A stretch of DNA of 53,689 bases. Origin: a virus (taxonomy: Duplodnaviria; Caudoviricetes). Numbering within the stretch: position 1 is the first letter of the stretch; each line of letters begins with the position of its first letter. Made by a program: the position numbers and the translations under genes. Positions 1-53,689 of this stretch are shown piece by piece. The notes beneath the pieces were generated by a model. It saw only the letters and a list, made by a program, of their open reading frames with translations. It did no database searches and had not been told where the DNA came from. The stretch lies in the IMG/VR virus record IMGVR_UViG_3300029309_000059, positions 1-53,689 of that record; one strand, 5' to 3'.

Positions 1-1
1 A

Positions 2-124
2 AAGTGCTCAGAAGAAACTCTTTTTCGTGGTGAGATGAAGTTTCATCAAGCACTAGAAAATATTCAATCATACTTAAATGAAGACAAAGACACAAAATCA
101 CACTACGCAGAATTTGTCGTTTAA
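2..124 (+). CDS. 3' end of a truncated gene (possibly a RecE/PD-(D/E)xK-type exonuclease)
   Basis: Frame 2 is open from the window edge: KCSEETLFRGEMKFHQALENIQSYL...EFVV*. The product is guessed from replication-module context only. Confidence 0.4.
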   Translation, partial: KCSEETLFRGEMKFHQALENIQSYLNEDKDTKSHYAEFVV

Positions 125-238
125 CAAGCAATCTATATATGATCGCCCGCTGTCAATAAAACACAAGGTCATCATATTCACACTATTCTTTCTATGGATA
201 TTAATGTAACTTTTTTTTAATCTTTTAATTTATTTACC

Positions 239-541
239 ATGAGCGATAAGCTATATGATTCAGTTCTAGTAGGTTGGGCAGAAGCCCCTGACTACAATGA
301 CAACCAAGAACTCCTTTCATGGAGGGTCCGATTGAAGGACACAGAACTCCAGGACATGCTTAAAAAGTATGCAACACGAAAGGACGAGGAAGGTCAAGGT
401 GGCAACGTCTACCTGAAGCTTTTCATGTCCAAGGGAGGTAAGGCATGTTGCAGCGTTTGGGATCCAAACAGCGAAGCAGCAAAGCAGAAGAGAGAGGCAA
501 AGAAAGCCGCTCAACCTGTTGCTGATGACTTGCCATTCTAA
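239..541 (+). CDS. putative single-stranded DNA-binding protein
   Basis: 100 aa with beta-rich core and acidic C-terminal tail ending ADDLPF, typical of SSBs; lies upstream of the primase-helicase. Confidence 0.55.
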   Translation: MSDKLYDSVLVGWAEAPDYNDNQELLSWRVRLKDTELQDMLKKYATRKDEEGQGGNVYLKLFMSKGGKACCSVWDPNSEAAKQKREAKKAAQPVADDLPF

Positions 542-797
542 GGCACCTATATACTACATGACCGCTCGTGTCGCCTTCAAAAAGAAGAAGGTTGTACACG
601 AGCGTGTTGTGTGGATAGTTTCTGTATTCGAGAATCCTAGTGATATAATCAAGTATGATTTAAAGTCTATACACCGACTGACTAGTGAGTTATATGCTAA
701 AAAATCAGGTGACAATAAACCGATAATTATCAGAGAGATTCTTACTAAAAAATTAATTTCTAATTCTAATCTAAGTTTAGATGAGCACAAAAACTAA
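525..797 (+). CDS. hypothetical protein
   Basis: ORF packed between neighbours; ATG at 525, alternative start at 558. Confidence 0.6.
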   Translation: MTCHSKAPIYYMTARVAFKKKKVVHERVVWIVSVFENPSDIIKYDLKSIHRLTSELYAKKSGDNKPIIIREILTKKLISNSNLSLDEHKN

Positions 798-1146
798 GAT
801 CAAAGCTAAGTGTCGCGTTTTAGAAAAATTACTATGTAATAAAAATGATAGATATGGTAATGCGTCACTAGAACCTATCAATGTATTTTTCTCTGGCAAT
901 TCTGTATCCAGCATCAAAGCACGCATTGATGACAAACTAAAACGAATACAAAACTCAGGCAAACTTGACGATACTGAAGACACTTTATTAGACTTAACAG
1001 GTTATCTAATCCTCCTTATGATCGCAAAAGACAATGAAAGTCACGATATTCAAAAACGTATTCGAGAAGACTACACCACATCACATCCCACTACATCAAG
1101 CGTTACAAAGGATACAGACTGGGAAGTCGAGTACACTGGTATCTGA
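781..1146 (+). CDS. DUF1599 / nucleotide-modification-associated domain 1 (Nmad1)-like protein
   Basis: KNDRYGNA...RIDDKLKRI...EDTLLDLTGYLILL pattern. Confidence 0.7.
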   Translation: MSTKTKIKAKCRVLEKLLCNKNDRYGNASLEPINVFFSGNSVSSIKARIDDKLKRIQNSGKLDDTEDTLLDLTGYLILLMIAKDNESHDIQKRIREDYTTSHPTTSSVTKDTDWEVEYTGI

Positions 1147-2830
1147 CATACGTAGCGGAGATAAGGACAAAAAGACCGATCTACCTGTAGTGTGTTGGAG
1201 TGGGGAGTTTTCATCTAGATATGATGACTCTTTATTTGAGCACTCTGGATTTATTGTTTTAGACTTTGACTACGTAGATGTAGAGCCAACAAAAAGATCG
1301 TTGGCTACAGACGACTTTATCCATTCTTGTTGGACTAGTCCAAGTGGCACAGGCGTAAAGGCTCTAGTTCAAATAACAAACCCTGAGAGACACAGGGATC
1401 ACTTTCGAGCTTTAGTAAAGTACTTTGAAAGAACTCATGGCCTAGAGCTTGATGAGTCTGGCATCAATGAGTCGCGTGCTTGTTTTGAGTCTTACGACCC
1501 TGACATCATCATCAAAGATGAATCCAAAAAGTTTGGTCATTTCACCACAGAGATGGCTGAAGCACAGGTGCCAACGAACGAGGCTTACGATCATACAGAT
1601 TACATGAAGCTCAACCTTGGCTGCCGTATGATTCGACAGGCAAAGGATGGTGAGAAGTGGGTGACTTTACGCAAAGCTGCCATGCTATGTGGTGGCTATA
1701 TCTCGGCTGGCAAGATGGAAGAGGAGGAAGTGATAAGGATTTTGTTCAGGGAGATATGCAAGCGTAATGTAGACAGCGAGGATCACGCTAAGAAGCTTAT
1801 AATAGATGCCATAGAGAAGGGCAAAGAATTACCTATTAAGGAAATTATTGACGAGGAGAAGTCGGCCAAGAGGGAGATGTTATTAAATGATGGAGATATG
1901 TCATTTGTATCATCCGATGATGAAGACTTCAGGTGGATTGACGACTACTCACAGGGCCTTATTGAGATTGGCCTCACCACTGGTGATCTAAAGCTTGATG
2001 ACTTCTTTAGGTACAAGAAAGAGTTTGTCATCATCAATGGACACTCTAATGTGGGAAAGACAACGACGGCATTATATTTTATAGTCAATGCTGCGATTCG
2101 TCACGATTGGAAGTGGGTCATATACTCCTCAGAGAATAGAACCGCATCCATCAAGATGACACTAATGCAGTTTGCTGTAGATAGGAGGGTGGGGGACATG
2201 ACTTACAGCGAACGTAAAAGAGCTTACAAGTGGGTTCAGGAGCATTTTGTAGTTATCAGTAACAAACACATATACAGCTATAGCGATCTGATTCTTTTTA
2301 TTGAAAAGATTATGCTGCAGCAATCCGTAGATGCTGTGTTTATAGACCCATACAACAGTCTTAAATTAGATATGAGGGGGTCTGGTATAGGAGTCCACGA
2401 TTATCACTATGAAGCTGCCTCTGAGTTCTTGACGTTTAGCAAGGCAAACAACGTAGCGGTATGGTTAAATATGCATGCGGTGACAGAGGCACAGCGTAGA
2501 AAAGGTGACGACGGATTACCTGTAGCTCCATATGCGGAGGATACAGAAGGTGGTGGAAAGTTCGTAAATAGATCCGATTGCTTCCTTACACTTCATCGAA
2601 AGGTTCAAGCAATGGACCCTATCATACGGAAAATCAGTGAGTTACATGTAAGGAAAGTTAGAGAGGTAGAAACGGGTGGAGCACCGACTCCGCTAGAGGA
2701 TCCGTATAGATTACAGATAAATCTTTCCCACACAGGATTTCAAACCATGACAGGACAAAAGGCTCTATTTGAGTCAATTGACTTGCCTCACTTAGATGAG
2801 GTCAGATTTGAGTTTTCCACAAAATCTTGA
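1034..2830 (+). CDS. primase-helicase (VirE_N/BT4734-like N-terminal domain + DnaB-like SF4 helicase)
   Basis: N-terminal IVLDFD and SPSGTGVK motifs; Walker A GHSNVGKT; Walker B VFIDPYN; C-terminal VRKVR. Confidence 0.85.
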   Translation: MKVTIFKNVFEKTTPHHIPLHQALQRIQTGKSSTLVSDIRSGDKDKKTDLPVVCWSGEFSSRYDDSLFEHSGFIVLDFDYVDVEPTKRSLATDDFIHSCWTSPSGTGVKALVQITNPERHRDHFRALVKYFERTHGLELDESGINESRACFESYDPDIIIKDESKKFGHFTTEMAEAQVPTNEAYDHTDYMKLNLGCRMIRQAKDGEKWVTLRKAAMLCGGYISAGKMEEEEVIRILFREICKRNVDSEDHAKKLIIDAIEKGKELPIKEIIDEEKSAKREMLLNDGDMSFVSSDDEDFRWIDDYSQGLIEIGLTTGDLKLDDFFRYKKEFVIINGHSNVGKTTTALYFIVNAAIRHDWKWVIYSSENRTASIKMTLMQFAVDRRVGDMTYSERKRAYKWVQEHFVVISNKHIYSYSDLILFIEKIMLQQSVDAVFIDPYNSLKLDMRGSGIGVHDYHYEAASEFLTFSKANNVAVWLNMHAVTEAQRRKGDDGLPVAPYAEDTEGGGKFVNRSDCFLTLHRKVQAMDPIIRKISELHVRKVREVETGGAPTPLEDPYRLQINLSHTGFQTMTGQKALFESIDLPHLDEVRFEFSTKS

Positions 2831-2849
2831 GATCGAATTTTTCCCTTGG

Positions 2850-2857
2850 TAACTTCG
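2850..2857 (+). promoter_or_regulatory. Bacteroidota -7-like element TAACTTCG
   Basis: One mismatch to TAnnTTTG; lies 4 nt before the ATG at 2862. Confidence 0.5.
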
Positions 2858-2861
2858 ATTT

Positions 2862-3323
2862 ATGAAGAGACAGAGGAAGACTACTAAAAAGCGTTCAAGC
2901 GCAAAGAAAAAACGCTTAGGAAGGTACGCTAGTTCGATAGAGAAGTATTGCGCTGACCAGCTTAAAGAATACGGGATAGCTTTCGATTATGAAGAACACA
3001 CCTATGTGTTGAGTGAAAAGTTTAGATTTCCTAATAAGTATTTTAAGATGACAGCCAAGGGTAAAGAAATGGCTGACAGAACAGATTCAGTGGTATTGCC
3101 TATCACATATAAGCCTGATTTTGTTGGTAAGGATCACGACTGGATTATTGAAACAAAAGGCTTTCTACCATCACATCACGACTTTCCTATGCGTTGGAAG
3201 CTTTTTCTAAAACATTTGGTTGCAAACGAGGCTAAAACAATTGTATTTTTAGCTAAGAACAGTGGTCAGGTTGACCACGCTATCCAAGAGATATTGCAAT
3301 CTATACAAGATGGAAAAATCTAA
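2862..3323 (+). CDS. T7 endonuclease I-like PD-(D/E)xK nuclease / resolvase
   Basis: YASSIE...FDYE...YKPDF...IIETKG. Confidence 0.75.
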   Translation: MKRQRKTTKKRSSAKKKRLGRYASSIEKYCADQLKEYGIAFDYEEHTYVLSEKFRFPNKYFKMTAKGKEMADRTDSVVLPITYKPDFVGKDHDWIIETKGFLPSHHDFPMRWKLFLKHLVANEAKTIVFLAKNSGQVDHAIQEILQSIQDGKI

Positions 3324-3531
3324 AATAAGCTGGTATTATTTCTATGCCTGCGATAAGATCCATGATGTTATAGATGATTTATATGAAGCCCTGCACGAGG
3401 AGACTGGAATACCTAAGGAAAGAATCGGGCTTGTTGATGAAGCAATGGAGGGTGTTAAGTCTGCTATTTATCAAGAATTAGATTTAATTAAATCCATTGC
3501 AAATGAATGCGAAAGAGAGGACAAGGTATAG
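3310..3531 (+). CDS. hypothetical acidic helical protein
   Basis: ATG at 3310 overlaps the upstream gene end; 73 aa. Confidence 0.6.
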   Translation: MEKSKISWYYFYACDKIHDVIDDLYEALHEETGIPKERIGLVDEAMEGVKSAIYQELDLIKSIANECEREDKV

Positions 3532-4000
3532 CTCTACTACTGGTAGAGTTGCTGAGGTAAGATTCCTGAGGGCTGCAAGAAACAGAGGTTTACTTGTAAA
3601 GAAATCAAGCCATACAGAAGATATACATTCTCACGTTGATTACTGGCTTGCTCTAAAAGATGGTGGAAGATGGGGCGTTGATGTAAAGGGTAATAATCTA
3701 CCAGATGAGATATGGGTAGAATTTAAAAATGTATCAGGAGACAAAGGATGGCTGTACGGGGGTGCTTTTTTGATCGCATTTGATATGCCTGAGGAGGGAG
3801 GCTTTGCTATAGTTGACAGAGATGAACTAGCATCTTTTTGCGAAAAACATGTGAAGAGTGAAATCGTTACTAATAAAAACGATGCATACCTGAAAAGGTA
3901 TACCAGGAGAAACAGGGGCGATTCAATAACCATGCTTAAGCTGCATGATCTTAAAAGCTTGCTATCTTATAGAATTTGGGAATACGATAAAAAGTATTAA
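3503..4000 (+). CDS. PD-(D/E)xK-family nuclease-like protein
   Basis: G..AE...HVDYW...VDVKG...WVEFKNV.G..GWLYG motif set. Confidence 0.65.
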   Translation: MNAKERTRYSSTTGRVAEVRFLRAARNRGLLVKKSSHTEDIHSHVDYWLALKDGGRWGVDVKGNNLPDEIWVEFKNVSGDKGWLYGGAFLIAFDMPEEGGFAIVDRDELASFCEKHVKSEIVTNKNDAYLKRYTRRNRGDSITMLKLHDLKSLLSYRIWEYDKKY

Positions 4001-4077
4001 TCATATGCAGGCGTGACATAAATATCATTATATGGTATTATATTGGCTACCGTTGCGATTGTATTTAGATTAGTCGC

Positions 4078-4338
4078 ATGAAATCAATAGCATTTTTTTC
4101 TTGTCTTTTATTTGTCTCATGCATGAGAGTACCACAAAAGCTCTATGTTCAGCCAGAAGATTACAATTGTGACTTGATAATCTCTACATCATGGGACGGA
4201 TGTCACCCAGTTCAGCACTTTGAAAAAGAATTGTTAGTAAATCATACGCATACGGACTATATGGGGATGAATTATAAATTGATATCAACTGAAGATCCTA
4301 AAATATTTATTCTTCAAGTTTCAATACCTTCCCCGTAA
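4078..4338 (+). CDS. putative lipoprotein
   Basis: MKSIAFFSCLLFVSC signal/lipobox; TAGATTAG -7-like element at 4066-4073, 4 nt upstream. Confidence 0.6.
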   Translation: MKSIAFFSCLLFVSCMRVPQKLYVQPEDYNCDLIISTSWDGCHPVQHFEKELLVNHTHTDYMGMNYKLISTEDPKIFILQVSIPSP

Positions 4339-4368
4339 CTTTATTGAGTTGGATGGCGTAGTGTAAGT

Positions 4369-4539
4369 ATGATGTGGTCAACTTACATAATGGATTTTTT
4401 GCTTCTCTTAGCAAACTATGGCCAAGCAGTTAGTCCTGACTCTCATGCCGCATGCATGGACTTCAATGGTGACGGATTTATTACCATGTATGACTTTCTT
4501 GAAATGCTGTCTATGCAGCCTAAGCCAGAGAAGTCATGA
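4369..4539 (+). CDS. 56-aa dockerin/EF-hand-like Ca-binding miniprotein (not in ORF track)
   Basis: Manual translation MMWSTYIMDFLLLLANYGQAVSPDSHAACMDFNGDGFITMYDFLEMLSMQPKPEKS; its TGA overlaps the next ATG (ATGA). Confidence 0.65.
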   Translation: MMWSTYIMDFLLLLANYGQAVSPDSHAACMDFNGDGFITMYDFLEMLSMQPKPEKS

Positions 4540-4769
4540 TGAAGAATACGAAACATCATCAGATAGTCAAGGCTGTTGTTTCCAGGGATTTTAAGTTCAT
4601 CCACATTGACGCTGGCATGGGTGACAACGGTTTGCAGCGAATAGTAACTGAAACTAGCGAGGAAGAAGTGATTCACTGTTATCTATACCCTATCATAGAT
4701 AAGATATGTAGAGAGGAGTTTAGAGATCTAGAAGATATCGCCCTTACAATAAAGGTTACTTGGGTCTAG
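4536..4769 (+). CDS. hypothetical protein
   Basis: Last + strand gene; its stop overlaps that of the convergent - strand gene. Confidence 0.55.
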   Translation: MMKNTKHHQIVKAVVSRDFKFIHIDAGMGDNGLQRIVTETSEEEVIHCYLYPIIDKICREEFRDLEDIALTIKVTWV

Positions 4770-5131
4770 AAGTCGTTAAGCATGATGTCGTCAACGGCCT
4801 CTTGAACTTCTTTAAGAGTGGCTTCCATAGTCATCATGATGTTTGCCTGGAATCTTTCTGCTTCTTCCCCTTCATTGAAAACAACAATGGTGGGTACCAC
4901 GACAATCTTGTGCTTCTTCTGAAGGTCTGGATTTGAAGCTATATCTATACGAGCTGTCTCACAATCGTCAAGCTTTTCAATCCAAGGCACACTGTTCTGT
5001 GAGTTAAAACTTGCGTTGAACTCAACTACACAGATGCCTGATCCGCATACGTCTTTATCTTCTGCAGGCGTCGCAAAGACTGCCGCCAGTAATAATGCAA
5101 AAGATACACATAGGGTTGATATTAATTTCAT
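4766..5131 (-). CDS. secreted thioredoxin-fold protein lacking CxxC
   Basis: Signal peptide; VVEFNASFNSQN in place of F.A.WCxxC; cis-Pro motif VVPTIVVF...GEE..RF. Confidence 0.75.
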   Translation of the reverse strand: MKLISTLCVSFALLLAAVFATPAEDKDVCGSGICVVEFNASFNSQNSVPWIEKLDDCETARIDIASNPDLQKKHKIVVVPTIVVFNEGEEAERFQANIMMTMEATLKEVQEAVDDIMLNDF

Positions 5132-5134
5132 GTG

Positions 5135-5419
5135 TCATTTTAGTTGATCTATTTTCTCTTCAATGCGCTTAATATCTTGCTTGATTTCAGTGACATCTTC
5201 TTGAGTAGTCATAATTGTTTGACGCACAAGCTGGTCTTTCATATCAAACTCCATGCGCGTGATCTCTGGCTCAGAAGGAAGCGGTAGCTCTTTTGCCTCT
5301 GCTATGTCAGCCTGCAAAGCAAACCACATCCCCACGATTGTTGCTATTCCCGCTGCCACCATACCAAGTGTCTTCAGGTCTAGTGTTACTTTAGTGTCCT
5401 CTCCAATTTGTTTTGCCAT
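5135..5419 (-). CDS. single-TM coiled-coil membrane protein
   Basis: Start MAKQIG overlaps the upstream stop (TGATG); TM segment LGMVAAGIATIVGMWFAL; C-terminal heptads VTEIKQDIKRIEEKID. Confidence 0.7.
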   Translation of the reverse strand: MAKQIGEDTKVTLDLKTLGMVAAGIATIVGMWFALQADIAEAKELPLPSEPEITRMEFDMKDQLVRQTIMTTQEDVTEIKQDIKRIEEKIDQLK

Positions 5420-6465
5420 CACAATAGTATATAATTGAGTCCTACAGAGAAGTCGTGCCACTCTCTGTTCCAGTATCTGTTGTATTTACCTTCGGCAAAT
5501 ACGCCGAGGCTCTTTGTGAGCTTGGTTCCAAAAACAAGCCCAAATCCCAGGTCAACCCATTGACTGCTGTTAACGAAGTTGTGATAGGAATACTCGTCAC
5601 CTGTCTCAAGGTGGTAGGGCATTACGTTGCCCCATGAGTGCAACCAAAAATCTTTTTCGTAGTGATAGAAGTCAAAGCCCAGCACGGCAGAATAAAGCCA
5701 TTGGTTGTCTAGCTGCGCCCTCTTGTCAGAAACATATTCATCAAGCACCTGCGGGATGACCACCTGTTCCCATACCGCTTGATCGTTTGCAATCATGTTG
5801 CCGTCTGGAGAAAAGAACTCACCTGTGTTTACGTCAACGCTATATCCTTGCTGTATAGCTAAGGCGGTGTAGTGTATCTGATTGTTGTCTAGAAGCCATT
5901 GTTGCAGCGGATCGTACCCGTAGGGTTCAGATATTCTTTGCACCACTCCCACATTGAGAGAAAGCTTCTTACCAATCTTCACTCTCGCTCTTTCTGACGC
6001 TTCAAAATATCTGACATCAGCAAAACCATCTTGTAAGTATTCGGCCTTGACTATCCATGTATCTGCCACATATCTAGCAAAGTAGTCTTGATCAAGAAAG
6101 TTCTTCCCTTGTTGTCTTCTCCAGTCAGCTTCGGCCAAGAACTCAAATCCGTCGTATTTTCCTACTGTTGCTGCGTCTCCGTATGTCTTCTCTGTTCCGT
6201 CGTAAAAGATATTAGCTCTGTTCTCGTACCCAAACCTTGCAATCTTTCTCACGCCAAGTGTTAGGGAGTAATCAAAGGGAGTCTCTACAATCTCTGTTGT
6301 AAGCGGTCCTGTAGATACAGAGAATACGTCCTGATCTGACACGGAGTTACCTCCGTTTACGGATGCGTAGAACGTAGCTCTTCTTAACACATTTTTGTAA
6401 AAGTCGCTTTGTCCAAGGGCAAACAAGGGCAAAAGCATAAAGGCTATGGCTACAAGTCTCTTCAT
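5419..6465 (-). CDS. putative outer-membrane beta-barrel protein
   Basis: Signal peptide; many alternating amphipathic strands; C-terminal FSVGLNYILL resembles a beta-signal. Confidence 0.65.
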   Translation of the reverse strand: MKRLVAIAFMLLPLFALGQSDFYKNVLRRATFYASVNGGNSVSDQDVFSVSTGPLTTEIVETPFDYSLTLGVRKIARFGYENRANIFYDGTEKTYGDAATVGKYDGFEFLAEADWRRQQGKNFLDQDYFARYVADTWIVKAEYLQDGFADVRYFEASERARVKIGKKLSLNVGVVQRISEPYGYDPLQQWLLDNNQIHYTALAIQQGYSVDVNTGEFFSPDGNMIANDQAVWEQVVIPQVLDEYVSDKRAQLDNQWLYSAVLGFDFYHYEKDFWLHSWGNVMPYHLETGDEYSYHNFVNSSQWVDLGFGLVFGTKLTKSLGVFAEGKYNRYWNREWHDFSVGLNYILL

Positions 6466-8528
6466 TGTCTTACGATTGTTTCTCTCTTGATTCTACCCTT
6501 ATAATTAGCCATGATTACATACGGCCCTGGTGATGGCAGCTCAACTTTGTTTCCCGTGGTTGTTTCAACAACCGCACCCCTTGCATCAAATAAAGTAATT
6601 ACTGTACCCACAGGAGCTTGTATGTTTACGATTCCAGACGTAGGGTTAGGGAAGAAATGAAGCAATGATCTCACTGCCATATCTACCGCAGTGACTCCGT
6701 CTCCACAGTAGTCGTACATCTCTTCGCATACCGCATCCCAAGCTGTTTCACAGCAGTAAGGGTCAACCTCGATCACCCACGAGTAACAGTAGTCATTCGC
6801 CCAGTACGGTTCTCCTGGGCCAGTGATGCAGCCCGCATCATACAAGCAGGCATCTTCGTTAGGAGTGTTTGCTAACTCATTGTAATTGAATGCGTTAGGG
6901 TCCATGCAGTCAAGTATAACTTCAATGCAATCTCCTGTATCTACGTTTGCTTCTGGATCGTAGTTAAGAGCCTCAGGGGACATGCACCCAAACACAGCAA
7001 GCGTCTCACAGCTGCCATCGTCATAGTCAGCTTCATATCCCTGATTGTAGTACTCTACGTAGCCAGCTTGAGTGCATCCAGCATTGTAGTAGCAGCTACC
7101 ATCCTCTGTATTCGCTTCAGCATCGTAGTTCTGTGCGGTGTCGTCAGTGCATCCATACATAAATGGAATACAACTGGTTCCGCAGTAAGGCATGAAGCTG
7201 TATACATTCCACTCAGGATTCTTAAACGGCTGAAGCGCACCCTGACCGTTGTTAAAGAACGGGTTAAGACCCTCAGCCATGAGCGTATCGCCCAGTTCGT
7301 TTGTAACGAGAATGGAGTTGTGAAGTGTCTGAAACTCAGTCTCTTGAGGTGGTTGCTGCGGCCCTCCAACCTCGAAATAATACACATCTACCTTTTCGTC
7401 TGAATCAAGGACTAGGTCCCATGACTGAGAAAACTCTCCAGGACCCATGGTAAAGATCCATTGCAGCTCCCCCTGCTTTACGCCTATATGCGAGTTCCCC
7501 CATCCATCTCCAGCTGCGTCTCCGATTCTTATGGTTGTGAGGCACGGGCTGTTTAGGTCTGAGATCGTAGCGGTTGAGTCGTAATTAAAAGACTCTGGGT
7601 CCATACACCCCCATGTGTGTAGAGTGAGGCAATCCCCCGCATCTGTAGCCTCTGGGTTGTAGTCAACGTAATCGTCGTCCATGCATCCCACTATCACGCT
7701 ATCGGGAGCGCAGGGTTCCACAAAGACAGCCCCAGAGTAATGCACGTTTCCATCGTTGTCTGAATATGCTAAGTCTTCTAGTTCCCAAACAATCTCCTCG
7801 TCACACGCAGTAATCACAACTCCTCCATCCTGGCCCCCACTTGCAGACCCATTGAGTCCGTCTCCGTAAGTGTCTGTGAGTATCAACTCAAAACCCAGAG
7901 CAACACAAAAATCATAAGTATATGTTGCAAGCTGATCGCCAAAATTGAATCCTCCTGGAAGAACTTGCTCGTAGAACTGACCGACAGCCAAGTCAACAAG
8001 CGTAAACCCAGTTTCATTTGGCCAGTTGTCTAAGGTCAACTCCATCGAGACAAAAGCCTGACCCTCTGGACATTCACTCACATTGCAACTACCGTCATCT
8101 ACAGTCGCCCATGGATTGTAGTTGTTTGATGAATCATCTGTACACCCTGGAATCGGAAGAGCACAAGGCTCGGCAATGAAAGGAACTGTTATTTGTGATG
8201 CATCGAAATCAAATACAGCTACATCAAGTCCACAATCGTTGTTTAGAGCAAACCATCCCTCTCCAAACTGACAGCATATACCGTCTCCAAAAGCATCGTT
8301 AACCACAAGATTGTACTCTCCTGATGGCAGCAGTATCAGCTGTTCCGTATAAGAAGAATCAGGGTATGGTCCTCCAGACGTAAAGGCATTGTCAGAGCCG
8401 ATTGGGTATATCTCCCATGTGCTCTCACCCCCGTAGTTGTCAGTCTGAAACTCAAAATTTACCCAGCTAGGCTGAGACAAACAAACAAATGGAATGCAAA
8501 ATAGTATTGAGAAAAAAGATTTCATCAT
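6462..8528 (-). CDS. Cys/Asp-rich repeat protein with T9SS type A C-terminal sorting domain
   Basis: Signal peptide; three D.(Y/F/A)GDG modules; multiple GC(T/M)D..A.NY...A..DDGSC repeats; C-terminal FFPNPTSGIVNI...LFDARG...GPYVI...TIVRQ. Confidence 0.8.
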   Translation of the reverse strand: MMKSFFSILFCIPFVCLSQPSWVNFEFQTDNYGGESTWEIYPIGSDNAFTSGGPYPDSSYTEQLILLPSGEYNLVVNDAFGDGICCQFGEGWFALNNDCGLDVAVFDFDASQITVPFIAEPCALPIPGCTDDSSNNYNPWATVDDGSCNVSECPEGQAFVSMELTLDNWPNETGFTLVDLAVGQFYEQVLPGGFNFGDQLATYTYDFCVALGFELILTDTYGDGLNGSASGGQDGGVVITACDEEIVWELEDLAYSDNDGNVHYSGAVFVEPCAPDSVIVGCMDDDYVDYNPEATDAGDCLTLHTWGCMDPESFNYDSTATISDLNSPCLTTIRIGDAAGDGWGNSHIGVKQGELQWIFTMGPGEFSQSWDLVLDSDEKVDVYYFEVGGPQQPPQETEFQTLHNSILVTNELGDTLMAEGLNPFFNNGQGALQPFKNPEWNVYSFMPYCGTSCIPFMYGCTDDTAQNYDAEANTEDGSCYYNAGCTQAGYVEYYNQGYEADYDDGSCETLAVFGCMSPEALNYDPEANVDTGDCIEVILDCMDPNAFNYNELANTPNEDACLYDAGCITGPGEPYWANDYCYSWVIEVDPYCCETAWDAVCEEMYDYCGDGVTAVDMAVRSLLHFFPNPTSGIVNIQAPVGTVITLFDARGAVVETTTGNKVELPSPGPYVIMANYKGRIKRETIVRQ

Positions 8529-9265
8529 TTCTTGAGAACCTTGATTTTACCGCCGTATTTATTCAACTTAAAACTAGGTTGAGTTGCTTGCTCCATAAAA
8601 GATTCAACGGGCTCCTGAGTTCTAGGATCGAATGTAGCGTCCTTCAAAGGCGTACTAGAAAGAGAACCACCACGAGCTTCATTAAAAACTTGATCAATAT
8701 CCTTTACTAGTTGTTGATACGATTTATTGTCTAAGTATTCAGTAAATTCTATATCGCGAAGTATATCATCTAATGATGCTTGAAGCTTGTCAAAATCTTG
8801 AATCTCCCCCCGAAGTAAATTTTCCAAATTTATTTGAAGCTCCCCAACAGCCAGACTCTCATCCTTTGCACCTTCTCTTAAAGCTCTATCTGCTATGTTT
8901 TGGAGACGATCATTAAGTTGTTTTTGTTGTAGATTCATAAGAGCTCTTTTGTCTGCTGATCTCTCAGCAAACCCCTCCAACATCTCTCTTCTCGCCATAT
9001 CAATCGCTGGAGCAACAGAACGAGCCCCTCTGCCAGCCAGAGCCCTAACCCCTCTAGCTGCCAGTGAAGCCAACTCCCCTGCCCCCATAAAATCAAAGAT
9101 GTACGGGCGATCTACACTGATAGCCCCAGTAACCCTTGGATCAGGTATGATATTCTGACGCATAGCCTCATCCATCATGACAGCCCTGTCAGCAGCTAAT
9201 TGTTCTCTAGCCATTTTCTCCAAAACAGGGTCTTTACCTCCATTCTGATATTTCTTAATCTTCAC
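8525..9265 (-). CDS. hypothetical protein with basic KKYQNGG / KYGGKIKV termini
   Basis: 246-aa ORF with GTG start overlapping the holin stop. Confidence 0.7.
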   Translation of the reverse strand: MKIKKYQNGGKDPVLEKMAREQLAADRAVMMDEAMRQNIIPDPRVTGAISVDRPYIFDFMGAGELASLAARGVRALAGRGARSVAPAIDMARREMLEGFAERSADKRALMNLQQKQLNDRLQNIADRALREGAKDESLAVGELQINLENLLRGEIQDFDKLQASLDDILRDIEFTEYLDNKSYQQLVKDIDQVFNEARGGSLSSTPLKDATFDPRTQEPVESFMEQATQPSFKLNKYGGKIKVLKK

Positions 9266-9699
9266 TTTTTTGATTTTTCTATCGTTCTACCTGCGAAGTA
9301 TGCACCAAATGCAGTTAGCATAAGGATCTGTAACAAATCTACGTAAGAATCTTTGACGTTAAATGGCCAGTTGTCCATGCTATCCGCAAGCATCGTGAGC
9401 ATAAACATGCTCATAAGAGCAATCAATGTAACAGGTCTGATAAGCTTGGCTAACTTTACATCGCTACCCATATCTGCCTGCCATCTAGAAGTAACGTTGT
9501 TTTGAAACTGAATCTCAGCATCCACAGCAGCGTTACCCTCATCAGTATCTACGTCAGGGTCTTTTTCAATAAGATTTTTTACAATACCTAGCCCTCCGCT
9601 GTCAGGCAATAGATCCCCTACTACATTAAGTACGTTAGGTGCTTTTGACTTCAACCATTTACCAAGACCTGTGTCTTTAATCTTTTTCTTGTCTGCCAT
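9262..9699 (-). CDS. holin (GTA 3TM-holin-like)
   Basis: VTSRWQADMGSD..LAKLIRP motif, C-terminal TM segments, YFAGRTIEK end. Confidence 0.7.
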   Translation of the reverse strand: MADKKKIKDTGLGKWLKSKAPNVLNVVGDLLPDSGGLGIVKNLIEKDPDVDTDEGNAAVDAEIQFQNNVTSRWQADMGSDVKLAKLIRPVTLIALMSMFMLTMLADSMDNWPFNVKDSYVDLLQILMLTAFGAYFAGRTIEKSKK

Positions 9700-12600
9700 T
9701 ATCTTATGAATTGCTTTTTACCAATATAGATATTTCTAGTGTTTTCAACGCCAAGACCAGCCTCTTTAGATATACTGAATATCTTCTTTTTGTGAACGCC
9801 CAGTCTTTCCGCTGCATGCATAAGCTCTCTTATCTCAGCATCAACTTCTGCTAACTTTTCTGTTGCCTTTTCAGAATCGTCATATCTGAGCCTTGTAGCA
9901 TCTCTCCTTCTCTCCCTAAAGTCCCTGAGCTTGTATCCAAGCTGTTCTTCTATATCAATCCTGTAGGGCTTTAGTCCCGTGAGTTGACCAATAAGCTCTC
10001 CCCCTACGTTATCTGCCTGGACTACCTTTCTTATAGACTTTATCGTTCCTGGCTCTATAGTGCCTTGGTACATATAGTTTAAGACATCAAAAGCCTGCTG
10101 AGCAGCATCGTCTTCTGGGTTCCATATTGGGGCTCCACTTCTTTTTTTGTTGGCAGTCATGTCCAAGATTGCCGCAGTTGCTATATCCACCCCAATGAAA
10201 GGTTCTATAACCTGATAGGCACCCTTTGCCACTGCTTGACCAGCTGATTCACCTTCAGCTACAGAATTGATTATTCTATCAAAATTACCGAATGGGTCTG
10301 AGGCTGATAAGTCAACAAAAGTGATCTTCCCTTGACCAGCATCAAGAACGCATATGGCTGATTTTTTTGTCCATGGAGGGCTGAAAAGCCTTATGTCATC
10401 AAGCCTTTGTGATTCATCCTCGTCGTCGAACATCAAGCCATACAACCCCTGAAGACCCACTCCAATACCTTTTGCAAAATGGTACATTATTGCTTTCTTG
10501 ACTGCTTGATACGACAGCACCCCAATAAGTCTTTTTGCGCCAATCTTTCTTTGTTCAGGGTTTTCTGACACAACTTCTCTAACGGCGTACTCAAATGTAT
10601 TGTAGGCCACCCTGTAAGACTCGGCTTGAAACGCTACAAAGTTTCCAACCGCAGGAACCCTTCGGATAAATTTAATCGCATCAGGAACTCGGCTATATGT
10701 AGGAAAAGTATTCTTTACTATCTCAGCAACCGTGGATTCTACCTGAGACATCTCCTGTTCGTTTAACGATTCCGCAGATTTGTTAAACAAAATTTTGGCT
10801 TGTCTCTTTAGCTCCATCTCGTAGGCTACGATCTTAAAAAAGTCATCCTCGGCCTGATAAAGGTTTTCCGCACCCCTTCCAACAGCTCGTGCAGCTCTTA
10901 ATGTAAAATTCTTGATGCCCGTGGCCTCGTTATTGAGTCTGCTCTCTATAGCTTTGGACCAGTTGGCATCCTTGAACATATCCCTAATCTCACCTATTGA
11001 TGCACTTTGCTTTACAATACCCAACTCAATGTATTTATTGAGCTTGTTGTTTAATTCCTCGTTACCACTTTTTCTCAAATCGTTGTAGACAACTTGAAGA
11101 GATTTGTACATCTCAGAACCAGTTTCAAAAGGACTAAACACAAACCCATTGACATACATGAATCCCATGTTACCCAAAAGGTTTTTAGCGTGAGTACCAA
11201 GGGACAAGATGGTCTTAGAGTATTTTGTCGCACCTATAAGCCTGAAGTACGCCTGCAGGAAAGTGTTGTTTGTTTCCTTTTCAACTGCTGCTAGTTCTGC
11301 TGCAAGCTCTTTCGTGGTGTACAACCCATCAAGATCACTGTTGGTGCCTTGTATTTGAGTATCGAAGACTCCACTCCTTCCGTCAAAGAAGAACTTACCC
11401 TTACCAATCTCTATTATTTTATTTAGATACTTTTGAGCTTCTAGCGCAGCAGTCATTCTCATGACAGATTTAGCATAATTTTGCACGGGGTTGCTGTACT
11501 CACCCATGAGTGCTCTAATCTCTTTGGGGATATCCTGTCTTTGCTTAAGTATTCTAGTGTCTACCTTCTTTGTTGCCACTGATTTCGTAGTCTCTTCTGC
11601 AAAAGCTTTGGCTTGTTCTGGATCAATGTACTTGTTTACCTCAGCGTCAATCAAGGACTCATAATATTCGTCACGAGAAAGATTGTTGGGGTTTTGATTT
11701 GTTTGCCACTCTGCGTCAGCCCTATCATTAAGCGATTTACCATCGGTATCTCTATCTCTATTCCTTATAAGTCTTTTTGCGTCCTCTATGATCTTCGCGT
11801 TTTCGTCACGCGCAAGTGATTTTCTCCAAGCCTTTGGGTTGTCAAAAACTTTGTACGATCTGGTCAGGTAAGTACCGAGATTGCCCAAAAGCTTATCAGC
11901 TTCAGAAGACTTGTTAAGAATATCAGACCTCTCTTGCTTTTTGCTCTCCAGCTCTTTTTCAAGTCTTTCCCTTACTGATGGTGTATCCTTGATTCTGCGC
12001 TTGCCAAGAGCAGTTTCAAGCTCCTGTATTTCATCTGACAAGGTTTTCAGTCTAGCTCTATTTGTCTCTGCAGAATCTATATCTACAACGCCAGCGTCAA
12101 TCAACTGCACGGTGAGGGCATCAACTTGATTTCTCATTGATGTAACTATCTCTTGCATCTCTGGAGAAAGGTTGTTGATCCCTTCTCCCCCTCTCATCGC
12201 GCTGTCTAGGTTCTGATAAAAAGCATCATTGTCAAAATCAGCACTTTTGTTTTCTTGTTTTAGCTGCTGATTGAACTTGGCAATTGTTTGCTCAATGACA
12301 CTAGAGCCCTTAGCCACATTTGCTTGGCTCTGTTCTTTCTCTGCAAAAAGAGACTTTGGGAGAAACCTCCTAGCCAAAAGAACAGACCTTCTAATTCTTT
12401 CTGCCGCATTTGCTAGACCTTTACCTCTAACAAAAAGATCTTGATCCTCAAGGGACTCTTCAGTCACTGGTGTGGGGGCGGGGGCCTCTGCTTCAGTTTC
12501 TTCCTGAGTTTGTGCTTCAACATCAGAAGCGTTGGGATCGTCTTGCTCTTCAGGGTCAACTGCGACGTCAGGAACCATATCCGTCAGTCGATCTGTCTCC

Positions 12601-14774
12601 TCCTGCAATGCTGCCTCTGCTCTATCAGCATCTTCTTGAGCTCTCTGCTCAGCAGAGACAGGTTGATAATTATCTATTATATCTTCAATACGAAGCTGAA
12701 GCTCGCTTAACTGGTTAGCTTCTTTTTTGACAAGCCTAGAATCTATTGCGTTAGCTATTTTTCTTTTTAGGTCTGCTTCTTGACTTAACAGAGCATACAA
12801 CTGCTTTTGAGTTGACAAATCGGCATCCTCAGGCACACTGTTTATGATATCCGCAGTTTTATTTATGTCCTCAACTTTAGCGTCATACTGTTCCTTTGTT
12901 ATTTTACCCTCAGCCAAATCTACCTGAGCCTTTGCAATAGCCAAATCTCTGACCATAGGGGGTCTGAAAGAATTAAGACCCTGCATAAGCTCATCAGAGA
13001 ACGTAGACCTAGGATCCATTGCTCGAACAGCAGTAGGTGCGCCAATGAAAAATCCGCCAATAGCTTCGGCTGCAGATGATTTAGCAATTAACTTATAATA
13101 TTCTTTTGAAAAAAATTCAGGAGTTTTAAACTCTCCTGAGTTCTTAGAGGCGTTCCAAAGTCTTTTTGCATTGACTTCAGCAACAGCCTGAAGAGCACCT
13201 GTTTCTGCCTCGGCGAGAGAGCCAGAAGCAAGAACCAAAGTGCCTCTTGCTAGAGCAGACTGTACATCTTGTTGTACAAACTCAGTAAAGCTTTTGTTTA
13301 CAGCCCTTCTGTTCAATGCCCTGAAAGCAAGCTTTGATAATAAGCCGTCTCTGTTGATAACATTTCTAAAACCCAAATCCTCTAAAACGGCAATCACCAA
13401 GGCCAAAGGTGCTTTGTATAAATACTTCTCCTCTTCAGGTACATCCTGCCACTCTTCCCCCTGCATCTCTCTATCTGCAGCCTCCATCGCCTGGATCATT
13501 AACGCCCCTCGTGTAACAAACTTTCCACCTGGCAAGGCAAACGCTGGAATAGATCTGGCGGCACCAAACACCCCTGTTGCCACAATACTCTCTTCTTGCA
13601 ATCTCTGAATGTACTGTTCAGTCACATTTGGCGTTTGAAAAACAGAAGATACTCTTTTGCCCATTTCGGTAATATCAGCCTTTATATCTCTCTGTTGCTC
13701 AGTTAGCCTGGCTGTGGCATCTTCGTCTTCACCAATTTTGGCGATACCAAAGCCTATATCTGTTAGGATTTTAAGGCCACCACCAATAAGATCTTCATTT
13801 ATTCCGCTAATAAACGAGTTGTAAGCCCCCCCAAGAAAGTTTCCCTCATCGGCCTTTTGCTCTGCATACCTTTTAGCTTTCTTCTGTAATGAAGCACCTT
13901 CTAATGAAAGCTGACTAGCTCGTTTATTAAATGCAATAACATCGTTGTTATAGTCCTCCTGTAAGGCTTGAAACTTTATGCTTTCCTCTTCATTCATCTC
14001 AATAAGAGATGCCATCATATCTATTTCTTCTTTTTTAGATATCAAAGAGTCTTTCTGAACATTAAATTGATTTAATGATTCAATAAACTCATCATTTTCT
14101 TGTCTTAGAGCTTCGTCGTTCCTGTATACAGGGGTCGATGTTTCAAGAGTTTTTGCGATGTTGCTGATTAGTTCCTTGTCTTGAACCATGTTCTCAGACA
14201 TCCAAGCACGAATCTCTGATGCTGTTTGAATCTTTTGTTCTTCAGACTGCATACCCCTTGTGGGTCTAGCCTCTCTTGACCGAACACTTCCAGGAGCTCC
14301 GATCTCAGAAAACTGAGCCATAGAAACAGGTCTAGGGTCAAATGAGAATCGAGCTCGCTTCCCATTTGGCGCCTTTACAGACACCACGTCCTGCCCAGGC
14401 AAAGCCAACGTAGCCTCGCTGAACTCAAATCCAAAGTCATTGAAATCAGCGTTTAGCTGTTGCACAGCAGGCTCTTCTGTCAGGCCAACTGTCTGAGCGT
14501 CAACCCTTTTGAGTCTTTCTCGAAACGGCTTGTCCAACGAAAACAGCTCCGAAGAACCATCTTCCAATACGGAATCCGTATCTTTTTTTTTTACCCCCAT
14601 CAACACGCTGAAATCATCAGCACTTTTCTGATATCCAGCGTTAGAAAACATAGTATAGGCGTCACCGAGAGCCTGCTCATCTGTATTTATCAATTCGACA
14701 AACTCCTCAAATGATTTCGTATACCCCCCTTGCTGAAACAGCTTGTAAGCGTCTTGCTGTGCCTGTTCGTTCAT
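9699..14774 (-). CDS. large internal virion / DNA ejection protein
   Basis: 1691 aa, helical and Ala-rich; last of three genes after the tail nozzle, matching podovirus synteny. Confidence 0.65.
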   Translation of the reverse strand: MNEQAQQDAYKLFQQGGYTKSFEEFVELINTDEQALGDAYTMFSNAGYQKSADDFSVLMGVKKKDTDSVLEDGSSELFSLDKPFRERLKRVDAQTVGLTEEPAVQQLNADFNDFGFEFSEATLALPGQDVVSVKAPNGKRARFSFDPRPVSMAQFSEIGAPGSVRSREARPTRGMQSEEQKIQTASEIRAWMSENMVQDKELISNIAKTLETSTPVYRNDEALRQENDEFIESLNQFNVQKDSLISKKEEIDMMASLIEMNEEESIKFQALQEDYNNDVIAFNKRASQLSLEGASLQKKAKRYAEQKADEGNFLGGAYNSFISGINEDLIGGGLKILTDIGFGIAKIGEDEDATARLTEQQRDIKADITEMGKRVSSVFQTPNVTEQYIQRLQEESIVATGVFGAARSIPAFALPGGKFVTRGALMIQAMEAADREMQGEEWQDVPEEEKYLYKAPLALVIAVLEDLGFRNVINRDGLLSKLAFRALNRRAVNKSFTEFVQQDVQSALARGTLVLASGSLAEAETGALQAVAEVNAKRLWNASKNSGEFKTPEFFSKEYYKLIAKSSAAEAIGGFFIGAPTAVRAMDPRSTFSDELMQGLNSFRPPMVRDLAIAKAQVDLAEGKITKEQYDAKVEDINKTADIINSVPEDADLSTQKQLYALLSQEADLKRKIANAIDSRLVKKEANQLSELQLRIEDIIDNYQPVSAEQRAQEDADRAEAALQEETDRLTDMVPDVAVDPEEQDDPNASDVEAQTQEETEAEAPAPTPVTEESLEDQDLFVRGKGLANAAERIRRSVLLARRFLPKSLFAEKEQSQANVAKGSSVIEQTIAKFNQQLKQENKSADFDNDAFYQNLDSAMRGGEGINNLSPEMQEIVTSMRNQVDALTVQLIDAGVVDIDSAETNRARLKTLSDEIQELETALGKRRIKDTPSVRERLEKELESKKQERSDILNKSSEADKLLGNLGTYLTRSYKVFDNPKAWRKSLARDENAKIIEDAKRLIRNRDRDTDGKSLNDRADAEWQTNQNPNNLSRDEYYESLIDAEVNKYIDPEQAKAFAEETTKSVATKKVDTRILKQRQDIPKEIRALMGEYSNPVQNYAKSVMRMTAALEAQKYLNKIIEIGKGKFFFDGRSGVFDTQIQGTNSDLDGLYTTKELAAELAAVEKETNNTFLQAYFRLIGATKYSKTILSLGTHAKNLLGNMGFMYVNGFVFSPFETGSEMYKSLQVVYNDLRKSGNEELNNKLNKYIELGIVKQSASIGEIRDMFKDANWSKAIESRLNNEATGIKNFTLRAARAVGRGAENLYQAEDDFFKIVAYEMELKRQAKILFNKSAESLNEQEMSQVESTVAEIVKNTFPTYSRVPDAIKFIRRVPAVGNFVAFQAESYRVAYNTFEYAVREVVSENPEQRKIGAKRLIGVLSYQAVKKAIMYHFAKGIGVGLQGLYGLMFDDEDESQRLDDIRLFSPPWTKKSAICVLDAGQGKITFVDLSASDPFGNFDRIINSVAEGESAGQAVAKGAYQVIEPFIGVDIATAAILDMTANKKRSGAPIWNPEDDAAQQAFDVLNYMYQGTIEPGTIKSIRKVVQADNVGGELIGQLTGLKPYRIDIEEQLGYKLRDFRERRRDATRLRYDDSEKATEKLAEVDAEIRELMHAAERLGVHKKKIFSISKEAGLGVENTRNIYIGKKQFIR

Positions 14775-14794
14775 TCGTCTAAAATACTATGTTC

Positions 14795-16702
14795 TCAATA
14801 TCCTGAGGTATCAGGTGTTTGATCGTTAGGAGTTGAAGCTCCACCCGTAGCGTCGTCCGCTCGACTCATCGCTGCTGCAGCCAGGATGTCTACATCCAAG
14901 AAAACAGACTCACCGTTAGCGAGCTCAATCTTACCATACAAATCTCTCAATGCAGCGTTGATTTGCTTTATGGCAGAAGAGCCATTTGAAGTGGCGGGGT
15001 TCAGTACAACAAGAGGGATGGTTTGCCCTCCGACAGTAGAGCCCGTCTTACCCTCCTTGAGCGGTCTTATCACGTTCTTCAGAGCTATAGTTCCGTCTGG
15101 CCAGAAGGCAAAGTCAACTGGGTTGACATCTATCTTAGTGCCTGGGTTTTCTGGGTCGTCTATACGAATAGTTTTGCCCTGAGACTTGAATTCAGACAGG
15201 GTGTACTCAAAACGAGTTGGATCGTCAGGAAGCTCTACCGCAGTCGTAGTTGGGATGAGACCCATCAAGAAGTTGTAAGCCGCGACTCTATTCGATTCAA
15301 CGCTCAAATCAACATTACCTGTACTCTGTGATGTATTCTTGCTCGTAATCTTAATGACGTTTTTGAATGGATTTGGAGTAAAGACTTGTTCAACTTCAAC
15401 CTTCTCAAAGATGTTAGCGAGCGCTTCATCGTCCGCGTCCAAAGCAGCATTTTTGAGAGCAAACAGAATATCGTTAACTGTTTGTTCAGCAGTGCTTTCG
15501 TTTTGTTTTTTCAAAAATTCAGAAGGTGTAACCACACCATCGTCATTCTGAGCGTTGTTGTTTATCAACTGCTCATAGTTATTACTTCCAATATTGATAG
15601 CGTCTGAAAGTCTGGTCGGGCTCAAGTCCGCAACAGCCCTAGCCTGCCTGTCAGCTCGATTCTTTTGGTCTGCCGTCCTCGTGTCGGTAGTTCTAGTTGT
15701 TTGGGCCTGTTCGTAGCGTTCAGAGTTAAGTATAAAGACTTTTCTCCCCTCTTCGTTGAGCCTTGCTACATCAGACTCATAACCCTCTGGAGCTAACCCA
15801 GTTTGAATGTATGAGTTTTTTACTTCTGAACTTGTACCAATATCTTTAGCTAGCGTATCAAAAATCATTCTTCTAAAATCAACACCATCCTTACCTGTCC
15901 TGTCAATGTGAGTATCCCAATACGCGCCAGCATCTTCTTCATTCCATTTGCCTGTCCTAGTCTTAATCCAGTTGTAAACATCATCGGTTCTAGCAAAGTC
16001 TTCCAAGGGGATAGACTGAGCTGGCTTGACATTCGCCATGAGTATGTTTGAGCCAAGATTTATGTGAGGCATGTCGAAGATCGGTATCTCCTGCTCTGAT
16101 CTCGCTCCATTTGCCATATCAATAGGCTTTGCCACTACATTACCGTCGGTGTCTATCCTTATCGTTTTAGGGTCATATCCGCCAGTATTCAAGTAAGATA
16201 GAGTTTGTTGGGCGCCAAGGTATTCGTCATTTTGAAGCTCTAGATCTTGATCTAAATAAAAGTCTTCAGCCCCACCCTCAGCATCTCTTATCATGATGTC
16301 CATGTAGGTGTTACCTTGTCCTTTGGCAGAGGCGTTACCATATGTATCTTGATAATGCTGTTTCGCAGACTTAATCATGTTGCTCAAGTTGGCAACATCG
16401 TTTTCGTATCTACCAGGATCTCTATCGTAAGCACCGCTATCAAATGTAGATTCAATAAAATCTCGATACATGTTGATGGCGTCTCTGTGTGCGTCATACA
16501 CCTGACCTAGCTGCTCACCGTGAATATCTATGGTAGCCTGCTTTTGCTGTCTTTGCTGCTCTTGCAGTAACCTCTTGGCCAACGTTTGCTGGTCTAAAGA
16601 TCTTGTCTTAAAACCTTCAATACGTTTTTTATACTCAGCTATAGGGTCTACTGTAGAACCAGAAGAAAAAACTCCGTTCAATGACGAGTAATCAATGGCC
16701 AT
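14795..16702 (-). CDS. putative internal virion (ejection) protein
   Basis: 635 aa with Q-rich helical N-terminus; synteny. Confidence 0.55.
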   Translation of the reverse strand: MAIDYSSLNGVFSSGSTVDPIAEYKKRIEGFKTRSLDQQTLAKRLLQEQQRQQKQATIDIHGEQLGQVYDAHRDAINMYRDFIESTFDSGAYDRDPGRYENDVANLSNMIKSAKQHYQDTYGNASAKGQGNTYMDIMIRDAEGGAEDFYLDQDLELQNDEYLGAQQTLSYLNTGGYDPKTIRIDTDGNVVAKPIDMANGARSEQEIPIFDMPHINLGSNILMANVKPAQSIPLEDFARTDDVYNWIKTRTGKWNEEDAGAYWDTHIDRTGKDGVDFRRMIFDTLAKDIGTSSEVKNSYIQTGLAPEGYESDVARLNEEGRKVFILNSERYEQAQTTRTTDTRTADQKNRADRQARAVADLSPTRLSDAINIGSNNYEQLINNNAQNDDGVVTPSEFLKKQNESTAEQTVNDILFALKNAALDADDEALANIFEKVEVEQVFTPNPFKNVIKITSKNTSQSTGNVDLSVESNRVAAYNFLMGLIPTTTAVELPDDPTRFEYTLSEFKSQGKTIRIDDPENPGTKIDVNPVDFAFWPDGTIALKNVIRPLKEGKTGSTVGGQTIPLVVLNPATSNGSSAIKQINAALRDLYGKIELANGESVFLDVDILAAAAMSRADDATGGASTPNDQTPDTSGY

Positions 16703-18153
16703 CAGTCTTTGAATTGAGGTTTAGACAAAAGATTCTTCAAAAACTTCAACAGACCCTTGGGGTTGTTATCTTCTATCAGCTTCTCCATTGTATCTGCCTG
16801 CTTAGGATTGAAGACAAGCTCACCTCCAGTAAGCTCTGCCTCCTTTGTCCCGTCCTCTTCGTCGATAACCGCCTTTTTGTTGGTGTCATGGTTGAACTCA
16901 CCCTCAGTCTTGAAGCCCTCTTCCCCCATATACTTCATGCCCATAGCACCCTCTTCAGTTTCTTCAACTTCTTCAGTTTCTTCAGTTTCTGGAGCCTCCT
17001 CTGTGTCTGGAGCCTCTTCTGTGTCTGGAGCCTCTTCTTTGTCTGGAGCTTCTTCAGTTTTTGCAGCAGCTTTTTCTTCCTCTTGCCGCTTGTTATAATC
17101 CGCAATGGCTTGTTCTATGATCTTTTTCAAATTGTCATCGTCAGCAAGCACATCAAATTTCGTGTATGGAGTCTTTTTAATTCTATCCATATAGACAGAC
17201 ATAGGGTCAAGCAAGGAAGATTGACTATTTCCTCTTATAACGGCCATCATTCTGTTTAATCTATCTATAGTATTTAATTCACCACCATGCTCGTATTTTC
17301 TTATTCTGCCACCATTGGCTAAACCCGCAAGTGGGTCAAAATTTTCTTCTAGCATTACACCTCCCATACCACTTCCACCAGCAGGAGAAAGACCAAGAGT
17401 GCTTAAGTCGTTTTCATTTGGGGTAAGCATTTCCTCTGAGTCAGTGCCAGGGATGTCTTTCTTTCCAGTCAAAGCTCCAGTAAGTCCGCTTGCTGCAGTG
17501 TCCATAAGGAAGCCTGTCAAAGCTTGTCTTCTAGCACTTTGTGCAAGCCTTTGAGCATCTCTACCACGTCTAGCATTTAATTCTCCAACTCTTTCAAATG
17601 CCTGACCTCTTTCTATTTCAGCTTGCATCTGCTCATTGAAAGCATCTACATTTGATGTCTCAGTATCAGTGGCGACACGCCCTAAAGCCTTCGCTGCACT
17701 TCTGCGCTGAGTTAAACCAGCAAGAGCATCTTTTCTAGCCATATCACCCATAGCACCAGACTTTGACATAAGTGCCATTCTAACTCTAGGGTCCATAGTT
17801 CCTGTAGCAGAAGTAGCTAAAGCCTGCTCTCTAGCCTCTGCAGAAGCAGCTTCACCTGCTCGACTAAGACTGTCTTCGTATGCGTCTGTGAAATACTTAG
17901 AAAACTTCTGCCTTTTAGGTGCAAACTCAAGTTCACCCCTACGGGCTCTTTCAAGCATAGCTCTCCCTCTTCTAGCATCGGCTTGTCCTCTAGCTTCATC
18001 CATTCGTCCTTGACGCTCCATATCGGTAGCGGCACCCATCTGCTGGATCATACCAGGCAAACCTGAAATAGCAGTTAAAAGAAAAGGGGCTAAAGCATAG
18101 GAAACACCGTCAAGATGCTCAAATAAGCTTATAATAACGTTAAATACTTCCAT
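16702..18153 (-). CDS. putative internal virion (ejection/pilot) protein
   Basis: 483 aa, Ala/Gly/Arg-rich helices, hydrophobic N-terminus, ANGG..KYEHGG motifs. Confidence 0.6.
   Translation of the reverse strand: MEVFNVIISLFEHLDGVSYALAPFLLTAISGLPGMIQQMGAATDMERQGRMDEARGQADARRGRAMLERARRGELEFAPKRQKFSKYFTDAYEDSLSRAGEAASAEAREQALATSATGTMDPRVRMALMSKSGAMGDMARKDALAGLTQRRSAAKALGRVATDTETSNVDAFNEQMQAEIERGQAFERVGELNARRGRDAQRLAQSARRQALTGFLMDTAASGLTGALTGKKDIPGTDSEEMLTPNENDLSTLGLSPAGGSGMGGVMLEENFDPLAGLANGGRIRKYEHGGELNTIDRLNRMMAVIRGNSQSSLLDPMSVYMDRIKKTPYTKFDVLADDDNLKKIIEQAIADYNKRQEEEKAAAKTEEAPDKEEAPDTEEAPDTEEAPETEETEEVEETEEGAMGMKYMGEEGFKTEGEFNHDTNKKAVIDEEDGTKEAELTGGELVFNPKQADTMEKLIEDNNPKGLLKFLKNLLSKPQFKD
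16952..17058 (-). repeat. in-frame tandem repeats (18 bp x ~4 = TEEAPD; 9 bp x ~4 = TEE)
   Basis: tctggagcctc(c/t)tctgtg units visible on the + strand. Confidence 0.85.
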
Positions 18154-18158
18154 ATCGA

Positions 18159-18166
18159 CAAAGATA
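18159..18166 (-). promoter_or_regulatory. -7 element TATCTTTG
   Basis: Matches TAnnTTTG; 5 nt upstream of the ATG at 18153. Confidence 0.65.
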
Positions 18167-18182
18167 GTAATTATAAGAACAA

Positions 18183-21100
18183 TTAGGTAAACTCCGATTC
18201 TGTCACATCAACAGACACAGCTGATATTTCAAGTGCATATGGTTTTTTTCTATTAGACACAGAGGCATCTAAAATATTCCCGTTATACGTCAAATCTAAT
18301 ATGGCAAACTTATCTCTTAATTTATCTCCATAAATAGATGGATTAGATTTTACAACTAACAGTGAATTGCTTGAAACGTTAGGATGATTTTCAATGATTG
18401 CTTGTAGAACAGTGATACCTTCAATTGAAGCTATTGCTTGATATTCTTGTAGATCTAAAATAGAACTGCCAAATAAATCTACCCCATTATTTCTAGCAAT
18501 AAATCGAATTGTATTGCTGCTTAAAATCTTATGCGGGATAAGATAAATATTTTCAAACCCAAGAGAGCGTTGAAAGTCTTGAGTGCCTGTAGGAAACCTT
18601 GTATTCAGAGATACAGTTTCACTAGTAATTTTTGTTGAATCAAAAGCACTTTCATAAGAATTTAGATTGAATGCAATCTGTGATATATTGTTTTTAAACT
18701 TAATGTCTACGCATAAAGCTTCAGATCCAGCTACATCAAAATTTTCATCTACAATATTGCCTTTGACATCTGTAAACTTTCCAACAGGATCTGTAACTAC
18801 CAAACCATTTATAAGACCTATCGAAACGTACTGTGAGCTAGCTTCTATTGAAGATCTACCTATCTCTGAATATTCCGTGTCTTCGTATACTTTCCATCTA
18901 TTAATATTTGTTGACTCATTTTTTGTCGTAAGACGACAAGCCACAGAAAAATCGTGAGATGGCTCAATAGATATGGTATTAAAATTCTTGCTCTTAAATA
19001 GATCCACATTAAATACAGATCGCAATTGAGACAAAAATGCTCTATCATAAAATTTAGAAAAAGTAAGATTCGATACGTTGTGTCTGTACAAAACATCATT
19101 CGAAGTTCCTTCTGAAATCTTGTAACTAACAAAGTCTTTAGCTACATGTCCATAACAAGTGGGCAAAAAAGAATATCTAGTAATCCAACCCGTTTCAGAA
19201 GCAGCATCGTAAGCTATAGTTACTGGAGCATTATTACTTAAAAGCGCAACAGAAGGTAGGTTGACGCCTGGTGTAGTTAACTCAGGAGCTTCAGATGAAG
19301 AGTCAAAATGTGACGAGTCAGGTGTTTTGATAGTAACTAAAAATTGATCATTAACGGGGTCATAACCGCCGATGATCCTACATTTAGAGTTTCTAACTTC
19401 TTGATTACCAGACGTTATAGCACTATTTACCTGAATAAATACTTTATCAAAAAATTCAATCATATTTTGATCAGATAGAATCTTCATAGACCCTGTAGGT
19501 GATATTGAAACCACTGAAAAGCTATTCCTATCTGAAAAATAAACGTTGTCATTTGCTACCACAACCGACTCTGCATGACCAGCGGTGCCTACATCGTCAA
19601 CAAAATATCTTGGTGAACTTAAAACCCTGGCGCTACTAACCAAATCGTCTGTGCCATCAGCCTTAGTTGTCATAGACTTGGCAACTTGCAATAAAGAACA
19701 CTTAGATTCTTGCATTGATACCATCTCGTTGCCTATAGAGACTATATAGTTTATGGCACCATAGTCTATGTCCAAATCAAAGAAGTTAATATCTAATGGA
19801 GAGAAGAAAGTGTAAAAGATATTACCAGACTGTACGTTTGTCTTTTCAGAGAATGTGATAGACGCCTCGTGTCTTCTCTCTTCTGCATCAGGATTGTAGA
19901 AATGCATCTTGCCATAACCCTTAGATTGAGACCTGTATAGGTCTGTTACAGAGTTACTTTCTAGATAATAGTTAAGGAAGTTCGACTGAGATGAAGCTCC
20001 CGCTAAATCATTGTCAAACTTAATTAAGTCTTCAAATTGATTGCTATCAGAATTAAAAAGTTGGAAGTTTACAGGCAAGCCTCTGAAGAATACATCGCCA
20101 TACTCAATGACAATATTTGTGTTGGAATGCTGATACCTTCCTGCGGCAGGGTTAAAAGACACAGTCCCCCCATATGGAGTTTCGTAGTAAGCCTGAAGCT
20201 CATCAGACAGATCGTTTTTATAGCTTGTAATTTCAAACACACATCTATTTCCCCACTTGTCTGTGCCAGCCCTTATATCAAGAGCGGTAAATCCGTTTGC
20301 TTCTCTGTTGTTTCTTAGAACCACAAACGACCCTGTCCTTCTCAAAATTGGATTCTGCGTCTCTGCATTAAGATTTTCAGTGACATCTGCCTCATCAAGA
20401 AAAGGGTGCTCATCTTGATCTTTTAAAAATTCCTCTTGACCAACAACATCAAAGACCGCTACATCATCAGCCCATACCCTAGAGGTTTCATCATCGTAGT
20501 AGCTCAAAACCCTTAGCTTGTCGCCAGGTGTAAATCTATAAAGCGTAGTCTCACCAGTATCTTGATCGCGAGCCCCGTAAGCATTGCTGTAAGATATGCT
20601 TTTCCTTTGTAAGTAGTTCAGCGATACGTATATCTTATCCTCCGCGCCAGTAGGTTGATTTTCATTAATAAACGCACCACCAGAGGAATACTGAATAAAT
20701 CTGCTGATCTTAGAAGCAGGGGAGTACACTATCTTATATCTCTCTGCCCAACTTGGTGGCGGATGCAAGAGTTTTTGACGTATAGATACTGGACCTTTTG
20801 TAGCCCCTGGAAGATTTCTTTCTTCATCTGAATAGCCAGGGACGTAAACACTTTCAATAGGGAATACCGTAGAAGCCCTGCCCCTTTGGTCGTAATACAC
20901 CATTCCAAAATCATGAGTATCTCTTGTTTTAAAAGAGCCTATTGATGATCCCATAGTGCCTGTCTGAAGGATAGAACCTAAAGAGTTGAAAGGGGCAGAC
21001 TTTAAATCTTCAATACCAACCTTTCTGTCTATATTAGGTGTACTTTCATTTGCACTATAGATGCTATAAGCTGGAATGGTATCTCCTTGAAATAGATACT

Positions 21101-23762
21101 CGCCCTTAAATGTCAGATAAGGCATGTTGTCCACCAACCCTACTAACGTACTAGACCATACAGAACCATACTTGTTAGAACACGCAACATTAGGTCCAGT
21201 AAATTCTAGCTGATTATTTATATTACCAGTCTGTGCGATTCTATATCTCTCCCCTAGCTCAAAGCTAAACTTCTGATCGTCAGAAGCGCCATCAACACCA
21301 GCTCCACCTGGACCAGCAGCGCCATCGACAACACTTACATCCGCGCTAAAAAAATTCAAGGCCCCACCCGCCGTAGGAGAAAGACCGAAAGCAATAGAAA
21401 TGCTGTCTACAAACCCCTGCCAACAGTTAGAGAATGAAGTTGAAACACCACCAGCTTCGGATGGCATCAAGAATTGAACAACGTTGTCATAAGTGTATGG
21501 TAAACCAATACCTTCTACTACTGACGGCCCCTGTATTTCAGCTAATAAATCTGTTTCTTCGTTAGAATTTAAAGACGGTATATCTAAAGAATAATAATCT
21601 ATAACACGAGTGCCTGTAGCTGGATTATTATTGTTTATTGCTGCCTGATTAAATACAAACCATTCTGCTATAGGCGCTGGGATAATAGATCTACCGCTAA
21701 GAGATGTTGAACCGAAGCCACTAGGAAAGTTAGCACCGCCATCACCTATGGGTCCAATAGTAGATATATTTACTGGGCTTCCATCCTTTTGTCTGTGAAA
21801 AGCTGGCATAGTAGCTCCAGGACCTAAATCAAGAGGCACCATAGGCCAAACTATTTTTGCTACAGTATTAACTCCGAAATTAGTCAACCCCCATAGCGTT
21901 TCCGTAGAGTCAGATATTGCTATTGATGGTGATACATTAGTGTTTAATCTTATATGACCCCTACCCTTTACGGGCCTTGGCAAACAAGTGACGAAATCTT
22001 CTTTGGTGATATTCAACTCATCAACGATCATTCTAACAAAACGAACGCTAGACGTTTGAGGGTTAGTTTCTCCCTGACTATTAAAAAACAGAACCCCAGT
22101 GTTTGCGTCACTTACTGATTCAAAAGAGAATTTTACATTACCTGATTTAAGGATAACAAATGCAAGAGGATGATTTCTGTTTCCAAATCTATCAACGACA
22201 CAACTTATAAGCTGAGAGTTAAGGTCTGTTTGAGCTATCCTATCTCCAGATTCAATACCAGTGACAATATTGTGATCGAGCACGACAGGATCACCTATGT
22301 TTTCTACCCCAGGAGCTTCTATAATTGACATACCTATAGGGCCTGAATCATCTCCAGTAAGTATTTTTGAAATATTAAGACCCAGATCATCAGCACTCAG
22401 GTCATCAGTATCGACACTGAAAACTATGTTTATAGACGCAGAGGCGAAAGGTACTATTAAAGGATTTGCAGCGCTAGAACCAATAGTAAAAGAAACACCT
22501 GAAGATGGAAGATTTGTATCTGAGTTTTGATCATACACCCTACCTTTTAATTTCCCCGACAATACTCCTGGGCGTTGACCTGTTCCTGCTAAAGAGCCTC
22601 TAAAAGACAAAGTTCTAGAATCGGCTATATCTTTTGGACCTTCTGCGTTTAGTATTGATGGATCATTAAAATCACTTATACCGTTCTGCAAAAAAGAACC
22701 ATTAACATCTGAATCTTCAAAAGTTAAACCCTGGTCTCTTTCTACAAGGGTAGTGCCGTAGTATTTGTTACCTGCTACATATAGGTGTATGTTCTTTTCT
22801 GCCCTAAAGTTTATAGTCAAATTATAGTTACCAGCAGGTATAACGTCTGGCAAACCGCTAGAATCTATTTTAAAAGCACAAGAGGCTCCGTGCCTACGTG
22901 GTCCCGAAACAGCTTCTTCATTAAAAATAAATGTAGTTTTTACCTCTAGAGTGGCATCAATTAAATCTTTCGGTCTCTCTCTAAATACAACACTACCTTG
23001 TGACCTGCATATTACTGGATCAAACCCATCAATGTAATTACCATACATAAGCCTGTTATCCGCTACAGCTTGAGCTTCGGCTTTTTTAGGCAGGTTATCA
23101 AAGTTCTTTTGAGATATGTCATTAGATACTATAGGGTAAACCTTATCATTATAGAAAGTGTAAAACCCTAAAGGTGTATCTGTATTTGATTCATCATTAG
23201 CTTCATTAAAAAAGAAGTTCTCATTGTCCTGATTTACTTTGGCACTAACCTCATCTATTATCTGCCAAGCATTTTCTTGACCTTCTCTAAAAAGAATCCT
23301 AACCCTAGAGACCTCATTGGATCCTCTTGGGATTGATAGGTTGCAAATATTTTCTACGTTTATTTGAGAAATAGATTGAGCACCAAGGCGTTCTATAGCG
23401 TCTGGATATGCTACCTCCGAATAACCAGAAATAGAACTTAAAAAGCCATCTATGTATACGTTTTGATATGCAAACTGTATACCATTAGTATTCTTAAAAT
23501 TACTTTCTCCTCTTGTAGGGTCGAACTGAAAATCAAATTGTATGGTAGAGGTTGGCGTCTTAGGACAAGCCATTACGAAGTCTTTCAAGTCTTCACCACT
23601 ATAACCTAAAGCATTACCAGTAAAACTTGTATCACCCTCTATGCACCTTCTGATATTAATCTTTTTCGGTTCGTTTTTATTGTCTGTAAAAAACAAGACA
23701 AAATCAACCTCTGAATCAGATCCAACAAATGGATGAACGTCTTTTGTAACATCGTATGCCAT
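18183..23762 (-). CDS. tail muzzle/nozzle (stabilization, P22 gp10-like) protein, main part
   Basis: LFFTDNKNEPKKINI, AEAQAVADNRLMYGNY, FGMVYYDQRGR, GGYDP..DQFLVT and W..RYSF.P motifs typical of crAss-like tail stabilization proteins. Confidence 0.75.
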   Translation of the reverse strand: MAYDVTKDVHPFVGSDSEVDFVLFFTDNKNEPKKINIRRCIEGDTSFTGNALGYSGEDLKDFVMACPKTPTSTIQFDFQFDPTRGESNFKNTNGIQFAYQNVYIDGFLSSISGYSEVAYPDAIERLGAQSISQINVENICNLSIPRGSNEVSRVRILFREGQENAWQIIDEVSAKVNQDNENFFFNEANDESNTDTPLGFYTFYNDKVYPIVSNDISQKNFDNLPKKAEAQAVADNRLMYGNYIDGFDPVICRSQGSVVFRERPKDLIDATLEVKTTFIFNEEAVSGPRRHGASCAFKIDSSGLPDVIPAGNYNLTINFRAEKNIHLYVAGNKYYGTTLVERDQGLTFEDSDVNGSFLQNGISDFNDPSILNAEGPKDIADSRTLSFRGSLAGTGQRPGVLSGKLKGRVYDQNSDTNLPSSGVSFTIGSSAANPLIVPFASASINIVFSVDTDDLSADDLGLNISKILTGDDSGPIGMSIIEAPGVENIGDPVVLDHNIVTGIESGDRIAQTDLNSQLISCVVDRFGNRNHPLAFVILKSGNVKFSFESVSDANTGVLFFNSQGETNPQTSSVRFVRMIVDELNITKEDFVTCLPRPVKGRGHIRLNTNVSPSIAISDSTETLWGLTNFGVNTVAKIVWPMVPLDLGPGATMPAFHRQKDGSPVNISTIGPIGDGGANFPSGFGSTSLSGRSIIPAPIAEWFVFNQAAINNNNPATGTRVIDYYSLDIPSLNSNEETDLLAEIQGPSVVEGIGLPYTYDNVVQFLMPSEAGGVSTSFSNCWQGFVDSISIAFGLSPTAGGALNFFSADVSVVDGAAGPGGAGVDGASDDQKFSFELGERYRIAQTGNINNQLEFTGPNVACSNKYGSVWSSTLVGLVDNMPYLTFKGEYLFQGDTIPAYSIYSANESTPNIDRKVGIEDLKSAPFNSLGSILQTGTMGSSIGSFKTRDTHDFGMVYYDQRGRASTVFPIESVYVPGYSDEERNLPGATKGPVSIRQKLLHPPPSWAERYKIVYSPASKISRFIQYSSGGAFINENQPTGAEDKIYVSLNYLQRKSISYSNAYGARDQDTGETTLYRFTPGDKLRVLSYYDDETSRVWADDVAVFDVVGQEEFLKDQDEHPFLDEADVTENLNAETQNPILRRTGSFVVLRNNREANGFTALDIRAGTDKWGNRCVFEITSYKNDLSDELQAYYETPYGGTVSFNPAAGRYQHSNTNIVIEYGDVFFRGLPVNFQLFNSDSNQFEDLIKFDNDLAGASSQSNFLNYYLESNSVTDLYRSQSKGYGKMHFYNPDAEERRHEASITFSEKTNVQSGNIFYTFFSPLDINFFDLDIDYGAINYIVSIGNEMVSMQESKCSLLQVAKSMTTKADGTDDLVSSARVLSSPRYFVDDVGTAGHAESVVVANDNVYFSDRNSFSVVSISPTGSMKILSDQNMIEFFDKVFIQVNSAITSGNQEVRNSKCRIIGGYDPVNDQFLVTIKTPDSSHFDSSSEAPELTTPGVNLPSVALLSNNAPVTIAYDAASETGWITRYSFLPTCYGHVAKDFVSYKISEGTSNDVLYRHNVSNLTFSKFYDRAFLSQLRSVFNVDLFKSKNFNTISIEPSHDFSVACRLTTKNESTNINRWKVYEDTEYSEIGRSSIEASSQYVSIGLINGLVVTDPVGKFTDVKGNIVDENFDVAGSEALCVDIKFKNNISQIAFNLNSYESAFDSTKITSETVSLNTRFPTGTQDFQRSLGFENIYLIPHKILSSNTIRFIARNNGVDLFGSSILDLQEYQAIASIEGITVLQAIIENHPNVSSNSLLVVKSNPSIYGDKLRDKFAILDLTYNGNILDASVSNRKKPYALEISAVSVDVTESEFT

Positions 23763-26311
23763 CAGTACCCTTTAGTTTGTTTTGTTTGTGATGTCTTAGC
23801 AGCTTGACTTGCAGTGGTAAATCCTGAATCTTGAGGCGTTGATTCTCTATTAGATGTTGTATCACCATCTACAGAAGTGATAGAAGAGTCACGGGGTTCT
23901 TTAGTAGAAGTTTCACTTACTACAGAATCTGCATCTTGTGCAACTTCAGAAGCAGCAATTCTTTTAATATTATTGCAAGAGAACAAAGAGCCATAACATA
24001 GGCCTGCATTTATTTGCTCAGGCCAAGTAGATGGGTGTCCCTCAAGCTCTTGAGAGATATCTAAAACACCGTTTCCATTGATATCAAAAACCTCTTGTGT
24101 AAAACTCTCATATCCTGAACCGCTAATGAGAGTTACAATTCCATTAGTCCAATTTTGAATAAAGGTTGGAGACACACTAGAGGTAAGATTATCATACACA
24201 GCTTTTGCTATAGAATTAGAATTGTTACCAGCTTTAGACACAGTCCTTGCTCTAATAATTCTAGGGGAGTATGTTATAGGGATGCCTCCTGGAAAATCTT
24301 GAATAATCTCTCCGCTAGTATCCATATCGTGAAAGCGTTGTGAATCTATACTTAACGACATCTCTCCTGGATTATTTTCTAGAGATTCAGCTTGACCAAA
24401 TCCTAGACTATTTGTATTTAAACCACTCCATTCGTCACGATTTATAATTGCTAATCCAATATTTTCTTTATATAGATATCCTGGACCACTTACCTGTACA
24501 GGAATTAAAAATTCAAATACCCCCGTAGCATAAGTTTCAGGATTCACCAACTCAATTTCACCGTTTAAAGCTGCATTTAAATCGGGAGCTCCTATTGAGC
24601 TAATAGGAGGAGCAAGAGTAGATATACCATTGCCATTTCTTACAAAGAACCCAGGCTTAAATTCAGCGATATCTATAGACGCCCCATTAGGACAGGGAAA
24701 TGGATTTATAAAAGTAATATTACAGTCGTATTCTAAGTTTAATTCCTGAACACGCTGCCAAGCAGCTAAAGCAGCCTGGTACGGGTCGGTGATACTTGTA
24801 TCTCCACTCCAGCCATCACAAGTAGGTTGTTCATAACCATCACATGTCTCATCTCTTTCACCTTCGCGATTCAAATCATCGGATACGTCATCACTTTGAT
24901 TTAAAAAATCAAACAACTGTTGCCAAGAGCTTTTGTATTCAATCCAATCTTCAGTTTGAGAATAATCTATCTTTATCTTACACATAACACTACGCTCCCC
25001 CATAGTATTGCTTCCAGAACTATTGCTATATACAAGGGAAGAAAAATCGTGATATGCACCCCCTTCATCATTATCATAACTCAAACCAGAAAGCAGGTCA
25101 GGTATTATACTTCCACCGACGATGGAAGCTGCGCTAGTTGAATAATAAGCTGATGTCACAATCACACTATTTGAATCAGTGTCGTGGCCAAAAGCAAGAG
25201 TTGTAATGTCTGATGTATCTCCCAGTAATTGACTAGTTAAATCATCCGCTCCATAAGTAAACACATTAGTTGGGGCTTCTCTATTGCTAGGCCAAACAGA
25301 AATAGGTGATGAAAGCGAAACTATAGCAGCTTTATCTACATCAAATGTATCAGTGTTTAATACACGAAGAGTAACTTTTATTGAAGTGAATGGATCATTT
25401 ACAGCGTCAGGGTGAAGGTTAACCTGAAAAGCACCATTTCTTATCCAGCTTCTAAGAGAGCTATCAATATTAGCGTAATCATCAAATTGACTTTGTATTT
25501 CTGAGATATCAGATGTGTCGTTTAAAGTATTAGTAAGATCAAATGCAGCTGCATTAAAACTAGAGGGATTGTTAAATGCTTGTATATTAAGTTCACTCTC
25601 AATATCACCAGCTTCTGGATAGAATGCACCAAGGTGCGGTATGTTGTCGTTAGATATCTCTAACTCCACTCTTATTGCAATAGGCACCGAATCGCCAGAC
25701 CATATAGATTCAGTTTCGTTATTCTGACCAGCGGGTACAGATATTCTCGCTGTTTCAGCCAACAGAGAGAAGTCTCTTTCATAATAGAAAAATTGAGCTA
25801 CAGTATCTATTTGTTCTTCTTCAAATAGGTCCTCATCACCACCGTCAGTTATTGGAGTATTGTCATCACCACCTGGGTCATCATCACTTGGGGTTACAAG
25901 TGACAACTCCTCATCTTGAGGCTTTCTTTTTATTCTTATCAAATCACCTTTTACAAATCCGTTCTCCTCAAAATTTAGAATAGAACCTTTGAAGATTAGC
26001 CTATGTGTTTTAGTCTTTGTACTGTAAGCGTATATCCCATGATTACCTGCATCGTTATGAACGAAAAAGAATATTACGCCTAAATTTTCATCAGAGACAG
26101 TGCCAATAACAGTATTCTTCCCATCAGAATATTGAGTTATACTCTCGCTAAGACTGACTACAGCGTTGCTCATGGTATGTTTTACGATACCAGAATCTGC
26201 CTCTTGTTTGCCACTGAGTTGGATGTTTATAGCATCCATCATCTCATTAGGCTTAAGAAGTGTCTCGTCTGAGTCTGAGTTTAAAACTTTTGGTGTAAGT
26301 CGAGTGATCAT
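23762..26311 (-). CDS. muzzle/nozzle N-terminal segment fused to a long unrelated domain
   Basis: N-terminal LNSDSDETLL..NEMMDAINI...IGTVSD...IFFFV...LNF, then an acidic linker and ~700 aa of unrecognised sequence. Confidence 0.65.
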   Translation of the reverse strand: MITRLTPKVLNSDSDETLLKPNEMMDAINIQLSGKQEADSGIVKHTMSNAVVSLSESITQYSDGKNTVIGTVSDENLGVIFFFVHNDAGNHGIYAYSTKTKTHRLIFKGSILNFEENGFVKGDLIRIKRKPQDEELSLVTPSDDDPGGDDNTPITDGGDEDLFEEEQIDTVAQFFYYERDFSLLAETARISVPAGQNNETESIWSGDSVPIAIRVELEISNDNIPHLGAFYPEAGDIESELNIQAFNNPSSFNAAAFDLTNTLNDTSDISEIQSQFDDYANIDSSLRSWIRNGAFQVNLHPDAVNDPFTSIKVTLRVLNTDTFDVDKAAIVSLSSPISVWPSNREAPTNVFTYGADDLTSQLLGDTSDITTLAFGHDTDSNSVIVTSAYYSTSAASIVGGSIIPDLLSGLSYDNDEGGAYHDFSSLVYSNSSGSNTMGERSVMCKIKIDYSQTEDWIEYKSSWQQLFDFLNQSDDVSDDLNREGERDETCDGYEQPTCDGWSGDTSITDPYQAALAAWQRVQELNLEYDCNITFINPFPCPNGASIDIAEFKPGFFVRNGNGISTLAPPISSIGAPDLNAALNGEIELVNPETYATGVFEFLIPVQVSGPGYLYKENIGLAIINRDEWSGLNTNSLGFGQAESLENNPGEMSLSIDSQRFHDMDTSGEIIQDFPGGIPITYSPRIIRARTVSKAGNNSNSIAKAVYDNLTSSVSPTFIQNWTNGIVTLISGSGYESFTQEVFDINGNGVLDISQELEGHPSTWPEQINAGLCYGSLFSCNNIKRIAASEVAQDADSVVSETSTKEPRDSSITSVDGDTTSNRESTPQDSGFTTASQAAKTSQTKQTKGY

Positions 26312-27144
26312 ACCTTAGTAGATAGCTTGAAGTTCTTTCTAGTAACCTGCAAAGCTTCCTCTTTAGTAAAGGTGCTGAGCCTAGCGTTTGCTTTTCTCCT
26401 CTCGTTATAATATTCAGCTCTCGCTCTTTGCTTCTCAGACAAAGGCACGTTAGACTTTCTTTCTACAAGCCTGTAGTATATATAAGCCATCAGAGCTTCT
26501 TCTTGAAACACATGCACACTAGGATTCTTGGCCCTAGCCTCGTCAGCAACATACTCTATAACAAACTCAGTATAAGAGCTCTTTGTATCAAGCTCTATCC
26601 TATTCTGATCAAGGTTTAACCTGTACTGACCTAACTTATGTCCACCGCCAATACCATAAAGCTGCCCCTGGTTGTCTCCATATATGTAGTTAGAAAACAC
26701 ATAGGTAGCGTAGTCTGAATCAGATGAGATTTCAGTTCCCGAAGTAGTTGTCTTGGAATCCACTCTATCAAAAACACCATCGTTGTCAGAATCCACTGCA
26801 GAACTTGAATCAGTAGTAGAATTATCACTGCTGTCAACATACGTCATGGAGTAGTTGATGTTGTTGTTTTCACTGAAAACGTACACCTTACCATCAGATC
26901 CAACGATACCAATCTTATTGAGTCCGACGAAATCGTCTGGCAACTCTACAGTATTATTTGTTGTATTCATAGGTAGCTTGATGGACTTAATCCTTCTAGA
27001 GAAATCAAACCCCATATCTCTTATCCCACGAAGAGCAAAATTCTTTATAGAGACATCACTGGCATGAGTAGTATAATCGTTCTCCTCATTTAAGATGATA
27101 AAGTCATTTACTATTGTGCTGATGCTTACTGTATTCCTAGCCAT
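26308..27144 (-). CDS. tail ring / connector protein
   Basis: VELPDDFV and EEALMAYIYY motifs; position between adaptor and muzzle. Confidence 0.6.
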   Translation of the reverse strand: MARNTVSISTIVNDFIILNEENDYTTHASDVSIKNFALRGIRDMGFDFSRRIKSIKLPMNTTNNTVELPDDFVGLNKIGIVGSDGKVYVFSENNNINYSMTYVDSSDNSTTDSSSAVDSDNDGVFDRVDSKTTTSGTEISSDSDYATYVFSNYIYGDNQGQLYGIGGGHKLGQYRLNLDQNRIELDTKSSYTEFVIEYVADEARAKNPSVHVFQEEALMAYIYYRLVERKSNVPLSEKQRARAEYYNERRKANARLSTFTKEEALQVTRKNFKLSTKV

Positions 27145-27833
27145 TATGATTGATTATCTTCATTTCTACCAAACACCTCTACTTGCTGATCTCTTATATT
27201 CAATCCAATCATCTTAGCTATCTCATACACAAGATCTTGCTCGTAATGATATGGGAGCTCAAAGTCCTGAGAGGCTGAAGGATTAAATACTTCTATACCT
27301 CCAGTCTGTAAGAAGACCTGATAAGATGGTGTCAATGGAGATCTGTAATATGACAATTGTATCTTCCTAACAGTGTCTGTTGGGAACACCTCGATATCAC
27401 TAGATATAAGAGCCACAGGGAAATCAGTAGACGGTGCGCTTATATTGCTATTTAAAATGTGTTGAATCTTGTCTTCATCGTAAAGCAAGTGACATGGAGT
27501 AGCTTCCGATGTGTTTAGAGATGAAGTCATATCTACAACAGATATAACGCTATGAAAATCGTTTGGCTTCTGTGTAGGGTTATCTAACCGAACTCTTTCT
27601 ATAAATGTAGACAAGTCACCTTTTGACCTATTAACGATAGAAAGATTCCTAGATGGGTCTACATTCATCCGACGAGCTTTGTTGCCCTCAGGCAAATCAC
27701 CAAACATCTCATAGTATATATTCAGCTGGGCGATCTTAGCGAAAGAATTAAAAATCTCTGGAGTTACAAAGCCTTTCTGGTCTTTGTTAGCTAAGTCCTT
27801 AACTGATTCATATACTGATTGTATACTTATCAT
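27144..27833 (-). CDS. tail tubular / head-tail adaptor protein
   Basis: ANKDQKGFVTPE.FN, YYRSP and FELP motifs; synteny. Confidence 0.6.
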   Translation of the reverse strand: MISIQSVYESVKDLANKDQKGFVTPEIFNSFAKIAQLNIYYEMFGDLPEGNKARRMNVDPSRNLSIVNRSKGDLSTFIERVRLDNPTQKPNDFHSVISVVDMTSSLNTSEATPCHLLYDEDKIQHILNSNISAPSTDFPVALISSDIEVFPTDTVRKIQLSYYRSPLTPSYQVFLQTGGIEVFNPSASQDFELPYHYEQDLVYEIAKMIGLNIRDQQVEVFGRNEDNQS

Positions 27834-27850
27834 TTCTAATCGTTTGAAAA

Positions 27851-27858
27851 CAAATATA
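27851..27858 (-). promoter_or_regulatory. -7 element TATATTTG
   Basis: Intergenic, 17 nt upstream of the ATG at 27833. Confidence 0.65.
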
Positions 27859-27860
27859 CG

Positions 27861-27885
27861 AAAAAGGCCAGCACTAGGCTGGCCT
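27861..27885 (-). terminator. intrinsic terminator
   Basis: + strand aaaaaggccagc-actag-gctggcct: 8-bp GC-rich stem followed by a U tract on the - strand. Confidence 0.75.
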
Positions 27886-27909
27886 CTATCTATGCGGTAA
27901 AGCGGGCTA

Positions 27910-28773
27910 TCAAGCTAGCTTATTGAGTCTTTCTTCTAGAGTAGACAAAACGCTTGCACCCTTCTCTGTAAGACAGAAACGAGTCATCACATCGTCTGGG
28001 TTAGCCCCAACAGGAACAGACACAATCAATCCGTTAGAATCGAACCAGTAGACACCGTCTGCTTTGACTTTGATAATCTGATAATCGGCAGCTTGCTTTA
28101 CTATGCTTCTAGCTACAACCTGAGGGGAATCAAACGAACTAATAAAATCTTTAGGATTCTTCTTAGCTAAGTTCAATAGCTCATATCTAATATCTGCTGT
28201 AGGTCTGTCTATGTTGATTCCATAATAGATAGCGACGGGAAGAAGATCATTAATATCCTTGTCTCTAACCATACTAACAGCCTCTGATTGCTTAAACTCT
28301 TTTTCAAGCCTTTTCTGAGCATCCGTGGTTGGGTCGAGCAACTTAAAAATCTTGCCCCCGTTGGCAAAGTTGTCTGGGTGCTTTTCTAAAAAAATTCTAA
28401 GATTGGGCTTTTCTTTAGGCACCGTAAGAGCACCATCCCTGAATACTACAGCTTCTTTCTTGGCATTATCACTTTGCTCATCAACCCAGATAGAAGGCTC
28501 GTTGGGGCAGTACCTCATAGCTCTAACTGTGTCTGTATTTGAGTCATAGACAGTGACCCCTTTTTGCTTGATCATATATACAATACCACCGAGCTTTGGG
28601 ATAGTGTAGACAACGTCTCTATCTACGTTAGTCTTTCTCAAGATAGGCTTTCGAGAAGGCTTAGGGGGCTGTGGTTTGACCTCTGCCTTTACTACTGGAG
28701 CTTCTGCAACAGCGGTTTCTTGCACGACTTTTTTAGGGCGGCCTGCACGCCTCTTGGTTGTCTGTTCAGACAT
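27910..28773 (-). CDS. virion-morphogenesis-associated protein, function unknown
   Basis: 287 aa between capsid and tail genes, with its own promoter and terminator. Confidence 0.65.
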   Translation of the reverse strand: MSEQTTKRRAGRPKKVVQETAVAEAPVVKAEVKPQPPKPSRKPILRKTNVDRDVVYTIPKLGGIVYMIKQKGVTVYDSNTDTVRAMRYCPNEPSIWVDEQSDNAKKEAVVFRDGALTVPKEKPNLRIFLEKHPDNFANGGKIFKLLDPTTDAQKRLEKEFKQSEAVSMVRDKDINDLLPVAIYYGINIDRPTADIRYELLNLAKKNPKDFISSFDSPQVVARSIVKQAADYQIIKVKADGVYWFDSNGLIVSVPVGANPDDVMTRFCLTEKGASVLSTLEERLNKLA

Positions 28774-28801
28774 ATCTATTGAATTAAAAATTTAACTGTT
28801 A

Positions 28802-28809
28802 CAAATATA
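28802..28809 (-). promoter_or_regulatory. -7 element TATATTTG
   Basis: Intergenic, just downstream of the 28812-28838 terminator. Confidence 0.65.
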
Positions 28810-28811
28810 GT

Positions 28812-28838
28812 AAAAAAGAAAAAGGCCCCATAGGGCCT
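28812..28838 (-). terminator. intrinsic terminator
   Basis: + strand aaaaaagaaaaaggccc-cata-gggcct: stem-loop with long U tract on the - strand. Confidence 0.7.
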
Positions 28839-28862
28839 AATTCCTAATACGTTATTTAATAT

Positions 28863-29594
28863 TTACGAATCGGTAAAGTCGATAGTTGTTGATACTGATC
28901 GGCTTCCACCACCAGGAGTCGTCAACGTAACAGTAGCCTTTAGATCGTCCGACCCACCATTATCTGGATCAAAATCACTAAGATCTGCTACATTGGTTGC
29001 GTTCCCACTAGCTGTAGATATTAAAGTTGTACCATCGGCTTCGTTTCCGCTAATTGCAGAAGACCTAGTAAAAGTCTGGTCATCACCAGTGCCGCTTCCG
29101 ACCAGGCTTAAAGAAAATTGACAGGTAGTTCCGACCTCTGCACTAGAATCAAGATCTGAATTAGCAGAGGCTAAATCAAAACGAAAAGTTCCAGTTTTTG
29201 CAATTGTAGTAATTGTAGCGCCCCCAGAGTTTACTGCAGTAACAGTAAACGGAGCTGGCGCGATTCCTACAATATGTGGAGAAACTTTTTTATTTATAAA
29301 CGCAGCATCTGCTATGTCTAAAAATGATCCTTTTGAATTGCTAAAAAAACGAGAAATATCAGTCAATGCTTCTTTTACTTTGCTGTCATTTACTTCTAAA
29401 AATAAAATCTCAGACGAATCAGCAGAAATACTGCCAGCATGATCTTTAAAGTGAAGAGCCAATATTTTTCTAGACGCATCATCTTCGCTTACATCACATC
29501 CAAGAAAGGTGCTAGTAGGCGAAATAGTATTAAAGTCATTTTGAATACTACCATCAGCAGCAGCTGCATTGTAGTTGGAGTGAATAAACTTCAT
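28863..29594 (-). CDS. putative auxiliary capsid/decoration protein
   Basis: Ser/Thr/Asp-rich, beta-sandwich-like C-terminus; follows the major capsid gene. Confidence 0.5.
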   Translation of the reverse strand: MKFIHSNYNAAAADGSIQNDFNTISPTSTFLGCDVSEDDASRKILALHFKDHAGSISADSSEILFLEVNDSKVKEALTDISRFFSNSKGSFLDIADAAFINKKVSPHIVGIAPAPFTVTAVNSGGATITTIAKTGTFRFDLASANSDLDSSAEVGTTCQFSLSLVGSGTGDDQTFTRSSAISGNEADGTTLISTASGNATNVADLSDFDPDNGGSDDLKATVTLTTPGGGSRSVSTTIDFTDS

Positions 29595-29613
29595 GCTTTT
29601 TATTTTCTGTTAT

Positions 29614-29641
29614 AAAGGAGGGAGGTTTTAACCTCCTCTCC
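29614..29641 (-). terminator. probable terminator hairpin after the capsid genes
   Basis: + strand aaaggagggaggtt-tt-aacctcctctcc, imperfect stem. Confidence 0.5.
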
Positions 29642-29669
29642 AATATAACCATTTTAACAATCTCCTACA

Positions 29670-29972
29670 TTAAGGAGTAATAGTGCCACATGTAGTAAGA
29701 TCTGGATGAACATAAACAGAGTTTACATCATCAGCAATTACAACAAACGGATTTCTAGAAAAAGAAATTTCATCAACAATAGCATTCATGACTTCCTTAG
29801 CTTTACCACTAGTAATGTTAAGAGCGACGGAAGCCTCATCAGCAGCCCCACCAATTTCCTTAAAAGTAATGCTAAGAGCGTCAGCAGCTGTTGCATCAAT
29901 ACCCAAGATGTTATTTACTGGAAGCAAAATAGCATCTGAGGTTGAGTTCATAAAAAAACAATATCTATCCAT
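29670..29972 (-). CDS. small capsid-associated protein
   Basis: 100 aa immediately downstream of the major capsid gene. Confidence 0.55.
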   Translation of the reverse strand: MDRYCFFMNSTSDAILLPVNNILGIDATAADALSITFKEIGGAADEASVALNITSGKAKEVMNAIVDEISFSRNPFVVIADDVNSVYVHPDLTTCGTITP

Positions 29973-29990
29973 AATTATAGTTTTTAAAAA

Positions 29991-31424
29991 TTAACCCTTG
30001 AGTGCAACGTGCTGGTTTGGAGCACGAGTAATCAAGTTAATCTCAGAACGGTAGTGGAACTCTGCAACGTCCTCAGTGATGTTAGTGTGTCCGAGAACAC
30101 CACCACCGCGAACCCAGTGCTCAAGCTCACGAGAGTATCCGTTTGACTCTTTGTAGTTCATCTCCAAAGCAGGAGCCTTAGTTCCTGTACGTGGATCAGT
30201 AACCTGAGTCATTGGGACCATAGCACCCATGTATTGAGTAGAAGCTCCGAGCAACGTAGGATCGTTCAACAACTTCCAGTCGTGCTTGTGGAACGTGTAA
30301 CCACCTCTGGTGAAGCTCTTAAAGCCAAGCTGAACAGCGAGGTCTGGAGAGTTTTGGAATGCACCAAACTGACCAGCCAAACCAGCTGTAACGCCAGTAG
30401 AGACACCAGAAGCCAACATGTCGTCAAACGCCAAGTCTTGCTTTCTGTTCAAGTAGCAAGCATACTCCGCAGGAGCTCCCTGCTTATCGAGTTCGATGAT
30501 GATATCATCAAGCTCAGCAAAAGAGTCAATTGGGTTTGCGTTACCACCGCTAGAAACGATACCTCTGGTCTCAACAGCCTCGAAGTAACCTTCAGAACCA
30601 GCAACACCAGTGATCGTGTCGTTAGTTCCAGTGTTGATATTCAAGTTTGAGGTTCCATCAGCCTTGTTTGCGAAGAGCATCATCATCTCACGCTTGTCCA
30701 TGAAGCGAGCACGAGTCTCCTGCTCACCGTGCATGAACCATCTGTAGTCACCTCCAAGGTTGACCCAACCAATGTTCGTTGCCTGAGAACCATTCACCTT
30801 GTATACATCCTTGATGATCATATAAGGGTTGGTACGCAAGGTTGGAGAAGTCTCAACAAAACGTGAGGGCTGCTCAGTGCCTTGATCGTAGATGTTACCA
30901 ACAGCGATAAAGGTACCACTAGTCGCAAGTGCAGTCTGAGTAGTATTGCCATCAAGAGCAGCCAACTTCAGAAAGCCAGCAGTGCCACTAACAGCAGTCT
31001 CTGGAGCGACAAAGTCGCCAGCAATGTTTGTGGACAAAACTCTCCAGCGAGTGCCAGTAGAGGCGTCCATCACAACATCACCAGAGCGAACAACCACATC
31101 AGCGTCGTCACCAACATCAACAATTGCGAGACCGTCAGCACCTGTATCAGAAGCAGCGGACCAACTCTGCAACTTGTGTCTACGCTCTTCTTCCCAGTAC
31201 TGAACTTGGTCGGCAGTACCGCCATTTTTAACAGCTCCAGTGAGCTTCAGAAAACCAGTGATACCTTGATCACCGAAAGTTTTGATCAACAGATCTCTGT
31301 TGTCGGGAGCGTTGTGCTCCAAAAGGGTACCAATAGTAGTGTACTTCTCAGGAGAAGCAACCATCTTGTTCCCAGTTGCGCCACTAGCATCTCCGCTAGG
31401 ACCTGTCTGTGAAATAGTAGCCAT
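29991..31424 (-). CDS. major capsid protein (crAss-like)
   Basis: 477 aa; YWEEER, REMMMLF, LGFKSFTRGGYTFHK and FHYRSE motifs; downstream of the scaffold-like gene. Confidence 0.85.
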   Translation of the reverse strand: MATISQTGPSGDASGATGNKMVASPEKYTTIGTLLEHNAPDNRDLLIKTFGDQGITGFLKLTGAVKNGGTADQVQYWEEERRHKLQSWSAASDTGADGLAIVDVGDDADVVVRSGDVVMDASTGTRWRVLSTNIAGDFVAPETAVSGTAGFLKLAALDGNTTQTALATSGTFIAVGNIYDQGTEQPSRFVETSPTLRTNPYMIIKDVYKVNGSQATNIGWVNLGGDYRWFMHGEQETRARFMDKREMMMLFANKADGTSNLNINTGTNDTITGVAGSEGYFEAVETRGIVSSGGNANPIDSFAELDDIIIELDKQGAPAEYACYLNRKQDLAFDDMLASGVSTGVTAGLAGQFGAFQNSPDLAVQLGFKSFTRGGYTFHKHDWKLLNDPTLLGASTQYMGAMVPMTQVTDPRTGTKAPALEMNYKESNGYSRELEHWVRGGGVLGHTNITEDVAEFHYRSEINLITRAPNQHVALKG

Positions 31425-31437
31425 AATTCTTTAGTTT

Positions 31438-32559
31438 TTATATTTTAAAAGTCATTGTATTCCCTGTGCCTATAATGTTTTTAAGTTGTTCGACAACAGG
31501 GGAAACATTGGGTTGTCCTGTGTTAGGATTGGGATCTGACACTCCAACATTCGCAGCTTTCTCTACAATACCTTTTTGACCATCACCGAGCCCCTGCTTG
31601 TAAGCGTTGGCGACGATGTTGTCAATGTTGTCGAGTACAGCCAGGTGAGAGTTGAATGTATCATAATCCCAGCTTCCGTCATCACGGACGTAATTAGATA
31701 GATAAGAATCAATGTTAACATTATGCCTGACCATCTGCTCTCTATAGTTGTCATCAACCCCGTATGTGAATGTTTTTCCATTCCCAAGGTCAAACTCTAA
31801 ACCATCAAAAGAAGCTGTTTCTTCGACCATGTCGTTAACCCAACCCTCATCAAAATAATCTGCCTCCTCCTCCATCTGTTCTTGAATCTCAGGAGCTGCG
31901 TATTCGGATCGAATTTTCTCGATCTCTTGCTTTGCAGCCTGACCATCAATCTTCATTTGAAGTTGAGACAACCTAATCTCTTCCTCCGTATGGACGTCGG
32001 GATTAAGCTTGTATTTGCTTTGAAGAAGCGTACTGATTTCTTCTGGAGCTAGGTTCTCATACTGAGCAGCCATGTTGACTCTGATAGCAGTCATATCATC
32101 CATTTCGGATGGGTTTAAAGACTGATATGCAAACCAATCAGAAGGGTCTCTGCCAGTATCGGTAACGAAATTGGCAATAGCCTCAATACGCTCATCAAGA
32201 GCGGTTTGTTCTACTTGTAAATCTTCAATGCTTTCTATATCTCTACCAAGCTTATCGCTAATAAAAGAATAGACAGCACGTTCAATATCTTCTTCAGTAT
32301 ATTGTTGGTCCTGTTGTTGGACCTCAGGAGCAGCTTCAGGATCTACATATTGAGTTTCCTCTGGCTGCGAGTCTGTCTGTGAAAAAGACTCTTGTTGTAC
32401 CTCAGTCTGCGGTTCAGGTTGAGCTTCAGGTTGAGCTTCAACTTGAGGTTCAGACTGTGTTTCCTGTTGTGGCGTTTCCGCCTGATTCATAGATGCAGCA
32501 AGGTCCTCAGGATTACTGAAGACCTTCATACCGCCAATCTCTTCGACTGTATTTTCCAT
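31438..32559 (-). CDS. putative capsid scaffolding protein
   Basis: Highly acidic, Q/E/P-rich N-terminus, AYKQG motif; directly upstream of the major capsid gene. Confidence 0.65.
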   Translation of the reverse strand: MENTVEEIGGMKVFSNPEDLAASMNQAETPQQETQSEPQVEAQPEAQPEPQTEVQQESFSQTDSQPEETQYVDPEAAPEVQQQDQQYTEEDIERAVYSFISDKLGRDIESIEDLQVEQTALDERIEAIANFVTDTGRDPSDWFAYQSLNPSEMDDMTAIRVNMAAQYENLAPEEISTLLQSKYKLNPDVHTEEEIRLSQLQMKIDGQAAKQEIEKIRSEYAAPEIQEQMEEEADYFDEGWVNDMVEETASFDGLEFDLGNGKTFTYGVDDNYREQMVRHNVNIDSYLSNYVRDDGSWDYDTFNSHLAVLDNIDNIVANAYKQGLGDGQKGIVEKAANVGVSDPNPNTGQPNVSPVVEQLKNIIGTGNTMTFKI

Positions 32560-32580
32560 TATAATGTATTATTTGATTTG

Positions 32581-32979
32581 TTATCCTTTTTGTCTGGGGG
32601 CAAAATAGCAGATGCATAAACCACTGTGAAGTTCAACTAAATCCCATCTGCCATAGATTGTAACGCCCTTAGGAAATGTATGTGTGGTTGCTGTAGCACC
32701 CTTAATAACGTCTATGGCGTTTGCAGCTGCACCAAATCCATCAGTAGCATGATTATGATCATTTTCAGCGGTCACTGTACTTATAGATCCAATTTCACCG
32801 TTCATCGTTTGAAGCTCCTGAAAAACAGTATCTGCAAGAAACTGAATAGCACAAACATATCTAGTTGCGCTACCACCGTTTAATTGTACACTATCTCCAT
32901 CACTGTCCAATAATGAAGATCCAAACTGGCCAAAGGCCATCATATTCGCTGTTGAAACTTGTGAACTATTATCAGCCAT
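32581..32979 (-). CDS. small structural protein
   Basis: AIQFLADTVF...FPKGVTIYGRW, beta-rich. Confidence 0.6.
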   Translation of the reverse strand: MADNSSQVSTANMMAFGQFGSSLLDSDGDSVQLNGGSATRYVCAIQFLADTVFQELQTMNGEIGSISTVTAENDHNHATDGFGAAANAIDVIKGATATTHTFPKGVTIYGRWDLVELHSGLCICYFAPRQKG

Positions 32980-32989
32980 GTCTTAATTA

Positions 32990-33409
32990 TTATGTCCCTG
33001 AGCCTCCGAAGATTACTGAAGAGTTGTCGTTTCCAAACACACCGTACTCAATCAAGGTGTCAACCCTTGTGGCATATACTGCGACAGTCTTGTCTACAGC
33101 AACGGGAATGAATGCAAACTCACCACCTCCAATCTTTGCAGAGAGAGCGGAATCGCTTTCGGTTTCGTTTCTAAGGTAAATGTAATCTTCTAGCTCTCTA
33201 GCGAGATTCTTGATATACAGATATGCCCTCTCACTCTTGTCGTTAGCGAGATAGACAATCATGTCATTGGTATCGGCAGCAGTGCCTTTTACTTTAGCTC
33301 TAATCAAAGACCCAGAGTCTACATTCAGATCTACCAGAGCCTGAAGGCTAAGGTTTGAGCTAAGGACATCACTACTTGATAGTGTTAAACTTGCTGAAAG
33401 GGTAGCCAT
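32990..33409 (-). CDS. paralog family protein, copy 4
   Basis: MATLSASLTLSS...LYIKN...KIGGGEFAFIP...EYGVF. Confidence 0.75.
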   Translation of the reverse strand: MATLSASLTLSSSDVLSSNLSLQALVDLNVDSGSLIRAKVKGTAADTNDMIVYLANDKSERAYLYIKNLARELEDYIYLRNETESDSALSAKIGGGEFAFIPVAVDKTVAVYATRVDTLIEYGVFGNDNSSVIFGGSGT

Positions 33410-33810
33410 TATTCGTGCATTAGCATGTATTCAACAGTAAGGGCAGAGCTTACACTAGGAGTGTATTTGAAATCATTTGTATCAGCGTCAGCACCATAAG
33501 GCAAGAAAGCCCAGTCACCTGCGTAAAGTCTTCCAATAGCCTCTGAGTTCATAATAATCGTAATAAACTCTGAAGCTGTAGTGCTGAGATTCTTGATATA
33601 AATCTTTCCAGCCATATTGTCCGTATACTCAGAACCGTCGAACAGAGTCACAGTAGCTGTGGAAGATGTAGTCTTTCTTGCAAGACCTGATGTTTCTGTC
33701 AATCCAGTAGAAGTGCCTGCCTTTGTAAGAACAGCCGAAGTAGACAAAGCTAGCTCATCAGATGTGAGATCGTTGCTACTTAGTGTAAGTGATGCTGTTA
33801 TTGTAGCCAT
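33409..33810 (-). CDS. paralog family protein, copy 3
   Basis: MATITASLTLSS...KIYIKN...GRLYAGDWAFLPY...VEY. Confidence 0.75.
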   Translation of the reverse strand: MATITASLTLSSNDLTSDELALSTSAVLTKAGTSTGLTETSGLARKTTSSTATVTLFDGSEYTDNMAGKIYIKNLSTTASEFITIIMNSEAIGRLYAGDWAFLPYGADADTNDFKYTPSVSSALTVEYMLMHE

Positions 33811-33813
33811 GTC

Positions 33814-34215
33814 TTAAGCTCCTTCGTGAAAGACTCCAAACTCATAAGACATACCATTCTCTGAAGTGGTGGCCTTAATATTCTCTGTCCCATCAAATGG
33901 GATAAGCATCCAATCACCAGGATAAAGTCTTCCAATGATTACATTAGATCCAACTTCCATTAAGATGAAAGTATTGGCACCAGTAGTAGAGGTGTTTTTG
34001 AAATACAACTTACCAGCCTGGTTGTCAGCATAAGCACTAGCGTCGATAATTGATATATCTGCCGTAGCAGAAGATTGTTCAACTCTTGAGATACCAGTAA
34101 ACTGAGTCAAGCCAACACTAGACCCTGCTTTCAAAAATGTTGTAGAAGCAGAAAATGTAGCCCCACCAGTAAAATCTGGAGCACTTAATGTAAGTGTTGC
34201 TCTTGTTGTTGCCAT
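33814..34215 (-). CDS. paralog family protein, copy 2
   Basis: MATTRATLTLS...KLYFKN...GRLYPGDWMLIPFDG...EFGVF. Confidence 0.75.
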   Translation of the reverse strand: MATTRATLTLSAPDFTGGATFSASTTFLKAGSSVGLTQFTGISRVEQSSATADISIIDASAYADNQAGKLYFKNTSTTGANTFILMEVGSNVIIGRLYPGDWMLIPFDGTENIKATTSENGMSYEFGVFHEGA

Positions 34216-34227
34216 TTTAGTTCTTTA

Positions 34228-34641
34228 TTATGATGCAGCTGATTGAGAAATAACAGCAAACTCTACAGTAACACCAGCATCGCTAGTATCAATATCAATA
34301 TCTAACGTCCCGTCATATGGGAAGAAACACCAATCGCCAGGGTAGAGTCTACCCAGGGGCTCGTTTGCACTAGAATCAATATCGACTGTCACAAACTTGG
34401 TCCCAGAGGTGTTTGCATTTCTGATATACACTTTATGAGCAACAGTTGTATCTACATAATCTGCAGCAGCGACAATATTTTTATCAGTCTGAGCAGCAGA
34501 AAATACCAAAGTTGTCACTCCTGTAAACTGATCCAAACCCGTAACATTAGAATCTGCCTTTGTTAAGGTAGCAGTGGTATTAAGGTTTGTCGCATCGCCA
34601 GTAATATCACTAGTAAGTGTTATGCTTGCTGTTGTTGCCAT
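34228..34641 (-). CDS. paralog family protein, copy 1
   Basis: MATTASITLTS...KVYIRN...GRLYPGDWCFFPYDG...VEFAV. Confidence 0.75.
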   Translation of the reverse strand: MATTASITLTSDITGDATNLNTTATLTKADSNVTGLDQFTGVTTLVFSAAQTDKNIVAAADYVDTTVAHKVYIRNANTSGTKFVTVDIDSSANEPLGRLYPGDWCFFPYDGTLDIDIDTSDAGVTVEFAVISQSAAS

Positions 34642-34659
34642 TTCATTCTACGTTTGACA

Positions 34660-34667
34660 CAAATATA
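34660..34667 (-). promoter_or_regulatory. -7 element TATATTTG
   Basis: Intergenic, 18 nt upstream of the ATG at 34641. Confidence 0.65.
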
Positions 34668-34671
34668 GTGA

Positions 34672-34890
34672 TTATTTCTTTTTGCCCTTACCGCTCTTAC
34701 CAGCTCTAATTTTAGCAGCCTCTTTCCTTCCAAAATCAGATTTTACTCTCGCCATAGCCCAGGCATGCTGAGACACCTTGGGTCTATTACCAGAGCTCAT
34801 ATAAGCAGCCAGACCTCTGCGATACACTTGTTTTTGTGCAGCGTCAAGGCCAGACATGCCCCCGCCTTTCTTAAACTTCTTGACTTTCAT
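34672..34890 (-). CDS. small basic protein
   Basis: KKFKKGGG...QVYRRGLAAY..SG.RP..SQHAWAMARV. Confidence 0.65.
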   Translation of the reverse strand: MKVKKFKKGGGMSGLDAAQKQVYRRGLAAYMSSGNRPKVSQHAWAMARVKSDFGRKEAAKIRAGKSGKGKKK

Positions 34891-35138
34891 TACATACCCA
34901 TAATTTTCTTGGCTCTAGCTCTTTGCTTCGGGTCTTTCAAAAGAGCAGCCATAAGGCTACCACCATCTTTGTATACTTTTCCTCCAGCCATATACATCGG
35001 CATCTTGCCGCCGCCTGGCATCTTCATGTGCATTTTGCCACCACCTGGCATTTTCATTGGCATCTTACCGCCGCCTGGCATTTCTTTAGCCATTCGCATG
35101 CCTTTCATTCCAAGGCCCTTCTTTTTTTTGTGATACAT
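34890..35138 (-). CDS. small basic Met/Gly/Lys repeat protein
   Basis: MPGGGKM x3, then YMAGGKVYKDGG. Confidence 0.65.
   Translation of the reverse strand: MYHKKKKGLGMKGMRMAKEMPGGGKMPMKMPGGGKMHMKMPGGGKMPMYMAGGKVYKDGGSLMAALLKDPKQRARAKKIMGM
35001..35081 (-). repeat. 30-bp tandem repeat x ~3 (MPGGGKMxMK)
   Basis: Units start at 35001, 35031 and 35061. Confidence 0.85.
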
Positions 35139-35142
35139 ATTG

Positions 35143-35412
35143 TTAGATTTTATCGCGTTGGTTCATAAGTCTTTTTAATCGCGCTTCTACAGCAGGTGGA
35201 AACCCTTTCTTTTTTCTTTTATCCTTAGTGCCTCTATGCTTTTTGTATATATCAGCAATCTGCTGCATAAGTCTTTTTCTTTTAGCTACATCAGCACTAC
35301 CCCGTGTATACTTAGGATTAAACTTCATGCCTTTCTTAGCAGACTTAGGTTTCTTCCCAGCCTTCTTCATGGCAATAGCAATAGCCGCTTGCTGTGCTAA
35401 ATTTTTAGACAT
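35143..35412 (-). CDS. small basic protein
   Basis: QQAAIAIAMKKAGKKPK; Lys/Arg-rich. Confidence 0.65.
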   Translation of the reverse strand: MSKNLAQQAAIAIAMKKAGKKPKSAKKGMKFNPKYTRGSADVAKRKRLMQQIADIYKKHRGTKDKRKKKGFPPAVEARLKRLMNQRDKI

Positions 35413-35669
35413 TACTTCTTGGGATGATTTACTAATTTAAAATCTGCCTTAGGCACAGCACCTGGATGTGGCTTGTATTCTCCTTTCATGAGATAATATC
35501 TCCCATCCTCAAGCATCCAATGGTGTCCTTTTGGCGGATCAATAGCTACCTTCTTGTTTGATATAGAAAGCTTTGGAGCCTTTCCTCCTTTTTTGAGAAC
35601 TTTCATTCCCTTTTTTACTTTAGGGGGTCTCCCTACTTGTTTTCCGTATGTACCTTGTCCTTGTGGCAT
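35412..35669 (-). CDS. small basic protein
   Basis: MPQGQGTYGKQVGRPPK...PPKGHHWM. Confidence 0.65.
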   Translation of the reverse strand: MPQGQGTYGKQVGRPPKVKKGMKVLKKGGKAPKLSISNKKVAIDPPKGHHWMLEDGRYYLMKGEYKPHPGAVPKADFKLVNHPKK

Positions 35670-35679
35670 GATTTTGTTT

Positions 35680-35988
35680 TTAACAGTTCCATTTTCTTAG
35701 AGCCTTGTTGATACGAGAGTTTGGATCTCTCGCAGTCTTTGCGCTGGTTAATCTTTTCTTCATCCCCTTCATCCTAGCACAAAAAGACTTACGTCTCTTA
35801 GCATCTTTACTTCCAGCCTTGAGTTTAGATGGTTTTGTCGTAACAGCGGTTTTAAGTTTGCTGCCAGGATTAGCTGCTCGATATCTTCTAACACCCTTAG
35901 CTGTTAAACCACCAGAGGCAGACTTATCTCCACTTTTTACAGAGAATTTTTTAGGCATCCTGCCCTTTCTTTTCTTCACCCTTGGCAT
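35680..35988 (-). CDS. basic phage protein
   Basis: GGLTAKG...NPGSKLK...RRKSFCARM...DPNSRINKALRKWNC pattern; -7 element at 35993-36000, 4 nt upstream. Confidence 0.75.
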   Translation of the reverse strand: MPRVKKRKGRMPKKFSVKSGDKSASGGLTAKGVRRYRAANPGSKLKTAVTTKPSKLKAGSKDAKRRKSFCARMKGMKKRLTSAKTARDPNSRINKALRKWNC

Positions 35989-36011
35989 ATGACAAATATA
36001 GACACAACAGT

Positions 36012-36149
36012 TTATACTGTAATCTCTAAAGATACTTCAGATGAAGCATTTAAAGAGGGCATGGTAAAAGTCGAAGAGGCATCAGCAGGGACAGAAATCT
36101 CAACACTAATTCTTTGTATTGTCGGAAGGTTTATTGTTACTTCAGACAT
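36012..36149 (-). CDS. 45-aa hypothetical protein (not in ORF track)
   Basis: MSEVTINLPTIQRISVEISVPADASSTFTMPSLNASSEVSLEITV; starts 2 nt after the upstream stop. Confidence 0.5.
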   Translation of the reverse strand: MSEVTINLPTIQRISVEISVPADASSTFTMPSLNASSEVSLEITV

Positions 36150-36151
36150 CG

Positions 36152-36598
36152 TTATACGAATCTTGTTGTTACGTCTTCATTCACGATAAAAGAACCTTTA
36201 ACCCAAGTTTGCACATTATCTATTGCACCACCAATAATAGTATTTGCTTGCAAGTCGTATACATAGACACCGCTTGCAATTTTAGACATTTCCTCAGCAT
36301 CAATAACTATTCTAATCTTCCCATCAGAACCGTCTGATGTCACATTTTCAATAGTTACATTGCTAACCTTGTCCCTGCGTGCGTTGCTATTGGTTGAAAG
36401 TCTTGCGCTATCGACATCATCGGTTGCAAGGTCTCTCACTTCAAAGCTAAATGTATATGTAGGGACAGATCCATCTATATCTCCTACATTAATTACGGTG
36501 CCAGTAGAGTCCTTAAAAGTTATAATCAAACGAAAAGTATCACCCCTACGACAAGTTATGTCGAGTTTTTGAGCTACGTCTAAGTTTACTGAAGACAT
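36152..36598 (-). CDS. BppU N-terminal-like (Ig-like) structural protein
   Basis: LDITCRRGDTF...G.I.I.I...GVYVYDLQ...WVKGSF.V.EDVT. Confidence 0.65.
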   Translation of the reverse strand: MSSVNLDVAQKLDITCRRGDTFRLIITFKDSTGTVINVGDIDGSVPTYTFSFEVRDLATDDVDSARLSTNSNARRDKVSNVTIENVTSDGSDGKIRIVIDAEEMSKIASGVYVYDLQANTIIGGAIDNVQTWVKGSFIVNEDVTTRFV

Positions 36599-39033
36599 TA
36601 TCTGTTTATCATTAAGTTAGCTTGAGTATCGTCTTGAACAGGACCCCTCTCTCCCTTTCTCTGAGACATAAGTTTACTCTGTTCTATAGCCTGCTTAGTC
36701 ACCCTCTTATCCTTTCTATCCTCTTTGAAGATTTCTAACTTCTCTCTAAATTGATTGTCATCTTCTTTAAATCCAAGAGTTGCCTGAGCCTTTATAATCT
36801 CTATCTCTTTTCTCATCTCATGCAAAGCAGCCGCCACTTGTATTTCGCTTTGAGCTTTTAATTGTACTTTTTGAGCTTCTAACTGAGCTTCTGATTGCAG
36901 TCTTTGAGCCTCTACCTGTGCGGCGACCTGTTTTTGTTGCATAGCCATTTGCTGTTGTTGCTCGGCAAGCTGCTGTTGCTGTTGCATAGCCTCTGACTTT
37001 CTTTTCTTCCTTCTAATAATAAGAAGTCTTTCTGCCTGATTGATATCCTTCAGATCTCTTATAGCCATAGCATCTTCTAGATCTATTTCTTTCTGACCAA
37101 GAGATATCTGAATCATCTGTTCTATCTCAGCCTTCTCTCTAACCTCCATCTCTTTAACAACAGTAACACCAAAATTATACATCTTCAAATCACTAAATGA
37201 AGACAGCACTTCCATGTTTGATTCTCCTACAGCGTTTTCATATATCTTATATAGGACAGACTCCATAGGAAGTACCTGAAGGCATTTTACAACATCCTGA
37301 CATACCTGCTTAAATAAAGTCATTGAAGCGTCAGTGATATCGTATGTAGCATTATTACTGGCTTGAATAGCCTGCTCTCTGACACCCACCAAAGCATCAG
37401 ACTTAGGTGTAGACGCATCAGTTACTTCATTGATTCCTGTGGTATCCCTAATGAGTCGTAAGTAATGATTATACAGACCAATAAGCTCATTAATATTTCT
37501 GATACTATTACCAATCTCTCTAATAGGTGGATTTTGAAAACCGCCTTCAGGGTTTTTGCTTCTGTAATAGAAGACACCAGTCTGCTCGTAGATATCATGA
37601 AGATCAAGGGGCTGAAGTTCTCCAGCCTTACCAAGCTGAACATTTTCTAAACCCTCGATATCAATAATCAAACCATCTGGCTTGGCTTTTGCTATCGCCT
37701 GCTGAAGCTTCAGGTGAGTGATTTGAAGCATATCAGCAAAACCGATACAGCTATCAACCATAGACTTAGGGACCATATCCCTCAGGTTAGACGCGGCTAC
37801 GGAATAAGAAAGTTTACATCTTGATATATCATGAGCATTCTTGGGAACATTCATTTTCTTCCCATACCCATATAGATGTTTTGTATTAAGAACATAGCTA
37901 CCCTCGTAGATATTCTCAATCTCCATACTATAAGGAGTTCTCTTAAATACACTACCAGACTTTGGCTTGTATTGAAACCCCTTAAAATAAAATCCGCTGT
38001 TGCCAAATCGGTTCTCTTTTTCCTCGAAGTGCATGCACTCAACTGACTTAAACTCAAAGTCTAACACCTCAACTAAATACTCATCGTAGTCATAAGTATT
38101 TCTCTTTGACATCTCATCGTACCTCCTCTTGTGCATATTAGCACTATTGTTACCATACTTCCCAGATACAGATTTAGCAATCATCTCATAATCCTCCTCG
38201 GTGAGATCACTACCCGCTAAACGCTTGAGCTCTTGTATGGTAATCTTCTTTATATGACCCGCATACGATAAATCTTTAAAAGACGGATCGTCAGTAAAGC
38301 TGTGTACAAAATTTGATGGGTCTACATACTCAGTAGATATCCCGTAGTTAGGATCGTTATGCCTTTTAATTACAGCCATTCCGCATGTAACGACATCATT
38401 GACACACCTTCTAAACGTCGAATCAAAAAAGTCTGACCACGTAAGCGTAAGGTTTATACCAAGCTGAGCAGCAACCTCTGCATCTGTCTTGATATTAGTA
38501 CCCATGAAGATCTCAGCTTCCTCAAGATTATCTGGAATCTCAGATGGATCTTTTTTAATAATCAAGCCAGATTCTTCCTTGAGTATTTCAAGCTGTTTTT
38601 TAGCTCTTACCTCAGCCTCTAATCTTCTTTTTTTCTTATCCTTTTCTGAAGAGGAAAGAGGGTCTACTGCTTCTACGTTAGGGTATGGACTTTTTGAAAG
38701 CACATTGTTTGCCACTATACGTACAAACTTTGGTAAGATTGGGACAGGTGTAAAATCTAAGTTCAGAAGAGTCCCGTCTGAAGCATTGTTATCCAGACCA
38801 GTGAGAAGCTTTTTGTAGATAGTAGTATCCTGAGTCCCGTTGGCATATTTACGATTTTTATCAAAAATCTCATGCCTTCTTCTAAAGACTGAATGTCTGT
38901 CAGCTACACTGCCCCACTGTGCCTCGATAGCTTTTGCATACTGCAACCCATAACCCTTTGATGCTTTTTGATCTGGCGAAGCCAAGGGATTGGGAAAGCT
39001 CGTTCCAGTCCTGGTTCCGCTTTCTTTATACAT
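36598..39033 (-). CDS. portal protein (crAss-like)
   Basis: 811 aa directly downstream of the terminase; PVPILPKFV, IRDTTGINE, Q-rich C-terminal barrel helix. Confidence 0.85.
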   Translation of the reverse strand: MYKESGTRTGTSFPNPLASPDQKASKGYGLQYAKAIEAQWGSVADRHSVFRRRHEIFDKNRKYANGTQDTTIYKKLLTGLDNNASDGTLLNLDFTPVPILPKFVRIVANNVLSKSPYPNVEAVDPLSSSEKDKKKRRLEAEVRAKKQLEILKEESGLIIKKDPSEIPDNLEEAEIFMGTNIKTDAEVAAQLGINLTLTWSDFFDSTFRRCVNDVVTCGMAVIKRHNDPNYGISTEYVDPSNFVHSFTDDPSFKDLSYAGHIKKITIQELKRLAGSDLTEEDYEMIAKSVSGKYGNNSANMHKRRYDEMSKRNTYDYDEYLVEVLDFEFKSVECMHFEEKENRFGNSGFYFKGFQYKPKSGSVFKRTPYSMEIENIYEGSYVLNTKHLYGYGKKMNVPKNAHDISRCKLSYSVAASNLRDMVPKSMVDSCIGFADMLQITHLKLQQAIAKAKPDGLIIDIEGLENVQLGKAGELQPLDLHDIYEQTGVFYYRSKNPEGGFQNPPIREIGNSIRNINELIGLYNHYLRLIRDTTGINEVTDASTPKSDALVGVREQAIQASNNATYDITDASMTLFKQVCQDVVKCLQVLPMESVLYKIYENAVGESNMEVLSSFSDLKMYNFGVTVVKEMEVREKAEIEQMIQISLGQKEIDLEDAMAIRDLKDINQAERLLIIRRKKRKSEAMQQQQQLAEQQQQMAMQQKQVAAQVEAQRLQSEAQLEAQKVQLKAQSEIQVAAALHEMRKEIEIIKAQATLGFKEDDNQFREKLEIFKEDRKDKRVTKQAIEQSKLMSQRKGERGPVQDDTQANLMINR

Positions 39034-39053
39034 GTTGGGTATTATGCTTTATG

Positions 39054-39061
39054 CAAATATA
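39054..39061 (-). promoter_or_regulatory. -7 element TATATTTG
   Basis: Intergenic, 20 nt upstream of the portal ATG. Confidence 0.65.
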
Positions 39062-39083
39062 GTAAATCAACAGTTTTTATATA

Positions 39084-41201
39084 TCACATCTTATAACGCC
39101 TAAAAAACTTCTTGTCTATAAAGTTAGACTCTACCTTTTTAGCCCTAACCTTCTGAGCAGCAAGCAGTGCCAAACCTGAACTTATCGTTAAATCAAACTT
39201 AGTTCTGTCTGTTATTTTAAATCCTATCCAGTCCTCTAGCGTCCTGTTGAAATACATGTTGCCCATATTGCCTGTTTCGTAATGTATACCAACGTGATCA
39301 TGTATGTAAGCCTCTATCGCTTGAGCATGAGATTGTATGACATCTTGAGAGTTTGACGGTATGCCTTTTGTCTTTGTCTTTATAGTAGAGTTTGTAGACA
39401 TGAGGTGCTTGGGTCTGTCCATTAGATAACCATCATAACCTCTTGATTCAAAGTATCTTGCAATACCGTACTTATTGTTTTCAATTAAGATGGGATACCC
39501 GTAAAATACAGCAGCCATCAAAACATCCTCGTAAAATATTTTAGCCAAAGGAGGTCTTGAAGCATACTCGACTACAAACATATTCGATGGATGCTCCATG
39601 TGAAACTTATTGTACATATGCAAGGCACCCTTTGAGCCCCGACCATCGACGGTGGCATCTAAATCATAAGAGTCCACCCCACCAACCCCTATATCAGGAT
39701 TAGGTGCAATACGTTTGCCTTTATCAAAGAGTTTCTTGTTTCTAAATTCTTCGGGAGGCATCCATGAAACATGGAATCTACCGTTTGGATCAGGCTTAAA
39801 AAAAACTTCAGTATCCTTCTCCCCATTCTTCCAGTGAAAGTTACCTACTACAACGGGGTTGGGGAACAGGTCTTCATTGTATTGCGTCTGCTCATAGATC
39901 TTACCTATATTAAATAAGCTACCATCTATACTATCTCGAAAAGCTTCATCCTCTGTAAACGGAAACTGTCTAGTAATCTCATTTAATTCAGAAGCATCGT
40001 GTTTGAAACTATTCCTTTCATTTTTCAGGTATGTCTTTGATCCTTGATTAATGCTATCACCATCAATACCAAGAACAGGATTATTAGGATCTTCAGTGAT
40101 TGCAAATCCATGATTATCAAAAAACCCCTCCAAAGAGTCATAAGCAGGTATAAATAAACGATACAGACCGCTTCTAGTTCTTCCGTTTGCGTTTCTATCT
40201 GTAGGATCAGAATCGGACCAAAGGTCTTTGTATTCTTTACCACCTTTGTCCATAGGGTTAACAGTGCTGCCAACCATAGCCTTGCCTACAATCTTTCTAC
40301 CAACTATAAGACATGTTCTCTGTATCCTCCAAGCGTCTCTTATATCAGTAGGTTTCTCCCACTTTCCAGCCTCATCAAGATACAATATGTGCAGCTTCTC
40401 TCCGTCGTATGCGTTGTTGGTGGTATTCTTCCAGTTAATTACCGTATTAAGAGCCTCTCCCGTCTGCGTAGTCTTATTCTTCTTCGTGATTCTCTTACTC
40501 GGCTCGCGAAAAGCCAACTCCATGCGTGGGTTAGTGGTACCATCTTGAATAGGTTTAAAGAAGAAGGGGTAGTGCCTAAACATATAGACGACCTTCTTCA
40601 TGAATATATTTTCTTGGGCATCCTTTCCAGTCTTTGACTGGATGCCAAGGAGTTTATCCTTAACCTGGGTAGCCTCATCTAGTAGCACAGAGGAGCAGAT
40701 ATTTGTATATCCGCTACGTCTACACTTCGTGTATAGTTGACCAATGCATCTTGGGTCAGCTTCACACGCTGCCAAATGTATGAAAATATTTCTTTGAAAC
40801 TCTAAAAAATCTGGATACCCGATATCCATTCGGGTCCACTGAAGCATCATGTAGTGCCTGCCCGTAATATATGTAGGGACACCGTTATTATAAAACCAAA
40901 AACCTTCACGCCTACGGCGAAACTCTTCTTCGATATACGGAGAAAACTTTTGTCTAAACTCCCTTGGCATCTCCCCCCACTCATCCATAGACTTAATCCT
41001 AGACAACTCCTGTGGCATAGAAACCCTCTTCCACAGCTGCATGTCGTTTGGACTTCCATATCCATAAATTTTTTCTTTGGGAGGCTGAGCGGGAAGTATA
41101 ATGACCAGCCCACCAAGTTGAATACTTTCACCTTTCGTACCGTTGGTGCAAATTGAGATAGCAGGCTCATCATATTCTTTTATCTGTACAAGCGTAGACA
41201 T
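39084..41201 (-). CDS. terL: terminase large subunit
   Basis: Walker A KCRRSGYT, Walker B LYLDEAGK, RNase H-like GGVDSYD and FDLTISSG. Start moved to ATG 41201 because the longer frame overlaps the tRNA. Confidence 0.9.
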   Translation of the reverse strand: MSTLVQIKEYDEPAISICTNGTKGESIQLGGLVIILPAQPPKEKIYGYGSPNDMQLWKRVSMPQELSRIKSMDEWGEMPREFRQKFSPYIEEEFRRRREGFWFYNNGVPTYITGRHYMMLQWTRMDIGYPDFLEFQRNIFIHLAACEADPRCIGQLYTKCRRSGYTNICSSVLLDEATQVKDKLLGIQSKTGKDAQENIFMKKVVYMFRHYPFFFKPIQDGTTNPRMELAFREPSKRITKKNKTTQTGEALNTVINWKNTTNNAYDGEKLHILYLDEAGKWEKPTDIRDAWRIQRTCLIVGRKIVGKAMVGSTVNPMDKGGKEYKDLWSDSDPTDRNANGRTRSGLYRLFIPAYDSLEGFFDNHGFAITEDPNNPVLGIDGDSINQGSKTYLKNERNSFKHDASELNEITRQFPFTEDEAFRDSIDGSLFNIGKIYEQTQYNEDLFPNPVVVGNFHWKNGEKDTEVFFKPDPNGRFHVSWMPPEEFRNKKLFDKGKRIAPNPDIGVGGVDSYDLDATVDGRGSKGALHMYNKFHMEHPSNMFVVEYASRPPLAKIFYEDVLMAAVFYGYPILIENNKYGIARYFESRGYDGYLMDRPKHLMSTNSTIKTKTKGIPSNSQDVIQSHAQAIEAYIHDHVGIHYETGNMGNMYFNRTLEDWIGFKITDRTKFDLTISSGLALLAAQKVRAKKVESNFIDKKFFRRYKM

Positions 41202-41213
41202 AATTAAATTTAG

Positions 41214-41287
41214 TGCATCTGCAGGGACTCGAACCCCAAACCTGCACATTAGAAGTGTGCTGCTCTATCCAGTTGAGCTACAGATGC
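41214..41287 (-). tRNA. tRNA-Arg (anticodon UCU)
   Basis: GCATCTG-TA-GCTC AACTGGATA GAGC-A-GCACA CTTCTAA TGTGC-AGGTT-TGGGG TTCGAGT CCCTG-CAGATGC-A; full cloverleaf, CCA not encoded. Confidence 0.92.
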
Positions 41288-41293
41288 GATGTA

Positions 41294-41449
41294 TTAATAC
41301 CCGCAGTCTTTGTCTCCATGAGGTCCCATAGGAAAATCGGGACCCTGTTGCTTGTGCTTTTGATATCTCTTGTTGTGTGCAGGAGATGTATATGGACTAC
41401 AGCTAGCCCCTAAAAAAGAAATTAAAAGTAAAATTGAAATGATTCTCAT
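41294..41449 (-). CDS. 51-aa lipoprotein (not in ORF track)
   Basis: MRIISILLLISFLGASCSPY...DCGY; lipobox GASC; ATGA overlap with the upstream gene. Confidence 0.65.
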   Translation of the reverse strand: MRIISILLLISFLGASCSPYTSPAHNKRYQKHKQQGPDFPMGPHGDKDCGY

Positions 41450-42033
41450 CTATTTAAATTAGATCTAATAGCTCTTAAAAACAAATCTTTTTGCCTGTCG
41501 TCAAAATTACCTTGAGACATTGCACTAGCTAAAAGTCTAAGATTAGTATTGCTTTGGTCTCTTGGAATACTAATTAATGATTGCAATATATCATCAAAAT
41601 CTCCTCGAAAATCTAAACCCTCCGCCTCTGGAGACGTTACTGCCGATCTAACAATAGCTTCAAATTCAATAGGATTTTCAATCATATACTGAAGCGGGTT
41701 AAATCCTTCAGCATCTTTAAAAGCATCTGTATCCATTCTATTAGTTATACCTCTAATAGCTCTTCTAGTTTGCCTGTCTTGAACCCTAGGATTAAATCCT
41801 AAAAGATTTCTTAGTGGTCCAAACTGCTCAGAGTGAATCATCTCGTGTTCTAGAACAGAATCGTCTGCCCCAGGGAACATAACAACCTCGCCTGTATCTG
41901 GATTAAAAAAACCAGCAGGCATAGAGTCCCGTTCAGTCAACATCCTTAAAAGATCCTCTGTTCTAGCATCTCTAACTTGCGTCCTACCTCTTCTTCTACG
42001 AGCTCTTGCTTCTTTTCCAATAATAGGTCTCAT
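41446..42033 (-). CDS. zincin-like metallopeptidase-domain protein
   Basis: VLEHEMIHSEQ (HExxH) and downstream Y...PIEFEA; Arg-rich N-terminus. Confidence 0.65.
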   Translation of the reverse strand: MRPIIGKEARARRRRGRTQVRDARTEDLLRMLTERDSMPAGFFNPDTGEVVMFPGADDSVLEHEMIHSEQFGPLRNLLGFNPRVQDRQTRRAIRGITNRMDTDAFKDAEGFNPLQYMIENPIEFEAIVRSAVTSPEAEGLDFRGDFDDILQSLISIPRDQSNTNLRLLASAMSQGNFDDRQKDLFLRAIRSNLNR

Positions 42034-42257
42034 CGACTTCTTCTTCTTCTAGGTCTATTGTTAGCCCTGTTTATAGATTGAGGTTGTTGCTTAGTTGCAT
42101 CAGAAATACCCATATGGGCTTCATCGAGACCGTCGCCATTGCCATATGTGCCTTTGCGTCTGTTGATACGATTGAGTGCAGCCCTGTATCTTTTAGCCTT
42201 ACCGCCCTTACCGTATTTGGCATATTCTTTTTTGTAGTCTCTTTTCTTGACTCTCAT
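42030..42257 (-). CDS. small basic protein (degenerate HNH-like)
   Basis: True start MRVKKRDYKKEY at 42257 with -7 element at 42262-42269; GDGLDEAH...SINRANN. Confidence 0.6.
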   Translation of the reverse strand: MRVKKRDYKKEYAKYGKGGKAKRYRAALNRINRRKGTYGNGDGLDEAHMGISDATKQQPQSINRANNRPRRRRSR

Positions 42258-42275
42258 GATACAAATATAAGAAAG

Positions 42276-42352
42276 TCCGCGAGGTGGGACTTGAACCCAC
42301 ATGTCACCAGTTACCCTTTCTACAAGGTATAAGCTTGAGGGGATACTCGCGA
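42276..42352 (-). ncRNA. atypical tRNA-like RNA
   Basis: Acceptor TCGCGAG/CTCGCGG+A; perfect T arm GTGGG-TTCAAGT-CCCAC; CAAG-CTTATAC-CTTG anticodon-like arm; no canonical D arm. Confidence 0.7.
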
Positions 42353-42709
42353 TTAAGAATTTCTTCTTTGATGTGTCTTTTTTCTGTGACAATTGGCACA
42401 TCGAACATCACACTTACGTATCTCTGCTTTGATTGAATTTATAGAGAATGGTCTATGAACCATATCTGCTATGTTCTTCACCTTGACACCACATACGTGA
42501 TCAAAATCAAGTACAACGGGGTTTAATTCCCCGCAATCTACACACCCCAGCATTTTCTTTACTCTATTAACAAAGCTTCTATTCCACTTTCTTTGTGCAG
42601 ACTTAGACTTTTTAGCTTTTTGTTTATAGTAGTCCTTGTTTTTAGAGTAATGTTTTTTTTGATATGCCTTGTTATAAGCTCTACGTGATTCAAGGTCTTT
42701 TATAGGCAT
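42353..42709 (-). CDS. HNH endonuclease
   Basis: GCVDCG...LDFDH...EIRKCDVRCANCHR. Confidence 0.85.
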   Translation of the reverse strand: MPIKDLESRRAYNKAYQKKHYSKNKDYYKQKAKKSKSAQRKWNRSFVNRVKKMLGCVDCGELNPVVLDFDHVCGVKVKNIADMVHRPFSINSIKAEIRKCDVRCANCHRKKTHQRRNS

Positions 42710-42852
42710 CAGTCCTCAGTATCATCAATATCGGACTCTTGCCAAAATTTATAATTATTCCTACTGTATTGCCAAACTATCTCTTTCCAGTCATTTAGAG
42801 AATCTTTCAGCGAAACCTCCGCTGTAGTCTTTTGCTTCTTTGATTGATCCAT
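42709..42852 (-). CDS. possible 47-aa overlapping ORF
   Basis: MDQSKKQ...DWKEIVWQYSRNNYKFWQESDIDDTED; its stop overlaps the HNH ATG (TGATG). Confidence 0.35.
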   Translation of the reverse strand: MDQSKKQKTTAEVSLKDSLNDWKEIVWQYSRNNYKFWQESDIDDTED

Positions 42853-43081
42853 TTGTCGTAAGGTCTTTGATCATCTGTTCTAACCGTTGTCTTTCAACGA
42901 TAAGTTCTTTGCAGTCTGTGGCAGTCTGTTTGATAGACTGTAGTTCAGCTTTCCTTGCGCTTCCATTGATCTCTGGGTCAACAGGTTTCTTGATCTCGTC
43001 AATCATATTGTTTATAGCAATCTCCATTGACGACATCAAACGCTTAGCAGCTTCTATAGTTGTAAACTTCTTACCCGACAA
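42791..43081 (-). CDS. putative terminase small subunit
   Basis: 96-aa helical protein ending GGFAERFSK, upstream of terL; assignment is positional. Confidence 0.45.
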   Translation of the reverse strand: MSGKKFTTIEAAKRLMSSMEIAINNMIDEIKKPVDPEINGSARKAELQSIKQTATDCKELIVERQRLEQMIKDLTTNGSIKEAKDYSGGFAERFSK

Positions 43082-43322
43082 AACTCATAAAAATAGGTGT
43101 TTTCTCTCCAACATAAGATCCAACAATATTAAAATCTGCATGCTCTACAGCATCTTCGTAGTCCATACCCTCCTCTACAAGTATCTCTATTATTCTATCT
43201 ATATCGTACACAGCAACTACGTTCGCACCGTATGTGCACCCAACAAGTGCGTCATCAAATCCATCAGCAGTAAGGCATTCTTCTTCTGCGAGCACCTCCA
43301 TCAAGTCTTCTTTGTCAATCAT
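43071..43322 (-). CDS. acidic hypothetical protein
   Basis: ADGFDDALVG...AVYD...EDAVEH..FNIVGSYVGEKTPIF pattern seen in small phage proteins. Confidence 0.7.
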   Translation of the reverse strand: MIDKEDLMEVLAEEECLTADGFDDALVGCTYGANVVAVYDIDRIIEILVEEGMDYEDAVEHADFNIVGSYVGEKTPIFMSFVG

Positions 43323-43906
43323 TTTTCTACGTATAAAAGATCTTCGGTTCTAGTTCTATAATATTCCTTGCCATCTATCTTAATACGATAGTCTCGATTT
43401 TGCTTGAAACCAACAACATCCCCAGCTTTCAATCCAAGATCTTCAACCCAAGGAGCCGTAAAAGCGATACGACCCTTTGTTGGTAAGCTCTTTTTAAGTT
43501 CGATAACTTCGATAACATCAGATTTTGTTTTTAATTCATCTTGAACTACAGGCTCAAGAAGAGCCCAACCAGCAAGAGGATGTATGTGTCCACTTTTTGA
43601 ACTCTTATATCCAATGGCTTGATTGTTTATAGTGTGGTTAGGATCGTATCTAACCAGATAATGGTTTTCATGTCCAGTTAATGCTTGGCCCTCATTAAGC
43701 ACAACGAGATGATGAAAATATAAGGTGTCTCCAGACTCTACTCCTGTGTTGTGTTTAAGAGGTGCAGATACTACTGGCCCCTCAGTTACTCTATGTTCAA
43801 ACTCATTAAAGCTAGTATTTACATAAAGCTCAAGACCACCTTCGGTAGTCATAGTGTCGTTAAGCTGTTTTTCTAGCTCTACAACAAACAGATCAAGTGT
43901 TTTCAT
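43319..43906 (-). CDS. GroES-like co-chaperonin (two tandem GroES-like domains)
   Basis: TEGGLEL...GPVVSAP..GVESGDTLYFHH, then KGRIAF...GLKAGDVVGF...IDGKEYY. Confidence 0.65.
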   Translation of the reverse strand: MKTLDLFVVELEKQLNDTMTTEGGLELYVNTSFNEFEHRVTEGPVVSAPLKHNTGVESGDTLYFHHLVVLNEGQALTGHENHYLVRYDPNHTINNQAIGYKSSKSGHIHPLAGWALLEPVVQDELKTKSDVIEVIELKKSLPTKGRIAFTAPWVEDLGLKAGDVVGFKQNRDYRIKIDGKEYYRTRTEDLLYVEK

Positions 43907-44045
43907 TTTTGTACGGGAACATTGTATTTAATTTTTCTTTTCGTTTTTTACATCCGCAATCCTTAGATACGGATTCAACAACTTTCTTGAGCCCCGTGGC
44001 TCTAGTAATTTTTTCAATTGAATCTCCTAAACCCTTACTTTTCAT
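43893..44045 (-). CDS. 50-aa protein with DCGC motif (not in ORF track)
   Basis: MKSKGLGDSIEKITRATGLKKVVESVSKDCGCKKRKEKLNTMFPYKNENT; TGATG coupling to the upstream gene. Confidence 0.7.
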   Translation of the reverse strand: MKSKGLGDSIEKITRATGLKKVVESVSKDCGCKKRKEKLNTMFPYKNENT

Positions 44046-44281
44046 CAAAAGTCAAGATCAAATTCTAATATACATGGCATATCCTCTATGCTCTTCCACA
44101 AAACTTGCCCGTCTGATTTTTGGATGTATACTAGATATCTAGTTTTACCGTGATTATATAGATGCCTATCATCTAAAACTATAGCCGAGACTCTTCCGTC
44201 TCCTGCTCGCATACCGATATAGTATGCCATAGCATCTTTGGGATCTCTCCCAATAATAATCTTCCTAATAAGACCGTCCAT
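44045..44281 (-). CDS. hypothetical protein
   Basis: IRKIIIGRDPKDAMAYYIG...LWK...MPCILEFD. Confidence 0.7.
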   Translation of the reverse strand: MDGLIRKIIIGRDPKDAMAYYIGMRAGDGRVSAIVLDDRHLYNHGKTRYLVYIQKSDGQVLWKSIEDMPCILEFDLDF

Positions 44282-44286
44282 TTTAA

Positions 44287-44598
44287 TTAATTAAGAGAAA
44301 TACCTAGACCATCTAACAGTCCGTCGATGTCAAGGTCGTCATCTGAATCTGGTTCAATATACGACTCTTTCATAAAATCTAATATAATCTCTAGCTCAGT
44401 ATTAGTTCTCATGTCATACTGAAAGAAAGCTTTCATAGTGCTATTCTCTTCGTCAAGAGGATGAAATACTCCCAAGACAAAGGCAGATACAACCCTGTCT
44501 TGCATGTCATACCTATTGACTATTTCGTTCACTGCCGAAGTCAATGCTTGTATTTCATACCAAAACCCTTCCTCTGCTATATCTTCGTATTCACTCAT
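44287..44598 (-). CDS. acidic hypothetical protein
   Basis: 103-aa ORF. Confidence 0.65.
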   Translation of the reverse strand: MSEYEDIAEEGFWYEIQALTSAVNEIVNRYDMQDRVVSAFVLGVFHPLDEENSTMKAFFQYDMRTNTELEIILDFMKESYIEPDSDDDLDIDGLLDGLGISLN

Positions 44599-44611
44599 AC
44601 CTCTTAATTAA

Positions 44612-45040
44612 ATGCCAAGAAAATCAGTATCTAAAAAAAAGCTATTTAGAGACTTTTCGAAGCTCAATCAAAGATACGTAAAAAACAACTACCTCAAGGA
44701 TCTGAGAAACAACACGGTAAGTTTCTGCGAGAGTAACGACATCTTTGAGAAAGAACTTATGTTTATGCTATGGGCATATGATCTAGAGTTCTGGACTTTA
44801 GATTACGCAGCAAAAGAATATGGATACTATTCACCTAAGAAGATGGGCGAACGTATTGTATATGAACTAGTTAAGCAAGATTACATATACAAACACTTTG
44901 ATAAAATGACACCTTCACAAACGAGGGAGGATCATCTATTCAGAGATGAAACAAAATATAACTACAGGGTGAGGTATGCTCTCACTCAGAAAGCCCGTCT
45001 TCTAGTGCAGAGGTTTTACTCGATGTTTCAGCGTCCTTGA
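44612..45040 (+). CDS. putative winged-helix DNA-binding regulator
   Basis: Lone + strand gene in the late region; LVKQDYI...RVRYALTQKAR resembles a MarR-type wing. Confidence 0.55.
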   Translation: MPRKSVSKKKLFRDFSKLNQRYVKNNYLKDLRNNTVSFCESNDIFEKELMFMLWAYDLEFWTLDYAAKEYGYYSPKKMGERIVYELVKQDYIYKHFDKMTPSQTREDHLFRDETKYNYRVRYALTQKARLLVQRFYSMFQRP

Positions 45041-45159
45041 CCTCTGTATGACTTTTTATACTTTTTAGAAGCTTTGTGGTTGGAGGTCTTTGATTTTGCA
45101 TGAACTCCAGGGCGCTTCGTGTTAGGGGGAGGTGCATACGTGTTTACTTGTTTAGCCAT
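45028..45159 (-). CDS. 43-aa basic protein (not in ORF track)
   Basis: MAKQVNTYAPPPNTKRPGVHAKSKTSNHKASKKYKKSYRGQGR. Confidence 0.6.
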   Translation of the reverse strand: MAKQVNTYAPPPNTKRPGVHAKSKTSNHKASKKYKKSYRGQGR

Positions 45160-45184
45160 ATTAATCTTTGATTCAACTTAATTG

Positions 45185-45904
45185 TCAATCCTTGAAGCTC
45201 TTGTACTTGTTTCCTTTCCCCTTGATGATGTGGACAGGAAGAGCCGTATTGTAGATCGCAATATCTAAAATCTCACCATTTAATCCGAGCGTTCCGTCGC
45301 TTTTTCCCAAAACGTGATCAATCGGGAGAGCAACGCTGACACCATTAGAATTTACAGCAGCAACATCTGCAATCTTGTTGCCATCTATATTGTAAATATT
45401 AGCCTCAAGTATACCTGTTCCGTCCACTACAATGGCAATCATCTCTACATCTGATCCAAAAGTGTAAGACGTCGTGCTGTTGGCGGTTGAGTTTATGGGG
45501 TAATCTCTTTCTGCAGCGGAACCCTTGGTTCCGTCGGCTTTATATATAACATCTGCACCTCCAGCCTTGATACCCCAGTGTGCATCGTTTGACGTCCCGC
45601 TAACCAACCACGTATCATTAGTGTAGTCACCATTGGTCCATGCACAAATTATTGTATATGTGCTGTTTGCAGCTAACGTTTCTGTCGAGGCAAGGCTCAT
45701 GACGTTCGATCCGTCGCAGGCAAAACTAGCCAAAGCGGGGCTGATAGTAGAGTGGGCATTACCTATTGATTTAGCTGTAGGCTTTTTTGAAGTAGTAGCT
45801 TGAGTAAAGTTGTTTGTGTTGTCACCCTTGCTGGGCTTTGATGCAACTTTCGCTCCGTTTGTTTCGGCGTGCGCGACAAATCCTAATTTTATTCTTCTTG
45901 CCAT
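45185..45904 (-). CDS. concanavalin A/LamG-like domain protein (virion appendage)
   Basis: QAT...KPT and YTIICAW...GLNGEILDIAIYNTAL, resembling a LamG C-terminus. Confidence 0.6.
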   Translation of the reverse strand: MARRIKLGFVAHAETNGAKVASKPSKGDNTNNFTQATTSKKPTAKSIGNAHSTISPALASFACDGSNVMSLASTETLAANSTYTIICAWTNGDYTNDTWLVSGTSNDAHWGIKAGGADVIYKADGTKGSAAERDYPINSTANSTTSYTFGSDVEMIAIVVDGTGILEANIYNIDGNKIADVAAVNSNGVSVALPIDHVLGKSDGTLGLNGEILDIAIYNTALPVHIIKGKGNKYKSFKD

Positions 45905-45906
45905 GA

Positions 45907-46431
45907 TTATGCTGTGTCTAGAGAAACAAAGGAGCCGAATTGATTTACGACGGCTGTGGTGTATCCTGGAGCGGTAAAAGTAATTGAGACTGTGTAGTTG
46001 CTTGAATCCACGGAGTTGTCCGTTATGTCGGTGACATCACCAAAAGTAGTAAGGTCTACCAAGGCGGAGCCTTCAGAAAGGAACTCAGCAGGGTTAAAGT
46101 TTGATTGATCTTGATCACTTAGATACACTATTGGATTTGAGCCAGGACCTTTGTATCCAAAAAGAGCCCCTGTCGTTGACGCACCAGTCACTGGGTTGTT
46201 CGAAGAGTCCAACCTGGTTATGGTGGTGGTGAAGGTTCCAGAAAGTTTGTCGCCTAATGAAACCCCATCAAAATTCGTTGCAGCACGGATGGCGGAATCC
46301 GTAAACGCAAGAGCAAAAAGAACGTTTTCATCATCAGGTTCATCAGAGACAATCAGGCCAGTGAAGATGCCTAATTGAGTTATTCCTTCAATATAATTTG
46401 AGACAGTCAGTGTATTTCCTAATCCTAACAT
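45907..46431 (-). CDS. putative structural protein with MLGLG N-terminus
   Basis: MLGLGNTL start; Thr/Ser/Asp-rich beta content. Confidence 0.55.
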   Translation of the reverse strand: MLGLGNTLTVSNYIEGITQLGIFTGLIVSDEPDDENVLFALAFTDSAIRAATNFDGVSLGDKLSGTFTTTITRLDSSNNPVTGASTTGALFGYKGPGSNPIVYLSDQDQSNFNPAEFLSEGSALVDLTTFGDVTDITDNSVDSSNYTVSITFTAPGYTTAVVNQFGSFVSLDTA

Positions 46432-46432
46432 A

Positions 46433-46915
46433 TCAAAGTGATTTACCGAATATTACTTCGTAGTAAGTCTTGCCCTTACTATCTCTGCAAGCTTTGAGAC
46501 ACCTTTTACGATTAACGCCATCGTGAACGTAAGAAACGTGCACCCAATCAGGATTGTCCTCATCACCAAACTCCCAAACCATCTGATCGAACTCAAGATT
46601 CTCGCGAATGTATTGGAATATCTCAGCGTTTGTACAACCTCCGAAAACGTCTGCGTCAAGGTCGAGTGCTCTTCCTTCCATATGCTGACTACGGCGCGAG
46701 CCCCCGATAGCACGGTTGAGCTCAGGTCCACGATAGCCTGACGACACGTATATAGGACACCCGAAATGATCCCTAACAGGTTGAAATACATGTCTTGCAA
46801 TTGCTTTAAGGTTTTCTTCAATCCATTCATCATCAGGTGTATTATCTATACCTAGACGTTTAGCTGTTGTGCTTTTTGTTGCCTCGGCAAGTGATAGATT
46901 TTTTGACAGCTTCAT
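46433..46915 (-). CDS. endolysin, peptidase M15A family
   Basis: SSGYR..LN..IGG...SQH..G.A.D and WVHVS; start at MKLSKN. Confidence 0.85.
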   Translation of the reverse strand: MKLSKNLSLAEATKSTTAKRLGIDNTPDDEWIEENLKAIARHVFQPVRDHFGCPIYVSSGYRGPELNRAIGGSRRSQHMEGRALDLDADVFGGCTNAEIFQYIRENLEFDQMVWEFGDEDNPDWVHVSYVHDGVNRKRCLKACRDSKGKTYYEVIFGKSL

Positions 46916-46925
46916 ATGATATATA

Positions 46926-47351
46926 TTAAGCAGCTGCAAATACTTCTACATCACATGTTGCTGTATCAGCCTGCACTGCTATAGAATCTATGTTTGCCAA
47001 ACTAACAGACGCCCCGCCTGCTGCATTTGCATCCATAGATTGATTATTTAAGATAAAGCTGTCACCAGCTTCAAGCTTTACGAAATACTCTTCGTTGTTA
47101 CCTCTAATTCTTAAAGTAACGAAGTTTCCACTGTCAAGGTTAGTCAACCTTAGGTAATTTAAAGTAGCATCTTTTATTGTGCCAGCCGCTACAGCAGAGT
47201 CGAAAAGCAACACGGTCTGTTCTGCAGAGTGAAGGCAGCTCACAATCCTGTGGTCAATCTGAGTTACTGATTCTGTGTGAGTGTTTGTAGATCCACGAGA
47301 AGCACCGTTAAGTGTTACTGCCTCTGTTATAGTTACCGTAAGTGTTGCCAT
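46926..47351 (-). CDS. structural protein, possible distant paralog of the 32990-34641 family
   Basis: MATLTVTITE...YLRLTNLD...KLEAGDSFIL...VEVF; -7 element at 47356-47363, 4 nt upstream. Confidence 0.65.
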   Translation of the reverse strand: MATLTVTITEAVTLNGASRGSTNTHTESVTQIDHRIVSCLHSAEQTVLLFDSAVAAGTIKDATLNYLRLTNLDSGNFVTLRIRGNNEEYFVKLEAGDSFILNNQSMDANAAGGASVSLANIDSIAVQADTATCDVEVFAAA

Positions 47352-47378
47352 AAGGCAAATATACTTACTTATTTTTAA

Positions 47379-48683
47379 TCACCCTTTCTGACCTTTTTTC
47401 TTTACTTTGAACTTACCTCCTTGATTGAAATCGGGAAGAAGATCGCGGCCTCTTGGGAAGTATGGATTATATTGAGCACCATAGTAGTCAGATATATATT
47501 TATTAAATAGTTCAGCCCTTCCTTCAGGTGTGCGTGAATAATCTAAAAGATTTACGCCAGTTCCTGATCTAGAGGCTCTAATGTCAGGATTTGTCGTGAA
47601 GCCTGGAAATAGCCTAGCATTGTGCATAGCATATCTTGTATCATAGTCAGCACTAACGCTTCCTTTAAGTTCTCCTATTTGAATGTCCTTGATTATTTCT
47701 GACGCACTGGCCCTTGGGCCGCCAATCTCTGGTGCAATACGAATCGCCCCCAAAACATCGCCATAACTAGTACCCTTTCTTGGATCTGCAAACATAGATT
47801 CACCAAGCAGGGCAGTCTTGGTTCCTTGATACAATCCAGGTCCAAGGTTTCTCCCGCCTCTTCCAGTGCCAATAGGGTCTGTAAGATATTTTACTACGTC
47901 GTCTTGATCACTAGCCTTAACCGCTCTAAAAGAAGTGAGGTACTCTTCTGCAAAGTTTTGCATAGGCTTGTCGAAGTCTCCAGCATCAAATTTTTCAGGC
48001 GTAAACTTTAAAAGAGCGTCAGGATCCGACTCAATCATATAGTTTGTTGCAGCAGTTTCAATCTTTGCGGGGGATCCATACCCCAAAGGACTCATACCTG
48101 TTTTTATTGCCACATCATCATAAGCCTTTTCAGTAATTTTGCTTGCGTGCTTAGAGAACTCCATTGCTTTATCCTTTATAGCTTTGAGCTCATTGAGGAC
48201 AGCATTGTCTTTATTGTTTACAAGAACACGTCTAATATCTTTGTAGGTTTTTACCCCCTCCTTTCTTAGGAGATCTACAGTCTTCTCCAAAGCCTTAGGT
48301 ACTCTCTGTCCAGCCGACCCAGTAACCAGACCGAGTAGAGCGGCACTGCTGTACTCGTTGTCATAGTTTGGATCGTCAATGACACCCGCCATAGCAAGCG
48401 TCGCATAGATGTGATCAAAAGGATTAGCGAGAGCAACTACACTTTGAAAAGGAGAGAAACCACTTCCCTCCAACTCTGCCTGAGTAGGCACGTAGTTACC
48501 CTTGCCAACCTCACGCATGTAATTTAACGGCTGAGACAACGCCCGCAAAAGGTCTACACCCATGTCGGTGTAACTTCTATCTCTTCCCTGAGAAATCTTA
48601 GGCCCGTTGTCGGGTGCAACACCTCCGTTCTGGTATTTTTTTATTACCCTGAATCCAGGCTTGTGTTTTCTGATGCTTTTCAT
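47379..48683 (-). CDS. GG-tagged protein with putative ADP-ribosyltransferase-like C-terminal domain
   Basis: KKYQNGG near the N-terminus, FNQGGKFKVKKK at the C-terminus; TSFRAV...GTGRGGRNLGPGLY...YGD. Confidence 0.55.
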   Translation of the reverse strand: MKSIRKHKPGFRVIKKYQNGGVAPDNGPKISQGRDRSYTDMGVDLLRALSQPLNYMREVGKGNYVPTQAELEGSGFSPFQSVVALANPFDHIYATLAMAGVIDDPNYDNEYSSAALLGLVTGSAGQRVPKALEKTVDLLRKEGVKTYKDIRRVLVNNKDNAVLNELKAIKDKAMEFSKHASKITEKAYDDVAIKTGMSPLGYGSPAKIETAATNYMIESDPDALLKFTPEKFDAGDFDKPMQNFAEEYLTSFRAVKASDQDDVVKYLTDPIGTGRGGRNLGPGLYQGTKTALLGESMFADPRKGTSYGDVLGAIRIAPEIGGPRASASEIIKDIQIGELKGSVSADYDTRYAMHNARLFPGFTTNPDIRASRSGTGVNLLDYSRTPEGRAELFNKYISDYYGAQYNPYFPRGRDLLPDFNQGGKFKVKKKGQKG

Positions 48684-48686
48684 GAG

Positions 48687-49064
48687 TTATGCCTTGAACT
48701 TACCTCTAAAGCGCTCCTTCTTCCCGTCACGTACAATGTACCCTCTCTCGCGAGTCACACCCCTCTTGTTGGTCTTCTGACGAGACTTCATAGTAGTCCT
48801 CCCGTGCTTGTCTTTTACCTCAAGAGTCTCCTTAACCTTGTCCTTCGTCCCCCTTGTCTTAGCAGAGGTTTCCATCTTCGTGACATCACCCGTCTTTCTG
48901 TCCCTTGAGGTGAACTTCTCACTGAGCTCTTCGCGCAACTTGCGCTTCCTACCCTTGCCTTTTTCTGAGGTAGACAGCTTGGAGTCAACTCTTACCTCTT
49001 TTTCACCCGCGCTATCGCCTGGATCGTAGTTCGCCTTGGGTAGTTTCTTCTTTCTTACTCTCAT
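48687..49064 (-). CDS. very basic hypothetical protein
   Basis: Lys/Arg-rich, 125 aa; -7 element at 49069-49076, 4 nt upstream. Confidence 0.65.
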   Translation of the reverse strand: MRVRKKKLPKANYDPGDSAGEKEVRVDSKLSTSEKGKGRKRKLREELSEKFTSRDRKTGDVTKMETSAKTRGTKDKVKETLEVKDKHGRTTMKSRQKTNKRGVTRERGYIVRDGKKERFRGKFKA

Positions 49065-49081
49065 ACAGCAAATATAAAAGA

Positions 49082-49375
49082 TTAAGACTTACCTCTAGAT
49101 CGTCTGATAGCCTCTTTGCCTCTTTTGAATATAGATGCTACTTCTTTTTTACCCATGACCTCGGCCCTCTGCTCCCCAACAGTAAGTATCTGAATCTTTC
49201 TTGCAAAGGGTTTGTTTATTCTTTTCACTTTAGCCACTGTTGCTCGCGCATCAGCAGGTGTAGCAAACTTGATACTCACAGTATCCTTAGGGTTCTCATC
49301 CGTATAAAGCCTCCTGCCGCTCCCTTTGGGCTTTTTACCCGTCCCAACCTTAGGATCTCGCTTCTTTACCTTCAT
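49082..49375 (-). CDS. basic phage protein
   Basis: GSGRRLYTDENPKDTV.IKFAT...RKIQILTV.EQRA. Confidence 0.7.
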   Translation of the reverse strand: MKVKKRDPKVGTGKKPKGSGRRLYTDENPKDTVSIKFATPADARATVAKVKRINKPFARKIQILTVGEQRAEVMGKKEVASIFKRGKEAIRRSRGKS

Positions 49376-49890
49376 GGTACAACTATCCTTGCGTTATAAA
49401 CAGAAAAGATTCACTGTGTAAACACAAAAACTAGCTGTTTCTGTCTTAACAAAGTGTCAATCGCTTCGATATCGTAAAGGTATAAACAAATTTCTTAAAA
49501 GTCAATAGTAAAGCTTTACTAGATATAAGGTATGTCAACGCATTGCAAACCAATAAGTTACATGTTTTTACCTGGAGAGCTGTTTTTTGATCTGTGATCA
49601 AGAAAAGCCAAAAAAAATGCTGAGTAATACATAGGGTGGGGATTATATGTATCACGTAGCGGTGTGCTACGCACGCCTAATTGACTATCATTTCTCAAAA
49701 TTATGTCAAATGCATAGCATTGCGCAAAACTTTCAGCTTTTTGTAACTGCCTGACAATTAGCACGATACGCCGACTCATTGGAGCAATCATTTATGTGAC
49801 TCATTGCAACGTGTTGTGTATCAACTCGGAACAATCACCCCATACCTTCGCGCTCTTACATTATGTACCCTACAACGGGGACGGACTGCG

Positions 49891-50150
49891 TTAACATTTA
49901 TTGGCAAAAATTACTTGCATATGTGCCGCCGTTTATGTAGTAGCGTCCCTTTTGGGCCGTTAACATTTATTAGCAAAATACCTTTGGTGGTTCGTGCTTG
50001 TTTTTGTATGGAGTCACCCCATTTAGGCTTTAACATTTGTTGGCTGTTTTTCTTTGGTGTTTTGGTGCTGTTTTCGTATGAGGTTGGTCGTCAGCTCATC
50101 TCATTATGTCAAGTACAATTTTAACATTTCGGGCCTGTTTTTTAACATTT
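49891..50150 (+). repeat. TTAACATTT direct repeats x5 in the strand-switch region
   Basis: Copies at 49891, 49960, 50030, 50121 and 50142; inverted copy at 50580-50588. Confidence 0.8.
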
Positions 50151-50158
50151 CAGATGGT

Positions 50159-50187
50159 GTCAGTAATGACATACTGACGTATATTTG
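50159..50187 (+). promoter_or_regulatory. operator-like palindrome + early -7 promoter element
   Basis: GTCAGTA-N6-TACTGAC (50159-50178) followed by TATATTTG (50180-50187). Confidence 0.6.
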
Positions 50188-50231
50188 AGTATGAATCAAG
50201 GGGAAATAAAAACCCCATAAAAACAACACAT

Positions 50232-50450
50232 ATGAAGGTATTAAATACCATAAACCCACACCCAACGCGTGCCGTCCACGATGGCAGGTATCGGAGGGAG
50301 TATAGCACCAAAACGTGGGGAGCGTCACGGGGCCAACGGGCCTCACGTTCCAAACGCAAGGCAGACGCGCTCGTCGATGAGTTCATGCTTACGGCATCGA
50401 AGGCCCGCGCCTACGATGAACGCCGAGCCAAGCGGAAACGCACGGCCTAA
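50232..50450 (+). CDS. early hypothetical basic protein
   Basis: First substantial + strand ORF; A-rich leader. Confidence 0.55.
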   Translation: MKVLNTINPHPTRAVHDGRYRREYSTKTWGASRGQRASRSKRKADALVDEFMLTASKARAYDERRAKRKRTA

Positions 50451-50637
50451 CATACACGGCCCCGCACGGGGTTATGCATGAGGGAGCCCCTCATGAGTAA
50501 AAACACGGCAAAAGACACACACCAACGGCAAAGGTCGGCACGTGGGAACGTGCGAAGGTTCGACTCCTTCACGTATGGCAAATGTTAAAACTGTTAAATG
50601 GTTTTGACTCTTTAGTTTAATCAATCAAAATTGTGAT

Positions 50638-50907
50638 ATGCAAAATATCAAAGACATGACGAATACTGAATTCGTCACACATCTAATGGACTATGGTTCA
50701 AAGTATGGGCCTATGGTTCAAATGGTCGTCATTGACTGCCTTCAAAAGGGACTCAATGAATACATCCAAGCTGAGGACGAAATCATCGCGAAGATGCGAG
50801 AGGACGAAGCCAACGGGCGATATTCGTTCGTCAATATGGAATCTTGGATAGGATGCTGCAAGGAAACGAAGGAACGAATGAATGAAAAATATAATTCCAA
50901 TGCGTAA
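50638..50907 (+). CDS. early hypothetical protein
   Basis: 89 aa; A/T-rich leader. Confidence 0.7.
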   Translation: MQNIKDMTNTEFVTHLMDYGSKYGPMVQMVVIDCLQKGLNEYIQAEDEIIAKMREDEANGRYSFVNMESWIGCCKETKERMNEKYNSNA

Positions 50908-51241
50908 AATCACACAACAAGCGGTTGAGGCTTTCGAGGCTCAACGTTCATTCAAAAGCGGGAACACAAAGGTTCGCGTGCTTACTCAATCCCCGTTCTC
51001 TCCTGGCGGTGGGTCTCTCGTCCTCTTGGAGTTGCACGGCAATGTAATTGCACGGCACGAATCTTGGAACGGGCGAACGTTCATCACAAATGCGGGATGG
51101 GAAACACGAACAACCAAGGAACGTCTCAACGGACTACGGGGTGTAAGTATCAGCCAAATGAATTGGGATTGGTATCTCAATGGCAAGTTATGGAATGGGG
51201 AATGGATCGACCCACAAACAGGCAAAAAACCAACGACATGA
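50900..51241 (+). CDS. early hypothetical protein
   Basis: MRKITQQAVEAF...LHGNVIA...GWETRTTKERLNG...WYL. Confidence 0.7.
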   Translation: MRKITQQAVEAFEAQRSFKSGNTKVRVLTQSPFSPGGGSLVLLELHGNVIARHESWNGRTFITNAGWETRTTKERLNGLRGVSISQMNWDWYLNGKLWNGEWIDPQTGKKPTT

Positions 51242-51435
51242 ATAATGCAAAACCAACCTTCGCGTCTCAATGCAAGCACATGAGCAATTTCAAACTCATG
51301 GACTATGTGAGCAAGCTGACAAGAATCATTGAACGAGCAAAGAAACGTGACACGTTGCAATCCCGTGTGGATGAACTTGTGGCGGACGCATCGCTCAAAA
51401 TCGTAGTGAAAGAACTGAAAACAAGAACGACATGA
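51238..51435 (+). CDS. early hypothetical protein
   Basis: ATGA-coupled start MNNAKPTF. Confidence 0.6.
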   Translation: MNNAKPTFASQCKHMSNFKLMDYVSKLTRIIERAKKRDTLQSRVDELVADASLKIVVKELKTRTT

Positions 51436-51593
51436 AAGACACATATAAGGTCTACACATACTTCGGGCGTGTAGTGAAAACCATCAAGATGGAGCCGAAC
51501 ACGCTAGGACTTCACGCATTGGCATCAGCACAACGGGCGTGTGCCAATTACATCAAAACAACGGGGAAAGACGCATGGGTCAAACTCGTATAA
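51432..51593 (+). CDS. 53-aa early protein (not in ORF track)
   Basis: MKDTYKVYTYFGRVVKTIK...DAWVKLV; ATGA-coupled. Confidence 0.6.
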   Translation: MKDTYKVYTYFGRVVKTIKMEPNTLGLHALASAQRACANYIKTTGKDAWVKLV

Positions 51594-51603
51594 ATTAAAA
51601 GAC

Positions 51604-51855
51604 ATGAAAACACATACAACGTACTTGGTGACATTAATTGACGGCATCCATGACGGATTTGGATGGAGTGCCAACGGCTCTCACGTTATTAGGAAAAACA
51701 TATCTATGCCTAACAACGCTACCGACAGGCAAATGTGGATGCAGGCGCGGGCAGTTATGGGTTACACCAACGTCCGAGGAAGGTACTTAGATGATGCAAC
51801 TTGGATGACATACAATTCACACATGATGCTTTGCATACAACACGAAGAATCTTAA
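51604..51855 (+). CDS. early hypothetical protein
   Basis: Start MKTHTTY after an A-rich leader. Confidence 0.6.
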   Translation: MKTHTTYLVTLIDGIHDGFGWSANGSHVIRKNISMPNNATDRQMWMQARAVMGYTNVRGRYLDDATWMTYNSHMMLCIQHEES

Positions 51856-51867
51856 ATCTTATATGCT

Positions 51868-52062
51868 ATGAATGCAGAAAACAAAACTAAAGCAACAACA
51901 AACGTAAGCACACAGGGACTTGGTGACAACCAAGTGGCAGTGCTCGACTACTCCACACGGACTTACACAATCGTAACATTCGATGGTCACTACCCCGACG
52001 ACGTAGAAGAAAAGCTGTATGAACTCGGCTACGAAGTAGCTAATTGTGCATGGATGACATGA
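51868..52062 (+). CDS. early hypothetical protein
   Basis: 64 aa. Confidence 0.65.
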   Translation: MNAENKTKATTNVSTQGLGDNQVAVLDYSTRTYTIVTFDGHYPDDVEEKLYELGYEVANCAWMT

Positions 52063-52553
52063 AAGATTACGATAGAAATTCAAACTTCGATTCAATGAAA
52101 AAACTATTAAGCAAAAAGCAACGCGAGCAATGGCTCGATGAGAATTGGCAGTACGGGGTGCTGACATTCCGCTACTCTGACGGGGTGAATGGCAACATCG
52201 TCAAGGTTCTCGACAAGCGAGGCGACAGAATCCAAAGTGTAGGGTGTAGTGGCGGAGGATACGACATGACAGGGACGTGTCTTGGTCAGTTCATCGAACT
52301 ATGCTTTCCCAAAGAAATCAGACGGATTGACCCACGAGAGTTCTATGGCATCAAGCACTACAACATGAATCGCAAATCACGCAAACACAGATACCAAGTA
52401 AGGCAAAGCAAGAACACTAGAACGATCATTGATGGAGCGTGCGGGATGCAGTCAATGCAGAACATCCTTGAGAAGATTGGATTCAAACTAGAATACATCA
52501 CAGAAACTCGTGGCAAGGTTGACACCACCACATACATACTGAAAACAGCATGA
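52059..52553 (+). CDS. early hypothetical protein
   Basis: GGGYDMTGT..G and IDGACG motifs; start at 52059 (ATGA) or 52095. Confidence 0.7.
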   Translation: MKDYDRNSNFDSMKKLLSKKQREQWLDENWQYGVLTFRYSDGVNGNIVKVLDKRGDRIQSVGCSGGGYDMTGTCLGQFIELCFPKEIRRIDPREFYGIKHYNMNRKSRKHRYQVRQSKNTRTIIDGACGMQSMQNILEKIGFKLEYITETRGKVDTTTYILKTA

Positions 52554-52689
52554 ATATGCAAGTCCCCACAAAGGTCTTGAAGCGATTAGAGGCCATCAAG
52601 CAACGCATTGAATTAGCGGATGCAAAACAACGAGAGCAAAGGGTTATACACCTCCTCCTCGACCCACTTTCACATACATACTGAAAACA
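52529..52689 (+). repeat. 19-bp exact direct repeat pair
   Basis: CACATACATACTGAAAACA at 52529-52547 and 52671-52689. Confidence 0.85.
52550..52684 (+). CDS. 44-aa early protein (not in ORF track)
   Basis: MNMQVPTKVLKRLEAIKQRIELADAK...; ATGA-coupled. Confidence 0.5.
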   Translation: MNMQVPTKVLKRLEAIKQRIELADAKQREQRVIHLLLDPLSHTY

Positions 52690-52745
52690 AAATGACAGAA
52701 CTAATTCGAACAAATCAAAATTTTCAAACTTCAAATTAATCCATC

Positions 52746-52970
52746 ATGCTACAAGACATGAACACACGGCAACTTGCCGAAGCAATTCAGGAAGACCTGA
52801 GCAAGGTCGAACTCATCCTCAACTACTGCCGTCGCAGGGATGTGGCACAACTAATGGCCGCGTCATGTGCCTCTTTGGACGGAAAGCACTCATGCAACAC
52901 TCCATTGTACACACTCCTGTCTAACATCGACGAGGCATCTGACCTCATCATCGAAAAAACCTACAAGTGA
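52746..52970 (+). CDS. early hypothetical protein
   Basis: 74 aa. Confidence 0.6.
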   Translation: MLQDMNTRQLAEAIQEDLSKVELILNYCRRRDVAQLMAASCASLDGKHSCNTPLYTLLSNIDEASDLIIEKTYK

Positions 52971-53293
52971 TGAAGTATGCAAGACAATGTGACGTAACAG
53001 GCGAAGGCATGAACAAGGGATGGGTCTTTGGAGACGGGGTGTTTTACGCCAAGTACGAAAAAGATGCTTTGGCTGAATGTCGCAATGACAGGGACGATAT
53101 CCTACACGACATCAAGGGCGTTGATGCTATGATGATTCAAGACCCGTCACGATGGGAGGAATTTGATGAGGCAGTGCAACGCACCCTGCAAAACAGGGAT
53201 GACGACCACGACCTGATGACCATCGCATTCCAAACGGACTACTGCTACTACACCGAATGGGAAGACGAAAGCGAATACGAATACGAATCATAA
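52967..53293 (+). CDS. early hypothetical protein
   Basis: ARQCDVTGEGMNKGW...YYTEWE. Confidence 0.7.
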   Translation: MMKYARQCDVTGEGMNKGWVFGDGVFYAKYEKDALAECRNDRDDILHDIKGVDAMMIQDPSRWEEFDEAVQRTLQNRDDDHDLMTIAFQTDYCYYTEWEDESEYEYES

Positions 53294-53308
53294 ACACAAT
53301 AACTCATC

Positions 53309-53635
53309 ATGAAATTCAAACTCGACTTCAAGACCACGCTACCACACGTAGCTATGACCACGGCGTATGACGTAGACCACGACAGAGCCACCAACGTAGA
53401 GATGGACACCACCATCGGGATTGACCCACGCCACCATAGTGGTGGGTGGTACGAAACCTACGACGTAGAAACAGGCGGTGACCGCTTCTATGCAGGCGGT
53501 ATACTTGAAACGGAAGATTCCTCTGACGGGGAAGGCAATGAGCAAGTCGTTCTTACGGGTTACGATGGATGCTTCGAACTTCCTGACTACATCATCAAAG
53601 CCCTCGAAGAGAAGGGCGTAATCATTGACCTATGA
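53309..53635 (+). CDS. early hypothetical acidic protein
   Basis: GWYETYD...YAGG.L...LTGYDGCFELP. Confidence 0.7.
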   Translation: MKFKLDFKTTLPHVAMTTAYDVDHDRATNVEMDTTIGIDPRHHSGGWYETYDVETGGDRFYAGGILETEDSSDGEGNEQVVLTGYDGCFELPDYIIKALEEKGVIIDL

Positions 53636-53689
53636 CACAAGAACAATGCGAATCAGCAGTCAAAGCACTGCAACAACACGGCTTCCGCG
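53632..53689 (+). CDS. 5' start of a truncated gene
   Basis: ATGA-coupled MTQEQCESAVKALQQHGFR, running off the window edge. Confidence 0.5.
   Translation, partial: MTQEQCESAVKALQQHGFR

What the first reader, a model, noticed from the sequence alone, without database searches (positions are those of the whole stretch)
4766..8528. Phage-encoded four-gene envelope cassette: T9SS cargo + beta-barrel + membrane coiled-coil + CxxC-less thioredoxin
Seen: four tightly coupled genes (ATGA/TGATG overlaps, 3-nt gap) end the late operon. They encode a 688-aa signal-peptide protein with Cys/Asp repeats and a PNP-type C-terminal domain, a 348-aa barrel-like protein, a 94-aa single-TM coiled coil, and a secreted thioredoxin fold with its CxxC replaced by NSQN. 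Established: type A CTDs route proteins through the Bacteroidota T9SS to the cell surface. Inference: the four together would span inner membrane, periplasm, outer membrane and surface. The phage may remodel the infected cell surface through the host T9SS (superinfection exclusion, receptor masking, adhesion or uptake), with the thioredoxin fold acting as a chaperone for the Cys-rich cargo. None resembles a virion or standard lysis protein.
Basis: partly seen in the sequence, partly recalled or inferred. Interest (0 to 1): 0.85.

Follow-up and report, generated by a model that had tools for sequence, protein, structure and literature searches.

The report
Phage lysis-cassette envelope trio plus T9SS cargo
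A marine phage of Flavobacteria-like hosts carries, beside its holin, three conserved genes for an outer-membrane barrel, an inner-membrane coiled coil and a redox-dead thioredoxin fold, plus a variable protein tagged for the host's type IX secretion system; the three may be a new way for phages to break the outer membrane.

Summary
Four translationally coupled minus-strand genes (6462-8528, 5419-6465, 5135-5419, 4766-5131) end the late operon of a 53.7-kb IMG/VR phage contig. Its terminase is nearest to Flavobacterium, Cellulophaga and Tenacibaculum phages.

- g688 has an N-terminal hydrophobic signal, 32 Cys and a C-terminal T9SS type A domain. Its own score is below threshold, but relatives pass.
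- g348 folds as a 12-stranded outer-membrane barrel of a phage-only family.
- g94 has one TM segment and a heptad helix.
- g121 is a secreted thioredoxin fold without CxxC.

The interpretation needs revising. Barrel, g94 and g121 form a conserved trio found in three phage clades, with barrel identity down to about 30%. Only the window's clade has the T9SS cargo. A second clade has a different secreted Cys-rich protein, and a third has none. In the other two clades the trio sits directly against an endolysin and the holin, and the endolysin type is swapped between relatives. In the window the holin lies two genes upstream.

My best reading (about 0.4) is that the trio performs the outer-membrane step of lysis, like a spanin anchored by a barrel instead of a lipoprotein, and that g688 is a clade-specific surface accessory. 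Surface remodelling via T9SS remains a live rival. No function was tested.

The parts
9262..9699 (-). Holin-like protein, 145 aa, with two C-terminal hydrophobic segments. Its start overlaps the stop of the 1691-aa virion protein by 1 nt.
   Evidence: phrog_3427 'holin' at E 3.6e-21. tblastn hits lie on genes annotated as holin in Nonlabens and Vibrio phage records. Hydrophobic windows at 83-90. The name rests on annotation, not on an assay.
8525..9265 (-). 246-aa ORF filling the slot between holin and g688. No family, no signal peptide.
   Evidence: No Pfam, PHROG or NCBIfam hit of note. No homologue in any of the 160 related loci. In the closest relative, L002, the same slot holds a DUF2272 gene (29.4 bits, cut-off 27).
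6462..8528 (-). g688 ('C'): secreted, very acidic protein with 32 Cys, three GDG-motif domains, six Cys-bounded repeats and a C-terminal T9SS type A sorting domain.
   Evidence: the architecture is conserved along its whole length in 64 relatives, and 60 of 64 have a hydrophobic N-terminus. ESM Atlas: 25 of 30 nearest clusters carry PF18962 (the five rows shown are 100% viral).
6465..6668 (-). C-terminal sorting domain of g688 (residues about 621-688).
   Evidence: PF18962 18.3 bits (cut-off 27); TIGR04183 18.3 bits (cut-off 23), matching residues 626-686. Relatives score 30-46 bits. It is the only CTD-like ORF in the window.
5419..6465 (-). g348 ('B'): signal peptide plus a 12-stranded outer-membrane beta-barrel with a 75-residue insert (180-254, helix 229-251). 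The segment 73-106 is highly conserved but modelled with low confidence.
   Evidence: Tsx Z 13.0, rmsd 3.8, 191 aligned; EstA 12.7; KdgM 12.5; NanC 12.4. No Pfam hit in 30 members. No PDB sequence hit. The C-terminal residue is F, L, Y or I in 172 of 173 full-length members.
5135..5419 (-). g94 ('i'): bitopic protein with a short N-terminal tail, a TM segment at about 17-35, a Pro-rich linker and a conserved periplasmic heptad helix.
   Evidence: mean column identity 77%; R55-D62 and onward invariant.. No periplasmic Cys in 150 of 150 distinct members.
4766..5131 (-). g121 ('T'): signal peptide plus a thioredoxin fold without CxxC. The cis-Pro loop (VPT) is kept and a Phe sits at or next to the C-terminus.
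   Evidence: A lipobox-like motif occurs in only 2 of 163 distinct members.
46433..46939 (-). Probable endolysin of this phage, about 37 kb from the cassette.
   Evidence: Peptidase_M15_3 at 73.4 bits, E 2e-20. 42% identical to the M15_3 gene that sits between T and the holin in clade-2 locus L116.

Best explanation
The last three genes (barrel B, bitopic coiled-coil protein i and redox-dead thioredoxin fold T) form a conserved, phage-only envelope trio that belongs to the lysis cassette. The most likely function is the outer-membrane step of lysis.

Proposed mechanism:
1. B is exported by Sec and inserted in the outer membrane by the host BAM machinery.
2. i sits N-in in the inner membrane with its helix in the periplasm.
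3. T is a soluble periplasmic adaptor that joins the two, so that B plus T together replace the lipoprotein o-spanin of a classical two-component spanin.
4. Once the holin fires and the endolysin removes the peptidoglycan mesh, the link disrupts the outer membrane.

g688 is a clade-specific addition to this cassette. It is exported by Sec and then by the host's T9SS to the cell surface late in infection, and its role is open (for example masking receptors on debris, or acting on a surface layer).

Shown here: the gene structure, the folds and families, the co-occurrence, the lysis-cassette synteny and the purifying selection. Inferred: localisation, binding among B, T and i, and any lytic activity.
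For: 1. The trio co-occurs in three clades whose barrels share only about 30% identity. It is present in 75 of 80 clade-1 loci, 72 of 80 clade-2 loci and 5 of 7 clade-3 loci, where the other 2 are cut at the contig end. It is also in the one genome hit, L082.
2. i and T are nearly always adjacent or overlapping, in that order; in 4 of 160 loci a 0.6-0.8-kb gap separates them. This is the gene arrangement of i-spanin/o-spanin pairs.
3. Lysis synteny. In 29 of 80 clade-2 loci a Peptidase_M15_3-type gene begins at T's stop, and in 26 of these the holin follows directly. All 5 complete clade-3 loci read B-i-T-enzyme slot-holin: the slot is M15_3 in L163 and DUF5675/Tlde1-like in L164, L166 and L168, and was not examined in L165. 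Non-orthologous replacement in one slot is typical of a lysis cassette.
4. In clade 1 the holin was found beside the module in 33 of 80 loci. L002 reads holin-DUF2272-C-B-i-T. The window reads holin-g246-C-B-i-T.
5. i has i-spanin topology.
6. A crude scan finds no canonical spanin. The window has only one lipobox ORF, on the other strand. Only 3 of 167 loci have a same-strand lipobox ORF near the module.
7. The most invariant part of B (73-106) is modelled with low confidence, which fits a partner-binding segment. This last point is my inference.
Against: - No binding or lytic activity was tested.
- T is not a lipoprotein (2 of 163 with a lipobox-like motif) and i has no periplasmic Cys (0 of 150). 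Both are departures from known spanins (Kongari 2018, passages read).
- The trio is far more conserved than spanins usually are (77% mean column identity for i).
- i's periplasmic part is only about 58 residues.
- The model gives no role to C or to S, the 239-aa secreted Cys-rich protein that sits beside the barrel in clade 2, although each is almost always next to B in its own clade.
- In about 20 clade-2 loci 1-7 kb of other genes separate B-S from i-T, so B and i-T may be two sub-modules.
- In the window itself the endolysin lies 37 kb away.
- Proximity to lysis genes at the end of a compact late operon could be positional only.
- About 15% of phages of Gram-negative hosts lack recognisable spanins (abstract of bioRxiv 10.1101/515445 in the listing), so the absence of a canonical spanin is weak support.
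Confidence: 0.4

Rival explanations
1. One reading: the module remodels the infected cell's surface. g688 (and S, the 239-aa secreted Cys-rich protein beside the barrel in clade 2) is the effector. B is its outer-membrane anchor or partner, T is a redox-independent chaperone for the Cys-rich cargo, and i is an inner-membrane helper. The purpose would be superinfection exclusion, masking receptors on debris at lysis, or adhesion.
For: - The T9SS CTD holds at family level.
- C is always next to the trio: 55 of 55 loci with room downstream.
- B's immediate neighbours are always exported proteins. These are C in clade 1, S in 77 of 80 clade-2 loci, and a small lipoprotein in 7-8 loci.
- Both C and S are Cys-rich and T has a thioredoxin fold.
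- C and B-i-T recombine as separate units. Against L002, dS is 1.4 for C and the holin but 0.13-0.36 for B, i and T. This fits an arms-race cargo.
- Phage T9SS cargo that varies between variants has been reported before (Bellas 2020, PMC7468147, passages read).
Against: - Clade 3 has the trio with no secreted partner at all.
- Clade 2 has no CTD ORF in 0 of 80 loci, and its S protein shows no significant CTD likeness (hhalign probability 3.7%).
- B shows no sequence kinship to PorP/SprF.
- A PorV chain ranks only 26th by fold.
- g688 resembles no other protein of the window, so it is not a copy of the phage's own receptor-binding protein.
- This model does not explain the endolysin/holin adjacency.
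Confidence: 0.25
2. The trio regulates lysis rather than executing it. It would be a periplasmic sensor or antiholin-type timing device, in the spirit of T4 RI/holin T (recalled from memory), with B as an outer-membrane input.
For: The synteny with holin and endolysin is the same as for the best explanation. i is a single-TM protein with a periplasmic domain. The strong conservation would suit specific protein-protein contacts.
Against: There is no similarity to any known antiholin. An outer-membrane barrel has no precedent in lysis timing. Nothing was tested.
Confidence: 0.1
3. B is a phage-made channel for solute or nucleoside uptake, an auxiliary metabolic gene, and i and T are accessories.
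For: The best fold matches are 12-stranded specific channels: Tsx Z 13.0, KdgM 12.5, NanC 12.4. Phage outer-membrane proteins next to transport genes are reported in huge phages (Yuan & Chen 2026 preprint, section 10 read).
Against: A shared barrel fold says nothing about function, and autotransporter and FapF barrels score alike. There are no transport genes nearby. The position is at the end of the late operon beside lysis genes. B has no bacterial homologues (1 locus in 185,579 species genomes), unlike the host-derived outer-membrane proteins of huge phages.
Confidence: 0.07
4. The four are virion (tail or fibre) proteins.
For: They follow the structural genes. The same Cys-bounded repeat occurs in a 1312-aa fibre-like protein with SprB repeats in clade-2 locus L085.
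Against: Three of the four have cleavable-type signal peptides, and one has a TM anchor plus T9SS or barrel features. Export is not compatible with cytoplasmic virion assembly. There are no structural PHROG hits.
Confidence: 0.03

Closest known systems
Two-component spanins (lambda Rz/Rz1 type; Kongari et al. 2018, PMC6139136, passages read)
   Same: They lie in or next to the lysis cassette. They are an adjacent or overlapping gene pair. The first product is a type II inner-membrane protein with a periplasmic coiled coil, and the second is exported.
   Different: The second product is a 100-residue thioredoxin fold with a type I signal peptide rather than a short lipoprotein (lipobox-like motif in 2 of 163). 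i has no periplasmic Cys (0 of 150). A third partner, an outer-membrane barrel, is present. Conservation is much higher than usual for spanins.
Phage-encoded T9SS cargo of 'Cryophage' (Bellas et al. 2020, PMC7468147, passages read)
   Same: A phage gene carries a type A sorting domain, presumed to use the host's T9SS, and varies between phage variants.
   Different: The Cryophage cargoes are an endoglucanase, a GH39 and a PA14 protein on a different phage. They have no barrel, thioredoxin or coiled-coil partners and no lysis context. That paper calls its case unique, whereas the family here has 2833 proteins at E<=0.001 among the 8000 candidates scored.
Phage-encoded outer-membrane beta-barrels (huge-phage OMPs, Yuan & Chen 2026 preprint, abstract and section 10 read; cyanophage Phage_OMP PF24653, named only)
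   Same: They are phage-borne barrel proteins with a signal peptide, presumably inserted in the host outer membrane.
   Different: Those OMPs mostly have host homologues and sit by transport or virion genes. B has no Pfam family and, apart from one MAG contig, no match in 185,579 species genomes. It is on 50-70-kb phages and sits in the lysis cassette.
PorP/SprF-like barrels encoded next to T9SS cargo genes, and the PorV shuttle (roles recalled from memory)
   Same: An outer-membrane barrel gene lies immediately beside a T9SS cargo gene.
   Different: No PF11751 hit for B or for 30 relatives. The model has 12 strands. The cargo here has a type A rather than type B domain. The barrel persists in clades without any CTD cargo.
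12-stranded outer-membrane barrels Tsx, NanC/KdgM, autotransporter beta-domains and FapF
   Same: Fold-level match with Z 9.5-13, rmsd 3.8-5.3 A and 165-198 residues aligned. Foldseek E 4e-6 to 1e-3.
   Different: Sequence identity is 5-18%. B has a 75-residue insert and a long conserved segment that these proteins lack. The fold match implies no shared function.
Thioredoxin (PF00085) and CxxC-less periplasmic thioredoxin folds such as F-plasmid TraF (the latter recalled from memory)
   Same: The fold and the cis-Pro loop are kept. There are weak hits to TrbC_Ftype (E 0.025 and 0.071).
   Different: There is no active-site Cys pair, so no redox catalysis. The protein is secreted and phage-encoded.

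Membership tests
T9SS type A C-terminal sorting domain (PF18962 / TIGR04183) | HMM score at or above the curated cut-off | tested here: not met
   The window's own g688 scores 18.3 bits against cut-offs of 27 and 23. Homologues do pass: 5 of 7 scanned score 30-46 bits and 104 of 120 carry a precomputed PF18962. Membership therefore rests on homology, not on the window's own score.
T9SS type A C-terminal sorting domain (PF18962 / TIGR04183) | Domain at the extreme C-terminus of a protein that also has an N-terminal Sec signal | tested here: met
   The match covers residues 626-686 of 688. The N-terminus is hydrophobic in the window protein and in 60 of 64 relatives. No dedicated signal-peptide predictor was run.
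T9SS type A C-terminal sorting domain (PF18962 / TIGR04183) | Host possesses a T9SS and export depends on it | not testable with these tools
   The host is unknown. Terminase relatives infect Flavobacterium, Cellulophaga, Tenacibaculum, Maribacter and Azobacteroides (88 of 89 records; 1 unassigned).
Thioredoxin fold | Profile similarity to thioredoxins, including the cis-Pro loop | tested here: met
   The A2 profile hits 2vim_A at E 4.3e-7, with 151 chains at E<=1. P80 and T81 are invariant. Pfam PF00085 scores 23.3 bits against a cut-off of 23.5 for the single sequence.
Thioredoxin (redox-active) | CxxC active site | tested here: not met
   Absent in the window protein and in 161 of 163 distinct relatives.
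Outer-membrane beta-barrel protein | Signal peptide, closed antiparallel barrel, hydrophobic or aromatic C-terminal residue | tested here: met
   12 strands at pLDDT 78.7. 30 chains at Z>=8, and all of the top 22 rows are membrane barrels. The C-terminus is F, L, Y or I in 172 of 173 members. I could not inspect the model's coordinates, so barrel closure is inferred from the matches.
PorP/SprF (PF11751) | HMM match | tested here: not met
   No hit at E<=1 for g348 or at E<=0.1 for 30 family members. A fold-level relation was not specifically tested.
PorV / FadL-type T9SS shuttle | Fold closest to PorV | tested here: inconclusive
   8gl6_F ranks 26th, with E 5.2e-4 and TM 0.29. The 12-stranded barrels rank higher.
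Two-component spanin | i-spanin: type II inner-membrane protein with a periplasmic coiled coil | tested here: met
   One hydrophobic segment at about 17-35, three Lys before it, and 9 of 13 heptad a/d positions hydrophobic. Topology is inferred from the sequence only.
Two-component spanin | o-spanin: small outer-membrane lipoprotein with a lipobox, encoded within or next to the i-spanin gene | tested here: not met
   The neighbouring gene encodes T, with a lipobox-like motif in only 2 of 163 members. No embedded or adjacent same-strand lipobox ORF in 164 of 167 loci.
Two-component spanin | Located in the lysis cassette | tested here: met
   Relatives show T-endolysin-holin contiguity. In the window the holin is two genes upstream but the endolysin is 37 kb away.
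Two-component spanin | Needed for outer-membrane disruption; complements a spanin defect | not testable with these tools
   This needs an experiment.

The most novel reading that the evidence does not exclude
B, T and i are a previously unknown class of outer-membrane lysis device. It would be a three-part, envelope-spanning complex whose outer-membrane anchor is a phage-made beta-barrel with a thioredoxin-fold adaptor in place of a lipoprotein. It would be widespread in marine phages of Bacteroidota. In one clade it is coupled to a hypervariable protein that the phage sends to the cell surface through the host's T9SS just before lysis.
Probability: 0.3. Interest if true: 0.85.

Novelty: new variant of a known kind. 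Interest (0 to 1): 0.72.

Why it matters
How phages of Bacteroidota breach the outer membrane is poorly known, and canonical spanins are defined by a lipoprotein subunit. This trio is conserved and under strong purifying selection. The barrel family has 3630 proteins at E<=0.001 in one database search and 394 representatives at the 50% identity level. It sits in lysis cassettes and has no Pfam family and no solved relative.

If it does the outer-membrane step, it defines a new lysis protein class and gives annotation for thousands of marine phage genes. Separately, the g688 family shows that phage-encoded T9SS cargo is a large family in marine viromes rather than a single curiosity. That makes phage use of the host's T9SS directly testable in Flavobacterium johnsoniae or Cellulophaga.

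Tried and rejected
- Complex prediction on B (19-348), i (36-94) and T (23-121) with T as partner gave 'no answer' (score 0.01 against a mark of 0.32; controls not run). This is no evidence either way.
- hhalign of the C-terminus of S (the 239-aa secreted Cys-rich protein beside the barrel in clade 2) against the clade-1 CTD alignment aligned 14 columns with probability 3.7% and E 0.012. My impression that S ends like a CTD is not supported.
- Pfam on 23 S members gave only sub-threshold Ldl_recept_a hits (18 of 23, best E 4e-4) and no CTD.
- PADLOC gave no hit for the four genes.
- PDB sequence searches with the profiles of B and i (best E 0.78) found nothing usable.
- Cultured phages: no tblastn match for g348 or g688 and no megablast match for 4000-14000. 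g121 hit only ordinary phage thioredoxins at E>=0.03.
- g688 has no paralogue in the window, so the idea that it copies the phage's own receptor-binding protein was dropped.
- The search for related loci with the divergent barrels P0378, P0304 and P0244 found no viral loci.
- A search for PF11751 in the genome behind L082 and in the 14 control genomes found nothing anywhere, so it could not supply PorP/SprF sequences for a profile comparison.
- The look-up of sequencing runs listed no RNA holder. Expression is therefore untested.
- Read laying: run X5 has no cover over 7005-8339 (the N-terminal half of g688) while the flanks are covered. No contig joins across the gap, so I draw nothing from it.
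- The first AlphaFold2 model, from the shallower alignment (pLDDT 63.6), was superseded by the second.
- Paper supplements were not consulted. Supplementary tables of Yuan & Chen 2026 and of Kongari 2018 might list related barrels or Bacteroidota phages.
- Literature searches for a barrel- or thioredoxin-based spanin, or for phage T9SS cargo, returned only Bellas 2020 and Yuan & Chen 2026 as relevant. This covers the held library only.

Full report
**What the window is.** The window is a whole IMG/VR virus record of 53,689 bases, estimated 87% complete. PHROG matches give a large terminase (E 1e-207), a portal (E 3e-191), several virion proteins and a primase/helicase. By tblastn the terminase is nearest to phages of Bacteroidota. 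Of 89 records, 68 are Flavobacterium phages, 15 Cellulophaga, 2 Tenacibaculum, 2 Azobacteroides, 1 Maribacter and 1 unassigned, all below 60% identity. No cultured phage matches the region at DNA level.

**The observation.** The four ORFs lie on the minus strand exactly as described, with a 4-nt overlap, a 1-nt overlap and a 3-nt gap. The same coupling runs upstream through a 246-aa ORF, a 145-aa holin-like ORF (phrog_3427, E 3.6e-21) and a 1691-aa virion protein. Downstream the operon meets convergent plus-strand genes.

- g688 has a hydrophobic N-terminus, 32 Cys, six Cys-bounded Asp/Asn-rich repeats and a very acidic composition. Its C-terminal domain hits Por_Secre_tail at 18.3 bits, below both curated cut-offs.
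- Relatives of g688 pass the threshold. Five of 7 scanned score 30-46 bits. PF18962 is precomputed for 104 of the 120 best homologues. In the ESM Atlas, 25 of 30 nearest clusters carry PF18962, and the five rows shown are 100% viral.
- g121's family profile hits solved thioredoxins at E 4e-7. The cis-Pro loop is invariant, and 161 of 163 distinct members have no CxxC.
- g94 has one TM segment and a heptad-patterned helix.
- dN/dS is 0.01-0.10 for all four genes wherever dS was not saturated.
- Contigs of a run from a different study lie across the g121/g94 and g348/g688 junctions at 99% identity or more. Dozens of independent viral contigs share the arrangement, so a chimeric join is excluded.

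**The barrel.** A first model from a shallow alignment was mediocre (pLDDT 63.6). A whole-library HMMER search found 394 representatives. An alignment including members at 25-40% identity gave a model with pLDDT 78.7, pTM 0.72 and 12 long strands. It also shows a 75-residue insert at 180-254.

- Foldseek ranks NanC/KdgM, FapF, autotransporter and invasin barrels first, at E 4e-6 to 1e-3.
- The Foldseek-independent search gives Tsx Z 13.0 (rmsd 3.8, 191 residues aligned), EstA 12.7, KdgM 12.5 and NanC 12.4.
- There is no Pfam family for any of 30 members and no PDB sequence relative.
- In one genome for each of 185,579 species there is a single locus, on a 120-kb contig of a MAG labelled Rickettsiales. 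That locus also carries i, T and the holin. The family is in effect phage-only.

**Co-occurrence.**
- Searching viral contigs with g348 gave 128 confirmed loci, of which 80 were kept. Of these 80, 75 have B, i and T, and 77 have a CTD-bearing ORF. The usual order is C-B-i-T, and a few loci show permuted but still contiguous orders.
- Starting instead from g688, all 55 loci with a CTD ORF and at least 1.9 kb downstream carry B, i and T.
- A second clade, whose barrel is about 29% identical, gave 96 loci, of which 80 were kept. Of these, 72 have B, i and T, yet none of the 80 has a CTD ORF.
- In that second clade 77 of the 80 loci carry a different secreted protein (S) beside the barrel. S has a signal peptide, ten invariant Cys, an LDL-receptor-A-like motif and a variable acidic repeat region.
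- A third clade, whose barrel is about 31% identical, gave 7 loci. The 5 that are not cut at a contig end have B-i-T and no secreted partner.
- A small Pro-rich lipoprotein sits next to the barrel in 7-8 loci across two clades.
- The conserved unit is therefore the trio, and the T9SS cargo is a clade-specific companion.

**Context of the trio.**
- In 29 of 80 clade-2 loci a gene 39-82% identical to the L116 Peptidase_M15_3 protein starts at T's stop codon. In 26 of these the holin homologue follows directly (Pfam 46.3 bits for the L116 protein).
- In clade 3 the same slot between T and the holin holds Peptidase_M15_3 in L163. In L164, L166 and L168 it holds a DUF5675/Tlde1-like protein instead (L168 by its identical layout).
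- In L002, the window's closest relative, a DUF2272 protein sits between the holin and C.
- In the window that slot holds the orphan 246-aa ORF. The M15_3 homologue (73.4 bits) is at 46433-46939.
- Swapped peptidoglycan enzymes in a fixed slot next to a holin mark a lysis cassette. The trio is part of it in all three clades.

**Mechanism.** i has the topology of an i-spanin, and in all but 4 of 160 loci it lies directly before T, often overlapping it. That is the layout of i-spanin/o-spanin pairs. T, however, is a soluble thioredoxin fold with no lipobox (2 of 163), and i has no periplasmic Cys (0 of 150), so these are not canonical spanins.

A crude scan finds no canonical spanin either. The window has one lipobox ORF, on the opposite strand. 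Only 3 of 167 loci have a same-strand lipobox ORF near the module.

I therefore favour, at about 0.4, a model in which B supplies the outer-membrane anchor, T links it to i, and the complex does the outer-membrane step of lysis once the wall is degraded. The invariant yet poorly modelled stretch 73-106 of B and the invariant R55-D62 stretch of i are candidate contact sites. That is inference.

Points against the model:
- the unusually high conservation of the trio;
- the short periplasmic reach of i;
- the lack of any role for C and S;
- the separability of B-S from i-T in about 20 clade-2 loci.

The complex prediction gave no verdict.

**g688.** All 64 relatives share its architecture along the whole length. 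The best-conserved stretch (541-600) lies just before the sorting domain. Against L002, dS is about 1.4 for C and the holin but 0.13-0.36 for B, i and T. The cargo and the trio are therefore exchanged as separate recombination units. g688 has no paralogue in the window. Its role on the surface is open.

**Comparison with what is known.**
- Phage-encoded T9SS cargo has been reported once in the library I could search. Bellas et al. 2020 describe three variable enzymes or PA14 proteins and call the case a unique occurrence (passages read).
- Phage-encoded outer-membrane barrels are described for huge phages, mostly with host homologues and transport neighbours (Yuan & Chen 2026 preprint, abstract and section 10 read).
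- Spanins are defined by a lipoprotein subunit, and 91 phages in Kongari et al. 2018 had none identifiable (passages read).
- None of my six literature searches returned a barrel- or thioredoxin-containing lysis module.

**Verdict.** The finding is better described as a lysis-cassette envelope trio with a T9SS-routed accessory. It is a new variant of known kinds (lysis cassette, phage outer-membrane protein, phage T9SS cargo), and it could be a new class of lysis protein.

Noticed in passing
window 4078-4338 (+): An 86-aa ORF with a lipoprotein-like signal (hydrophobic run ending in a Cys after F-V-S). It is the only lipobox-type ORF in the window. It is convergent to the cassette, conserved only in the 12 nearest relatives at 42-55% identity, and has no Pfam hit. 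It could be an o-spanin-like or exclusion lipoprotein.
   Followed up: partly
window 8525-9265 (-): The 246-aa ORF between the holin and g688 has no homologue in any of the 160 related loci and no family. Relative L002 has a DUF2272 gene in the same slot. This slot appears to be a hot spot for gene replacement.
   Followed up: partly
L076 465-656, L077 1363-1554, L089 6778-6963, also L098, L099, L104, L105: A small Pro-rich lipoprotein of about 62 aa is encoded immediately beside the barrel gene in two clades. In L076 and L077 the i and T genes were not detected.
   Followed up: partly
L085 801-4739 (+): A 1312-aa fibre-like protein without a signal peptide carries the same Cys-bounded Asp/Asn repeat as g688, plus an SprB repeat (29.5 bits). 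The repeat is therefore shared between exported and probable virion proteins.
   Followed up: no
window 43319-43906 (-): A 195-aa protein matches a phage GroES-like co-chaperonin family (phrog_13932, E 1e-48).
   Followed up: no
L082 (contig of a MAG labelled Rickettsiales, 120 kb) and L078 (viral contig, 119,868 bp): The module and the holin occur on two contigs of about 120 kb, twice the size of the other phages. The MAG label does not fit a T9SS-bearing host, so the contig may be a mis-binned phage.
   Followed up: no
L087 11830-12372 (+): A PAP2-superfamily phosphatase gene (30.4 bits) lies a few genes downstream of T in a clade-2 phage. It is another envelope-directed gene.
   Followed up: no
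window 4369-4539 (+): A 56-aa ORF contains a short Asp/Gly-rich stretch that looks like a calcium-binding loop by eye. It is conserved in the same 12 relatives as the lipoprotein-like ORF.
   Followed up: no

What the first reader, a model, noticed from the sequence alone, without database searches (positions are those of the whole stretch)
42276..42352. tRNA-like RNA with displaced D-loop-like element and UAU loop, abutting an HNH gene
Seen (- strand): TCGCGAG TATCCCC T CAAG-CTTATAC-CTTG TAGAAA GGGTAACTGGT GACAT GTGGG-TTCAAGT-CCCAC CTCGCGG A. The acceptor stem and T arm are intact. The anticodon-like hairpin (central UAU, Ile) comes only ~8 nt after the acceptor. A D-loop-like AACTGG, identical to the D loop of the neighbouring tRNA-Arg, comes AFTER that hairpin. 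TATCCC and GGGTA can pair around it. It begins on the base after the HNH stop codon. Inference: a topologically rearranged tRNA mimic that could keep the D/T elbow. It might be a decoy for anticodon nucleases, a non-canonical AUA decoder or a processing signal, possibly spread by the HNH.
Basis: partly seen in the sequence, partly recalled or inferred. Interest (0 to 1): 0.8.

Follow-up and report, generated by a model that had tools for sequence, protein, structure and literature searches.

The report
Rewired-core tRNA-Ile missed by tRNA finders
This 77-base phage gene is a conserved tRNA-like RNA carrying an isoleucine anticodon whose inner arms are wired in a different order from every textbook tRNA, and it belongs to a large phage-only family that standard tRNA finders miss.

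Summary
Window 42276-42352 (- strand) has an intact 7-bp acceptor stem, an intact T arm and a canonical 7-nt anticodon loop (UAU). It has no D hairpin. A 3-bp stem (CCC/GGG) encloses the anticodon hairpin, and a D-loop-like AACUGGU follows it.

ARAGORN misses it, and Rfam tRNA scores 25.7 bits against a cut-off of 29.

It is not a decayed tRNA. They come from marine Flavobacteriia-like phages, crAss-like phages, Streptomyces and Microbacterium phages, and jumbo-phage-like MAG contigs. All four helices covary, and RNAalifold returns the same fold.

Anticodons are only Ile (UAU, GAU, CAU) or Arg (UCU, ACG, CCU, UCG). Where the search left it free, the base after GG is A in 37 of 37 Arg members and U in 29 of 29 Ile members. 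A20 is the main ArgRS determinant.

Members sit inside phage tRNA arrays. The window phage uses AUA for 36% of its Ile codons.

The best reading is a working tRNA-Ile(UAU) with a block-swapped core. Expression and charging are untested. The HNH gene is an optional neighbour: it is absent in 30 of 63 syntenic loci.

The parts
42346..42352 (-). Acceptor stem, 5' strand (element nt 1-7, UCGCGAG)
   Evidence: Pairs with 42277-42283. All 7 pairs show double changes in relatives.
42343..42345 (-). U8 A9 U10 connector
   Evidence: U8 and A9 are invariant in 119 of 119 members. U10 faces U40; it is A, giving an A-U pair, in 6 of 119.
42340..42342 (-). D-like stem, 5' strand (nt 11-13, CCC). It runs straight into the anticodon stem and takes the place of canonical 23-25.
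   Evidence: 100% paired with nt 37-39 in the unbiased set A3. 146 of 163 unique pattern hits have 3 of 3 pairs. The place-of-23-25 mapping is inference.
42322..42339 (-). C14 (26-like) plus the anticodon arm (nt 15-31): a U.U pair plus 4 bp and the loop CUUAUAC. The anticodon UAU is at 42329-42331.
   Evidence: Four stem pairs covary. The loop has U33 and A37. The anticodon is NAU in 63 of the 64 unique first-scan elements; the exception is a 3'-half copy.
42317..42321 (-). Linker AGAAA (nt 32-36), which bulges between the anticodon stem and the D-like stem
   Evidence: It is WGAAA in most members; AGAA or AGUA in the 76-nt Arg subgroup.
42313..42316 (-). D-like stem, 3' strand GGG (nt 37-39), plus U40. 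It takes the place of canonical 10-13.
   Evidence: Compensatory pair types CG/AU/UA/GC at all three pairs.
42301..42312 (-). D-loop-like single strand AACUGGUGACA followed by U (nt 41-52). Proposed equivalents are A14 A15 Y16 U17 G18 G19 U20 ... A21 U48.
   Evidence: AA, GG and the final AU are invariant or nearly so. The base after GG tracks anticodon class. The numbering is inference.
42284..42300 (-). T arm (nt 53-69): GUGGG-UUCAAGU-CCCAC
   Evidence: The T loop is UUCRANN in all 119 members. Four of the 5 stem pairs covary in A4.
42276..42283 (-). Acceptor stem, 3' strand (nt 70-76), and discriminator A77. No CCA is encoded.
   Evidence: The discriminator is A in 82 of 82 Ile/CAU members.
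42353..42709 (-). HNH endonuclease gene whose stop codon abuts the element. It is an optional neighbour, not part of the RNA.
   Evidence: phrog_2255, E = 9.8e-26; no Pfam hit. Its position varies among 63 syntenic loci.
41213..41287 (-). Canonical tRNA-Arg(UCU), the only tRNA that the finders report in this phage record
   Evidence: ARAGORN; Rfam 66.2 bits.

Best explanation
The element is a working elongator tRNA-Ile(UAU) with a rewired core.

Shown:
- It has a canonical acceptor/T-arm half and a canonical anticodon stem-loop.
- The 5' connector pairs with the region 3' of the anticodon arm, so a 3-bp D-like stem encloses the anticodon hairpin.
- The D-loop sequence (AAYUGG-N) lies after that stem and leads into the T arm.

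Inferred:
- In canonical numbering the order is 1-9 | 22-48 | 10-21 | 49-76. Blocks [10-21] and [22-48] have swapped places.
- The D-like stem still stacks on the anticodon stem.
- U8-A14, A15-U48, G18-psi55 and G19-C56 can all still form, so the L shape is kept.
- The RNA is cut out of a co-directional transcript by host RNase P and 3' processing enzymes.
- It receives CCA, is charged by host IleRS and reads AUA.

AUA makes up 36% of this phage's Ile codons. The phage's other tRNA, a canonical Arg(UCU), serves AGA, which makes up 52% of its Arg codons.

The same scaffold has radiated in phages to GAU, CAU and four Arg anticodons. Why the rewired core is kept is not known.
For: 1. Conserved family, not a relic.
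- The first IMG/VR scan gave 64 unique 77-78-nt elements.
- After a second scan there were 119 unique parsed members.
- The pattern-derived first-scan copies score 84.8-103.9 bits with model R1. Second-scan and divergent members score down to about 39 bits. Canonical tRNAs score at most 28.5 bits.

2. Structure.
- In the unbiased set A3, 13 of 19 pairs have double changes.
- The stem 11-13/37-39 is 100% paired. Its pair types are CG 53, AU 7, UA 2, UG 1 at one pair and CG 40, UA 23 at another.
- The top mutual-information pairs are exactly the helix pairs.
- RNAalifold returns the same fold on its own.

3. aaRS identity.
- Anticodons are only Ile (UAU 68, GAU 12, CAU 2) or Arg (UCU 18, ACG 13, CCU 5, UCG 1).
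- Where the search left the base after GG free, it is A in 37 of 37 Arg members and U in 29 of 29 Ile/CAU members.
- The discriminator is A in 82 of 82 Ile/CAU members.
- The passages read in PMC9976931 name A20 as the main ArgRS determinant. They name the discriminator, the anticodon and D20 as tRNA-Ile determinants.

4. No other anticodon classes. Scans of the same layout with G/U at position 35, or A/C at both 35 and 36, gave 2 random hits and 0 hits. The layout itself fits 78 of the 119 known members.

5. Genomic setting.
- 119 of 123 occurrences share their locus with other tRNAs, and 40 lie within 20 nt of one on the same strand.
- In Kehishuvirus the element fills the gap between tRNA-Trp and tRNA-Met.
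- In 11 occurrences a GAU element sits with a canonical Ile(UAU). In 2 a UAU element sits with a canonical Ile(GAU).

6. Codon use: AUA is 335 of 922 Ile codons and AGA is 395 of 757 Arg codons in the window.
Against: - There are no expression, end-mapping or charging data. No RNA run was listed as holding the stretch.
- The 3D equivalences are inference. No RNA 3D tool was available.
- Redundancy. Streptomyces phage EGole also has annotated tRNA-Ile genes for AUA and AUC. Five occurrences pair a GAU element with a canonical GAU, and 4 pair a UAU element with a canonical UAU.
- Single-sequence thermodynamics do not favour the fold: -19.2 against an MFE of -22.7 kcal/mol, z = -0.98.
- The Kehishuvirus copies have two U.U mismatches in the acceptor stem.
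- 13 of 37 Arg members have discriminator U, not the A/G named for arginine identity.
- The link between the base after GG and the anticodon class is perfect but not shown to be independent. The 77-nt tree gives 7 Ile/Arg changes, but only 1 independent pair lies on supported branches.
- The 119-member set was chosen by a parser that required the pairings, so its 100% figure for the D-like stem holds by construction. Searches are the unbiased checks.
Confidence: 0.6

Rival explanations
1. It is a tRNA mimic that is not used in translation. It could be a decoy or sponge for a host factor that recognises tRNA-Ile or tRNA-Arg, such as an anticodon nuclease, a tRNA-modifying toxin or a defence sensor. 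It could also be a regulatory tRNA-like RNA.
For: - The core is non-canonical, and both finders fail on it.
- Some phages carry it beside canonical tRNA-Ile genes for the same codons.
- The restriction to two amino-acid classes could reflect two specific host targets.
- That phage tRNAs can counter tRNA-directed defences is my recollection, not from a call.
Against: - A decoy for an anticodon nuclease would not need the aaRS identity bases outside the anticodon. These are kept: A after GG in 37 of 37 Arg members, U in 29 of 29 Ile members, and discriminator A in 82 of 82.
- In the window phage it is the only AUA-matching tRNA-like gene, and AUA is 36% of Ile codons.
- Redundant tRNA copies are common in the same phages. 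EGole has duplicate Pro, Asp, Asn, Tyr, Met and Leu genes.
Confidence: 0.22
2. It is mainly a cis element for its neighbours. It could be a tRNA-like processing signal that punctuates the HNH and downstream mRNAs, or the conserved homing target of the HNH endonuclease. On this reading the anticodon hairpin has no decoding role.
For: - The HNH stop codon abuts the element in the window.
- HNH abuts the element in 27 of 63 syntenic marine loci.
- HNH genes also abut Arg-type members in Streptomyces phage Mildred21 and Microbacterium phage A3Wally.
- Homing endonucleases inside phage tRNA regions are known. T4 SegB is an example, recalled from memory.
Against: - The element is present without any HNH in 30 of 63 syntenic loci, and HNH lies downstream in 5.
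- In crAss-like phages it sits inside pure tRNA arrays.
- A mere processing signal would not conserve the anticodon class or its link to the base after GG.
- Being a homing target is compatible with being a tRNA.
Confidence: 0.08
3. It is a decayed or rearranged pseudo-tRNA with no function.
For: It falls below the Rfam cut-off and ARAGORN does not call it. The fold z-score is unremarkable.
Against: - It is conserved across unrelated phage groups, with compensatory changes in every helix and invariant loop bases.
- 3'-half remnants do exist (L095, L171). They look different and score far lower: 41.4 bits for L095.
Confidence: 0.02

Closest known systems
Canonical class I bacterial and phage tRNA-Ile / tRNA-Arg (Rfam RF00005)
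   Same: 7-bp acceptor stem, 5-bp T stem with a UUCRA loop, 7-nt anticodon loop with U33 and a purine at 37, U8 and A9, a GG-containing D-loop sequence, aaRS identity bases, a total length of 75-78 nt, and a place in tRNA arrays.
   Different: There is no D hairpin between nt 9 and the anticodon arm. The D-like stem is formed by the 5' connector and the region 3' of the anticodon arm, so it encloses that arm. The D-loop sequence comes after the stem and joins the T arm directly. The Rfam score is below the cut-off (25.7 against 29).
D-arm-lacking mitochondrial tRNAs (mammalian mt-tRNA-Ser(AGY), nematode mt-tRNAs). Passages of PMC7609411 were read.
   Same: There is no D hairpin at the usual place, and only a short connector lies between the acceptor and anticodon stems.
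   Different: Those tRNAs lose the D loop, and in the passages read some are described as flexible or boomerang-shaped. This family keeps a D-like stem and a full D-loop sequence at a new place. It is found in phages of bacteria, not in organelles. ARAGORN in mitochondrial mode finds 0 of 64.
allo-tRNAs and (8/4) tRNA-Ser / tRNA-His of bacteria and phages (PMC5389517; passages read)
   Same: They are non-canonical tRNAs found by metagenome mining, and some lie in phage tRNA clusters. UAU is among the predominant allo-tRNA anticodons.
   Different: In those tRNAs the change is the split of the 12-bp acceptor/T branch (8/4 or 9/3), together with long V arms. Here the branch is the canonical 7/5 and the change is in the order of the core strands.
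Type II tRNAs (long variable arm: Leu, Ser, Tyr)
   Same: There is a long stretch (22 nt here) between the anticodon stem and the T stem. The Rfam model aligns it as an insertion in the variable region.
   Different: The stretch does not form a hairpin of its own. Covariation pairs it with the 5' connector. The anticodons are Ile and Arg, which are class I isotypes.
Bacterial Y RNA (YrlA) tRNA-like module and HDV-like theta ribozymes next to phage tRNAs
   Same: These are tRNA-like or tRNA-adjacent structured RNAs in bacteria and phages. EGole also encodes a Ro-like protein.
   Different: No Rfam family other than tRNA matched the element, even at E up to 10. The element has an anticodon loop and no Ro-binding stem. 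The passages returned from the theta-ribozyme preprint do not describe such an RNA.

Membership tests
tRNA (canonical cloverleaf, Rfam RF00005) | 7-bp acceptor stem, discriminator base, and T arm with a UUCRA loop | tested here: met
   Seen in the sequence. Covariation supports it. The T loop is UUCRANN in all 119 members.
tRNA (canonical cloverleaf, Rfam RF00005) | Anticodon arm with a 7-nt loop, U33 and a purine at 37 | tested here: met
   The loop is CUUAUAC. 63 of the 64 unique first-scan elements have CU-NAU-A-N loops.
tRNA (canonical cloverleaf, Rfam RF00005) | D hairpin (stem 10-13/22-25 closing the D loop) between nt 9 and nt 26 | tested here: not met
   The Rfam alignment puts 4 nt against the 15 model positions of the D arm. 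The covarying stem encloses the anticodon arm instead.
tRNA (canonical cloverleaf, Rfam RF00005) | Reaches the family's curated score or is called by tRNA finders | tested here: not met
   25.7 bits against a gathering score of 29. ARAGORN does not call it in the window and finds 0 of 64 in both standard and mitochondrial modes.
tRNA (functional definition) | Processed to a CCA-ended RNA, aminoacylated and used on the ribosome | not testable with these tools
   No RNA run was listed as a holder and nothing was laid. The support is indirect: identity bases and the array context.
D-arm-lacking (mitochondrial-type) tRNA | The D arm is replaced by a short unpaired connector, and no D-loop GG element is present | tested here: not met
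   The connector pairs with nt 37-39, and an AAYUGG element is conserved.
Type II tRNA | The variable region forms its own stem-loop | tested here: not met
   No local covarying hairpin was found. The top mutual-information pairs link nt 11/12 with nt 39/38.
YrlA / Y RNA | Match to the Rfam model; a Ro-binding helix | tested here: not met
   No such hit at E up to 10 in window 41000-43000.

The most novel reading that the evidence does not exclude
Phages carry a natural topological isomer of tRNA. It is a second, phage-specific way of wiring the tRNA core, with blocks 10-21 and 22-48 exchanged. It still forms the L shape, is charged by host IleRS or ArgRS and decodes on the ribosome. From one origin it has radiated by single-base anticodon steps: GAU/CAU/UAU - UCU - CCU/UCG - ACG. 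It may be kept because it escapes host enzymes or defences that read the canonical D arm.
Probability: 0.55. Interest if true: 0.92.

Novelty: new variant of a known kind. Interest (0 to 1): 0.86.

Why it matters
[quoted passage not shown] If these RNAs are charged and decode, that is no longer true for tRNAs used in bacterial translation. The order of strands in the tRNA core would then be evolvable in nature.

This bears on three things:
- how aaRSs, RNase P, EF-Tu and the ribosome read tRNA shape;
- the design of orthogonal tRNAs;
- phage-host conflicts over tRNA.

There is also a practical consequence. Standard annotation misses or mislabels these genes:
- most Streptomyces phage records leave the element unannotated;
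- EGole calls it tRNA-Leu(UUA);
- Mildred21 calls an Arg(UCG) member tRNA-Phe(gaa).

Phage tRNA repertoires and codon-supply analyses are therefore biased for exactly the AUA and AGA/AGG/CGN codons.

Tried and rejected
- Rfam. At gathering thresholds only the canonical tRNA-Arg is found. At E up to 10 the only family on the element besides tRNA is a chance lncRNA hit at 16.2 bits. YrlA and the ribozyme families are therefore rejected.
- ARAGORN, standard and mitochondrial modes: 0 of 64.
- Single-sequence folding is uninformative. Even the neighbouring canonical tRNA-Arg is not folded into a cloverleaf by MFE.
- Expression. The look-up of sequencing runs listed no RNA holder. The two metatranscriptome runs it added from the same sample hold next to none of the words, and laying them gave nothing. 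This says nothing about expression.
- Split-gene idea for the 3'-half copies in L095 and L171. No matching 5' half was found nearby. L171 lies near a contig end.
- Other anticodon classes on this scaffold. Two exclusion scans gave 2 random hits and 0 hits. The limit is that these scans fit only the 77-nt layout, which matches 78 of 119 known members.
- Cellular genomes. The one genome-contig scan gave 10 stretches, all on MAG contigs and none in an isolate genome. Seven of the 10 loci have R1 hits of 49 bits or more. L239 and L244 have only hits of 31-33 bits, and L242 has none.
- Independence of the link between the base after GG and the anticodon class. The tree of 77-nt sequences is too weak: only 1 supported independent pair.
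- Pfam gave nothing for the HNH ORF or its neighbours. PHROGs did.
- Prior description. Eight full-text searches found no paper describing this architecture. I read passages of PMC7609411, PMC5389517, PMC9976931 and the preprint 10.1101/2023.06.13.544163. Everything else I saw only as listings or abstracts. The supplementary figures of PMC5389517 on phage tRNA clusters could bear on whether such genes were seen before. The library lacks most subscription journals, so absence from print is not shown.

Full report
WHAT IS THERE

The window is an IMG/VR virus record of 53,689 nt, estimated 87% complete, with 41.5% G+C. Its large terminase is 41-48% identical to those of Flavobacterium, Cellulophaga, Maribacter and Tenacibaculum phages. 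The host is therefore probably a marine Flavobacteriia; this is inference.

The parts, in order, are:
- acceptor stem UCGCGAG/CUCGCGG;
- U8 A9 U10;
- CCC, then C;
- a hairpin, U.U plus CAAG/CUUG, closing the loop CUUAUAC;
- AGAAA;
- GGG, then U;
- AACUGGUGACAU;
- T arm GUGGG-UUCAAGU-CCCAC;
- discriminator A.

The HNH ORF (42353-42709, including its stop codon) ends on the preceding base. It matches phrog_2255 at E = 9.8e-26.

ARAGORN reports only the canonical tRNA-Arg(UCU) at 41213-41287. Rfam at gathering thresholds does the same. In E-value mode the tRNA model reaches 25.7 bits against a cut-off of 29. It does so by deleting the D arm and inserting 18 nt in the variable region. The single-sequence fold is unremarkable (z = -0.98).

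IT IS A FAMILY

blastn against cultured phages found 72-nt matches at 79% identity in about 40 Streptomyces phages. All but one of the records listed leave the site unannotated. EGole calls it tRNA-Leu(UUA), with exactly the element's boundaries.

Matches also occur in two crAss-like phages. In Kehishuvirus 'tikkala' the element fills the unannotated gap between tRNA-Trp and tRNA-Met inside a 21-tRNA array.

A five-sequence alignment already showed full covariation of the acceptor and anticodon stems. It also showed compensatory changes in CCC/GGG: ACC/GGU and CUC/GAG.

It gave 64 unique elements. Sixty-three of them have loops CU-UAU/GAU-A-N. The 64th (L095) is a 3' half only.

On the 63-sequence alignment A3, results for the proposed structure were as follows:
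- 97.4% of cells are paired, against 74.8% for shuffles (0 of 500 as high) and 40-48% for slid partners.
- 13 of 19 pairs have double changes.
- The stem 11-13/37-39 is paired in every sequence.
- Its pair types are CG 53, AU 7, UA 2, UG 1 at the first pair; CG 40, UA 23 at the second; CG 63 at the third.

The highest mutual-information column pairs are exactly the helix pairs. ARAGORN finds 0 of the 64 in either mode.

A WIDER FAMILY WITH TWO AMINO-ACID CLASSES

A covariance model built from A3 (R1) gave three score ranges over the first-scan loci:
- pattern-derived copies, 84.8-103.9 bits;
- divergent members, 39-56 bits;
- canonical tRNAs, at most 28.5 bits.

One divergent member (L097:634-709) has the same wiring but the anticodon ACG.

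A second scan excluded the commonest Ile T stem and left the base after GG free.

A structural parser run over all fetched loci returned 124 unique elements. Five are mis-parsed canonical type II tRNAs, which I dropped. That leaves 119:

| Class | Anticodons (count) | Total |
|---|---|---|
| Ile/CAU | UAU 68, GAU 12, CAU 2 | 82 |
| Arg | UCU 18, ACG 13, CCU 5, UCG 1 | 37 |

On the 119-sequence alignment A4, all three pairs of the enclosing stem show several pair types. RNAalifold predicts the same structure unaided.

The parser required the pairings, so I ran an unbiased check. Of 163 unique pattern hits:
- 146 have 3 of 3 pairs in that stem;
- 7 have 2 of 3;
- 1 has none, and it is a canonical tRNA;
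- 9 lack a 6-of-7 acceptor match. Five of these are Kehishuvirus-type copies with two U.U mismatches, two are other family copies (L059, L130), and two are half or non-family sequences.

Arg-type members also occur in cultured phages:
- Microbacterium phage A3Wally carries an ACG member, unannotated.
- Streptomyces phage Mildred21 carries a UCG member, annotated tRNA-Phe(gaa).
In both, the element abuts an HNH gene.

Two further scans of the 77-nt layout looked for other anticodon classes. The one with G/U at position 35 gave 2 hits, both random sequence. The one with A/C at both 35 and 36 gave 0. The layout itself fits 78 of the 119 known members.

The one scan of 185,579 species' genomes gave only 10 stretches, all on MAG contigs. 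Seven of the 10 loci have R1 hits of 49 bits or more. One contig has the same length (362,763 nt) as an IMG/VR virus contig that carries a member. On present evidence the family is specific to phages.

HOW THE CORE IS WIRED (INFERENCE FROM THE ANATOMY)

I read the element in canonical tRNA numbers. After U8 A9, the 5' strand U-CCC continues directly into C(26) and the anticodon stem. This is what strand 22-25 does in a normal tRNA.

After the anticodon stem comes a 4-5-nt linker, usually WGAAA. Then comes GGG-U followed by AAYUGG-N..A. This reads like strand 10-13 followed by the D loop A14 R15 Y16 Y17 G18 G19 N20 .. A21. An invariant U then precedes the T stem, where U48 would pair with A15.

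The order is therefore 1-9 | 22-48 | 10-21 | 49-76. Two adjacent blocks have changed places. Every canonical stacking or tertiary partner still has a candidate: U8-A14, A15-U48, G18/G19 with the T loop, and the D stem stacked on the anticodon stem.

The neighbouring canonical tRNA-Arg has the D loop AACUGGAUA, which makes the likeness concrete.

The strongest support for this mapping is the base after GG. Where the search did not fix it, it is A in 37 of 37 Arg members and U in 29 of 29 Ile/CAU members.

The identity review (PMC9976931, passages read) states two relevant things. A20 is the main determinant for E. coli ArgRS, and this is unique among tRNA families. tRNA-Ile identity rests on the discriminator and anticodon, with D-loop determinants that include D20. 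The discriminator is A in 82 of 82 Ile/CAU members.

There is a caveat. On a tree of these short sequences only one independent Ile/Arg contrast lies on a supported branch, although the best tree has 7 changes. The link is therefore perfect but not statistically independent.

The seven anticodons form a network joined by single substitutions: GAU/CAU/UAU - UCU - CCU/UCG - ACG. This fits one origin followed by anticodon shifts. It is inference.

WHAT IT MOST LIKELY DOES

I favour a working tRNA-Ile(UAU), with confidence 0.6. The reasons are:
- The half of the molecule read by RNase P, the CCA-adding enzyme and EF-Tu is canonical. That these enzymes read that half is established knowledge, not tested here.
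- The anticodon loop is canonical, and the aaRS identity bases are kept.
- 119 of 123 first-scan occurrences share their locus with other tRNAs, and 40 lie within 20 nt of one on the same strand.
- In 11 occurrences a GAU element accompanies a canonical Ile(UAU), and in 2 a UAU element accompanies a canonical Ile(GAU).
- The window phage's two tRNA-type genes match its two most skewed codon choices. AUA is 335 of 922 Ile codons and AGA is 395 of 757 Arg codons.

The following count against this reading:
- There are no expression or charging data.
- Some phages are redundant. EGole also has tRNA-Ile genes annotated for AUA and AUC and only one rewired gene in its 38-kb tRNA region. Nine occurrences carry a canonical tRNA-Ile with the same anticodon.
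- Kehishuvirus copies have acceptor-stem mismatches.
- 13 of 37 Arg members have discriminator U.

A non-translating mimic or decoy (0.22) and a cis-acting processing or homing-target role (0.08) remain possible. A dead pseudogene (0.02) is contradicted by the covariation.

THE HNH GENE

I examined 63 syntenic loci of this marine phage group, the window included. The element is always present between the same flanking genes.
- In 27 loci an HNH gene abuts its 5' end.
- In 1 locus the HNH gene lies 364 nt upstream.
- In 5 loci it lies downstream.
- In 30 loci it is absent.

The HNH proteins are only 56-75% identical to the window's, apart from the near-identical L079.

The HNH gene is thus an optional mobile neighbour. 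It may use the conserved RNA gene as a landmark. The RNA does not depend on it.

NOVELTY

Rfam 15 has no family for this RNA. Eight full-text searches and the passages read in four papers turned up no description (see Tried and rejected).

The nearest known things differ in kind. D-armless mitochondrial tRNAs have lost the D loop. In allo-tRNAs the change is in the acceptor/T branch. Type II tRNAs have a variable arm that pairs with itself.

I file this as a new variant of a known kind: a tRNA with a new core topology. The reservation is that subscription journals and supplementary files could not be searched.

Noticed in passing
L017:872-1125 (- strand); the same arrangement in L024, L061 and L086: Three Ile genes lie in tandem. 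The first is a canonical tRNA-Ile(GAU). The second is a rewired Ile(GAU), 11 nt downstream. The third is a divergent rewired Ile(UAU) with a 10-nt linker in place of AGAAA (54.8 bits with R1). This may record how the scaffold duplicates and diverges.
   Followed up: partly
L229:630-991 (- strand); L165:1178-1539: Some contigs carry three rewired genes close together. In L229 they are Arg(ACG), Arg(CCU) and Arg(UCU), so all the Arg decoders in that stretch are of the rewired type.
   Followed up: no
L095:3942-4013; L171 near position 294: These are 3'-half-only copies (D-like 3' strand, D-loop-like element, T arm and acceptor 3' strand) preceded by unrelated sequence. No 5' half was found nearby. 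They may be recombination remnants.
   Followed up: partly
MK494112.1 75265-75341 (L001:1503-1579); MF155946.1 91367-91442 (L249:704-779): Public records label rewired genes with the wrong isotype. They read the anticodon 2 nt too far 3': EGole gives tRNA-Leu(UUA) for an Ile(GAU) loop, and Mildred21 gives tRNA-Phe(gaa) for an Arg(UCG) loop. Most sister phage records leave the site blank.
   Followed up: yes
L249:268-702 and L250:1132-1494: HNH endonuclease genes end 1-6 nt before rewired Arg genes in a Streptomyces phage and a Microbacterium phage. This is the same abutting layout as in the window, although the phages are unrelated.
   Followed up: partly
window 39084-41249 (- strand): The longest ORF for the large terminase (phrog_6681) overlaps the tRNA-Arg gene at 41213-41287. 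Its real start is therefore probably further downstream; the PHROG match begins at residue 29.
   Followed up: no
window 43319-43906 (- strand): The phage encodes a 195-aa GroES-like co-chaperonin (phrog_13932, E = 1.1e-48). It is conserved upstream of the element throughout the marine group.
   Followed up: no
L125, L142, L154, L179, L214, L215, L221: One Arg subgroup (UAU-GCC-G ... AGAA-AGC-UAA) has only 2 of 3 pairs in the enclosing stem in my register (C opposite A). The register or the linker length may differ in this subgroup.
   Followed up: no
window 41213-41287 (+ strand): Rfam Plastid-ycf2 matches the antisense strand of tRNA-Arg at 30.9 bits, below its cut-off of 65.7. This is a chance or antisense-tRNA artefact.
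   Followed up: no
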